Part shown: one piece after another, positions 1 through 64,000 of the stretch | Layout: every line of letters starts with the position of its first letter | Position numbering within the stretch: the first letter of the stretch is position 1 | Assembly: GCA_907165135.1 (NCBI GenBank) | Contig: OU015568.1 | Location: 9,858,001-9,922,000 of the forward strand | From: Oikopleura dioica | Taxonomy: Eukaryota > Animalia > Chordata | Reading direction: 5' to 3' | DNA length: 64,000 nucleotides | Made by a program: the position numbers and the translations under genes | Notes under the pieces: generated by a model | What the model saw: the letters and a program-made list of their open reading frames with translations, nothing else | Told to the model about the DNA's origin: nothing | Database searches by the model: none

Positions 1-1801
1 GAGCGCGATCGTCTAGAATGCGAGAATAAAGAACTAACAGTCAACTTTCGTGAAATCAAAGAGAAACTCGGACCGTACATCGAAAAAGTCCAGACAATGT
101 CGACCGAAAAGCATCAACTGGAGAAGGAAATCCGCGATCTTTATCAAGCTAAAAGCGAGCTGGAAGACAAGCTTTGCTGCACGAATGTGACGAGTATAGA
201 TAATAAAGAAAACAACTCCCAAGAGATTCTTGAAGAGAAAATCGAGCAACAAAGGCTGATAGAGACCAATCTCATGGCTAGACTCAAAAGAGAACGACAA
301 GAAAGACACGATGAGGTTCAAAAGTAAGAGTATTTATTCCGGTTCTTGTTTTTCAGTTGAATATTTACAATAATAGATACGAGTCGGAGATAAGTCAGCA
401 GTCGAAGTCGCTCCAGCTGATGATGGACGCTCTGAAAGAGAAAAATAATGAAGTCGAAGTATCAAAAGCTGATATATACGAAAAAGACGCGCTGATAGAA
501 AAACTAAGGAGAGACATTGAAACCTTGACGGGAAGCAATTGTCCGGAAGCGATCAAGGAAGAACTTACAAGTGAGTTTTGTTTTACATATTTTCCTCCTC
601 TTCGATCGAGGGAATTGTTGGCATTGGAGTGGCTGGGTCGTTTTGTGAGAGCGGGAATTCCCGAACTATCCGGTTCGGTTTCGATGGAGGAGGTCCCCAG
701 CAACGGTCTTTGGCCATCGGAACTAGGAAATTTTTAAAATATGATTCTGTGGCTGACAGACAACTTTACCTTGTTCTGGTGCACTTGGGACGGGCTTTTC
801 CTCTTGGATCCTTGTTGCTCTGCTAGGTATTGGCGGTCGAGGAGCAGCTTGTTTCAGGGATGGGGCGTTTGGTTGATTTCTCGTTGCCGCTGGGACGGGA
901 TGGTTTATCGCTCTTTTTCTAAGCGAAATTTATATTCAGTGATATCAATTTTGAATAACTTACGGAAACGCAAAGCATGAGATGCTGACTTCGCGGTCGA
1001 ATTTCAGCCGTGGTCCATTCTCACTCACGATGCAGAATGGGCATTCGCCCATGTCTGGCAATCGTTTGCATTTTCGGCAGATTTTGTGGCCACAAGAGTC
1101 GAGGCGGACGAAAGTGTTCTAATCAGTAAAATCGAAAATTTCAAAGTTTAGTGCTTTACCTCATGGTTATTCTTGCAGTGGCACATGAGCAGACTTTTTA
1201 GCTTCCGCTTCTCCATTCGCAATTTTTTGATCTCTCTTTCCCGGTTAACAGCAGTCTTCTCGTATTGTACGAGTTTCTTGTTGGCCTTTTGCTCAGCGCT
1301 AAAGCAGCCTCCCATTTTCAATATAGAGCTTATATTCTAAGTCAATTCGAAAAAGTTTAAAGTTTTGGTTCTTCTTGCTTTTTTACTGTCTATCTGTTTG
1401 GTTGGTGGGTTTATGTGGCGGATGAATGTCTCCCTCTATCAAGCAGTTTTTATCCGCCGCAAATTTGGGGGCGCTATTGAAGACTTATCACAAATTCCCC
1501 CGAACGAACCAGCGTAATGCCATATTCTCACATTATTCACGATGTGATAGCGTTCACTGATAATCGCTAGCGGTTCCCACATTTAAATTCCTATTTAGTC
1601 GCCATCGAGGAACTTCAATCTGTGATCGACTTGACAGTTGAGCACGACGACTCCGACTCTGAAATCAGCGAACTGCACATGACAATCCGCGATCGCGATC
1701 ACAAAACTTTACCGATGCTTATGGACCAAATTTCAGCAATTCGAAAAACAATCCTTGATCTACACGCTTCCCACGCTACCGAAAAGTGTCAAGTTCAATA
1801 G
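1..1801 (+). CDS. 3' part of a coiled-coil protein ending in a CaaX-like motif (CQVQ*); begins upstream of the window
   Basis: Heptad-rich ORFs 97-327 and 357-570. GT donor at 571 (phase 1) matches the AG acceptor at 1597-1598. The last exon 1599-1801 reads IAIEELQSVIDL...HATEKCQVQ*. Confidence 0.6.
583..1315 (-). CDS. Small RING-finger protein with N-terminal MGGCFS myristoylation-like motif and Pro-rich tail; 4 exons
   Basis: Manual splicing gives MGGCFSAEQK...CHCKNNHE|NTFVRLDSCGHKICRKCKRLPDMGECPFC...FP|KRAINHPVP...EQ|VPMAK...EEENM*. All introns are GT-AG and about 40-50 bp (e.g. 1119-1159). The Cys/His spacing is C3HC4-type. Confidence 0.75.
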
Positions 1802-1986
1802 TTCTATAAACCGAATTTGCTTCTTTATCCATCATTTCCCCTCTCTGTACGTCAGCTGTATCTACCTTCTTCTCACTTCCAATATTCCACGAACATCCAT
1901 TTGCACCTGATTCTCGCTTTTTGTAAAGAATAATACAAGTCAATTCATTTTCACTCATTTTCATCACGAGTTGATTTCAGCTAAAA

Positions 1987-4900
1987 ATGGGAGTCCCGAA
2001 ATTTTATCGCTATATGTCCGAGAGGTATCCTTGCCTCTCGCAAGTGATCAAGGAGCATCAAATTCCAGAGTTTGACAATTTATACCTCGACATGAACGGT
2101 ATTATCCACCCTTGCTCGCATCCAAACGATGATGATCCCCACTTTCGGATTACGGAAGAGCAGATCTTCAAAGACATCTTTCACTACATCGAGTGTCTTT
2201 TTCGAATAATTCGACCCCGAAAAGTTTTTTCATGGCAGTTGATGGAGTTGCACCGCGAGCTAAAATGAATCAAGTCGGTTTTATAGTCACAACTTGTTTT
2301 AAAATCCATCCTGTAGCAACGTAGTCGACGTTTTCGATCAGCTAAAGAAGCTGAGGAGAATGAAAAAAAAGCGAGAGAGAAGGGAGAAGCTCTTCCTAAA
2401 GAAGGAAAGTTCGATTCAAATGTGATCACTCCTGGAACTGGCTTCATGGTTAGACTTGACAAACAGCTGAGGTTTGAGATCTTGAGATTATCCTTCCCCT
2501 CAATCCAGCCGTAGGTATTTTATTAACAACAAAATCACCCACGATGATGCTTGGCGAGGCATCAAAGTCTTTCTATCGGGACACGAGACTCCTGGAGAAG
2601 GAGAGCACAAAATCATGGAATACATTCGTCACCAGCGTACTCTTCCTGAGCATGATCCTCGAACTCGTCATTGTCTCTACGGACTTGATGCGGATTTGAT
2701 CATGCTTGGCTTGGCTACTCATGAACCGAACTTTTCTCTCTTACGAGAGGAAATTCAGTTCACTAAATCGAAGGATAAAAGTTGGGATCAGAGATTATCT
2801 CTTCTTTGATTTATGGAATTCTTACTTTGAATTGATCTGTGATCCCCAAAATCAGTGCCGGTAGACAGAATCGCCCAGAAGACATAACCTTCCATCTCCT
2901 GCATTTATCAGTGATGCGCGACTATATCCATCATGAGTTCAAGAATCTGCGGAGCTCTCTTGCATCCAGAAAAGAAGCCGGAGAAATACAGATCGAGTAC
3001 GACTTGGAACGACTTATCGATGATTGGGTTCTAATGGGTTTTCTTGTTGGAAATGACTTTGTTCCGCATTTACCGAACATGCACATCAAACAAGATCACT
3101 TGCCTGTTCTGTATAGATGTTACACAAAGGTAATTTTCGAAAAATAGCAGTCATATAAAAATTTGAAGGTTGTACCGAAACTGGGAAAATATCTAACTGA
3201 GAGAGGCTCAATTGATCTGGATGTACTGGAAGAGTTCTTCTTTGAACTCGCTGAGAATGAGCGGGAACAATTCGAAAATTCTCAGGCTGATGATAAATAC
3301 TTAGCCGGTAAAAGATCCATGATGAAAGAAAGCCATGGTAGCGGTGCGACTGCTCACGGTCCTCGTATCCAGAAAAAGTATGACTCGTGCAATTTAGATT
3401 CCATACTGAACTCTACTAGGTTAGATGAATTGGAAGCACTAGCATTAGAGCAAGAAGAGGAGGGGCTCTTCGAGGGGGACACGACGCAAGGTGATTTGGT
3501 TCCGATCGACGCTCGAGAAATCGGCACTGACTTCGGCATCTGGGACGACGTTACGAAGCAGGAGTTCGTTGACTATAGAAACTCGTATTATCACGCGAAG
3601 TTTAACAAACGATTGACGAAGGACTTCCAATTTACCAGTAACTTTGAAGTCATCAATATACAATTCTTACTTTTTCTAGTGAAAAATGAGTACATCCGAG
3701 CTCTTCAGTGGATCATGCACTACTACTACAATGGTGTTCAATCGTGGGGCTGGTACTTTCCTTTCCACTACTCGCCATTTATTTCTGATCTTGTTAACTT
3801 GAAAGAATGTAATCTCAAATACGATTACGGTAAACCCTTCCTTCCTTTCGAGCAACTTCTGGCTGTCTTACCAGCGTCATCGGGAAAAGTTGCCTTGCCG
3901 GAAGTCTTCCATAGTTTGATGGATAGTCCTTCTTCGCCAATTATTGACTTTTATCCGACTGAGTTCGAAACGGACCTCAACGGGAAAATGCAAGATTGGG
4001 AAGCAGTCGTTCTCATTCCTTTCATCGACGAGAATCGACTGTACGAAGCGATGAAGCCTGCACTGGCAAAATTAAGTCCTTTCGACAAATGCAGAAACAT
4101 TCACAGCCCGTGCAATGTGTTCGAATATGACCCGAAAATTGAACCTTACCATTACCCGTCTCCGATTCCCGAGAGTTTTCCCCATTTGGAAGCTTGCAGA
4201 TCAAAGTCGTATGAAGTCCCCACTCATGAAGGCATCTGGAAATTGAACTTGGAAGCTGTTCGTTATGGCCTCCTAAAGCCGTCGATGGAGCTTCTTCGTC
4301 CTGGTTTCCCAACACTTTTTCATATCGAGCACTACGCAGAGCTCGAGCGCAATGGCGTCAAAATTTTCAATATGGCTTCGAGAGGAGAAAACATGATGCT
4401 CTACATTGGAAAGCATCTTCCTGATTCCGACTGGTGCAAGAACATACCAAAAACAATGCAAGATATGTGCAAAAAATGGCTTGGAAAGAACGTCGCTGTT
4501 GGCTGGCCTCACTGCTACAGCGCAAAAGTTGTAGAAGTTTCAAGTGTCAAGCACCGCGCCTATTTCAAGAACACGGATGAAAGGAAGAACGTTGTTGGTA
4601 TTTCTGATAACAATAAATTTGGATTCGAGCAACAGCTTGGCATCGTTGAAGACGCGCTGAAGGAGAGATGGGGGATTTCACTCGGAGAGACTGATTATCT
4701 GATCCATGCGAAGCCATTGATCGGACGAAAAGTGGTCTATTCAGGATCTAAGCCTAAGGTGGAAAAGGTTTTCGGCGATGTTCAAGTGTACCCGCTGCAA
4801 ACTTGTGTCCGCGAATTGACTACTGAAGGTATTGTAAAATCATGAACGGCGATTATATGGCTTTTTAGAACCATATAAAAAGATCCACGATGTTGGTGGT

Positions 4901-7663
4901 CTCTTTACAGCGGATAAGAGAGTTTTCTGTCTGTCCCCTAAATTCTATGGTTGTTCCGCATTAGTAACGGGAATCAACGAAGACGGTCTCGTTTCCGTCG
5001 AAGTTACACAGCACGAACACATCGATGTCGAAGTTGCACGGCAATCAGCCACCCCTGAGGGGGAGCTGAAATGGTTTCCTGGTTGGAGAGCGGCCCAAGC
5101 TACTGGAATAAGTTCTTACATGGTTTCCAGAATAACTGGCCATTTCTATGTTGATATGCCAGGCGAGAAGAATCAGCGTCGAAACATTGGACTTAGCTTG
5201 CGATCGAACAAAGGCAAAGGGATGGAAGCTCCAGGATTTACAATGAAGAAGGAAGAGGAAGATAATCGCATTGAATGGCTGTATTCGTCGGCGCTTATTG
5301 ATTGCTTGAATAAATATATCGGTACGATCAAAACCAGGATCAGATAAATCAAATTATTTAGATGAATACAGAGAAGTTTTCGACATTCTGCACGACAAAT
5401 TCGATGCAGGTGACGGAAGAAACAACTCTTCAGTCGAGATCACTGCCAGTGACATCTTCCCAGACTCCGAGAATGTGAACAAAAACATTGACGAATTGGC
5501 TAAATTTATAAAAACCCTGGAGTGCTCTCAGTCACCGACTGTTGAATGTGGCATTGAGCGCCTTTCGAAGACGGAAATCGACGCTCTCGTCAAACTCGTT
5601 GACCATGCTAAGGCGAATGAAACTAAAGTTGTCCTAAAGAAGAACTTTTCCCCGAAGCTTTTGTACGCGCACGTTGATGGAGTAGGCAGAACTGATCCAG
5701 ATGGGAAGACGAAGTTTACTCTGTGGGATCGGGTCGTGAATTGTCGCGGCGATACAGCTGTTCCTCTTGGTTGGCAAGGAACTGTCATTGGGACAAGTAA
5801 GCTCAGGCTGAAAACGATGAACAATAATCTGTTTTAGTTCCTGAGAAGGCAGCTACAACAGGTGTAGGCTCTTCAATTCAGTCGCCAATGTGCAACATTC
5901 TTTGGGACAAACCATTCATGGGCGGATCAAATCTCAACGGCATGTGCCCTCCCAGAAGAGGATACCGCCTTCCAGAGTTCTGTCTTCTCAATTTGAACAA
6001 AAAGAGACAAGCTCAAAATCGGGAACAGAAGACTCGCAAGGGCACCGAAAAGAAAAAAGTTCAAATCCATAAACGGTAAGACATAACTTTCACGGCAATA
6101 TTCATGATTCTCAGCCCTAGTGAGAGCGGAGATGGATTCTCTACAATGCCCGCCGACTTCATGTCGAAGCTGAAGCAGATTGTTCCCAACGCTCGCATGG
6201 AAAGTGGCCAAAAACAGGCTGTCCTCAAACCTGAACCTATCAAACCAGCTCCACATGTTGATCCGAGCATCATCAGTTCCCAACAGATGCCGCCGACTAA
6301 TGTTTTCCAGAACCAGCAGGTCCGAATGCCGATCAATCCACTCGTTTCCCCTCAAGGAGTGATGCATCACCAGAAGACCATCCCACCTCAAGTGATGAAC
6401 CAACCACGAGGACCAGCAATGGTGCCAACTCAGATCATGGCGAACCTCAACTCTCGGTAATTCTTTTGTTCATAAATCCAAGTTAACGCAAAAACATAAG
6501 GCAAATGATGGGGATGAATAAGTCCGCGAATAAAAATGGAAACAAACGACCAGATCGACAAGTCTACAACCCAGGAAACAGAAGCCAGGCAAGCTCAAAA
6601 ATCGCTGAAAACGCTCTGAAAAGTGTCTTAAAAATTGGACGAAGCTCTGGTAGCCCCTTCGAGTCTCCAGCAGCCTCAAACAATGGATCAAGGAACTCAA
6701 CTCCAACAGCTAATGTTGAGGCCAACGGGTCAGAAACAAATCGACCAAGAGAAGTGAAAGAAAACGTCGAGCGCCTCCCCATTGGTCCTCCTGATAACAC
6801 TACAAAGGGTTTCAAAAAAGCATTCATTCGATCGCCCAGATCTGAAACACATGGAGCTGAAAACATTGATGATCAAACTGCGAAGGAAGAAACTAAACGA
6901 GGATATTGGGAAGCTGGCGAACCCTTGCCTGAAATGATTCAGCAATACATTGCTCTCAAGCAAAGAGAAGCAAGAGAGAGAGCTGGAGTAGTGGGAGAGC
7001 CGGAAGCACCTGCTCAAGAAGAAAGAAAGATTACGGAAGAGGCAAATGAGGTCGATGCTCAGGCGGTTCCAAACGACGGAGATGAGGCCAATCAAGATAC
7101 ATCTTCGACAGGCACTGCATCAGAAGAATTGAAAGATATTATGCGCGGTGCAACTGACGACCAGGATGATGAGTGGTCTAGCAGTGGTTCGGAAGAAGTC
7201 GTCAAGCCTCAGCCAAGATCTCCAGCATCGCGCAAGGCGCATGAAGACAGCTTCTGCCCGCCTTGGATGCCGCTGCCCACGGAGGAGGAACGACAGAGAA
7301 ATCAGAAGTTGGTGCAGGAAGATCCACAAGCTGCTGTTGACTACTTGATGGAACTCGTTAAGAAAAGTGACAAGCTCGGGCTTGAATGGAAGCAAAAAGA
7401 AGAGGCGAAAAAACGTCTGGAGAGTGCTTCTCAGCCACTTGCTTCAACTTCTGAGAAGGACTTATTGAATGGCAAAGGCTTGGATGGCTTCGATAAGTTT
7501 TCTGAGGCTGATTTGAAAATTGCGACTGAGGAGGAGGGAAACTCTTCTACCAAAAAGTATGTTAGAATCAGATTTATCTATTCTCACTAGTGATTTCAGG
7601 GGTCAAAAGAAGTCTGCCCCACGCAGAAAGATGGCGGCGAATTTTGGTGGCATGAAGAAGTAA
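1987..7663 (+). CDS. XRN1: 5'-3' exoribonuclease 1 (multi-exon)
   Basis: [93 protein letters not shown]3-like region FTLWDRVVN...GWQGTVIG. C-terminal [10 protein letters not shown]. One homopolymer frameshift at ~2225. Confidence 0.97.
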
Positions 7664-7898
7664 AAAAGTCGAAGGATGATCGAATGGGATCTTGAATCAA
7701 GAGCTACGTTTTTTATTTATATACAACTGTATAAAAATTAATAGCTCACCTCACTGCTGCATCATGGGTTCAATTCTCTTCATTTAATTTTACTTAACTT
7801 TCATTCAGCGCGATTCAAGTTACTGTACGTTTTCGCGCTCTACGGTTAAATTTCGAGTCGTCAAAAAGAGTTGTCAAAATAAAGTAACGTTTGTTAGA

Positions 7899-10661
7899 AT
7901 GTCGGCGTTCGGATTCGGGGAACTCCACGATGGTGGGAACCCGATGACCGCCGCTTTCCGAACTGGCAAAAATGCTCCAAAGAAAAAAGACAAGCCAGAA
8001 ATCGTTATGCCAGACCAAGAAGATCCTGACGAGAGGTTAAAACAACCACGGGGCGTTCTTCCACAGGGAATGCGCTCGAAAATCGACGCAGAAAAGGCGC
8101 GCTTGGCTGATGGAACCGTCGACAACCCCGGTAACGCGCCATCGATAGATCCGAACAAAGAGCTTTGGGTGGAAACAAGATCACCGGCTGGAAAGGTCTA
8201 CTTTTACAACGCTAAAACAAGGAAAACGGCATGGTCGCGCCCGAGCAAAGCTCAAGTTATCTCACAGCAACAATTCCTTGCACTAGCGATTTCTCAAACA
8301 TCCAAAGCGACTGGAAACTCTGGAGCAGGGGTAATCTAGCTTTGTACGAATCTATTCAACAAGTTTTTTCTTAGAGCTTTCAGGCTCCAGCGGCAATGCC
8401 AGCGATGTTGATGCAGATGGCGCCGGCAGCAGGTACCGAACATCTTTCCAAAATCTCATTTCAAAGTCATTTATAGCGGGTATCGTTGGAATGGGCGCAT
8501 CAAGAGGTGATGATTGGGTTCAACAAACAACTGCCGATGGAAAAGTCTACTACTACAACAAACGAACACTAGAAAGCAGCTGGACGAAACCACAGGCCCT
8601 ACTTGAAGCGGAAAAAGCTCAAAGATTCATGGAAGAACAAAAGGCTAAAAGAAAACCTGTCGGAAAAGTAGCCGTCCCTGGAACACCTTGGGCGATTGTT
8701 TGGACTGGAGACGGACGACACTTCTTCTTCAACCCTTCGGCGAAGCTCTCGCTCTGGGAAGTGCCAGAAGAGCTGAAGTCTAGATCTGATATCGAAAAAT
8801 TGATCAACGATGGTCCAAATGGCCCAGAACAAGAAAAAGACGATGAAGAAGAGCAGGAGATGCCAGCAGTTTCACAAGAAAAAACAGGCCCTACTCCAGT
8901 TAGTATTCCCGATGAGTCCACAGGTAAAGTCATGCTTATTTTTCGTTTATGGAAATATTTCGTTAGGTGAGCCGCCAGCGAAGAAGCAAAAAGAAAACGA
9001 GGAGAAGCTCGATATCTACTTCGACGTAGCACGAAAAAATAGAGAGATGAAAGCAGCGAAGCTCATCGAAGAACTGCCTCTGGAAGTTAGATTAGAAAAA
9101 TTCTACGATTTATTGCGGGAGAATAATATTTCCGCCTTTTCAACATATGAACGAGAAGAGCGTAAACTCGACAAAGATGATCGATTCCTCCTGGTAAGAC
9201 ATCATTAATTTGAACTGTTTTCTTGATATTGGTATATTCTAGCTTCTCCCGACAGCAAGAAGACAAGCGTTCGACGATTTTCTAGCAGACAAAGCGCAGC
9301 TAGAAGTGAAATTGAGAAAGGCTCAAAAAGACGAGAAGATTGCCAAGTTCGAGGAAATGTGCGAAAATTGGAAGGGAAACAGATTCTCCGAATTCGCAGC
9401 TCGTTTTGCTCGTGATAAGCGATTTCTTGCCTTTGACAAGATGAAGGAGAGAGAAACGCTCTTCTTTTCTTACAAAAAGAAATTAAAGGACAAGTCGCTC
9501 AATGACAGTAAAAAGAAGAAAGAAGATATCAAACTTGATTTCATGGACATTCTGGACAAGAAGAAGTGTCAGACACTGAAAAACTGGGAGGAGGTCGAGG
9601 AAAAGCTGAAGGACACTTCAGAATTCAAAGCTGCACCTGAAGAAGAAAGGTTAGAAATATTCTCCTTGACTAAATCAAGAAATTTTTTCAGGCGTTCCTG
9701 GTATGTGGGCTTCCTCAAAACACTGGCTCTTGAGCAGGATGAAGATGCGAAAATAGCGTTGAAACAACACGAAGCTGAAGAGAAAAAGCGACGCATGCAG
9801 GAAGCGATTGAAAAGCGTAAAAGGGAAGCTGATGAAGCTCGTGGGGCCCTCGGCCGTCAAATGGATACTGAAAGGAAAAAGCATCAAACTGAAGCAGCCA
9901 AGTAAGCAATGATATTGAAGATCTTAGGGATCCTTTACGTTCATTTTTAGGGATACTTTTATGACCATGTTGTCTGAAAAAATAAGAAGCACAGATTATA
10001 ATTGGGACGACGCAAAATCGAAACTCAAAAAAGAATCACGCTGGAGCCAAGTTTCGGATCTCGACAGAGGCGAAATGGAAGCGTTGTTTCATGAGCATAT
10101 GGGTACTTGAAAACTCCTTCGGCTGTTGATTTAAATTTATTTTTTTGTAGATAGTTTAAAAGAAAAAAGAAAGAAGGCATTCCATCAATTATTAGCAGAA
10201 ACCAAAGTCAACACGACATCGAGCTGGAAAGACATTAGAAGAAAAATCAAAGAAGACATCCGTTATCAAAAGTTCTCTTCTTCAGAGAGAAAAAAAGAGC
10301 GAGAATTCAACGAGTATATCGACTCACTTGGCACAAAAGCTCGCCAAGAGTTCCAGGAAATGCTTGAAGAATGTCGCCTGATAACTTATGAAACAGAAGG
10401 TAATGATGAACAGTTGTATTTGTTGCTAAAAGTTTCGTTTGTAGAAGCTATTCGCGATGAAAACGAACCTGGAAAAATCCTCAACGAAATCGTCGAAGTG
10501 CTCAAAGTCGACACTCGCTGGAAAGCACTGGCGAGTTTAGGCACCGAGCGCAAGCACATGACCCGAGGTTACATCCGTGAAAAGCATCGTGCTGGTCCCC
10601 TGCCCCCATCACTGCCTCGCAGCGAAATCCTATCGGTGCACCGCTCAACAAGCAACGTTAA
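7899..10661 (+). CDS. TCERG1: Transcription elongation regulator 1 (CA150): 3 WW domains plus FF repeats
   Basis: WW domains [27 protein letters not shown] and [27 protein letters not shown], and WW3 [26 protein letters not shown] repeats ([26 protein letters not shown]). GPP..TAS-type C-terminus once a 1-nt shift at ~10597 is restored. Confidence 0.93.
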
Positions 10662-11341
10662 AAAACCTGAACTTCACAACTTACAACCTTTCAAATAAAC
10701 CATTATTTCTGAAAATACGCAACTGAGCTGTCTGATTTTACAGGAATGGGAATCAGACGAGGATGTCGAAGACATTTTCTAGTGCACGGCGAGATATGCA
10801 AATAGGCATTTTAGGCTTTAGGGCACCCTTTGAAGTCTATAAAGATTGTTACGCTGATAGGCAGACCAAGCGTAACAAGCAGCTGTTTGCAGTGACCCGT
10901 GAAGTCTCATACAGTCTTGCTCGGCATGTGCCTAACCTACGTCAGACCACGCGGTGGCAAACGTGTGTTCCGCTTATGGGAAATAAATCCAAACTCGTTC
11001 TCACAAAATCATTTCCCAGCGAGAGAGATTTGCAAACTCTTTTCTTCCCTCCCAAAGTGTCTTTACCCGCTTGTCCTTCAGACAGAGTAGAGCTGTTTAT
11101 TTGTTCGAGAATCACTAGTTCCTTTTCTAATTTCTAGTTTCTCTCCAGTAAAATTGTAACTCATAAGGCCTCTAGATTTAACTCACTGTTCACGCTCCAT
11201 TGACTCTAGTTCCTATCCGTTTCACTAAGGAGCGTGTGAGTGATCAGAGAATATTTAGCCGATCATATGAACATTAATTTTTAGATCACAAAAGCTAGTT
11301 GTTAAAATCGAGAACGCCAAGCTACACGAAAAAAGAAAACC

Positions 11342-12829
11342 ATGCCAGTGACACCAGGAAGACCCTTCGGCTGTGGCGACATTGTCTTCGCCAAGATGAA
11401 GGGATTCCCTCCATGGCCAGCTCGAATCGACATGATCCGCCCTAGCAGATGCAATGTGCGAGAACAGGAGAATCTACCAACACCCCACACTGATCCTGAC
11501 TTCCACTGGCCCATCTTCTTCTACGGGAGCCATCAAATCTCCTGGCTGCCACAGAAAGACCTGTTCGAATTTGAGGAACATCGTGATGAATTCGGCGCAA
11601 ATCCTCAAGTCAAGCGAGCAATGGAAGAATCTCGCAAGAACACTTTCATCAACTTCCAATTCGGCGAAGGAAACAGCGGTATTGCATGGTCGGAACGACA
11701 TTCTCAAATGGCTCACGCCTGGTTCCGACATCAATCAGATGAGGTGGCAAATGAAACTGCTTGGGACAGACTTCGTAAGTATTTCCTTTTTTTATTTTGA
11801 AGCTCTTATGAAGAATCAAGGATGAATTTTTATTTAAATATTTTAGCTCCGCGTAAGAAGGGCAGAAAGTCAATTTCTCGAGTGAGAGTAGACAGCAGCC
11901 CAACCAAAGCAACACAGGTGCTCGAAGACATACCCGAGGTGAGTAATCCTTTTATGAAAAAATATTTTTTTCTGGCGTTCCGTTAATTATTCTATAGCTT
12001 ACCGATCTCAATGCCATCGAAATATCAGATTCTGAGCCGGAGTCCGATACCCAGTCGGACGAGGTAAATCTTTTTTTACAAAAATGATCTTCCGGAATAA
12101 CCAGTGATTATTTTGATCCGTTCGTAAATTGCATGTTTCTCACTAAAAATTTTGTCGACTAGGATTTTTCGATTACAAACTGACATTGATTTTAGGATGC
12201 AGTCGTCGTGAAATACCAGGATTCCATCCACAGAATCGAGGATATCAATGAAGGAGACTTCATCGCCGCCATGTACGAAAAGCCATACTACGGTTTAGTC
12301 ACAAAGAAGACCAAGTCTCACAGTGGCGATTCGATTCTTGTCCAGTTCTACACCCGCAGCGATAAGCATGACGTCTTCATCGAGAAGAAAGGGGACGTAG
12401 ATCGAATCACGGAAGAGCGACAAGGCTACATCTTCCTCCACGCCTTGGCGCATGAAGTGGTCATGTCCAAAACCAAATCTGGAAAGCAGAAGTGCTTCGT
12501 GATCCAGGAATACACACCTGAGGACTTCGATCTAGGTATACAATATTCGTTCTTTTCAATTCTGATACCTGTATTTCTTTATAGCCGAATCCAAATGGGG
12601 CATGAAAGTATCCTCTCTTCGCGGAGTCCCAGATGAAGAAGAAAACTACGAGAAGAAAGTTCGAGATCTCATCAAGAAAACAAGCAGCCTCTTCTCAAAC
12701 CGGTAAAAACATTCGATTTAATTCATATTCGTAACAAATCTGTTCAGCGGCATCTACAGGATTCCCATCGGATGCGAAAAGCTCCGACCACTTCTTGGAA
12801 TGCCAGACGTCTTCGATGTTACGATGTAA
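11342..12829 (+). CDS. PWWP-domain protein (HDGF/LEDGF-type PWWP) with a second beta-barrel-like domain
   Basis: GDIVFAKMKGFPPWPARID, WPIFFYGSHQISWL. Downstream short-intron exons end in ...PDVFDVTM*. Confidence 0.8.
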
Positions 12830-13606
12830 ATTCCAGATGAGCTCATGAAAACTTCAGAAACTGACCCTAAAATTCACAAGTTCGAAGATTTTCGACCCTA
12901 CTTGCTCTTTACAACTCTTTGCTTTTTCGTTGATATCTACGCTACTGAAAAGTTCTTTCTAATCATCTTTTCGCGTTCTTAAATTTATTACAGTTAAATA
13001 TTTTTATCATCTCAGCGCTTTTTTGTTTACCTAAAAGTCTCCATTGTTCCTTTCAATTGCACTCGTACTGTTTACGGGTTAAATTTCAAGTCTATAAAAT
13101 TTTGTTTGTTGCTTCGCCACTTTCCAATTATTATGATAATAAATTTGCCAAAAATGAAATTCGTATTCTCTTAGTAAAGCGACTATTAATCTTCGAAATT
13201 GTTTTTTAATTTGCTCCATCTGGCATAGAGAAATCAGCATCGTAAAAAATATAATTATACGATAGATATTCTCAGTTTCGTACTTAGAGGAGAATCTGGT
13301 GGCATTTGAATTGAACTTACTTTGCAACATTCGTTCCCATCAATTCCTAAGCCCCAGTAGTAGGATAAACGTCGTCATTTAACATCGTTCCGAAATTCTG
13401 GTGGTGCTAATCCTAGCGCTCTTTGATGCACGCTGAGTATTTTTAGCCACGCCAGATGGCCGTCTTTGGAGAAATATCTTCCCATGACTTAACACCTTCG
13501 TTGATAAGGGAAAAAGTCGTGGGCTTATGTTGTCTGTGACGATAAAATTGGGAAAGTTGACCTACGTGAGAGTGATTCACGATGTCTCCAGATGACATAG
13601 CGCCTC

Positions 13607-13614
13607 TATAAAAG
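13607..13614 (+). promoter_or_regulatory. TATA box upstream of the bZIP gene
   Basis: TATAAAAG about 135 bp upstream of the ATG at 13748. Confidence 0.5.
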
Positions 13615-13747
13615 CGCACTGTCTCACCGAAGGCGGCCTATTCACTCCGGGAGTAAACATTTTATCGTCATTCGGAAAATTCATTTTCCGAGAAATACGA
13701 GAAAAGAGAAAAAACTCTGTACTCTTGATAAGAAATCAACAACGAAG

Positions 13748-14627
13748 ATGACTTACGAAAACTACTCAATGCATCAGGCAGAGATAAACGGAGTTGTAGA
13801 CAGGTAAAAAAGCCGATTCCGAGGATCTCGTTTAACCGATTCTTTAGATTCTACGTCCCAACAGATGTCAAGCTTGAGCCAGTTCTTGACGAAGATTTCC
13901 GAGAGTATCGACAAGTCCAACGTCCTGGTCGAGCGCCGAGGATCCCCGACGAAGAACTGAAACCAGAAGAGCTTGCAGCAAGAGAATTGAAACGAGCGAG
14001 AAACCGAGAAGCAGCGAAACGAGTCCGTGCGAGAAGAATTCAAAGGGTTCAAGATTTGGAGCGAGAACTTGACAGCGCCAAGTGAGTTGTATAAATAAGA
14101 TTATTACGTATTCATATGTGTATTTTCCCTTTGTTTCCAAGCGCATAATCATCGCTTTTTCTCGAAACGTCATTTTTTCTGTTTTTCTTTGGTTCTGGAA
14201 GTCAATAAAATTTTATAAAGACGTAATGGATGTATAAAAATATCGCAATATTTGAACTGCTCATAAATATATTCCCTCAAAATTATATTTCAGAAAAGCA
14301 CTCGAATCCGAAAAGACGGAGAATCAGAAACTTCGGAAACAGCTTCAGAATTACCAGAAGGGCAACAAAGGCGATGAAAAGGAAGAACACTCAATGATCC
14401 AGATGATGCGAAAACTCAGTGCTTCTGACAACATCCAGGTCGTTCCAACTGAGCATTCTTCTTACATGACTCCGTATGGATTGATCTCTCCGACATTGCA
14501 GTTTGTCGGCTCTCCACTGACGGCTGCCGCGAACATGCCAACCTCAACAGCCCAGATCTTCGCCTTTCCACAGTATAATGACAGCCAGGATCAACCCAAG
14601 AACTACACTCAGCTTCTGAGCGACTAA
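13748..14627 (+). CDS. bZIP transcription factor, Fos/ATF3-like
   Basis: Basic region ELKRARNREAAKRVRARRIQRVQDLERELDSAK, then a zipper exon from ~14293 (KALESEKTENQKLRKQL). 3 exons with GT-AG junctions. Confidence 0.8.
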
Positions 14628-14819
14628 GAATCTTACGACGCGCACAGATACCTTCTCAATGACTAGTTTTTCTGGAAATTTTCCGCACACTGACCATAAA
14701 AACATGCGCATTCCTTCATTGTGCCTACAATTGATACTCATTATCTGAACTTCAACACCTTTCCGAAATTAAAGATAATCAATAAAATACAAGTTTTATA
14801 AACAACAGAAATGTAAAAA

Positions 14820-16084
14820 CTTCACATTTCTTCTTTGTCCTTGTTGATTGCAGGCGAAACTCAAACAGTGACGATCCTTTTTTTGATACTTTGCATTTCT
14901 TCTTCAACAAGCGCAATTTTTTCCTGAGCTTCTTTTGAGCGATTAATTTTGCCTTCTTTTTCTTCCGTTAATTCTGCGAGCTTGCACTGTAAAAAGGAAC
15001 GTAATTATGTTGATGTTTCGCTACAAACAGAGACCCAAAGGCAATTTCTCTCTGAGATAATCTCCTAATTAGACGTTAATTGAATGAAAACTCACACGAA
15101 TTCACGGATTTATATCTTTTGCATCGGCAAATTAAGACTAAGTTCGCACCTTGCGCTTTTTTAATAATTATTCCTCACTTTTCCTTCGAGATGTATGCCT
15201 GGCACACGTGGAGGTATTGCTCGGTATTTTCCCTCAATAAATTTCTACCAACTTTGAGCTCTTTTTGCAGAAGACCTTCAAGCCTGCCAAAGTCTTCAAA
15301 GTAACCAGTATTATTTTCATAGCGCTTCCGTCCTTTGATAAGACTTAATTTATACCTGCTCATTGAAGAGATAAACTTACGTAAGCCAAGTTGGGCAAGA
15401 TCGAATTTAACGGCTGACTTTGGGCGTACATTCGGCACGGTGGTCTTTGTGACTTCCGGACATTGAGTACAGCCCTTATCAATTTCGGTTGGTGGGTCCT
15501 CAATTAATTGGTCGAGTCTCTTTACTGGGTTAATAAGGAGACTCATTGCGGTCATGGTTTTCTTTGAATTCTTATGTATTCGAGTGCATACTGTCTTAAA
15601 TTTCAGACACGCTAAATCTTTACTACTAGAAAAGCCCGAAGAAGCTCAACTTGCGAAGGGTTAAAGAAATTCGAAACGATTTTAATCCATTTCTTTTTTG
15701 CTTGGCAAAAGACAGACTTTTCCTCTTCAAGTTGCTCTTTTGCCTCCTGCGTTTCAATACGAAGCAGGAGGATTTGCTTTTCTTTCTGCAAAACCAAAAG
15801 CTCGAGCTCTTCAAGTCGCTCCTTGCTCGCTTCCAGCTTCGATTAAAGATAAACATCAGCAGTACTAGTGGCTCAACGTACCTCAGCTTCCACGAGTCCG
15901 ACTTCCAAACTTTCAAGCCGTTGCCTTTTTTGAGGGCCGAAAAATCCGAGCACGTTTAAAAATTCGAGATTTTTCTTCCTTTCCTTGAGTTGACGAGATT
16001 CTCCTGAAGATCTTTTACGGCTCTTTTGGTTGTTTCGATTTCCGATACAAAATAGCGACGTTTAGCTTCTCCTTTATTTTCCAT
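14820..16084 (-). CDS. Hypothetical coiled-coil protein(s); exon structure uncertain
   Basis: Open, heptad-rich segments (KLEASKERLEELELLVLQKEKQILLLRIETQEAKEQLEEEK; ORF 15175-15555) with plausible splice sites. No recognisable family. Confidence 0.35.
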
Positions 16085-16373
16085 TTTTATAGAACTTTTG
16101 CTTTCGGGATCTTTTGAACTTCAAAACACTAGTCAGACATTTGACATTTGCAGATGCAGTAATTTTTGTTGAGTTTTATAGTGTTGGTTTAATAAAAGAT
16201 CTTTGTTTCCAGAGTTTGAAATTCGAGAGCCTGAAGTGGGTCAGCAAATGATTTCGTAGCAATTTTGAAATAAAAAGTTTAACTCCACGATAGCATAATT
16301 TATCAAATCAGACATGAACTTGTGAAGATCATTTTTATTGAATAGTCTTGACCGCAGTTTGAATAGCGAAGGC

Positions 16374-19300
16374 TCAGTTGATGTCAGTGACGATGCAGTG
16401 GCGGTTGCAGCTTGGAATAGAAGGAACTGGTCTGGCGAATCGTAAAAACTCCCTTTCATTTGCTGAAAGACTCTTGATATTCTTGTCTGAATATGTTAAC
16501 AAACTAGAAACGCTTTTTGTCGAGGCGGTGGAAGACTTCCTTCTCCTTGTTTTGTCCTTGACGATGTCATGAAAGTAATTGAAGATTTCTAGCAAGGTGA
16601 GAATCGAGCCGCCTAAAGTATGATTGTTGTCAATGAATTGGCATTTCGTACTGAATCGTCTATAAATTATAAACATGTCTGGATGGTTTTCTTTGAGTGT
16701 TTCGTTAATAAGCTTCAACGACCATAAAAGATAGTTAATTTCAATGTTACTGTAGCATTTTTTATAATTAGATGATAAGAAAGCATCATCACCAAAAATG
16801 GAGAGTAATTAAGTGTTAATTATTGTTCTAGAGGTCCGCGTTACGCGCCACGTTTTGAATTTAAATTACAAAAAATAAAAAGTTGTTTCACTTGCCAATA
16901 AAGAGGCCCATTTGTCCACCAATATCACCCAGAAGCGCTCCGAACTCATATGCCTTCTTCTGCTCAATCTTTTCGTAGTTGAGCGCTTCGAAGAAGACGT
17001 TCAACTAAATGGAATAGCTAACAATAATTTACGCCGTATTATTTCTGCGTTGGATTTGTCCTACTTTGCGAAAGCATCAACAAACGCACGTGGCAATCAG
17101 TGGATTTTAGTGAGGCTGGGAAGGGCTAGTGTCTACCTTTGCGAAATTTTTTCTGATGTAGTTCTGCGGCTTCTTGTATTTCGCCGACAAATATTCGACT
17201 AAAATAATTGTTGTTTCTCCTTTGGTCGATGACAAAATAGAAGATGCTCCCACCTGACGCGTTCGACGGTAGTTTCAGCAACGAAATTTCCTTTTCTAGG
17301 GCTCAACATTTTGAAGAAAAGGAAACGACTCGCAAGAAAATAAACCCGTTCCTTTGAATAACGACGGACATCACATGGAGTGGCGCATACGCACTTTGAG
17401 TTGTCCTGAAAATTGCTTTATATTCCAGAAAAATGAACTCTACGTTCACTTCCACTTATTCAAATCCATGCCCACATTTGGTTCATATCTGAAACACAAA
17501 GAAAATGCTAGGGGTTCTGTCAAAACAAACGTAATGGCGAAGCAAATAATTGAATTCAAGTTATTCGCTTCCCAGTTTTGACCCTTGCATTCAAATAACA
17601 CTCAGAGTGGAACATCTAAAATATGATATGCAAACTTAAGAATCACTTATTTTATCTTTTTTAAATGTTAATTAAAAATCAGCATTATTTGGTGAAGACT
17701 GAATGGAGATGAAAAAAATTGTTCATTTACCTCGCCATCGTCTATGTTTCGGTAAAATTTTTCAGACTATGATTTTTAGTTACTGAGATGTTAAAAGTGT
17801 TTTGAACGCCCATAATCCGATGAGCGGAGCCCGTCTTTCAAAATAATCAAACGATTTTATGCCAAAAAAATCAACGTGGATATAATTATATAAAACGTTT
17901 CTACTTCACAACCTCTAAACTTCTTTTGACAGAAATTACCTTTGAAGTAAGACTATCAAGTTCTTGATCAGCACATTCCCATTTATTTGGTTGACAAAAG
18001 CGTGGAGGTTCATCGGGCAAGAAGGGCATATGAACCATTCTAAATTATTATTAATCAGAAGCAAGCGATAATTTTTTAGAATCAGTCATTTTATCAATTA
18101 AAATTGACCCAATAACTCCTTAAAAGGATGCAACAAACGATTTTTGTTTAGGGCGTGTATTTTTGAATAAGCTCGGAATAAATATTACGACTCACCTACA
18201 ACCGCATTTCGCAAGCACCTGTTTTGTTTCGCACGTGATCCGGCATGCTTATCAGATGGGATCTGTTTTAGATAACTTTTATTCTTGCGGCTAGCGTGGC
18301 CAAGAGTTGCTACTAACAAATTCAATAAAAGTGAAAGGTGTCTGAGGTCGATTGGGTGGAGAATTTTATCATGCATCTGATTAGGATCCCGCCCTGATAT
18401 TGAATAATTATCAAAATACTTGTGGTCCTCTTTGTTGTTGTTTTCCTTGCAGACTCCCCATGGAGGCGGTAGAAATTTCACTCGCTGCTCTTGAGTCGCT
18501 ACTAGAGTTTGAAAGCCAGGAACTATTCCAAAACCGAGCTCGTGAAGAAACGGCGGTTCCAGTTGAGAATGGAGCTGGATTTTGAATCCCGCTTCAACGG
18601 ACAACTCATCTAAAGGTTCATGGAAATTATTCAAAACCGCTTCATCTCAAACATATTAAATCATAACTGATTAGAAAAGATGTCAAAATTCAAGTTCGTT
18701 TAGATCCAACGAGCACTGGCCAAGTTTATTATGAATTACTGTCATCGCGGGAAAAAGATTATGTTATAAATGGAAGGGAGCAGTGGAGGACACGACCCTT
18801 GTTCCCAAATGATAATTGATGTTGTCCCTCTTAGACGAAATCAACCCTAGCACCTATTTTCAAATTTGTCGATTTTGAATAATATTTTGCCTCAATCAGA
18901 TAAGCTTATTTTTGATTAACCTCAAAACGAATTGTGCCCTTTATTAAACTCTTATTAAATCTTTTGAATAAAAAAAAATAGTTACCATTGTCAGACCACA
19001 CGGGGATATATTCTTCTTGCTCTAAATTGAGAAGAACTTCCAAGCCATTGTCGATTCCACCTTTGAGCGTTTTGAGAATTTTTGAAGGATCAGCTGGATT
19101 GTTGAAAGTTAGGCATTTTCCATGGCGCGTGAAAATAGTAGTCCAGAACTCGCTTCCTAAATTAATCCTCTTTCCCGAATCGATTGCTTTTCATTAAGGA
19201 CCCCCCCGTCAACAATTTTCGAAAAATCTATTTTCGGAATTTCAAAATTTTGACCCCGGAAATAGATTCTACGGGTGAAAAAACGATTTTGAGGCTTCAT

Positions 19301-20620
19301 TTTTTGGGGGTCTATCTCGACTCCTTCAACCTCAAAATCGCCTTAAAAAATTGGACTATTTGACGAAAAGTGATGAAAATGGCCTATTTTTGCTAGAAAA
19401 TCAGATTTTTCTTGGTCGAAAATTGCTCCGAACAAGTTTATATGATGTATTAAACTTCAAGGTACACTCAGAAGCCAAAAATGGCTGTTTAAAAATTTTC
19501 GATTTTTTGAGGAAAATTGTTGACGGGGGTCCTTAATCATTTACCCTGGAAAAGTTGGAAGTTGCAATCAGATAGTTAAAAACTGTACCTTTGCAAGTCT
19601 CACCGCGATATTTGCAGTCGACGATTACAGAGTTCAGTTCGTGTCCAGTCCGATCTGCATATTCGAACATGTCAAATTGGGCAGCTGGACTTTGAGACGG
19701 TTCACTTCGAGAAGCACAAGTTCAACTTTAAGTTATCAATAATAACTTGTTATTAAAGTCAAGGCCAACGTGGTTAATTATTGACGAATTAGAGTCAAGG
19801 GCTTTGTCCCAAAGCAATTATGACTTCGTTGACTAAGTATTTATTTATGAAACCGCTATCTTTGGTACCCATTGACGACTTTTGCGATTTTCTCCTTTAG
19901 GTTGGCTTTGGAGATGTTTAGATAATCTCAAAATAAAGGCGATGCCACAACGTGCATCTGAATAATTATTCATAGACAAACAAAAAGGGTACTTTTGTTA
20001 TCTCAAGTCGGGAAATAGCCACTTTTGCCTTTACGCAAGGTCGATCAGTTTTCTTTTAAACATGTTCCTGAGAGAGTCTTGCCAGTATTATCCTGTAGAA
20101 AAGGAGAGTACGTTCTGTTCTTCGTGATTAAGCCGTTGATGAACCCGATATGGAAGATATCATCAACGGTCAATTTCGACAGGCGGTTCGAGTTTAAATT
20201 GCAAATCGTCAGCGAGGGAAAATCCATTGGCTCCTCGCTCTCCAGCTCATCAATTATGGTTGTATGAGGTCGTCTAATAAAAATATTAGATAAAAAAGAA
20301 TATATCAATTGAAAGAAAACGAACCCCAAAATCAAATCTGAACATCAATCTTATTGTTATCGTCTTTATTCGCCAATTAAACTTGGTTTTGTAAAAGAAA
20401 TTTTGGTTTGGTTAAATGATTAACTTACTCCCTAAACCGCTGGATTGCTTCGAGCGTGTGCGTCGCGAAAAAGCCCACAGCTGCCATGAAGACAACTGCC
20501 CATACTGTCTTCTTGAGGTCTATGCGTCCGGCGTAACAAATATTCGAAATGCCGTGCAGCGTCGAGCTACTCGAGCACTCGTACAACGTTGTTATCTTTA
20601 CCCGATGGACAAGCGATGAT
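16374..20620 (-). CDS. Acid-sensing ion channel (DEG/ENaC family); 5' end uncertain
   Basis: [139 protein letters not shown]. Confidence 0.92.
19198..19532. mobile_element. 335-bp MITE with TTAA target-site duplication and GG...CC termini (Kolobok-like), in an ASIC intron
   Basis: TTAA 19194-19197 followed by GGACCCCCCCGTCAACAATTTTC. The right end reads GAAAATTGTTGACGGGGGTCC followed by TTAA 19533-19536. No ORF. Confidence 0.85.
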
Positions 20621-22112
20621 AAGCCCCCGCCGAGCTATTTTTCAAGACAATAATTTTCTTTCTCTTTGACGCCCTTTGATCGGGCTCCCCAAACTATTCA
20701 AGAAAAAATAGCTCAACTACAGCAATAGTAAACACAGCCTTATCAAATTTTAGACGATAACGAAATTCTAGAGGAGCATTTGGAGATGCCTTTCTGCCTA
20801 TTTTTCCACTAGAATGTCTTCCGAAAGCAGCTCGAAATGTGCGCGACTTCGATTAGCTTTTTCAAATAAATTCATTTTTGAAAATCTTAAAAATGGTTAA
20901 ATTCTTATCAATGATGATGCTTTAAAATCTCCTTTGAAAAGCTCTTTACAGTACACTTTTTCTCTTATTGTAACGCAAAAGCTTCTCTATCATTCGACCG
21001 AGAAATATTAAAAAGGTTGTAAATGTATTTGAAATTGGCAGAAAAATATTCACTTTGTTCCTGTTTGGAATAAGCCCCCGATTAATCTACGGATTAGGTT
21101 TTACATTTTTGTGATCAATATCACAATATCACCGATAGTGGCCACCTAGCCAAATGTTGTCTCGTTTTTCTTCGTCTGAGCTTGCAACCGACTCTGCCAC
21201 TTCTCAAAATAATAAATCAGCACCAGGCCAAAAGCCAAACCAAAGATAAAAATATGCTCTAATGAATTCTTACCTGGGGTTGTTAGTGTACCAACATCAC
21301 GCTGATTTCTTCCAATTCGGCCTATCTGCTCATTTACAATCTTCAACTGGCTTTTTATAATAAGAAAAAGTTGTTCTCTTTGTTGATTTTGAAGCCAGTT
21401 CCTTGTGTTCAAAATGCGGGCTTGCTTTGAAAAAATAGTCGTTTGCTGGAACTGCGTAAGAAGATGGATATGTTTTCTGAGCAGGGATTAGTAATTTCGA
21501 TGGCCGCTTGATAATATGTTGATCTATAAAAATACCGACTTTTCCAGAAAAAAAACTTGCGTTCAAAGATTGACGCATAAAACGTGGTAAGCAAAGTACC
21601 GTCTATTTTTTTTACTCTTGATTGTGATTAGTAAAAGCGAAATATTGCTACACTTAGTAAGAGTGCTAAATTAGATAAATGCGGTACTTGAGTTATTAAA
21701 CGAGCCCCTGTTGCTGCTGATAAAGAAGTTCGCCACTTGTTCGTGCTCTAACCGAGTTACGACTGATAATTACACATGGCCAAATTTGTCCACTTGACTT
21801 TGGAAAAAGAGGGCAGTTGTCTAAAACGAATACGAACTCAGAGACATCTAAAATGAGCGTAACAAATGCCTTGGAAGGTACACGTGGTCGTAGTCGGGTT
21901 CTGGAAGATCGTGTTGACAGGAACATCGCCGCTCGTACTGTACATTCGAAGCGGCTTCATCCCTAAGTTCAAAGTCGAGAAAAGTGCACGGAGGAGCGCT
22001 TGATAAATGAGCTTGCACTGAGTGAGGTCTTTGGGACGATGTTCAGGAAAGTTACATCAAAAGAAGATTTCTTCCAGAAACGTTACTTTTGTATAAATTT
22101 AAAATATGCTAC

Positions 22113-22355
22113 TGTAAGGAGTCTGCTATACTGCCTTTTCCCACTGGAAGAATGCCTGCTAATCTCTAAGGACAACAAGGAAGAGTCGGTAGTAGAGTAA
22201 TCGTTGCTGTATATTTTGTAGAGAAAAGTTGGAAATAAATAACGAGTTGCTCGGAGGAGGTAAAAGTTACGAATGCCACTTCTGATCGGGCTCGACCGGA
22301 GTTGCGCTCGATCAGATAATGATAACGTGGGCGAGAGTCTAGCAAACCCTATACT
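22113..22355 (-). repeat. 3' LTR (lacks the first 3 nt of the 5' LTR)
   Basis: Sequence identical to 26099-26341. Confidence 0.92.
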
Positions 22356-22565
22356 CCCCCTGAGACTTGAGCATATGATAAGAATAGTGGCAGGAAAAGA
22401 CTTTGACGCATCTAATGAACAGGATCTTGAGAAAATGCTACATTCTGGGTTCGATTCTGCGTTAAAAAACCACGTGGGAGAAAAAGCATGAATCTAGACC
22501 AGAATATGTTGAGTAGCTCTTCTAGCGATGGCGAGCGGGCGAATCGGCTGGATCAGGGATTGTGC

Positions 22566-25450
22566 TCAATAAATGGTCGGCGACGGTCTGTAGTGATAAA
22601 GTCTAACCTTTTCAGGCCCCGGTCGATGATACAGAGCGAGCTCTGTTGGACCTGAAGGGGCGGCATTTTTCGCATAGTTGTAGCTCTTGCTGCTGGAGCT
22701 ATTGATGTTCATCGGTTGAACTTGGGTTTTCACTCGAGATGATGTCCGCGGCGCTTTCGGATGCAGTTCGACAACTGTACTGTTCGGAGAAGCTTCGGGT
22801 CGAGTTCGCTTTTGACGTCGTTTTTGCACTGGAGTGGGTCTCTTTTGTGATGCGACATTTTCTGACGAATTATTTAGATCTGCCACATCACGCGACTTGA
22901 CATCTAAGTTCTGGGTAGATAGAGCTTGAGAATGGGCTGATTCGGAGATGGTGATTTCCCAGGTGGTTCCACCAGTAGTAACATCCGCGGCATATTTCAC
23001 AGGCGAGATATCTGGGTTGATAGTCTGAACCTGAGACCTTTTGACGGGCGTATAACTCCTCTCCCCCTGAGACGATGAACCCGATTGAGTTGATTTCTTT
23101 GGAGGTGGAATTCGCGGTTGAGCTATTTGATGAGCCTTCGACTTGATAGTCGAGGTGAGGTGAGGGAAACTACGGTCCATTTCGAAATCGTCGATGAATC
23201 TCAAATTGTCGAGTCGTCGAGAAGCGTGACCACTGTGCTCGGTGATGCTGGCCAAAGCTAAATCCAGCATCTTACCGTTTTGTAGAAAGAGCAGATGGCG
23301 ACGATCGGAATGCAGGTAGAAGTGGCGTCCATTTAGCATCATCTCCGGACACTCGCATCCCCATTCAATCGCAAAGTGTTCTTTGTGAGTGTTGGAATCC
23401 GCGGCTAACCAATATGCCCATTTTGGAGGGCGAGCCAATCGCATTTGTAGCTCCTGTAGCGCGAGATTCGCGTTTTGTGACCATTTGGAAACGGCTGTGT
23501 CAGTCGCCGAGTTTCTGACTGAGTAAAGTGGCACAATGCGATGAGAAAAGCTGTCTGTTGCGCTCTTTTCTCCCACTGTCGTTTCAAAAAATGGTCGAAC
23601 CGAAAGGGGTTCAATTACCGACGTGAGTTCCTTTAAGTTCCCTGGGGGTTCCATCATCCGCGGTTTCAACAGATTTTCTGGGCCTGGCCTAGCCTCAGAC
23701 TGCGTGATGTCTCGGCCAAGGAGTCTCGCCGGTTGTTGGAGGGGTACTTTTGTTTCCGCCCCGAACGGAAATTTTCCCGGTTGACCATTCCGAATCAGCG
23801 AAGCCTCATCTACCTGGTGTGACTTGTCGCTCTTGTCCGGAAATGTGATGTGTAGCACCTCTTTTACTCGCTTCGCTGGGCATCCTTGGTCACGGGAATT
23901 CGGTGATGCAGCTAACGTAAACTTTTTGTTGTCCGCGGTAACGTTGGTAGCTTTAGATCGCTCATTGTGGGTGATTCGGAAGCACTTGACTCTACTATGA
24001 GCCACACCCTTGAGTTTTATCGTTTGGGACTTTGTCTTCGTAAAAGAGTTGTCGAAATACAACGTAAGAGTTCTTAACTTGTTGTCGACAGCGAGTCCGT
24101 CTATCGCTGCGTTGTCGAGAACGTCTCTGCCCAGTAGATTCGGAAAACCGGCGGGCGTAACCACCAGCTCGACCTTGATTTGTGGTCCATCGTTGAAGGA
24201 GAACCGGCAATCCAGTAAACCAAGTGGCCTTTGCGGCGGTGACTTGGGGTCGAATCCAGAAATGTCGAATGGGCAGGGTTGGAGTTGTTTGAGAATTTGG
24301 TCGGGTACGCAATCGACTGAAACTGTAGAAGAAGCAGCTCCGCTGTCTACCTCCATCATGGTGTCAAAACTTTTAGAGTCCACCGTGATGGTTGTAGCTG
24401 CGAAGTTAGTCTTGATTGAATTCTTCGACTTCAGTTGATAGTATTGGAATGGTTCCAGTTGTTCTTCAATTGTCGTCTTCATCACTTTCTTTTCGGATTT
24501 GTCGTCGCAGTCGGTATCTTCGCTATTCGAGTTTCCGCCTTTCGGGCTCTTCTTTCGCCTGTTCCATCTCCCGCCTTTCTTCTTTTGGAAGTTGACGGAG
24601 ACAGAAGTGTCAACTCTGTTTTGGATCGTTTGTTGTGCCAGGCGAGCAAGTTCCTTTATTGAGAAGACGTTACTCAGCGAAGGAGAAATCTGATTGAAAA
24701 CTTCAGGCTCGTTGGATCGTAACTGAAGATAGAGCAGCATGGCTTCTATGACTTCGAAGACATCATCGGCTTCTAGGTCTCGATTTTTGTGAGATTTGAA
24801 AGCGGCTTTAATCGCCCCTCTCGCCTCTCTCATCTTTTTCTGGACTTCCGCGGCGTAGTGCGCGGTTGGCTTCGTAGGGTCGAATTCGATGTCCCATACT
24901 TCGGATAAGGAGAGGAAGAAGTGGCTTCTATCGCCGAAATTTTTTCTAGAATTGTCTTTGCGTCTTCCCAGGTTGAGCACTGGAGGATTTCTTCACCGAT
25001 CTGTCGTTCGATGGAGATATCGAGGTGTGAGTAAACGCAGTTCAAGAATGGTTGTAGTCTGCTTGCGTGACCTTCGACGTGTGCTTTGTAAAATATTGAA
25101 AGTCGGCCCAGGAAGTTCGTAAATTCTGCGTGTGAACTTCCATCGAGTTTGGAGGTGTCTGTCATGTATCGTGTAAATGTGGCTGTGATGTGAGCTTCTT
25201 CTCGATAATCCGCGGTTGTTTGGTGACCTTGGGCGAAAGACTGGGAACGGTTGAGTTCGTGTTTGCAGAGGGTTCCCATCATTTGGTTTATCCGGTCCCG
25301 TTCCAAGATGTTTTTGTTGATAATCGGACGCAAGACTGGCTCTTTCGCCGGGTCAGCTTGTATCTGACTCTCAAGGTCGCGGTTCATGTCCAGAAGTAGT
25401 GAGATTCGGACGCCCGCTTCGTATATTGATCCCGGATCGTTGTCGGTCAT
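22566..25450 (-). CDS. Gag-aspartic protease polyprotein with connection/RNase H remnants (ORFs 24830-25450 and 22566-24980, joined at an A6 run)
   Basis: Protease MEVDSGAASSTV and NLLGRDVL. Basic NC-like QKKKGGRWNRRKKSPK. Connection-like KWSQNANLALQELQMRLARPP. RNase H-like KEHFAIEWGCE...LNGRHFYLHSDRRHL. No YxDD and no HHCC/DDE visible. Confidence 0.8.
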
Positions 25451-26098
25451 AGCTCAAAATGTGCGAAGTCACGAGATCTTGATCAAAAGTTTTACCTTTT
25501 GGGCCCTCAGAAATAGCCAGCAACTTTTTACGGTTACTGACAATGACGCTGAGGTGCCGATGTACGCGTTGTCGATCTCGGAGTTCTTGTCTTCTCTTGG
25601 CAAATTTTCTCTTGCTGGAAGTGTTTTCGTAAAATTCTCTGTCTTCTGTGTTTTTGTTTTAGTTTCCGCGGCTTTGTGTCTTCTGATTATTTTCAGAGTG
25701 AGTGGTGTTTCGTTTTCGCGTGTGTAGGTGGGCGTTGCGTCACTTGTCCGCGGCGGGGCCTAGGCGGCGGCGTGGTGGCGCGCGCGAGGTGTTGGAGGTG
25801 TGTGTGTGGTGAGCGAAGGAGTAGCGCGGGCGTGTTCCGTTGCTCGGTGCGTGGGTTTGTTGTTTTATTCTCGCGGCGATTTCGGATGGCGGTGATCAGG
25901 GCCAACGGAATTTTTGTGCGCGGCGGGAATTTCTGTTTTCGTAATTTTCGTAATTTTCTCTTGAAACGGCGTTTCTAGCGGTTCCAAGGAAAATTAGGAG
26001 TTGATTCGTAATCCGCGGTCTCTGATTGGTCGAAACGGCGAAATTTACTCGTCGGAGAAGTCGTCACTTTTCCAGAATCTGGGTCTTCTTGACACCAC

Positions 26099-26344
26099 TG
26101 TAAGGAGTCTGCTATACTGCCTTTTCCCACTGGAAGAATGCCTGCTAATCTCTAAGGACAACAAGGAAGAGTCGGTAGTAGAGTAATCGTTGCTGTATAT
26201 TTTGTAGAGAAAAGTTGGAAATAAATAACGAGTTGCTCGGAGGAGGTAAAAGTTACGAATGCCACTTCTGATCGGGCTCGACCGGAGTTGCGCTCGATCA
26301 GATAATGATAACGTGGGCGAGAGTCTAGCAAACCCTATACTACA
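26099..26344 (-). repeat. 5' LTR
   Basis: TGTAGTATAGGG...CTCCTTACA on the minus strand, followed by G and the PBS. Confidence 0.92.
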
Positions 26345-28516
26345 GTATGTTGTACTACATGCAATATGGAGAAACTGTTCAGAATGCAGACTTCTTAATA
26401 AATATCGTGAAAGCTTTAATCTTGAGCAAGAATAACCAAAAGCACATTGCCAATATGATATTGACTCATTTTGCATGTTCAAGATCAGAGCTTTCAAACT
26501 CATTGATTGATGATTTTTGCTCTCAATTTAGATTTAGACTGTCAGAAGTAATTTTGCTGTTCTTCATGAAACTTCATTCGAACGAACTTGTGACTTTGAT
26601 CTAATTTCACTTGGCAGCCGAATCCGCCTGCGAGTTACCGTTATTTTCCGTTTTAAATTGTGTCAGAAAAAGATTAACTTCTGTTAGAAGACACTGTCTG
26701 CGGTCTCGATTTCCTTACCCGCTCCCTTAGGAGGTTCCTTCTGAACATGTGCCTTTTATCCAGCGAAGAGTACCGATGTTTCTGAGAAGTCATCTCTTCT
26801 CGACAAAATCTCTTTCTCCGTTTGGGAAATGTTAAAAACGCAAATTGGTAAATAACCAATTCGCTAAGCCACTTCCCTTGTAAAATTGCTCGCGGCGTGT
26901 GCCCAAGGGATTTTTTCCAAAATAGATTTTCCAAATCTACTTTGTTAAGTGACCTCCTTCAGAAGGGGTTTTTGTATATTCGCTCTCGTAAATCATCCGA
27001 GGGTTGGCCGATTCATCGCCGACAAAAATGGATAGAAATCAATTGAGCGATTAATTTTTAAGTTTATTCTCCGTTCTAAGCGATACAGGCTTTGTGACAT
27101 AGCATTTAAGTTCCTTAAAATTGAACCTATATCAAGCTGATCTATAAATATTATAGAAGCAGTCGTCATTTTAGCGTCAATTTCGCTTCTCAGACAGCTT
27201 TTTTGATTTAAAAAACTGTCTAAAAAGCTTCTTCTTTCTGCCAAAATGACGAGAAGTTCTTTCAGACGGCTATTTTTCTCAAGCGAATTTTTGGAGTCTT
27301 TTGTTGCTTGCACTTTATTTATGTCGATTACCTTTTTGTTGACTCCGAGCTGTCATCTGTCGCTGCGTTAACAAAAATTTCTGACTGTTTAAAAACCTCA
27401 AGCTTACTTGTCGTGGTGGACATACTTTGCATCCAAGCACTGGAGTTGGACATCGAGGAGAACATAAAACAAGGGATCAACGAAGCAACGTCCTACAGCT
27501 CATGAAAACGTATCTCTTTCATCACTTCTTTGTCTCTTTCTTTCTGCCGAAGGTATCAAAAGTGAGCTGGCTCCTAGGGACGATTTAAGAGTCCGAGGGG
27601 GAATGCAAACTCTAATCCACGCGAGATACGTTAATTATCGGAAATTGACATTATCGAACTTGGCATCTCAAAATTTGCAAGAATTCGGTTTCATTCCCCT
27701 TTTCATTCAACCCTTATTGATCTAGAATAGTTTAATTAGTGCAGTCTCTGGATTAACGACGTTCACGAAATTGTATGTTCTATGGTATCCATTTATATCC
27801 CCGAAAAATCGTCTATCCACCTGCACGTGGCACTTGCAGCCAGAATTCGCGGGACCTGTCGATTTCTTTTTATCAGACATCGGCCAAATATCCGAGATGA
27901 TCTGAATTTTGGTGTTGCGGAATCGGCTTATGGAACCGACCCAGCGCAGTCTACTTCCTTTTGAGATAATATCGCCAAATGTTGAGAAATTCCGAGGCTT
28001 TCTAAAAAGCCAAACTTTTTTGTTGAACAAAATTTAGAAACCAGACTTTTGGGTTCTTACAGGAGATCTTCTTGCTCCGGCAAATCTTCATGTAAAAGAA
28101 AGCCACAAAGCTACAAAAGCTACGTCTGTTTTGAACTCGATTTTGATGAACTTTAGTTGAAAAGTCGAAAGAAGCAACTTTACAATTCCAACTTGGCGCC
28201 TAAATAAGAGTATTTTTGACGAACATGAGAGGTCTAGACTCGCGTGGAACACCATTCTTTCGAATTCAACAAGCCTGGTTGCCCTTTGAAAAAACACTGT
28301 GTCGCCAGAGCGAAAACATAGTGGAACGTGTGCTGTAATTTTCGATGAGTAAATTTCCGCAGATTTTGCATTTGCGAACTTATTTGACTCGCCCTTTTTT
28401 CCTTTGTTTCTCACGGGGCTTATCACTTCAGGTGGGCAATTTTGGGCAGTCGATTTATTTATGTCTTTTGTTAAATTATGCAGTTCGCATTTTTATTTTA
28501 GAGAAATTGTCAGAAG

Positions 28517-31500
28517 ATGGTGAGTGGAATTGGAGTTGATAGGGCGGAGAAAAAGCTGCGGTCTGTAATTGCCGCTCAAGAAAGTTCACTTTGCTCTTTT
28601 TTCTCTTAAGTTTATTTTCTACGAAGGGAGAACCTAAAGAAAGGCGGTTTGATATGCCCACGTCTCGAGTTGGTTAACTTTCCGGCGACTGGACGAGGCA
28701 TTGGTTGTTCAAAATCCGTCGTTGTTTCCGAAAAAGTCATCATCATTCCTCCCTCGCTCATCATTACTGGAGTTTATGTTCTTGAAAACTGCCCTTCCAT
28801 CGCCGGAGCTTTCGAATCCATCCCACCCAGCGAAAGAACGGAAAAAGTCGATGTCCAAGATTTGCTGATTCTTTGGCTGATGATGCAGCGCGCGGCTGGA
28901 GAGAGTTCTAATTTTTACGATTTCCTGGCAATGGGATCTTGAAATTTCCTTCCAAAAGCAAAAACGGGTTGAAACAAGTTTGAAATGCGGGTTCGAAACA
29001 TTCCGCGGCTTTTTGCAATTTATCTCTTGTTGAGTAATAGATCCAAGCAAAGAAACATTGCCGAAAAATTTTACGATTCCGTTAACATTTCCTCCTTCTT
29101 TGGTATGCAACCATCATTATTAGTATTATTGTTTCACTATTATTATTGTAGCTTCAATATCTTCCACTGCAGGTGCGGGAACGAGCAGCGAAAGATAGGA
29201 AAAGGAGACAGCTAACGACCTAAATTTAGTGAAAAAACAAGGGCATATTATTAAAGCGGGTGGAGCGGAACATGTTGCCAAAACGCAACTTTTTCGTACA
29301 GAAAACATGAAAACGTGTTTTCCGTTAATTTGGATCGCTTTTAAGGATGAATGGGATAGTCAGAAGATTGATAAGTACCAATTTTAAAGGTCTTTAGAGT
29401 CCCTTTAGAAAGAGCCGAAACACGCCGAAAATTTGTCAAAGGAAAGGAAGCCAGCAACACGTTAGGGTTACCGCTCGGTAGCAGTGTGAAATATGCTTTC
29501 AAAACCAAGTGTGGTGGCTCAGCTTGTTGCAAAGGCAAGGCAGAGTCTGCCTATAACGCTTAACTGGAAGGAAAAGTTTAAAGAAGATCTATTTTTTGAG
29601 TTCAAAGAGATGAAATTGCATAATTTCATGAACACAAATATTATATCAATTTGTTAAATTTGAAAAAGGACTGGCTCTGGGCGACAGCAATTATAAGTCT
29701 GAGGATGAGAAGATGATCCTGTGTTCTTATAGAAGCTAAAAATATAAAGCAGGGTTAACTTTGACGGGGCTCTCTGAGATCATCCTCAATTAGAACTCGT
29801 TTTTTCTGCGCAGATGGGTTAAAAATTCAAGAGTACAAAAACTACCGCTGGCTTGAGGAAAGGGGTTGAAATCGATTGCGATTTACTTCAATTTGGAACT
29901 TCCAAATGTTTCTGAAACTGTGTTCGAACTAGAGTTGTTTAATGAACTTTTTCGGGCGCGCGGTTTTTAGTACAAACATAGAACGTGGGTTTCCCAAATC
30001 ACCATCATCCTTGTTGAGCCATCACTAGCTAAGCACGTAACATTTTCGGAACCCTTCATTATTTTCGTGAAATGGCTAGAAATTCAACAAAAACAATCAT
30101 TAACAGATCGAGTTGGTTGACCATGAATTTGAAACTCGCTTATTCGACTAATCAGATCTTCAAGTTCAAAAAAGAGCGTCAAAATTCTCGTTGTAATTTC
30201 CGAAAATAGCAATAAAAACAGTCAGAAAGAAATCAACCCCAAAAAAGCGAGGGACGGAATTTGACCGCGCGGCACTAGGCAAGGATTTGTGATTCTGAAA
30301 CAATGTGGTGATTTGGTAATTGGATTAATTACTCGAATTTTGCAAGTGCAATTATCGAATCCTTTGAGCACCCTGGTTCGATATGCTCAACCACAGGTAC
30401 GACACGTGGAACGCAGCTTTTCACAAAACCGATCGTAGTTATTCAAAGCATTCATAACACGTAGCATTTATTCAAGTTTACACTTTCTCTGTTAGAAATT
30501 TCAAATTGAGGAAAAAGGTGAAATATTCGGCGCTTAATTTATTGGCATAATTTATTGATTCCTGATTAAGTCGGTCCAACAATGCTGAATTCGAATTCGA
30601 TCACAATACAGGACGACTTTTAGTCACGTGCATCAGGATTTGGTCTCTGGATAATAAGACTCTCGTTGAAAGACTTTTATTCACCCAAAAAGCAGTCCGA
30701 TCAAAGCTGGGGAGCAACTGTTCATTTCCTATGGCTCGCGCCCTGATGATGACCTGCTGCTCGAATATGGCTTCTGTCTTGGGTTCTAAAAAAAATATCC
30801 GGCTCGATTTGATTTTTTTTAGAAGTGATGGTGATTTGCAACCAAATCGCGTTGTCTTCAGCCAGCGCCAGGTCGCAGACGCTTGTTTTACCATCGCTGG
30901 TGTTACTAAGAGGATCGGTTCGCGGTTTCAATAAGCTTGTAATTATCAGGCTCATTGACCAGCAGATCTAAAACCGATGGAAAAGTACCTTTGATGAGAA
31001 AATAGAGCTTTCCAGAAGCATCTACGCCTCGAACATCGAAAACTTCTTCGACTTTGAAGCCACTGACAATCTTCTTTGGTAAATTTTCTTTCGAAAAACT
31101 CAACAAAAAGTTCATTTCTAGTGCCACGAAGGAGCTCATTCATCCGAAATTGATCACGTTTGTTGTCTGGTTAGTCTCAGATGCGAAAAACGAGTCCCAA
31201 CTTCTTGAAAAAGCCGATTTTGTCCGAGGGTTAAACAGCGCAGCGCAAATGACAGATTTGGACACCCTGAATTTTATCAAGAAACAAACATTTGCAACAG
31301 TCAAAGAGTTATTTTGGCAGACTCTCCAGGCACGTAAGAGCATTTTTCTCTAATTGAGTTGAATCGAGGTTGAATATTTCGACGATTCAGGACATGGAAG
31401 CTCGAGATGGCCTCGGTGGAAGTGCGTGTCGACTGGGTGAAATGATTCAAGGCAGTTGCAAAATCCTGAGGGAGGAAGGAAAGGACATCTGCAGGTTAGA

Positions 31501-31798
31501 AAGATGGAGTTTTTGCCAGAAGACTGTTGTGTCATTTTTATGTAAAAACACGCCTATTTATAGGATTTTCATCAAAAATGATGAACTTTTAAGTTTGAAG
31601 GCTCCACTTGAATCTCTAACTTTGAGATTTCGAGTTGAAGTAAACTCACCAAACTTTATTAAAGTTTAAAACTGACGCGCATTCAGTGAATCTCGTTAGA
31701 ATATCAAAACGCTTTTTCAGGCACTGGTTAGAAAAGCTACAGTAACAGAAGAGGAGAGACGAAAAGAATCATCGCCACCATTTACCGAAGCTGAATGA
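28517..31798 (+). CDS. SET-domain lysine methyltransferase, SETD4/Rubisco-LSMT-like; boundaries approximate
   Basis: LELVNFPATGRGIG...IIIPPSLIIT (28649-28942), TLPKNFTIPLTFP (~29055), APWFDMLNH (~30370-30396), PIKAGEQLFISYGSRPDDDLLLEYGFCL (~30697-30780). Confidence 0.65.
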
Positions 31799-31966
31799 TT
31801 TCAGGCTGAATATTCTTACATATTATATACATTTCTTGAACGCGAATAAAATCAACGCAAATGATAGAAATTGTGGTTCTGCTGAGTGCTGAAATTGCAG
31901 TTTGCGGCGAGTGAATGTGGTCATCGTAGAATATGAAAGGCCATTACAAGAGAAAAAAACAGAAGA

Positions 31967-33912
31967 ATGAGATTTTTGAAGCGACAGCTGAGGCAAAGGT
32001 AATTATTTTTTGATTGAGATAGTTTGAATCTAAACGGATTTAAGGCGAAGTCTTTGTCTTTTTATTGGCTATGTTGTGTACATAATTATTGGAGCGCTTA
32101 TCTTCAAAAAGGTTGAGCACCAAGAAGAAAACCAAAAATGCGAAATCGCAAAGAACGAACTTATCAAAGAGACGCACCGTTTTGGAAACGAGTACATTTT
32201 CGATCTGGGCTTGAACTTGAAGTACTGCTCCGGAATACCAAGAGTAGCGGCCGCTAATAGGCAGGCAGGGTATTTCGATCCCGAGCTCGTGGAGATTTTC
32301 GAGGAGTGGTTCGAGTCTGGATGCACCTTTGCCGCATTTAATCACTTGACGGACGAGTTGAAGCTCGTTGGAAATGGTTTTTTATTTAAAAATTTTTTTT
32401 TATTTCTTAACAAGATGTAAAACCATCATTTCTGTCCACGAGTAGCGCCCCAACTATCCGACTTTTATAAATCAATCATGGCCGTAGGAGATATGAAGCC
32501 AAAGTTCGACGAAGAAGTATTCACGATATCTGGCAGGAACGGATCTGACGATAATAGTGCTTGAACTCCGATGAACTAAAAAACACAATAGTAGCAATTT
32601 CCCGATTCTCGTGGTTTTAGAGCGCACGTTAGATCCAAACAAGGACTCTGCGAAAAATTTTGAAACAAAGTGCTCAGTTCGGCATACATCACTATCAGAA
32701 ACTGAACGAAGCGTGCGAGACGCGCTGGGATTTTGAGTCTGCCTTTTTCTTCTCAGGTCGGATAATTCCCGCATTCATGTTTCAGCTCTATCTCAGGAAC
32801 TGTAGCAACAACGATTGGCTACGGGAATATAGCTCCATCGACGAATACTGGAAAGGTCTTCACTCTCGTTTTCAGCTTGATCGGAATTCCTTATTTTGGA
32901 ATTTTAACGTGTTGGGTTGAATTTTGAGAAGTCTAAAAATCCTGTCGCAAAATTCAAACAACCCTTTGTAAGCGTGTTCTTTCGGAAGATATCAAAAGAG
33001 CAGTCAATAGCATCAAGGACCAAATCAGCTACGGATTCTAACTTCCGTATAAAAATTGTCCTGAGTTTCTGGAAGAATCCGAATTTCAGGCGACGATTTC
33101 ACATCTGCCCAAAGTACATTGCCCAGTGGATCTATATCGGGTGCGGCGTTGTTTCGCTGATTTTGATTCCTTCCTTCATTTTCAATTACATAGAAAGCTG
33201 GTCGATTTTTGACTCGATCTATTTTTCTCTTATTTAGGGATGAAATATCACTGGTATTATATCAGTTTATCAATTTTACTAAATTATTTTTTCGTTAAAG
33301 ATATTTCATCCTCTCAAAAAGTTCGCTTTCAACAATAGGCAAGATTTTCAAAAACCTGAATTTAAACCTGAAAGCCTAGCTGGGCAAATTGAAAATCCAC
33401 TATCAATAGGATTAGGTGACCTAACACCGCGAACTACACCGCCACTCTGGTCGGCCTTGAATGTCATGAACGACACTGCTTGCTTGGCAGAGCTCATCAA
33501 TCCAGTACCAAGGTTGTTCTAAATTCTTTCATAAAGGAAAAACATTCGTGCTGAATATCATTTTGGAGCAGCTGAGAATTTTTCTAAACCCGTTGGAATA
33601 TTTCATGTCGAGGAATGGAGATTCTAATCTTCAACCCACTCGGCCCAGATTTTAAAGAATATTAATTTAGTGGTGGTTTCAATCCACAGAACGTCGAGGC
33701 ATCCAAGTGCGCGCCCAATACATGGGCGGAGCGTGTAAGTTTAATCTCAATGCCAGTAGCTTCTCAGAAAACTCATTTTTTAGGTGAATAACGTATTTCA
33801 CATCTACCGAATGTTGATTTTCTTCTGGATTCTTTTCGGACTGCTGTGGCTTGGAGGAATCATTTCCCTCGCTCTTGACTACTTCAGGACCCGGGATGAA
33901 GAATATTGCTAG
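31967..33912 (+). CDS. Two-pore-domain potassium channel (K2P/KCNK family)
   Basis: M1 [27 protein letters not shown]|[13 protein letters not shown] (P1), [32 protein letters not shown]|LGD (P2). Confidence 0.9.
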
Positions 33913-35061
33913 CTAAGCACCTTTTTTATGAGCTCGAACATGTATTAGATACTCTGAGAAGTTCGTTTATGCGCTTTTCTTGGTGCTAACGGGCGAGCAA
34001 CTATGCAAACTGGTTTAAAGAATTTTGTCAACTATTTTCTTCAACCTGGTGAAAAAAGAAATCGCAGACGGCTGGCAAATCTGGAGACGGTCGAGACTGT
34101 ACAAGCAGGTGGTTTATTTTCGTGTCAACAATTTTGCTAACCCTGCCCGTTGCTTAGCCCTCAAAAAGCTCAATGAAATCCCGTGGAGCCGACGTAGCCG
34201 ATGTGAGAGTATTCGTGGGCAGCTCCGGATCAGTAGAAAAGTGCCAAACAGGAAGGCAACTCATTTTTTATGACTAAAATAATTCCCTTCATATTGGCAA
34301 CTAACTTCTGTAACAGCAACACGTAATTTTTAAGTTGTTTAAATGTTTCTTATTCATTAATTTATATTTCTTCCTTGTTGCGGTCATACCGGTGCGGCTC
34401 CCTCAGTCGTAACATTTATTTTTACTCCAAATATGATTTCTACTGTTCGTCTTATTGAGCTTCAACTCACTTTTCGTGAATATTCTGTGAGTTGCCTACA
34501 GATGTCCCAAGCAAAGACGAGCTTACTCCGATGGTGCCTTGGCTCTCCCTACGTGTCATTAACGGATCACCATTCATCAAAAGAAAATCCTCCTTGAGCC
34601 TCCTTTTTTGATTTTTTTGCCATCAATTTTCACCTAGCCTGCAATTTCAAATTGTCAATAAAAACAACAGATCCACGTTTGCTGACTACTAATAAATCTA
34701 CTACCCAAGCTAATAAGGGCAATTACGGGCCGATAGTTAGCATTATGTTGGAAACAGATGTAACATTATTTTGAAACACGGTTTTCCCCCGACGTTGACA
34801 TGTGATCATTTTCGTAACGGGTTCGAACTAGTACCGTGTTCGCAGTTATTCATAAAATGAAAACTAGCGTGGCAGTTTTCCCGCAAAAGCCAGGGCTTGG
34901 CCGGAAATCTTCACTGTCGGGCAATTGTCCATTTAACAACCGCCCACGATTTACCGAAATGGAATTTTACGGCTCTCGTTTCATTTTACTCTCTTGCTCA
35001 CCAGTCTAACTTACTCAAGTACCAGAGAGCTTACTCGACAGAAAAAATAGAGCCGAGAATA

Positions 35062-36569
35062 ATGAAGAGCTTAAAGCTGATAAGCTCGAAGCAGTCTAAT
35101 GGCGAGTTCAAAATCTGCCAGGCTGGACAACCAGAGATCAAGTTCGAAGATGGAAAGCCCGTTCAATCATTGCGGTAAGTTAGGATATTTATTGGGGAAA
35201 TACACATTTAGAAAGATATACATTTATTCTTCAGAAAACCGTAGATGATTATTTTGAGGGAGACAAAGGAGATCTGAAACACTAATATTTTAATAGTTCT
35301 TTTTTACATTTTGGGGGTGTTTTTTCCTTATTTGGTCGGAACTCCTGTGAGTCATGGCTGTCAATCAGCTTTAACTACTTAGTGCTTGAATTTTATTATA
35401 GACCGCGGATTAAAATTATGATCGAAAGTTATTACCGAAGTTAAATTTATTGCAACTATCAAAATCAACGTCCGCTAGAACCCTTCAAATCCAGTTTACT
35501 TGAAAAGAAAATTCAGATTCACGTTGGAAGTTCCTCTCTTCTCTGAGCAAGTTTACTCGCTTCAAGGATTCGGGAATGAAGAACCAGCGATGACGATCAC
35601 TTCTGAAGCTCAGCCACAAGTTTCTTGCCCTGGCTCGACTAGATCTGATCTGCAGAACTTGAAGACTACCGAATTGAAGACGACAAGAAGATTTTACTGG
35701 GAAGAGGGGCAGCTTTTCATGAATTTGCAGACACGGTAAGGTCTTTTTCGAGCAAAAATGAGCAGAATCGAGCTTTTAATTTAATCAATTGAACGTGTGT
35801 AAAATTTTAAAAGGTCACGAGGACAATTTCCGAAAAATAAAACTTTTTAAGATTCGTGCTGACCGCAAACCTGTCGATCATTAACCAAGTCGAGATCAAA
35901 GAGGTTACTTACGACATGGACAAAGCATCGACAAGGCTGGTGCCAGTTAACAACGGTGCGTTGAATCGTTAATATTTCTACTGTAGTTTTGCTTTTAGAT
36001 GAATTCAGGAGCTTTATCAACAGAAACCCTATCTTTGACAAAGAGGGCAATGTTGTTTCTATCGATCCAGAAGAAAATGGAACTGCTTGTGTTCCGACTG
36101 AAGTGACCATTCCTGTCTTCGGTGCTTTCTCAGTTCCTCCAGAACAAGATGTTGAATCTAAAACGGAACCTGGAGAGCCCAAGCAAGAGGAAAATGAAGA
36201 ATCGAAGATTCCAGAAGACGAAGGAGTTTCTAAAATCGATCACTCTGGCATTGAGTCTGGTTACGATTCCTTTGCGGATGGTGAGTAAAAAACCAAAAGA
36301 AGTTCTAAACTTTACGACTTTGACTAAAAGCCCTCGATCTCACTGCCCACTATCGCGTCAATATATACAAGAGGCGGTTCCGAATTTATGAAAGCTGTGA
36401 AATTTTTGATAATCAAGATGAATTTTTAGGAGACATCACTGCTGACGACCGCACCAGTATCGAGTCCGATTTCTCCACCTGGGAAGATGAAGAGGACGAT
36501 ATCTTGGCCGAGAAACACGACTTTCCGGATCCTACTGAAGCTCTTTCTCGATTGATTCTTTCCTCCTGA
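35062..36569 (+). CDS. Hypothetical multi-exon protein with acidic C-terminus
   Basis: Chain of open exons with GT-AG ends (MKSLKLISS...QSLR; RFVLTANLSIINQVEIKEV; DEFRSFINRNPIF...SGYDSFADG; ...RLILSS*). No recognisable family. Confidence 0.45.
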
Positions 36570-38228
36570 TTTTCTTGCAACTGAAAACAATCGACATGTG
36601 ATCACCTTTGCAGGCGAAATCAGAACTGCACTTTTAACTGCTAGAAAAATAAAATTCGTTTTATAGAACCTTTTTTTCGTTGAATTTTTTCGAGCATTGG
36701 AAGTTTATTTTGATAAGTAACGTGTTATTATGTTCTCGAGAATTTTTTAAACTTTTGACAGATGCAGTGTGTTTATCTTGGAAAAACGTTAGAAGCCGGC
36801 TTAGGCGACTGAGTTGGGTCAGCAAGGCCATCAAGCACGTTCGTGCTTAGGCTTATCGACAATGAGACACTTGACAATCTCCTACATTGGACACGCAGTG
36901 GGCATTTACTGATAACTCCCATTTACTGCATTCTCTCAGCAATTTTCTGACGAATGGAATTTGTAAATTACGAGGTCGGTAACTGTATCTTGTTCCTTCG
37001 ATTTTATTGAAAAATTGATAGAAATTAACAAAATGTTGAAGCAAAATCGTTTCATTAATTTTCGCACCCAGTGCCGCTTAGATCGATAGCCAGCAAATAT
37101 TATCGTTGGCGTGTTCTAGGGAGACCTAGATAGAGGCAAAGAGGCAATGAAACAAGTAAATCGGGACTCGAGGTGGTCAAGACGGTATCTATCATGAACT
37201 CATAGCTCTGAATGATAGGTTCTCTCTTGACACTTTGCGTCGCCGCCAATTTTACGTCGCCCCGTTGATTTTCATTAACAACTTGCTGAATAGCAAGTTT
37301 GAAATTGCAACGCCAATTTTGACCCAGTGAAATTCCACAAAATTGGCTTGATGATTTCATTCTTGCTCTCAGGAAAATCGACCCTCCAGAAATTCAAAAA
37401 TTTCAATAACACGTGGATAAGACGCACTTTCTCGGGCATAAATTTGTGGCTGAAAAGACGCGTTTTTAATTTACTGACCCAAATTCTGTATTGTTATTTG
37501 GAGTGATGCTGCAACGGTAACTTCTCAAGATCTTCAAGTTTTAGATTAAAACCGTAACCACTGACGAAAAATGAGACAGCATCAAAGACCAAGCGAATTC
37601 TTCTTTGGTTTCCCTGTTCATACCAAGAGAACATTCCGCAGACTCTCGTCTCCAACTCCACAAACCACGATGGATATTCCGTACCGTTTCCACCCTTATT
37701 ACTCTCGTCATCAACATCTTTTCGACAACATTCCTCCCCTCAATAAAATACCTGCAAATTGTCAAGAATTCTCCACGAGTTAAAAATTAAAATATTTATT
37801 CAACTTTAGACAAAATGTACAGTGCATAGAATGAAAGTGATGATTCAAAAATTTTTTGGGCAGCGTCGTTGTGTTTTTTTGATCGCAAATGATGTTGCTT
37901 CGTCATTTTTTCGGCGACTTGGCTCCGGCAAATTGTTCCAGGGGCCATTGCAGCTTGTTATTTTGGTTTAAAACGGTTCTAGTTTTTGTGCAAAGTGCTA
38001 GTCTATACAAAAGTGTGCAAATTTTCAAAAGTCCTCGAGGACTTCATGATTACAGGTATTTGAGAAAATCGAACGCCGCTTTTTTGGACGTATAAAAATA
38101 TCGGCGAGCGATTTTTTTGAAAAAACAAGCATCAAAAGTCACTTGACTACCAGTTACCGCTCTTCTTTAGGCCAATGAGCGGTCAAAGGCATCAGAGTTA
38201 CTTATGATAACTCTTCTCAAATATATGC

Positions 38229-39696
38229 TTAGCAATATCCGTTCGGGCGGACACGTCCATCTGGACAGCACTGGCGATCCAACTGGCGAGAGGGATCCCA
38301 GGGCTGGCTTCCGCAGCACTCTTTCCCTCCCTGCTTTGGTCGCATGTCTGGAAACTCATCGCCGCAGCATGTTTCAGGCTGAACAGTTACTTAATCCCTG
38401 TCAACTTAAAAACGTGTCTCTACCTTTGTGTATCTTCCAAGACCCTTCTTTCTGCAGTTGTCAGCGTACTTCCACTCGCCATTGTTTCTTCCTGTGTGGT
38501 AAGTAACATCCCACTCGTCTTCGTACTATGTTTCCGTATACAAAACTGACAGATAACGATAACAACTTACCCTTGACAAATCTTCGGCCATTCGTTTGTC
38601 GCACTCGCAAATGTGCCGTGCGCACGATCCGGGTTTGTTTCGGCATTGGATGGTCTAAGAAAATCGTTGCATAAATTATATTTACAATTCCAGGTACCTT
38701 TTCGCCAGTTTCTTCATCTTCGAGAAGCTTGAATCTGTACTTTGTGTACTCTCCAATACATTCTTCACTGGTTCCTTCAAGCTTTCCGTTTCCAAGTTTG
38801 GCACATGAGTAGCACTGGTTGAATTGTTTGCATGTTCTGAAATCAATGTTATTAATCAAGGGACTCGTGAATATTTAAAATGATTTAGACAATATTTTTC
38901 GGAAGAAATTTTTACCTGTCAATTCTATCGACAGGTTCTCCATATCCGCCGCCACTGAGATCGTGGGCACCTTCTGGCAAGCAGTAGCATCCGTAGTAGC
39001 AGTATTTTCCGAATCCGGGCTCTTTCTGGAGGAAGATTACCATCAGCTTCAGCTGTCTGAATTTTCGTGGTGCGGTCTGGAATGGTGTCACCGGCGCACT
39101 CAATCCCATTCTCTCGTCGGTCGAGCATTTAACGGGCTGGCCCTTAACAGGATCAACACCCGCACTGCAGATTCGAGCATCTTCCGCCTGGATTTCGGCT
39201 TTGTTCATTTGGAAATCTGGATCAGCTTCGTAGCCTGGGTAGATTTGTGAAAGAAGAAGTTCTGCTTTGAGATCGTAGTCCGACCAGGCTTGATCAATCA
39301 AGTAACCCTTTGGTTTCTTTTGTCGTTTTCCTCGCGCCATGAGAGCTGTAGAGAGGAAATCGTCGGGTTCACTGTCTAGGGTCGCTTCTGCGATCATTTC
39401 CGGGTCGTTTTCAGAGGAAAAACCAACGTTTGTTTCCGAATACCAGGTGCTGTGATTCTGTTCTTCGACTCCATCCCAGAAATTTGCGTGTACTACTGCT
39501 GATGATGCTATTAACGGGGCGAGTAACTAGAAAAATTGATAAAATTGGTCGAAAATCTAAAAAATGCAACTAATATCAATAATTTCTGGATTCTGTTATT
39601 TAAATTCGTTTCAGATTAACACGTTAAAACAAAACAAAACAAATACAGCAAATGCTCTGTTCTATTTTTTAAGTCTCTGAATAAAATTACCTTCAT
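38229..39696 (-). CDS. Secreted phospholipase A2-like protein with substituted catalytic dyad and Cys-rich CCG tail
   Basis: Signal peptide MK|LLAPLIASSAVVHA. YCYYGCYCLPEG...GYGEPVDRID|RTCKQFNQCYSC. CARHICECDKRMAE. C-terminal CCGDEFP...CCGSQPW...CCPDG. Confidence 0.85.
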
Positions 39697-40308
39697 CGTA
39701 ACTTCGCTCTGTTTTTTCCTGCTCTTCTCGATTTAGTCGCAGTTGGCGTTATGACGATTAACTTTACGCCGAGGGATGACTTTCAGAGCGCGAACGCGCC
39801 GCACAACGCCGCGCTCCACCACCACCAAGAATAGCTCGCTAGCGCCAAATATTCATTACGATCAAAAGTACTATTTTTGAGAGGGGAAATTCAGACGATA
39901 TTTGTACATGTTTACGTGTTAGCTTGTAAGCGTTTACGAGATCGCAATTGACGAGAGTATGATGTTCTGAATATGTGTCAAAGATATTTTGAATATGACG
40001 CAAAGATCAGCTCAAAATTTGTATCAATTTATATCAACGGATTATTTTTCTTTGAGTCAGGTTGATTTCGTTATTGTTTTTATAACATCGAAGAGGCTCT
40101 TTGTAGAACAGCTCATAGAGCAGCCTTCTGTTATTTATTTTTAAGAACGCATTTTCTACAGCTGAGAATCAATCAAACAATTTTTTTAATTGCAATAAAA
40201 ATATTTTATTAGAACAAGCTTTGTGCCATTCGATTCTAGTGTTTTCAGATGGAAGCATCTCTGGAAATTCATGTCGGGAAATATACAGAATTAAGACTCA
40301 TAAAGTCG

Positions 40309-41513
40309 TTAAAAGTCGAGGAATGAGTCCGTTGCTTCGGCATCGTCTTCGTACTCGGCTTCTTCTGTCAGTAAAAGCTAAAATGATAAGTTTGAAACTG
40401 AATGAATAATGGTCTTCATATACCTGTAACTCGTCTTCAAGACGGTCAATTTGCTCACATACAAGAGCATATTCGTGAGATAGAGTGTTATATTCTTCAA
40501 TTGAAAAACCACGCTTCTTTGAAAGCTTATGGGTTTTCAAAAGTTGCCATCTATTCGTCATCTAAGATATAATTGAAGAGCGCGTGTGAAAAGGCGATTT
40601 CTTACGTCTTCATAGTCAGGTAGTGTCTTTGTCGCCAGATAAAAGGTATAACAGCAAATCGCTCCACCATAAGTGACGAAAAACGTTACGGGTTCGATCA
40701 CGTCCCAAGAATACTCCCACCAAGTCAATCTGGCCATGATTCCCCAGAGAACGCTCATTCCAATCATTGCTCCGGTGTGCATTCTGCTCGAGAATATAAT
40801 CGCATCCTCGTCGATTTTTTGCTTGACGAGTTGGCACTTCTTCAACTTTTCCATGATTTCTAATGTTAAAATTAGCATCTACTTGTTTTAGATGAAATAT
40901 CTTTCATTACCATCTCGTTTGGCAGTAAGCTTCTTATGGTGTTGGAACTGGAATTCGGCGATTCCGAGCGATGAGTGAAGCGAGTGGACAAGTTGCTTGA
41001 TAGCTGCCATCTAAGCTCATCATTATGAGGAGTTGTTCGAGGGAAGACTTACCTCGTTGTCTTCATTGACAAGTAGCAACCGGGCGATTTGATCATCTGG
41101 GAGCTGAATTTGATGACGGATGTCGTTGATTCGAAGCTGGAAGTCGCCCATCGTCAGGAGCTGGCTGATAGTCGTTGCGGAGGCTAGACGAATCTCGCCC
41201 TAATATATTTAATTAGAAAAGAAGGAATGACGAAAATGACGAACCTGAGCATAAATAGCAGCGTGATCTACGCCACGATCTTCTTCCTTGATTTGCTCAA
41301 GAAGGTCTCCAATGGTTCCCGTCACAGGGCGACAGGTGAAGCTTACCGGCTCGTTTCGAGATGGCAAGCTTACTAAATACAGGTTTTACGACTGAAGAAA
41401 GACTGGTTTCTACCTGTGATTACTGGAAGACCGTGGCGAAAATTTAATTCAGCTAAATTTCTTCCCGACTTTTGCAAAAAATTGATTCTTCTTGCCAAAA
41501 TTGACGGCCTCAT
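40309..41513 (-). CDS. MCU: Mitochondrial calcium uniporter
   Basis: GLPVIT|VSLPSRNE, QIKEEDRGVD, WGIMARLTWWEYSWDVIEPVTFFVTYG, C-terminal FSIEEYNTL coiled coil. Confidence 0.92.
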
Positions 41514-42410
41514 TTTCTTTTAGTTTCCTCTATGTTTTCTTGGCGAATTCCTTTCTTTTGTGATTTTTTGTGCGCTTGTGTTGGGGTAGGATGACTAAAA
41601 ACGATTGTAAAGAAGAAGAACTACGGGAGTTTCTTTTTTGTCTTCACTTTGAGAGCGGGGGCGAAATGTGCTAAATTATCAATGAGTTCAATATTGAAAA
41701 AAGTTTATTCGCGCTGTTTCAACAATTTTAACAACAATTATCAAGTGTAATAAAAAAAACTTGACTCAAGTAATCAAATGATTCACTAGGCAGGTCTTTC
41801 AAATAATAAGAGCGGCTTAATAAGTACCTGTGTATTAAAAGATAAAGAAAAAAAGGCAATTTCGGGATCAGTTCTCGCTGGAATGGATAAAAGCTTTTAG
41901 GTGAATGAAAGAGCTCTTGTCTGAAAATACACACGCGCTGGTAATTAAGTAAATATGCGGACAAGATGAAGCTTTATGTTTCTGCAAACGGACCGTTGAA
42001 CGAAGTAACGACTAACTTTCTTTTACTATTGGTATTCTCTTCTTTCATAAATCGTAAATAAATCTGTATTAAAAACTCTGATCTAGAATTACCTTAACTA
42101 TCGTGTTAATATCCTCTTAAACTAGCTGGTCTCTATACAAGCCTTAAAAATAAGTGATAAGGTAAGTGTCAAGCTGCAAGGCGAGTAGCTGTGGCTGGAA
42201 CAAAGATGTGAAAATATAATTGGATCGATCGATGATCTCTATCAAGTTTTTGACGTTCGAAGCTTGCCTCGAGGAATAACTGTAATTCCCGGCGAGTTGA
42301 TTGATTTGCTCGAGCTTAAATTGCTACAGAAATGCTGATTATTCGAAAAAAGGGGGCTTTAGTCCAGTAAAAATGCAATCAAGGAAGACCCTTAAAAACG
42401 TAATTTTACG

Positions 42411-44811
42411 TCATTCATTTTTATTACAGTCATTTGCAGCTCCTAACTGTCTTTTTCTGGCTTTCTTGACCTCATCTAACGGCAATAACAGGTTCGGATA
42501 TCTCTCCCAAAATGAGTCTTTTATGATGTCGACGTGCAGCACTAGAACTTGACGCTTCTGCAAGTGCTTCTTTTCTTCGCTCGTATGGGCTTCCCAAGAG
42601 TCTATTTCTCCTTCATCCTCCTGATAATGTTTGAAACATCTCATCAAAGGATTAATCAATCAATATCCCGAGCAAGCCTCTTTACGAGTCGCTACGAGTT
42701 TTCATGTTTCAAACGGTCCTTTCTATTTTCAGCTCCAATAAGAACCGATCCCTTTTTGAATATTTCCTTCTCGTCATTATAATTGATCCCTAATTGGAAC
42801 AGGATCTCATTCTTTTCCTTTTTCACAGGTCAATAAACATTGGCATTGTTGCAGCCCGAGTTTACTCGGACCATCAGCTACGCGCTTTACGACTATAACA
42901 CGCTCTCATGGAGTAAAAAGTCAGACATTCAACAGCTCTTCCTTTTTTGTCCAACGATTTTAGAGACCTGATCCCTTTGAGAGAGTTTTTGAGAGGCGCT
43001 TTTCAGACTCGCTCGGCGTCAAACCTGTTCACAAGTTCTTCAAAGGGAATTCTTTAATAGAGAAAATAGAAAACTCGAGAAAAATATAATCCTCAGAAAG
43101 GTCAATTTTTAGAGCAACCGGCCCGAAACGATGGGCAATTTTATGAAGAATAGATAGAGGAACTTTCCTTGTTTCTGGATCAGCGCATGGAAGGTGGTGT
43201 TGTAAAGGTTGTTGATGTGACAATCGACCTGTCTCCACGCGAGATAATCTCTAAATACAAAATGGATTCACACCCTACTGCGTTCCTGGGGGAGGTCATT
43301 TTCAACGCCCCAGCGTTTATTCCCCCAAAAGAGAGAGTAAATTTCAACCCAGCGGCGAAGCAGAATCGTAATTATCAATTCATTACCTTAGTATTTTCTC
43401 AGTCGGGTAGAGGACCAGTCGCCCATCAAAGACAGCTGGGTACAGTAGCGCTTTCCAGGGGACAGCATTTAGCTACACAGATATACGCTTTCTGTTAATT
43501 GAATAAGGTTGTCCCAACCTGTGTTGGGGAAGAAGTGCGCCCAGTAGAACTGATAGACAGCGGTGAACTTGGAGACGGCTAATGAAACGAGTTTTTGTCG
43601 ACGACGGCCGTGAACTGACGTGTCCGGCCGGAGCACGAAACTTTTTAGTTGGCTTTTTTCTACCATTAATTAACGCGCCATTATGAGCGTCTTGATTAAG
43701 CCCTGCCTGTACTCGTCAGATTGCCCATACGCGATCGTACAGTCGGGCAAGATTTGCATAACTCCCAAGGCAGCTCGATTAGCCAATCTTTAATTGGGGA
43801 TACGCAAACGAGAAAATAGCGTCTTTTACTTCAGAGAAATAGTTGTTTATTCCCGTATTCTGAGGGCTCGCTCGTCATTTGGTTTCGTAAAATGATGCTT
43901 TTCGGAGAAACGATGGAAGTTGGAGCCATCGATACGTAGTACTATAAAACATCCAATAAAGCTGTGTAATTTGCGATAATACTTTTTGAGAGTAGTTTAT
44001 ACGCACAAGTACACAATTTACGCGCAGGAGGTTAATTTATAATTTTACAATGGTTTTTATTAATTTTTAATCTATTCAGTAATTGATACGTGAAAATCAC
44101 TTCTGCGGAGCAAAATTCTAACCCCCATATTTCTTGTGCTCATTAGATAGAGCAACTCCTAAGGAGTCGAATGGTATAGTTTTAAGGGTCTGAGTCATCA
44201 TCTATGACGTCATAAGGCCCCCCTTTGAAAAATGGGCATGTCCCCCTGTATCTCCGAAAATTTTCAGAAATATATGGAGATTTTGGCATCGTTAGAAAGC
44301 CCAGCTCAAACTGGCTATGAGCACAAGGTGTGCAAGAAAAAATTTCGACGAAAAAAAAATTTTTTGGGACAAAAACTTTTCTCAAAAAAATTTTTTTCGG
44401 AATTTTTAATTGCGCAACTAGTGCTCATAATCAGTTTGAGCTGAGCTTTCCAACGATACCAAAATCTCTTTATATTTCTGAGAATTTTCGGAGATACAGG
44501 GGGACATGACCTGACATTTTCAGGTACTTTAAGCACTAGAATTAGAGATATTTCGTTGCTTGGACACATAAAAATTATACCAATCGACTCCTCAGAACCT
44601 GCGCTACAAGATCAGCACAAAAAATATTGGGGTCCCGATTTTGCTCCGCAGAAGTCATTTTCATCTATCAATTGATTAGTTAGCTTAGCTAAGAAAACCT
44701 GAGTCTAGGTCCTAAATATCATCTCTATTACTGCTTACCAATGTAGCATTGCTTCAGAACTTGGTCATTTTCTTCAAAATCGCGGACGTATTCGAACCTG
44801 GACTTGGCCAT
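42411..44811 (-). CDS. THG1L: tRNA(His) guanylyltransferase
   Basis: [13 protein letters not shown]...CYI|[89 protein letters not shown]. Confidence 0.95.
44081..44673. mobile_element. ~590-bp foldback (long imperfect palindrome) element in THG1L intron 1
   Basis: Arms pair throughout, e.g. GAAAATCACTTCTGCGGAGCAAAAT with ATTTTGCTCCGCAGAAGTCATTTTC, and CATGTCCCCCTGTATCTCCGAAAATT with AATTTTCGGAGATACAGGGGGACATG. A/T-tract centre. Confidence 0.85.
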
Positions 44812-47781
44812 GATTTTTCTTTCACGCTTTTTTCTTTTGTTTCTTCGTTTCGCGCTTTTTTCGCGCCTCGGGCGGCTGAAGGGTTTATTTCTTTATCTCT
44901 GTGATCTTTGATCTAACGATATAAATATTTTATAATTTGGGCTTGAATGGAGAGGAGGGAGTGAAACAAGTAAAAAAGTAAAAAATTGATTGGCCAAGCG
45001 GCGCAGAGCGTTGACCAGCGGCGCGCCCAATCCACAGAGAAAAATTGAAAAAAGACCGAAACTGAAACTCAGTGAACATGAACTGAAAATGCTGATTTTT
45101 ATTAATTCTCAACAGCTTTGATAGAGATAAAAAGAAGCCTTCGCGAACAGAAAGAAAATAAGAAAAAATACTTATCAATTATTATTGATTATTTTATCAA
45201 TTCTAACAATTGATAATGCTTCATTCCATCTATTTATATGAAAAATTGGATTTAATTTTTTAAGGAATAGTGATAGCCTTGTATTTTCAAGCTTAAAAAA
45301 CGCTATCTGGGGCTGGAGAAATGTGTAGAAAACCTGAGTCAGCCTGGGTCCTGAAAGTTCTTTTAGCCTTTCCCAGCCAAATAAGTAGTCAAATTTACAG
45401 AGTATCCCCCTGAAAAAACGCGTAACTGAAACACTTTTACTTGTGTTCAGCACTATCTTCGGTCAATTCGATTGTTCGAATTTCACGAAGCATGGCTAGG
45501 CAAATATTGAGCTCGTTCTAAAAAGATGAGCCAAATCCAGCTATTGACAGCTCTGACAATTTCGCAAAGCACTTCAGAGATTCCAGCTCAAATATCAAGC
45601 CATTTACAAATACTGTTCATTTTAATCTCGACAAGAAAAGAGAGTCTGGAAGACTTCTTTCATCGAGTCCGATTTCTACAGAATTAAGATCGATTCAGGA
45701 ACATTTATACTTGTTTGCCCAAGCACTTGAATTGGGCACACAAATTCCTCTGTAGTTTAAGTAGCCTTATCTTTAACCATTCCCTTAATTTGACGTTTTC
45801 TTGGTCCGTTATTTCTGGCGACTTCCATTATTTTTAAATACAAAATACAGATTCTTTTCTGGCTTGGAGTAAAGAGTATTTTTCGTATTTGAAAAGGTGG
45901 TCCTATTAAACTTCTGAAAATGAGCGATAAAAGCCCTCAATTTGCGCGTGTGGTCATTTTGATTGCTGATTGCTGCAGAGAGCGACAAGGAGCCGCCTAA
46001 GGCTCGTGCGCTTCTTGCCCCGGGCGCGCGCGCTCTCGCTCGTTGCAAGAAAAGCGTCAGTATTATTCCGCCAGTCCCAAGTGGCCCCTGACCCGCGGCA
46101 TTTGAGCACGACGTCATTTCACCTTCATTTGTAAATAGTCATTCAACGCACTAAAAAATCAACGAATTTCCAAAAAGAAGCTGTCATTTTTTCCTTCACT
46201 CGTTTTTCCATATCAAAAACTAATTATTCTTGCAGAGAAATATTCACACTAAAGAGATTCTACTAAAGAAGTCCTGAATAAAGAATCTTCCCATCGGTAC
46301 TTTTTATATAGAAAAAACTCATACGCAGACGTATAGTGTTAGTACAGTCTGTATAAAATTAGAGATATCTGTCGATCGGTTAATTTATTTTTAAGATCAT
46401 GAATTTTCCATGTCATCCGATAATGACATTCTTCCCAATTAGAGTAAACTTATCAATATGAGACTCTTAAAAAAAACCCTAAAAAGTCATTTTTGATGGC
46501 GAAAAAGTGCTTTGGCCGATTGGAAAAACATGACTGCATGAAAAAATAATGCGTTCTATAGAACCCAGAATGAATCCAACGGCGAGGGATTAGCTCTCTC
46601 GCCATTCATCTCCTAATGCTCGATAATCTTTTCATCCCTCTGCTTCTGAGAGAGAGAAAATTATTTCAAAGGCGTCTGCGTAAGCACCAGCCGGAGGTCT
46701 TTTCTCCCGAGGCGAGTGAGAATTATTTTTAATGCAGTGCGCGCCGGGCATTTTTCTTTCTTTGCGAACTCCGGGGAGGACTTCAAATTTGAGTTCGAAT
46801 AGTATTCAGTCTGATAACTGGCGAAAAGAGGATGCAATTTGCCTCCGGCTGGTGTCGCTGCACTTGTCGAACGCCGCCAATTAGTGGATGTAAATTTCAT
46901 TATTCAGAGTTTATTTCTGCCTAAAGCTGGCCTCCTCGAGCGGTTTTTCTCCCTTCTTTTCATTCCCGAAATTGATTTCATTTTCCTTTTTTACAAAAGA
47001 GAAAATATAGATATAGGAAGAAGAAACGATAAACTGGGGCTCTTGAATAATTACAGACTTGGGATACAGAATCAAACGGGCTCAAATCGATTTCGCGTGT
47101 ATCAAATCTAAAAAGGTGCAATCAAGGAGGAGCATTGATTTTGGCGACTTGGGAAATTTTCATTTCAGATTCTAGGAAAATATATAACCCTAGATATCAT
47201 GTTAAGATATGTTGTAAGATACTGTTCAAATTTGACCAGCTGGAAGATGATGCCCCGTTGATGTTTGAGTACACGCGCTCTGGCCCAGAGCCTCTGGGTC
47301 ACTTTTACTGCGCTAGAGCAAATACTCGAACCGCCGGAAGATGGTAAAACGGTTGAAATTTGAAGAAAAAAGGATAATTGTTGGGCAAACGTAGCTAACC
47401 CTTTATCGAACGCCCGTGGGACTGACCAAATAACGCCCCGTAGATTAGAGCAAAATAGAACAGTTTATATAAGACTTTCATTAAAAGGGGGGTTATCTTT
47501 ATCTTTGTTTTTAAATTATGAAAATCGATACAAGCGCTTGGAGCTTATCTTAGCACTTGTCCACTTGAGACAAGGTCCATTGTGCATCGATTCCACCCTT
47601 TGTGTCCATCAGAATGACCGTCTTTGTCACTCAGCTCGTCATTTTTTATTCTAGTGAGAAGAACTTTTCGAGAAAGAAAAAATAACAGCGCTCTCTAGAT
47701 AAATTCTTTCCTGGAAATCTTCGCGCTTTTACCGTTTCGAACCGTCGGTTAAAAAAAATTCTGTTCAGAAATTGATTCGAA

Positions 47782-49948
47782 ATGGGTGATCCACGACCAG
47801 ACATTCCGATCCCGCAAGGGCTCCAGCAGCTGATGCAAGATTTTGTCGTCACAGTCCTACGAGAACAGCCCGATGATGTCGTCGGCATGGCTGCTGAGTA
47901 CTTCACAAAGCTCAAGGTTCGTTTTCATCAATAATTTTCTGTGTTATTCTTCTTGGCCAGCATTCTATTTAAATCGGTGTATTTTTGTATATATTATTCA
48001 TGACGATCCCGAATCGGCTGATGGATTTCGGAGCTAGACTGAGTGTAGCACACACGTCGGCTCTATGTAGAATCCAGCGAGAATTAGATACTTATAATAA
48101 GCCGAGCGGCGAAAGTAGCCGAGCGTTTGGAAGTAAATACTTATTACAGAGGCTTTTAGGAAAGTAGAGAAGAAATGAGCTCCGGATCGAAGGTTAATTT
48201 CGAGCAGCCAGAGGACGAAGACGACGAAGACGTAAGTTCGGCCCCTTATTACCATTATATGAACGATATTAGCCAGAAAATCAAAGAATAACCATCGTAT
48301 TCGTCTATTTTTGAAAGATTCATACAAAGACGGATTATAGAAGTGCTTAGTTCTGATGCCCACAATTAATTGATAAGCGCTAAAGGCGGTTCTTTGAGGG
48401 GATGTTATCTCAATCTAGGATCATCTCGGCGTTTCATGGTTGAGCGCTCTGTTTTATGATCTTAGAATCACGAGGGAGCTATATTTATCCATTTTTATTC
48501 CGTTTTTAGATGCCAGAAGACGAAGAATTCCTCAGAAGAATGAGAGAGAAGCAAAAGTACGGCCGAAGAAAGTCAGTTTCTGCCGAAGGGTGAGTGTTTA
48601 AAACTACTTTAATTGTAGATATTAGTAAATTACTTCGCACAAGCTTACGTAGAGTTCTGGTGCTACCCGCTTATATAAACTGTAATCGGCTGTTTTAGTT
48701 ATGATCCAGATAAAGATGACGAGGACGATGATGCCGAAGAAAGAATAGTTAATCCCAAATCCGATGAACAGCGAAACCGACTCATCGCCGCCTGCCAAAA
48801 AGTCCTCCTCTTCAACAGGTAAGACGCGATGATGGACTCCTCAAGCTAAAGTCAAATTTAAGACTGGATAAAGACCAATTCAACCAAGTTCTCGATGCCA
48901 TGTTCGAACATGTCTGCCAGCCAGGCGAAAACGTCATCAACGAAGGCGATGATGGAGACAACTTCTATGTTATTGAATCTGGAAATTATGACGTTTACAA
49001 GGTTGAGAAAGAGGTTTTTTTTCTTCTGTTGACAATAGTTTTAGTTGATCAACGGCGACAATTTGAAAGTCGCTTCTTACGACAACCAGGGCTCCTTTGG
49101 TGAGCTTGCTTTAATGTACAATGCCCCTCGTGCTGCCACAGTGTCCTCTGTTGACGGAGGAACCCTTTGGGCCCTTGACAGACAGGTACAAGACCTTTTC
49201 AAGAACTATTCTAACGAAATATTTCAGACTTATGTTAGAATTATTGTACGTGCCAACGCCAAAAAGAGAAGACTATATGAACAATTCCTTTCTCAAGTCC
49301 ATATTTTACAAGTAAGAAAGGCCGTCCGAAAAGCTCCGTCTTAATTACTTCTTTTTCTCGCTAGACGCTGGAAGAATTCGAACGACAGAAGGTCGCAGAC
49401 GCCATGGAGCCAAAAGACTTCGAAGATGGCGAGATCATCATTCAGCAGGTGCTGCTAAACGATTGTAAATCATTTCTGATAATTACGCGACTATTTTAGG
49501 GCGACACTAAGCTCGACTATTTTTACTTTGTGATGGAGGGCGAGGTCAAATATGTTCTTACAGACGATGATGGCGTCGAGAAAGAAATCAAGGTAAGAAA
49601 TTTCCAAAAAGAATGAGCTGATGGAACCTAAAATCTTCAGCGAGACTCAACTGGTGGTTACTTCGGCGAACTGGCGCTGATCCAGGACAAACCAAGAGCT
49701 GTCACGGTCGCAGCTGTCGGCGCTACCAAATGGTGAGTCAAAGAAATTTATTTATAGAGCCCCTGACACCCTTGACATGGATTTTACGTCACTGGATACT
49801 CATAAAATCGCTAAATCAACAATGAAACACTATTTTTTCTAGCGGCTGTCTGGATGTGCAAGCCTTTGAGCGTCTCCTCGGTCCCTGCAAGGAGATTATG
49901 AAGCGAAATGTCGATCTTTATGCCAAAGAACTTGAGCAAGTGTCGTAA
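47782..49948 (+). CDS. PRKAR2: cAMP-dependent protein kinase type II regulatory subunit (may extend to a last exon ending at 50537)
   Basis: D/D domain [23 protein letters not shown], autophosphorylation site [51 protein letters not shown]. Confidence 0.93.
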
Positions 49949-51470
49949 GTCTCTCTGGAATGAATTTTTACACAACTGTGCGCGTTCAATAACGTCTTTT
50001 GCCGTTCCTTTTTATGAAACTGACAAAAAAGTTCCACACAAACACATAAACATCACCCCACACACAAACACTCACTTATCAAACGAATTTACCCAACAAT
50101 TACAGTATTACAGTTATTCACTCATTTTGCCTTCCTGAATCCCGCTCGGCGAGAGTTGTAAATAGTAAAATTTTCAAAGTAAAGACACCCTAACCGCGCG
50201 GGAACATAAATTTTCGTCATTTTATTTTTTGGTCCTTGAATAGATAAAAATACTCAATAGTATTTGCGATTCAGATTCATTAGCAAATCTGAATACATTC
50301 AAGTTCTATGCATAACAAACCTTGTCCAACTACCCCTTTCCTCCGTTTTCCTTGCATGCTTTGAGTTTTTTTGAGGTTCAGCATTGGACAGAAAGATATT
50401 TTTCTTCATATCTCTCTGTCTTGAACCCGCGTGGCGTTTTTTTTCAACAAGAAACTCCCGCTGGATCTATCTATTCTAGCTCCAAGCCACCAGCAGAAGC
50501 TTCCGAAGCTTCTGATGCTCCCGAGACAAGCGACTAACCTAACGGTCTATAATTATTCAAGCACCAGCCAATCGACAAAATAACAAAAAATATACAGCAC
50601 AACAAAAACTACAAAAAACTCTGCTACTTCAAGATTATTATTACTTTTATTATTACTATTACTACTATTGACTTTGTATATCAGCATACTTAACTACTCT
50701 TACAGTAGCCATGCTACTAGTTATTGCTCGTAGCTAATAGCTAGTTTGCAATTCGTTATATTCTAATTCGAGAGTTTATCAATCAGCTCTTATAAAAGAA
50801 AGATTGAGGATAAACTTTCTTGCTCTACAAAACCTCAAAATGAATGAATTTTAGAAAATGAAATTATTTATAAGTTTGCTCTTCATTCCTAGTAAACTTA
50901 ATTTTTAACGAAAAAAATTTACACCTCCGAACCAAATCCACTCTTCAAATACAAATGATGAACTAATCAATTAATCCACAATTGAAAAAAAGAATCAGGA
51001 GTAAATCAACAAAGACCAACCTTCCCGCATGATAGGCACTAAACAAAAATCCTCTGTTCAAAGACTCCCTCTGAGAAATTCGAAAGAAAAAACCCCTAAA
51101 AATTCCAAAGATTCCATAAGTTGTATATTTTGAAACCCTCCATTTTTTCAACCCTCTTACTTTGCAGATTTCTCCCTTTTTACTGCTTTTAGTTCCATTC
51201 TCGCGAATTTGAAACTGCCGAAATAAAAATAATGGCGTTTCAAATAACTCTTCTTTTAACTACTGCGTTACTATTATTATTATGTTTTTTGATGAGAAAA
51301 AAATCGACCATGCCAATTACGGCCAAGTATTCTTACCAAGTCTTCGTTGCCTGAAGAGTCGACGAGTCCCAATTATAAACTGTATTTATTTTTTAAAATA
51401 TACGTTCAAAAATTATGTAAATCGAAAAACAAATGAGTCTCCATTGTCGCCAAAAAAGCCTCACTTCAGA

Positions 51471-52339
51471 ATGAAGCATGTTGTTGTCACAGGGTACGGG
51501 CCGTTTTGCTCGAAAGCAGAAGATAAGGCAACGCAGTTTGACATAAATCCTTCATGGGCAGGGCTCCAACATTTGGAACGCAGGATATTTTCTGAAGGAA
51601 GTAAAAATGATGAGCCCTGTTTTGGGAAGCAGTGAAACTTCTGCCAAAAATCTGGGATCGACAGGACATTCAGTTGAAGATTCGCGAAGTAGAAGGAAAA
51701 GGAGGAAAAAGAGAGTCAGAATGAATATAAGAGAGGAATCTTTTTAACCCTGAAAAGTAAGCTACGAAGCAGTTGACGCATGCGTAGAAGAGATCTGGCA
51801 GAGCCCAGAAGAGCCCCTTTTCGTGATGCATGTTGGCGTAGCCGGATGCAGACCAAATATATCCATCGAGACAAAGGCAAAAAACGGACCGTATGACAAA
51901 CTCGATGTTTTGAAAAAGAAACGACCGCAGGGCCCATTTGTCGATGGACAAAAAGAGATCAAGACGAGTCTCGACTATGAGAAATGTATCGAAATAGCAC
52001 AGAATTCTCGCTTGGAAACATCAGACGATGCTGGATTGTATTTATGGTATAATTGCGAGCGAGCATCTCCAATTTTCAACTCTCTAAATTTTATTTTTGT
52101 AGCGAGTACATTTACTATTCCAGCCTGCGGAAAAGCTTAGAAATGAAAGCAACATGTGTTTTTGTACACGGGACGGCTCAGATACTCCTATAAATAGACA
52201 GTGAAAAATGCGTAGTCAAAATTCTTTTGTACAAAATACACAGCCGATAAAAGTCCCGAAAATTGAAGCAATTACTTCTGAAGAAGTTTCAAAGTGCCTC
52301 GAGTCGATTATTACTACTCATCTGGATACGATTCTGTGA
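51471..52339 (+). CDS. PGPEP1: Pyroglutamyl-peptidase I (C15)
   Basis: VVVTGYGPF...INPSW, MHVGVA, SIE (Glu), SDDAGLYL|CEYIYYSSL (Cys), CVFVH (His). Confidence 0.88.
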
Positions 52340-52415
52340 TTCCTCTTTTCATCATTCCCATTTCTCTTTATGTTATGAATCTACCCTGTCAGTAGGCGAC
52401 TAAAATTGATTGAGA

Positions 52416-55279
52416 ATGAAATGCGTGATCCTTGTAGCTGGGCATGGAACTCTACTTGAGAATGAAATTCGAGAAAAAGGACCGAAAGAGCTCGTTGGAA
52501 TTCCAAAAGCGTTGCTGCCCGCTGTTGGAAAGAAAAAGATTCTCGATATTTGGTGGAAAATCGTCAACCAGCGAACGCTCTTTTCCGACGTTTATTTGGT
52601 CACGAATGCCGATAAGGAATGTTCGCAAAATATAGAATCTTAAGAAGATCTTTTTTTTTTGAAGAATTTTTTGTAGAATTGACTTGAGTACAAATATTAC
52701 GAACGATGGGCTACCGCAAACGACTTTCCAGTCAGCAATATCATCAATGACGGCAGCACCTCATCCCAAAACGCACTTGGAGCAGTAGAAGACCTCCAGC
52801 TTGTGCTCAAGTGAGTGAAAATGTGAAATTTTCATCAAATAACGCATACTGATGAGCTTAATTGACGCAAAACACGGGTGTTCGGATGCAGACTTGGGCT
52901 GCTTTGTTCTCATTTTGACGTGAAATCTGCGATATCTTTCGTCATCGACGGAATAATTTAAAATAATTTCAGTACTGTCGAAATCTCGGAAGACGTACTA
53001 GTTGTGGCTGGAGATATGCTTTTCGAAGAGAAATCGGTAGATATGGCACAAATCATTCGATTTTATTGAAGGTTCTTTAATTTTAATTAATGCAAGTCTA
53101 CATTCCAAGAAATCATGGAATTTCGCGGACGGAAAATCGACGAAATGTATTGAACCAAATAAGAGACGCAGCTCTGCGAGAAATCTAAAGAACCAGACAA
53201 ACCCACCAACTTATCGATGTATTATGAAATGGGAAAGAACGAAAGTACCCAGACTCGAGGGATTATCGAAGTAGACGATTCTGGGAGAATCACGAAATTG
53301 GCCGAGAAACCTTCTCAAACTGAAACTTCCTCGAGGTTCGGAAACTGGAGAAAGTTTTGAATTTATGATTTTTTAGACTTGCTTCAGTTGTCTTCTACGT
53401 TTTCTCAAGAAAAACTCTGAATTCATTACCAGAGTATCTCAGGAATGGTCTTTATTATAAGTTATAATTTATAACTTATAATTTATAAGGAAAGTTCTTA
53501 CATACTGAAATGTTATTATACAATCTATGAAACTTATTCTTTAATGTAAAACAAACTGCTGAATTTGTTTTATATTGTCCAAGAATAAGAAATCATGTAC
53601 TTGAGTATAACTTGTTCTCTTTGAAAGAAAAGAACTAGGGCGTCTTCAAAGATATTTCATAATTGAAAGTCCAATTAAGAAAAGCGACAACGCCCGATTC
53701 TAAAAGCTTTGGAAACTACTTATCCTGGTTAATTTCGCAAGAAAAAAGCGCTTTCTACGGACTAAAGATCCCAACGCGATTCAGCCTTATAGGAAAAAAC
53801 GTTGGCCTTGCTGAATATCAAGAATGGGTCGCCTATTTTCAGAATAAGAAGAACGATGCAACGAGTAATCAAAGCTTCACGGCAAGGACATATGCGCGTG
53901 TTGGGTTGATGGGAAATCCGTCCGATGGCTTCTTTGGAAAGACAATTGCGTTGTCGATTAAAAACTTTTGGGCGAGTGCGAGTATTCGAGAATCCCCAAC
54001 GCTGAATCTTATTCCTCATCCTTTGAATGATCCTACATCGTTTGGGCAGGGATAGACCGGTTAGTTAGAGCATTATAAAATAATACATTTATTGCCAATC
54101 ATCTCTTGTCGTTTTCTCTTTTTGTCGATTATCTAAGCTGATTTATGAATGTCATAATCTTCTAACCAGCAATAATTATTAATTTTAATCTTTGATACGT
54201 AGTAAATAGTCTTTTTTTACAATTTTATCCCACTTGTTAGATCAATGGCAGATCTCCATGCTATAAGCTGCCGAGAAGGGTACTTTGGCGGGCTGCGGCT
54301 TCTGCAGGCCACATGCAAAAGCTTTTACAGCTACTGCCATCGAAACGGAATAGGTAAGTGAACTGAATTCGATTCAATTGAACATCTATTGGAGCCCTTT
54401 CCCGAAAGAACTTCACCTTGAGCTACGATACAAATATCCCTCGCCAAGTCGGCCTCGCTGGGTCTTCTGCAATCGTAACTTCAACCCTCAAATGTCTGAT
54501 GAACTTCTTCAATCTCACTGACAGCGATCTACCAAAACCAAAACGAGCATCATTAGCATTGGACGTAGAAACATCCGAGCTGTTCATCCAAGCTGGCCTC
54601 CAAGACAGAGTCGTTCAGACTTATGAAGGCCTGGTTGACATGGATTTTGCGAAGGAACTTGTGGAGAAACAAGGATATGGGAATTATGAAAATTTGCATG
54701 TTCAAAATCTGCCTACATTCTTTCTTGTTTATTGTCCAAACCCGTCTGATTCTGGGAAGATTCATTCGAACGTCAAGCATCGTTGGCTCTCCGGCGATCA
54801 GGAAGTCATCGATGGGATGAACAATTTCAGGTCAGTAGCAATAAACAACAAATTGAAAAAGTAATCATTCGTTCGCTTATACTTTGCTCTAGAAACTTCA
54901 CAACAAATGCAAGGAAGGCGATCGAGTCCGAAAACTGGGAGGAATTACAAAAACTGATGAATCAAAACTTTGAGCAAAGACGAAAGTTGTACGGCGATGC
55001 TTGTTTGGGCGACGATAATTTGAACATGATCTCAATCGCAAGAAAATTTGGCGCCTCAGCTAAGTTTTCCGGCTCTGGTGGAGCGATTGTCGGACTTTTA
55101 CTAGAGAAGCAGCGGGAGATTGAAATGAAAGAAACATATCAGGTGATTGTTACATTTCTTTACATTAGTCTTTACAAAAGTAGTATATATTTTAGTTGCC
55201 TCTAATCAATATATTTTAGAAACATGGATATGTTTATGTACAAATAATTCCCCACTTTCCTGAAGCCAGCATGGATTAG
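52416..55279 (+). CDS. Nucleotidyltransferase-glucuronokinase (GHMP kinase) fusion, gkup-like
   Basis: N-terminal CVILVAGHGT..PKALLP, VVAGDMLF. Kinase ARVGLMGNPSDGFFGKT, IPRQVGLAGSSAIV, AGLQDRVVQTYEGLV, AKFSGSGGAIVG. Confidence 0.9.
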
Positions 55280-55545
55280 CATAAGCTTCTTTCTAGTCAA
55301 CTCTTACCTTTATTCTGTAGCGGGAATATTTATAAATTATAATATTCATCAAGAAATTCGAATCATTGTGCAATTTTGAAACTCTGCCATATATTTACCA
55401 TATTCTTCATCCTTGATTCCAACGATAATTAAAACATAAGCGGAAAATATCGGAAATTTGAATTTTTAGTCGTTTTATTATTCGTTTGAAGAAAATGTAC
55501 AGTTTTAAATTAGTTAGAGTAATGGAAACAGAGAGAGAAAGTGAT

Positions 55546-55974
55546 TTAGCAGTCGGAAAATTCATCACTAGAAATGTTCGAGTGCTCAGAAGCGGCTTGC
55601 TCTCGAGCCTTTCTGAGCTTGATTCGTCGGTTTTGGAACCAGTACTGGATTGATTTAGCATCAAGCTTCATCATTTGAGCGAGTTTGACGCGGAGATGTC
55701 GGTCAGGGTACTTGGTCGTCTTGAAGACTTCTTCCAGGTGGTTGAGCTGGAGCGAGTTGAATTGAGTGCGGCGGTTTCGACTGTTGAGTGAATTTTGAAG
55801 GTTTTCTTTTGGCGAAATTGATTCTTGCTTTTGTTGGAGAGGAACATCCACAGATTTGATGAGTTGTCGAGCGAGACAGGGAATGGTTATGAGAGGCACA
55901 GCAGCGGCGTATTTGATTTCCTCCCATCGGAGGATTCGGTCGATTCCGAAGGCGAGTTCGATAGAGTTGACCAT
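55546..55974 (-). CDS. Single-exon PRD-class (Q50) homeobox protein with N-terminal eh1 motif
   Basis: LAFGIDRIL (FxIxxIL). Homeodomain RNRRTQFNSLQLNHLEEVFKTTKYPDRHLRVKLAQMMKLDAKSIQYWFQNRRIKLRK. Confidence 0.88.
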   Translation of the reverse strand: MVNSIELAFGIDRILRWEEIKYAAAVPLITIPCLARQLIKSVDVPLQQKQESISPKENLQNSLNSRNRRTQFNSLQLNHLEEVFKTTKYPDRHLRVKLAQMMKLDAKSIQYWFQNRRIKLRKAREQAASEHSNISSDEFSDC

Positions 55975-57010
55975 TTTTGGATTGGTTGGATGTTTAATTT
56001 ACTATTCGAGCTGTTTAAGTTTTGATTGTGATGTTACGGTTGTCGACGGTGACTTTATACGATCTCGCGGCGCTCAGATGATGGCGCCAAATTGCGAAGG
56101 AGGGTGGGACAGGCGGCGCCAAAATTGAACTATCTGCTACACCAGATGGCCCAATTTGCATTGACGCTGATCACCGCCACTCGTTGCAGCCAGTCGGTAG
56201 ATCCATATCACTTGTCTCTGATCTTCACACCTTGAACTCGTTATATTTCCATCATTCTTGTTGTAGTTCTGTAGTTTTTGCGTCATCGCGGTAGATGCTC
56301 CGAGCTCCTTAGGATGGTAATTTGAATTTCTAATTTTAATGTATCTTATAAAATAATAAACAACAACAAGAAAATAGTAAAGAGTTCTCGTAATTTCTTA
56401 TCAATCCCATTTCGATAGCTATGCCTAATAGACATACAAAGAACATAATGTAAGAACATAATGTAACAAAATTTATGTTCTTACTAATAAGTTTTGACAA
56501 ACCAGAGTCGTTTCGAGGGAACTGCTTTCGAAAGTCTCTAAACTTCAGAGGAGAGAGGCCCAATAGGCCAATTGCCTATCGGCAATAGGCCCGAGGTTTT
56601 GAATCCCCAAAACTTCAATTTCCGTATTTTTAGTCAAGGGGCATTAATAATGTCGCATTATTCAAAGAGATATTGTTTGAGAAATATCTGATGGGGACAT
56701 TTTCTTCACTAAAAATGTCCAGGGAAGATCAAATAATTGGCGTGACCGTGTGAAGTACTCTAAGATGCATTATGCGCAGGTAGATCAGAAATCGATGCGA
56801 AGCGCGATTGCAATCAGCGATCACCTGGGCTTGGAAGTGATGCAAATTCGTGATTTTTGTTCGTTTACAAATTGCAGATTACTATCAGCTGCTCCGAAAC
56901 TAGTTCACAGGGCCTTCTTTACTTTTCTCTTTCTGCTCACCTGTCGGGATGCTTGTCATTTGCATAACCTAATTTATAATTTTTAAGAAATTCGTGAAGG
57001 ACATCGAAAA

Positions 57011-59973
57011 ATGACGGGTGTGAATATGAACAAGGCCGGAATGGAAGGAGCTCCGAAAGAAGAAATAAACCGTATTTACGAAGAGTGCACAAAAAATAGC
57101 GATTTTACAAAGAAACAAAAAGAGCAAGAACAAAAATATATCGATTATGCTCTAATTGTAAAACAACGAGTTGAAATTGCTAGCCCCGATGAAATCGAGA
57201 GTGCACGAAAAACTATGCAAGAAGCGGTTAAACGAGCGAGAGAGGGCTTGGACTTTAGTAGAGTGCTGGTTCATGTGGGCAAGGATAGAAATATGTTATG
57301 TATATTTTTATGTTCAAAACGTTATTATTTACGAACCTTTGATCAGGATTGATATAAGTAGAAATGTAGATAGACATTTTTACGTGCAGGTGGATCAAAG
57401 TAAAATATCAGAATGTAGATCATAATTTCAGGGTGTCTAAATTGGACAAAATTTCCGGGTCTGGCCGACCATTTTCCGGCCAATAATTTTTTTTCGGGTT
57501 TGAACCGGCCAAAATCCAATCCAATTCCAATTTAGCCCAATAATCCAATAATTAGCCAATTATAATATTCACCAATCTAGCCAATTTTCCAATTATTTTC
57601 CGATTCCAATAAAAATCCGAATCCGATAAAAATCCGACAAAAATTACCTCCCAAAAATTTTTCCGATTTATATAATCATATTTCTTCTCTAACAAACTAA
57701 AGAAAAGACTTTAAAAATTGCTCTTTGGACCCAAACGTACACTTATTCCACTAATTGTAGCCATTATTCGGTAAAATTTAGGAGTATTTTGGTTAAAATT
57801 TGATCAAAACGGCTGATTCGGCTGGTTGCCCAACAATTTTCCAGTATTCCAATATATTTTCGCCGCCAATTTGCCCATTTTAGCCCCGATTTCCAATTTA
57901 TCCCAACTATCCAATAATGCCCAATAATCCGAAATATCCAACAAAAACCGGGGCCAGATCCAACCAATTTCCGGCTATTTTCCAAAATAGGCCAATCCAA
58001 CTATCCAATCCAATTTTGTCCGTCCAAATTAGACACCCTGATAATTTAAAGAGATAATTATTACCTTCAAAATTTTACAACATCTATCCTTTGAAGATAT
58101 GGACATGTTCTTTGCAGCAGTTGAAGAGCTCGATGATCCAACATTGAAAGAAAAGATATTCGCCGTTGGTTCTATGGGAATGCTCTGCACTTCGAACTAC
58201 AGGGCGCGTAAATACGGAATTCGCGCTGGAATGCCTGGCTTTATCGGAGCAAAGCTCGCTGAAAAGTTGGCAAAAGAAAAGCTTCATCTTGTGCCGACCC
58301 GGCATGATCGATACGCTGAGGTTTCGAAGCAGGCGCAGGAAGTTTTTGGACAGTACGATTCGAACTTCGCGATGATGTCTCTTGACGAAGCGTACATGGA
58401 TTTCACCGAGCACTTAGAAGCTCGACTGACGATGACTGATGAACAAAAAACCTTCGATAATGTTCTCTACGGGAACGACATCGAATCAGCAGTTAAAGAA
58501 ATGAGACATCGTGTGTTTTTAGCGACAGGCTTGACCTGCTCCGCTGGATACGGGCCAAACGTGATGGTGTCGAAAATTGCGTCTGATATGAACAAACCAA
58601 ATGGTCAATTCGCAGTTGCACATGATGAAAACTCAGTTCTTGAGTTTCTACGGCCCCTTGCCATTAGAAAAATTCCCGGAATAGGGAAACGACAAAACTT
58701 GCTCCTGAAAACTGCGTTAGATATAAATACTGTTGGAGATTTGGTGGATAAGCAACATTTTCTTCCATTTTTGCATGAAGACGGTGGCAGCTCTCATGGC
58801 TTTCTTGCAAGTGTTATTGCCGGATATAGTAGTGCGTTTGTGCCACAGAGTGGACCTCAAAAATCGAGAGGGAAAGAGAGCTCTTTTCAGGCAACAAGAA
58901 AGAGTTCAATATTCTTCTTTTTTCATTTTGTTGAAGCAAAATCATGAACTCCCAAAAAGTGATGTTGATACACTTCTTAAAATCCTCCGCGAGCTATCTG
59001 AACAGCTCGGCGATCATTGCAAAAAGGCTGAAGTCTCCGGAGCTGGTTTCACGCTCAAAGTCAAAACTGACAAATTCGATCTTTTCACGCGATCAAAGAA
59101 TTTGCCGAGAGCCATCAACGACGGGGAAGAGATATTCAAGATTGCAGAGAAGATGTTTATGAAAGAGTTTGGCGGGGAAGGCCGAAAATACAGACTTCTT
59201 GGAGTTTCGCTGAAAGATTTTAAGGAGAAGAGTGATAATAGAATGATAACGTCGTTTTTCGAAGCTTCTGAAAATAAAAACAAAGGTATTAGCAATGCTG
59301 GAGAACATGGTTACATCTATTTTTAGAGAAAGAAAAGGATGAAGCTGTATTTTGGACGAAAACTTCACCACAACAAGCGGCAAATGAGCGCGTTCCTTTG
59401 AAAGAAAGCAGGCCGAATTTTTGGAATCTTCCCGAGAACGATGAAAATGTATCTTCAAAAGCAACGCGAAAAACTAATAGCCCTAAAAAATCGCCAGCAA
59501 AGTTCGTCAGAAGAACGAATTTGCCCTTATCGTCAAAGCCAGGGCCGTCAAGAGTTATTGATCTTGAGGATTTCTCTGACGATTCTCGAGGTTCAACCAT
59601 TTCAACTGGCGGACGACCGAATTTTTGGAACTTGCCGCATGAAAATCAAGCTGACGAGCCTGGTCCTTCCACCAGCAATGCTAGAGCCGTCGAGATTGAC
59701 TATATTTCTGATGATTCAAGGAGCTCCACAATATCAAATCTTTCTTCATGCTCGTCAACATTGCTGATCAAAAAAAGAACAACGATGAGCAGAGAAGTGC
59801 CAAAGCTCGTTGAAGAGTACCAAAATATGGGAGAAGAAGCCTTACAAACTCGCCTGGAAGATATTATTTGCCCAGAAGAGCTAGAGGAGTTAAGAAAATT
59901 TCAAAACGAAGCTCCCAAGCCGACCATTTACGGTAAACAAGTTTTGATTGACCAGGAGTTAAAATCTATTTAG
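57011..59973 (+). CDS. POLK: DNA polymerase kappa (Y family, DinB)
   Basis: N-clasp MNKAGMEG, VHV|DMDMFFAAVE, CTSNYRARKYGIRAGMPGFIG, MSLDEAYMD, SKIASDMNKPNGQF, RKIPGIGK, little finger TLKVKTDKF...RLLGVSL. Confidence 0.95.
57429..58040. mobile_element. 612-bp non-autonomous DNA element, TIR CAGGGTGTCTAA.TTGGAC, 7-bp TSD ATAATTT, in POLK intron
   Basis: ATAATTT at 57422-57428 and 58041-58047 flanks inverted ends CAGGGTGTCTAAATTGGAC / GTCCAAATTAGACACCCTG. Interior rich in CCAAT/AATCC repeats. Confidence 0.88.
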
Positions 59974-60710
59974 TAAAACCAAAAACTGATCAATCAAAAA
60001 AATCCAAGCCAAAACCAACTTCAAGAAAAGCCACAAAGAAGAGTCCCAGTACAAAGAAAACCCTCCCAAAAACTTCCATAAAGGACAGTGCAATTTCCAA
60101 AATGTTCCAAAAAGCTCAAAAGCGAAAATCCGACGAAGCCAACTTGACTCAAAACAAGAAACCTCACAATTCATCTACCATTGAAATCTTATCCTGATTC
60201 TTTCATTATTCAACACTTTTCGATAACTTTTTCTTTACATTTTCCCAACTGATAATAAAATTCAAATTATATTCAAAAACGGGATTATGAGCATTTCAAT
60301 TTTGAAAAACTCAGCCTATGTTGAAATCTCTGTGAAAATGAAGCGGGTTTTTAGAAAGCTTTTCTAAGCATGTTTATGACTTTTATGTGAATATCAAGCA
60401 ACTAAAGGATAAGTGCTTAATTAGATCTTGTAATTTTGAAAGACCTAAAGTTCTCATATAAGTATGTAGAAGAATATCAAGCCCAAGCTGAGCAATTTTA
60501 GCAAGAGCAACGATCAAGTCAGCTGCGAAATGTCAAGTAGGCCCGGAGCTACTTTTTTGTCAGATTTTTTTCATCGCAACGGCTTTTTTTTTGTTATTTT
60601 TTTCATCGTCTTCTTACTCAAGGGCGCTCGAAAACTTATCTGACTTGGAGACAGCGAAAAACTCAGTTTCACTTTTCAAAATTTCATCGAAAAAATAGAC
60701 CTTCCAAAGG

Positions 60711-62736
60711 ATGTTTTCTGATTTAACAAAGAACTTCCGCAATTCTTTCAGGAAGATGCGGAAGAGCGAAGAAAGGGTGAGCAAGAGAACGCAGAGCTTG
60801 AACATCAATAGAAGCTACTCCACTGATGCACATATTTATAGCGTCAGTTTTATGGACTGCCAAGAAGCTCAGAATAATTCGATTACGCAGAATAGGTTTG
60901 TTCTGCGGTTCATCGATGCTTATTTACGATAGTTCTTTGCGCAATTTTTGCGCTCGTCTTTGCTTGGAGAATATGAGGCTAATTATTTTATATAGACTTT
61001 AAATAAATACCAAGTAAAATGTTTCTCTTACGAACGGCTATTAATTCTTATATAAATTTTAGAATGGTAGTTTTTTCTTTTATAGTCAAAATACATTTAA
61101 AATTGAGCATAATATGTCACATATTTTATGTGTTATAAAGATCTAAAATATCTTATAAAGATCATAATTATATCATATAACTTATATCAAGTTATTTTTA
61201 TGATCACTTTTGTCTGACAACCTTCAGTTCACCTATTAATTATGTAAGAAAACAATTTGGGAAATTCATTATGAGAGATGCAAATATTGAAACAATTTTA
61301 ATCTCAGTCTAATCACCAAAATACCTCGCCCCAAGCGTCACTAGAAAAATATTTTTCAACGCAATTTTGCGTTAGCGTGAAATCTTCGCGGACAGTTGCT
61401 TTAGATCGCTGAGCGAATTCAAGAAACGAGATAATCCACTGTTGCGAGTCAAATCCTCCTTCTCGCTCGGCAGAATGAGCAAAACCCGGACCTCCACATC
61501 GAGGTAATTCAAATTAGCGTGCGCAGGGGGCGTTTTTGAAAGTACCGCGCGCCGCTCATTGGAGAACGCGAATTTGCGGGACCTTCAAAATTACTTGAAC
61601 GTTTTTTAGTTTTTCTGCAATGTCCGATGTATCACAGCTGAAAAGGAAGGTTAAAATAAGAAAGAGAGAATATCGTAGAAAGCTTCATTTCAACCCTGAT
61701 AAGTATAAAAGGCTACATGCGGGTGAAATTTGGAGATACGGGCTGGAAACGCCACTATGCGATTCTTCACCAGGATACAATTATGCTTTACTCGGAGAAA
61801 TACGACGTTAATCCTGTAATGGAGACTTCCTTGATCGGGAATATTGTCGCTCCGGGAGAAACTTATACAAGAAAGAAACATTCCTTCTGCGTAAAAGGGG
61901 CACATACACATCTTCTTTTCAGGAAAGCTCAAACTGTAAACGCGCAGTTGTATAATTTATAATTATCGTAAAGAACTTCGAAATCGTTAGAGCTATCGTA
62001 AGTTGTAAAGATAAAGAGGATCTGTTCCGCTGGATGAACGCGGTCTCCCTCGCGTCAATAGGCTACGATGCTGACGAATGCAAAACTATTGGAATAAAAA
62101 AAAATAGATACAATTCATGCTCGATTCGGATGAACCGTGGAAGAAAAGTATTCAAAGTTTATTGAAACAATGCTAATGAAATGAATAAACGTAATTTTTT
62201 AAAGCAAAATGCGTCAATTGGAAGTGACGGACAATCGATTTCTTCTAAAGAAGACGATCTCCTGAGCGACATGTCACTTGTTCAAATGAAGATTTCAAGA
62301 GAAGAAACCCTCTTCCGGAAGAACGCGCAAATGCAAAAGTCAAAAAGCACGACATCGGACATCATGAGGCTCGTTGATGTCGTCGATATTACTTCTGGCC
62401 TTACTCGCAAACAGGTAGAAAGTGCTGCGACTATCCTTCCTGAAACTTTCCTAGACAATGAAAAGACGCGCAGAAAACCTTTCCTCCGATCCGAAGCTAA
62501 ACGAGCTCCTCCACAAAAAGCTCCAGCTTGAAAGAGAGCTTCGTTCAATGACGACAGACTTGGAGATAATCGAAAAACTACTCGATGTTCCCCCGACAAA
62601 CGAAATTATTGACGATTTTCTCCAAAAACATGGAGACATAATTCCCAATTTGAAGGGAGAAACGAGCTCCCTAGAAGATTCTCTTTCCAGCCCGCAATCG
62701 GATATTTCCTCAGCTACTGTAGATTCGCTTTGGTAA
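60711..62736 (+). CDS. PH-domain protein with C-terminal coiled coil (CNKSR/IPCEF1-like is a guess)
   Basis: GYMRVKFGDTGWKRHYAILHQDTIMLYS...RKKHSFCVK...DLFRWMNAVSL. C-terminal LHKKLQLERELRSMTTDLEIIEKLLDVP. One apparent frameshift near 62460. Confidence 0.6.
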
Positions 62737-62964
62737 GCAAGTGCTTGTAGTTACATTCAGGCCATCCCAAAAACATAAACTTTCTGTAAAATTGCCATTC
62801 TGCACAAAAAACAAGAAACTCACAAATAAAGAACGGTCGAACTCTTCACAATCGTGCGTCGATTTGTATGTAATTTGATATATTTTGAAATGGAACAGTA
62901 CAGTAAGTGGCAGTCGAAAATTGGTAGAATCTACCAGGTAGATATTTACATCTCTCGCTCTTGT

Positions 62965-63421
62965 CTATTTTTCGAAATATTTCTTTGACTTTGTTGTAGC
63001 GGTTTTCTTTGTGAGCATTCTGTTGTAAGCTCTGGTGACAGCTCTTATGGTCTGGAAATCTATCGGGAAGTGACTGTCAAGTTTCACTTCTTTTTTTGAG
63101 GGACTGCAAGGAGTTTGTCTTGTAGGACTAGCATAAGCTGGTGTTGGTGGTGGAGACGGTGATTCTTGTTTGATTTCAGGTTCCTTGAATTTTGATTGTG
63201 TAGACAAGAGCTGATCGAGATGGTCAATCGCATTTATGCCGCTCCCCTAAAGATATTAAAAAAGGAGATTCTTGAGCACCAACCGTTGGGATAGATTCGA
63301 CCTCCGGGATTTCTTCATTCGAAGATGCCTGTTTCTTCTTGGAGTCCTTCTTTTTCCATCCTCTAAATTTACTTTTTGCTCTTGCTTTTCTTCTCTGTTG
63401 ATATCTGCTCTTAGAACCCAT
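62965..63421 (-). CDS. Small basic, Pro/Ser-rich hypothetical protein (2 exons)
   Basis: MGSKSRYQQRRKARAK... followed by the ORF 62965-63207 segment. No family recognised. Confidence 0.35.
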
Positions 63422-63584
63422 TTTTATGCAAAAGAACAAATCTGAAAATATAAATGTAACAGGTGTGCTCCAACAAAAATGACGAGCGATTTGGAATTAA
63501 ATGTGTATTTTTGTAATTGAACTTTTTTCAGTAAGTGGCAGTGCAGAATCACTCGATATCTACATGTAGCTCTAGCATAATCAT

Positions 63585-63975
63585 CTATTTCTTTGTTTTC
63601 TTTGCAGCGGTCTTCTTCGCAGGCGCCTTCTTCGCTGCCGCTTTTTTCGCCGGTTTGGCCTTTTTCATCGCTGCGATGATCGCTTCCTCGCTACAATTAA
63701 TGACCGTCATTATTAATTCGAAAAAATTTCCTACTCTTCTTCTCCGCTTTCCTCTTCGTCTTCTTCGCCTTCTACGTTTGCCGTCTTTTTCTTCTTTTTG
63801 ACCTTCATTTCGACGGCAAAAGGAACTGGAGCGCTGGATTTATTGTACGCCCTGGTGAGAGCTGCTTTGACTTTGGACTCAACACCTGCAAGTGGCTCCT
63901 TTTTGCCTACCCACTGCGTCAAGTCGAAAATGTTGTCCATGTCATCTTTCGTCAAGCTTGAAACTCATTATTTTA
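63585..63975 (-). CDS. RFC1: Replication factor C subunit 1, C-terminal exons (gene continues beyond the window)
   Basis: LTKDDMDNIFDLTQWVGKKEPLAGVESKVKAALTRAYNK, acidic stretch, then Lys/Ala-rich tail ending KKTKK*. Confidence 0.85.
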
Positions 63976-64000
63976 CCTAGTCGCGGACTGTAACGTTACG

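Follow-up and report, generated by a model that had tools for sequence, protein, structure and literature searches.

How does an LTR retrotransposon that carries Gag and protease, and has neither a reverse transcriptase (RT) core nor an integrase, come to be present as a young insertion in the genome of Oikopleura dioica? The question is raised by an element found in a 64,000-nucleotide stretch of the OKI2018_I69 genome assembly (PMC8008620; contig OU015568.1, positions 9,858,001 to 9,922,000, hereafter the window, within which all positions are given). A first-pass annotation of this sequence interpreted the element as a member of a selected non-autonomous family that makes its own Gag/protease particle and borrows RT and integrase in trans, rather than a decaying copy, and suggested that the remodelled region downstream of the protease could have acquired a new function. 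The host harbors Tor elements, a group of Ty3/gypsy-like retrotransposons (Henriet et al. 2015, PMC4402516), and the comparative analysis presented here most probably identifies the element as a non-autonomous, internally deleted derivative of that group.

Termini, cis-acting signals and copies of the element

The element occupies 4,227 bp on the minus strand (22113-26339). The direct repeats at its ends (22111-22355 and 26097-26341) are 100% identical, and comparison of four copies with differing flanks fixed the LTR proper at 241 bp, TATAGGG...CCTTACA (5' LTR, 26099-26339; 3' LTR, 22113-22353). The same 4 nt, GTAG, adjoin the element on the 5' side (26340-26343) and the 3' side (22109-22112) as a target-site duplication, and the identical LTRs recognized in the initial reading are confirmed. 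One nucleotide past the 5' LTR lies a PBS-like site beginning with TGG, TGGTGTCAAGAAGACCC (26081-26097), which agrees in position and form with that of an abundant autonomous family discussed below. At G000:C5:15181861-15181880, a tRNA-like 3' end followed by CCA matches its first 12 nt and marks a candidate tRNA, and no exact 14-nt tRNA match was found in the genome outside the element copies; the PBS proposed earlier is a putative one, with 12 nt of complementarity to the best candidate. The long, A/C-rich 5' leader (25451-26080) contains, around 25493-25513, a conserved motif resembling a splice donor, and is similar to the leader of the abundant family in short islands only. The 3' untranslated part (22354-22565) ends in the polypurine tract GGGGGAG (22354-22360), which directly abuts the 3' LTR, as had been noted; in the abundant family, GGGGGGG is found in the same place.

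Four full, collinear copies, located on three scaffolds, share all deletion junctions and differ in their flanks. Two of the sister copies have target duplications of their own (AGGT and ATAG), and that of the fourth copy is imperfect (AATC/ATCA). Within copies, the LTR pairs show 0-2 differences over 241 positions, and another transposon has since inserted into copy C. The four copies with the same deletions have thus been inserted independently and recently, which means that it was the element in its deleted state that transposed, several times and not long ago, and the genome search confirms that the locus belongs to a family instead of being an isolated copy in decay. The copies have a mosaic make-up, drawn from one another and from an older sub-lineage; in copy D, a divergent patch is matched at 91% by an older fragment, compared with 73% for copy A. 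Domestication of the Gag-protease by the host was considered and rejected because the element is present in multiple copies that are LTR-flanked and recently inserted.

Reading frames, Gag and protease

The single open frame of about 960 codons described initially is absent from the focal copy (copy A) as assembled, which instead contains two open reading frames (ORFs) in different frames, ORF1 at 25450-24830 (206 codons) and ORF2 at 24980-22566 (804 codons). An A-run (24940-24945) in which the sister copies differ separates the two frames by a single base: copies A and B have A6, copy C has A7 and copy D has AAAAGAA. Only copy D, among the four, retains one unbroken frame, of 928 codons; copy B has the same gag offset as copy A, and copies B and C carry additional one-base frameshifts; apart from the A-run, one-base differences fall at the window equivalents of 23927, 23166 and 23067. 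In the assembled focal copy, the offset cuts Gag within the first capsid lobe, after which ORF1 continues out of frame for 36 codons (24830-24940) up to a stop at 24830-24832. In another Tor family, copies that are identical in all other respects repeatedly show comparable losses of 1 nt in homopolymers, so the offset may be an assembly error, namely a nanopore homopolymer error; given such recurrence in the repeats of a nanopore-based assembly, calling copies "broken" or "intact" from their frames alone is unsafe. Should the one-base shifts be genuine, transposition of two young copies took place although neither encoded a complete Gag-protease itself. Slippage at the A-run, whether programmed or transcriptional, was rejected, since its upstream product would be a Gag truncated within the first capsid lobe, no canonical slippery heptamer is present and the relatives have a single frame.

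The N-terminal part of Gag (24941-25450; ORF1 codons 1-170), comprising a helical hairpin and the first capsid lobe, is 39% identical to the Gag of the autonomous family, with pN/pS of 0.14. The C-terminal part (24411-24938; ORF2 codons 15-190), with the second capsid lobe and a basic region and without a zinc knuckle, shows 41-46% identity to the autonomous family and 66% to the metagenomic sequence P0004, with pN/pS of 0.09. A fold search with the whole Gag was swamped by the N-terminal helical hairpin; the capsid part was modelled alone, yielding an AF2 model with pLDDT 88. The top six structural matches of this model are all Ty3-derived capsids (dArc1, dArc2, Arc, PNMA2), with Z-scores of 6.3-8.1, followed by an unrelated match at Z 4.4; the Foldseek E-values were weak (0.5-3). 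Gag is accordingly predicted by modelling to adopt the retroviral-type two-lobed capsid fold.

The retropepsin protease follows at 23991-24410 (ORF2 codons 191-330; pN/pS 0.12). The E, D and G of ExDSG and the LLGxD motif are invariant among the relatives (alignment A3), and the focal protein has D-S-G-A (24339-24350) and LLGRD, although the Pfam RVP cut-off is passed by the relative P0003 and not by the focal protein. The element thus encodes a Gag of predicted capsid fold and an intact retropepsin, in line with the Gag and DSGA protease of the initial reading. A PDB profile search with alignment A2 was uninformative on the protease, with long rows pulling in RT and integrase.

Three deletions and the pol relics

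Downstream of the protease, three in-frame deletions have removed the RT core, the N-terminus of RNase H, and the remainder of RNase H together with the integrase. Pfam scans of both ORFs gave nothing significant, with neither RVT_1 nor rve detected and a sub-threshold RT_RNaseH match (E 0.07) as the sole match, so the homology of the ORF parts was traced through relatives. The protease-RT linker (23742-23990; ORF2 codons 331-413; pN/pS 0.46) aligns to residues ~500-584 of the autonomous elements. At the junction of the first deletion (23724-23741), about 197 codons, corresponding to the RT core (Pfam RVT_1), are missing: ORF2 codon 419 aligns to autonomous residue 584 and then codon 414 to residue 782, whereas RVT_1 spans residues 628-791, so that the segment 585-781 has no counterpart in the element. 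A 6-nt indel between copies (23734-23739) lies within this junction. The RT thumb/connection relic that follows (23421-23723; up to ORF2 codon 520) is 43% identical to the autonomous elements over 108 residues, and the RNase H relic (23268-23420; ORF2 codons 521-571, 51 codons) starts after a deletion of about 40 codons that included the first catalytic Asp motif. The third deletion (junction at 23238-23267) eliminated about 515 codons, comprising the remaining RNase H and the entire integrase, as ORF2 codon 571 aligns to residue 143 of the metagenomic relative P0005 and codon 582 to its residue 661, with the Integrase_H2C2 (321-375) and rve (395-490) domains of P0005 in between.

The relic of the pol C-terminal tail (22677-23237; ORF2 codons 582-768; pN/pS ~1.5) is 49% identical to the P0005 tail and 32-42% identical to the abundant family. 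P0005 ends at residues aligned to ORF2 codons 761-768 and copy D has a TAA one codon later; copy A continues for 36 extra codons and a stop (22566-22676) beyond the end of the relatives' pol. A 1-nt difference at 22588, found only in copy A, alters its C-terminal end, and the four copies do not agree in the C-terminus of the post-protease frame.

The stretches labelled "connection-like", "RNase H fragment" and "pol tail" in the initial reading are therefore homologous to those parts of the autonomous relatives, and the reported lack of an RT core and integrase is corroborated by the HMM scan and by the missing segment. None of the 150 rve matches scored falls within the four copies, and a metagenome scan with ORF2 returned no matches. 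Two features of the Ty3/gypsy Tor group, an RT with YxDD and an RNase H followed by integrase, are absent from the element itself, and the lineage is placed in this group by descent, on the basis of the RT-RH-IN order in the relatives L026 and P0005. With the RT core and integrase gone, both activities must be supplied in trans.

Selection on Gag-protease and the state of the post-protease region

In Gag and protease, 41 synonymous and 15 non-synonymous changes (pN/pS 0.10, p 6e-16) indicate strong purifying selection, the outcome that the proposal of a selected family called for. No stop codon occurs within gag or protease in any of the four copies, and Gag has accumulated 12 lineage-specific changes compared with 18 in the closest relative, so it evolves no faster. 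Synonymous divergence in Gag-protease (0.14-0.26) far exceeds the divergence of the LTRs, leader and tail (0.03-0.05); the Gag-protease segments have possibly been recombined from autonomous relatives, and the signal of selection may thus partly reflect the history of these relatives. For the post-protease part, pN/pS is 0.77, indistinguishable from neutral (p 0.27), and reaches 1.5 in the tail, with mild constraint in the protease-proximal linker (0.35-0.5). The RT/RNase H relic has evolved about 7 times faster than its autonomous counterpart (29 lineage-specific changes vs 4, p 1e-5).

The post-protease stretch has the appearance of debris in decay, not of a part with a new function. That it has been remodelled into a selected protein part, as the first-pass annotation suggested, is highly improbable: copy A shows no stop over about 470 codons of this frame and the linker is mildly constrained, but the substitution pattern of the whole and of the tail, the accelerated relic, the loss of the catalytic parts, the variable C-terminus and the lack of Pfam domains all argue otherwise. 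The observation that the deletions are in frame and the frame open has itself held, although without amino-acid constraint. It has a less improbable, still tentative explanation in selection that keeps the frame open and leaves the amino-acid sequence free, possibly because a stop far ahead of the usual end of pol would leave the genomic RNA open to degradation or disturb packaging that is coupled to translation. As far as the presumed ancestral stop of pol, every large deletion and every indel outside homopolymers preserves the frame; these are five events, the three deletions and two indels of 6 nt each, for which chance would give about (1/3)^5. Among 94 post-protease substitutions, 0-1 new stops were seen vs 4.2 expected, the one seen lying at the normal pol end of the relatives. 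However, these counts are low and the test was chosen with the data already in view (p 0.015-0.08), the large deletions may be in frame because the downstream domains still worked when each arose, and copies B and C carry one-base shifts in this very region, be they real or assembly errors. Under the preferred reading as debris, the relic would still be open mainly because of the youth of the family.

Autonomous relatives and the mode of mobilization

No autonomous parent was found in this assembly: of the 118 connection-relic candidates, all of them scored, none from outside the family exceeded 43%. The nearest relatives show ~43% protein identity, and the nearest autonomous family 39-46%. 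An abundant autonomous family comprises at least 16 copies with one gag-pol frame of 1,726 codons; its 3' half is known from match tables only, and includes an rve match at C1:6112427-6112714. Its LTR ends, PBS type and G-run PPT are similar to, and not identical with, those of the focal element, and outside short islands the LTR and leader share only ~45% identity. Judged from sequence, this family is the best helper candidate, and there may also be a closer, unsampled parent. For the autonomous partner sharing LTR and PBS that the initial reading proposed to look for, the assembly thus offers a candidate family with similar signals and no close parent.

The element is most probably a non-autonomous, internally deleted Tor (Ty3/gypsy-like) LTR retrotransposon. 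Its transcription would be driven by the 5' LTR and the transcript would yield, on translation, a Gag-protease(-relic) polyprotein forming particles around its own RNA, while RT/RNase H and integrase from a co-expressed autonomous Tor element would reverse-transcribe and integrate it. A requirement for Gag and protease in cis would account for their conservation, and co-packaging of sibling RNAs for the mosaic copies. The family, the selection on Gag-protease and the lost enzymes all fit the proposal of a selected element with its own particle and borrowed RT and integrase; the gag offset of the focal copy, if real, does not. Simple decay, with dead relics and a Gag-protease conservation inherited through recombination with autonomous relatives, would explain that offset, the synonymous divergence that is much deeper in Gag-protease than elsewhere in the element and the divergent patch of copy D, but it is quite unlikely in view of the four independent insertions with common deletions and near-identical LTRs, one of them later hit by a transposon, the unaccelerated Gag and the absence of stops in gag and protease. 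Also unlikely is a family that has no cognate autonomous partner in the genome and survives on the RT and integrase of ~43%-identical elements, its own Gag-protease being selected and its post-protease junk kept translatable to protect or package the RNA.

Relation to known non-autonomous elements

Barley BARE2, plant LARDs, mouse IAP I-delta-1 and ETn/MusD are internally deleted LTR elements that are mobilized in trans; such derivatives out-copy or parasitise their autonomous partner and recombine via co-packaged RNA. For elements of this type, an autonomous partner is known that is closely related and matches in its LTRs, whereas for the present element the assembly contains none closer than ~43% protein identity. 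The element is a clean natural case, from a chordate whose genome is very compact, of the division of a retrotransposon into its own essentials and borrowable parts: Gag and protease remain selected, and polymerase and integrase are dispensable in cis. With the Tor elements it shares the host, the LTRs, young and near-identical copies and a splice-donor-like leader site near the gag start, and its autonomous relatives have the PR-RT-RH-IN order and gag-pol in one frame; it differs in lacking the RT core, part of RNase H, all of the integrase and env. The terminal-repeat retrotransposons with GAG domain (TR-GAG) of plants (Chaparro et al. 2015, PMC4350172) are likewise short non-autonomous LTR elements that keep the gag frame and obtain enzymes from other elements. 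They are, however, plant elements defined by a single ORF encoding Gag only, whereas this chordate element adds an intact protease and relics of RT, RNase H and the pol tail.

Element boundaries and cis-acting signals

The focal Tor element, copy A, lies between two direct repeats on the minus strand of the window that are 100% identical, and it is flanked by a 4-bp target duplication, GTAG; the coordinates proposed in the first-pass annotation proved essentially right. The LTRs of 241 bp (TATAGGG...CCTTACA), with bounds established from four copies with different flanks, occupy 26099-26339 and 22113-22353 (minus strand). As read from the sequence of the same strand, a PBS-like TGGTGTCAAGAAGACCC is found one base past the 5' LTR and GGGGGAG directly ahead of the 3' LTR. 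A single site, G000:C5:15181861-15181880, carries a tRNA-like 3' end (T-loop TTCGAAT, CCCTT, TCTTGAC, A); with CCA added, this candidate would be complementary to the initial 12 nt of the PBS. The composition of window positions 22001-26000 differs from that of the flanks, with a GC content of 0.48 vs about 0.39-0.40 and a strongly negative plus-strand AT skew.

Copies and recent movement

Besides copy A (C1, 9.88 Mb), full copies are present on C5 at 10.2 Mb (copy B), on C1 at 4.32 Mb (copy C) and on the Y-specific scaffold C3 at 2.57 Mb (copy D, G000:C3:2572080-2576308), and the genome search revealed one further, older truncated fragment that is 83-85% identical. The four copies are collinear across every deletion junction, carry different target duplications (GTAG, AGGT, ATAG and an imperfect AATC/ATCA) and differ between their paired LTRs at 0, 1, 0 and 2 of 241 positions. 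The family moved after the deletions arose.

The 3' LTR of copy C was later hit by a MITE-like insertion of 801-810 bp (L012:5410-6210 in the extracted locus, G000:C1:4327396-4328196 in the genome) whose terminal inverted repeats are 23 nt long and whose subterminal regions carry many CCAATTGG repeats. The genome contains at least 3 full and dozens of partial copies of this insertion, and a 46-nt internal piece of it forms arrays with a spacing of about 55 bp (C1:5305167-5306474 and C1:4051915-4052453). Two copies of the retrotransposon family are carried in GenBank as ordinary protein genes (CAG5101532.1, g17182, and CAG5086456.1, g11215), so that transposon frames are present in the gene set; these two GenBank proteins of the assembly are 92-93% identical to the ORF of the focal element.

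Coding capacity and the one-base offset

A Pfam search with both ORFs yielded nothing significant (RT_RNaseH at E 0.07), and the parts of the protein were identified by alignment to an abundant autonomous Tor family of the same genome, which is open over 1,726 codons in at least 16 copies and carries RVT_1, RT_RNaseH and rve, and to the metagenomic relative P0005, which has RNase H, an integrase zinc finger, an integrase core and a tail. These alignments bear out the names originally given to the pieces, namely Gag, protease, connection, RNase H fragment and pol tail. Residues 13-419 of ORF2 align with residues 169-584 of the abundant family at 41% identity and comprise the Gag end, the protease and a linker; the RT core (abundant-family residues 585-781) is absent, and ORF2 414-571 corresponds to residues 782-982, that is, the RT thumb/connection and an RNase H relic without the ~40 residues that hold the first catalytic Asp motif. 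The tail (ORF2 582-768 vs P0005 661-866, 49% identity) comes immediately after ORF2 571, so the remainder of RNase H and the whole integrase have been lost. The C-terminal end of P0005 aligns at ORF2 761-768; copy D stops one codon beyond the equivalent point and copy A runs 36 codons further. In the protease, D-S-G-A and LLGRD are both retained and do not vary among relatives, one of which (P0003) passes the Pfam RVP cut-off. The modelled capsid part of Gag (pLDDT 88) has as its six best structural matches the dArc1, dArc2, Arc and PNMA2 capsids, with Z of 6.3-8.1 vs 4.4 for the next row and weak Foldseek E-values. A 6-nt length polymorphism (window 23734-23739) separates copies A and C from B and D exactly at the RT-core deletion junction.

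The single open frame of ~960 codons initially described is absent from copy A as assembled, which contains two ORFs in different frames, 25450..24830 (206 codons) and 24980..22566 (804 codons), offset by one base in the A-run at 24940-24945. This run is A6 in copies A and B, A7 in C and AAAAGAA in D; copy D has one continuous frame of 928 codons, and gag-pol is a single frame in the autonomous relatives too. In the structural model, the offset falls within the final helix of the first Gag capsid lobe. In the abundant family (L042-L046 compared with L026), an A6 and a T5 run each show the same one-base deletion in several copies that have no other difference or that come from separate sub-lineages, which leaves a frame of 610 or 810 codons instead of 1,726. 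These deletions look like uncorrected nanopore error in repeats; the OKI2018_I69 assembly was built from nanopore reads polished by Racon and Pilon (PMC8008620). Because homopolymer deletions of this kind recur in the abundant family, the gag offset of copy A is not fully trusted.

Selection on the retained and remodelled parts

Variable sites were counted on the four copies projected onto copy A codons. The Gag N-terminal part has 29 synonymous and 14 non-synonymous sites (pN/pS 0.14, p vs neutral 3.3e-10), the Gag C-terminal part with the protease 41 and 15 (0.10, 6e-16), and everything after the protease 27 and 67 (0.77, 0.27), the last comprising the linker at 0.46, the RT/RNase H relic at 0.63 and the tail at 1.54. 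Pairwise estimates agree with the site counts, and splitting shared from private variants changes the result little. As the paired LTRs hardly differ, the differences between copies must have arisen mostly while the lineages were replicating, when selection for transposition operates. In a relative-rate test with the abundant family as outgroup, the RT/RNase H relic shows 29 unique changes in the focal lineage vs 4 in the autonomous P0005 (p 1e-5); the respective numbers for Gag are 12 vs 18 in P0004, another metagenomic relative (not significant). Taken together, pN/pS and relative rates indicate that Gag and protease have been kept and that the pol relics have been freed from constraint. The proposal of a selected non-autonomous family is supported, with Gag and protease under purifying selection in four copies that moved after the deletions; the new function once suggested for the near-neutral region beyond the protease is not supported.

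Synonymous divergence is 0.14-0.26 in Gag-protease vs 0.03-0.05 in the LTRs, leader and tail, and the copies are mosaics: a divergent patch in copy D shows a 91% match to the old fragment, vs 73% for copy A. Recombination among sub-lineages is thus frequent, as expected from co-packaged RNAs, and the Gag-protease signal could derive in part from once-autonomous relatives. Selection might also act on the post-protease frame, though not on the peptide: the lengths of the three large deletions, and of the two 6-nt indels inside the frame, are all divisible by three, and the 94 post-protease substitutions have created one new stop at most, at the normal pol end of the relatives, against 4.2 expected. 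This comparison was made post hoc on small numbers, and we consider such selection unlikely. The element is a non-autonomous deletion derivative of a known kind, and ordinary in that respect. BARE2/LARD and IAP I-delta-1 are further comparable derivatives. The closest described class is TR-GAG of plants (PMC4350172), from which the focal element differs in that it retains a protease as well as presumably translated relics of pol. The observation is genuine and well documented; our literature search found no description of such Tor derivatives.

Candidate helper elements

No closer autonomous element was found in this assembly, where the DNA search returned only family copies. Scoring of all 118 candidates for the connection relic gave a top identity of 43% beyond the family itself, and 1.8 billion representative proteins, when searched, yielded only marine-metagenome fragments with 49-66% identity. 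Several copies of the abundant family are identical over 3.1 kb, and the four with zero substitutions there point to a very recent burst. Its LTR ends (TATTGGG...CCCTTCA) resemble those of the focal family, a TGGT.TCA... stretch likewise begins one base past the LTR, and its PPT is a G-run; outside such islands, however, LTR and leader are only ~45% identical between the two families. Given the identical copies, LTR ends, spacer with TGGT start and G-run PPT, the 1,726-codon family stands out as the obvious helper candidate; other Tor copies with an integrase number well over 100 in the genome. The probable product of the element is a Gag-protease polyprotein that packages the element's RNA, with RT/RNase H and integrase probably borrowed from a co-expressed autonomous Tor element.

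Shortly ahead of the gag ATG, the otherwise unalignable leaders of the two families have in common the motif CTGAGGGCC..AAAGGTAA (window 25493-25513; about 960-985 in L026, an abundant-family copy). The motif looks like a splice donor, and splice donors near the gag start are known from Tor3a elements (PMC4402516).
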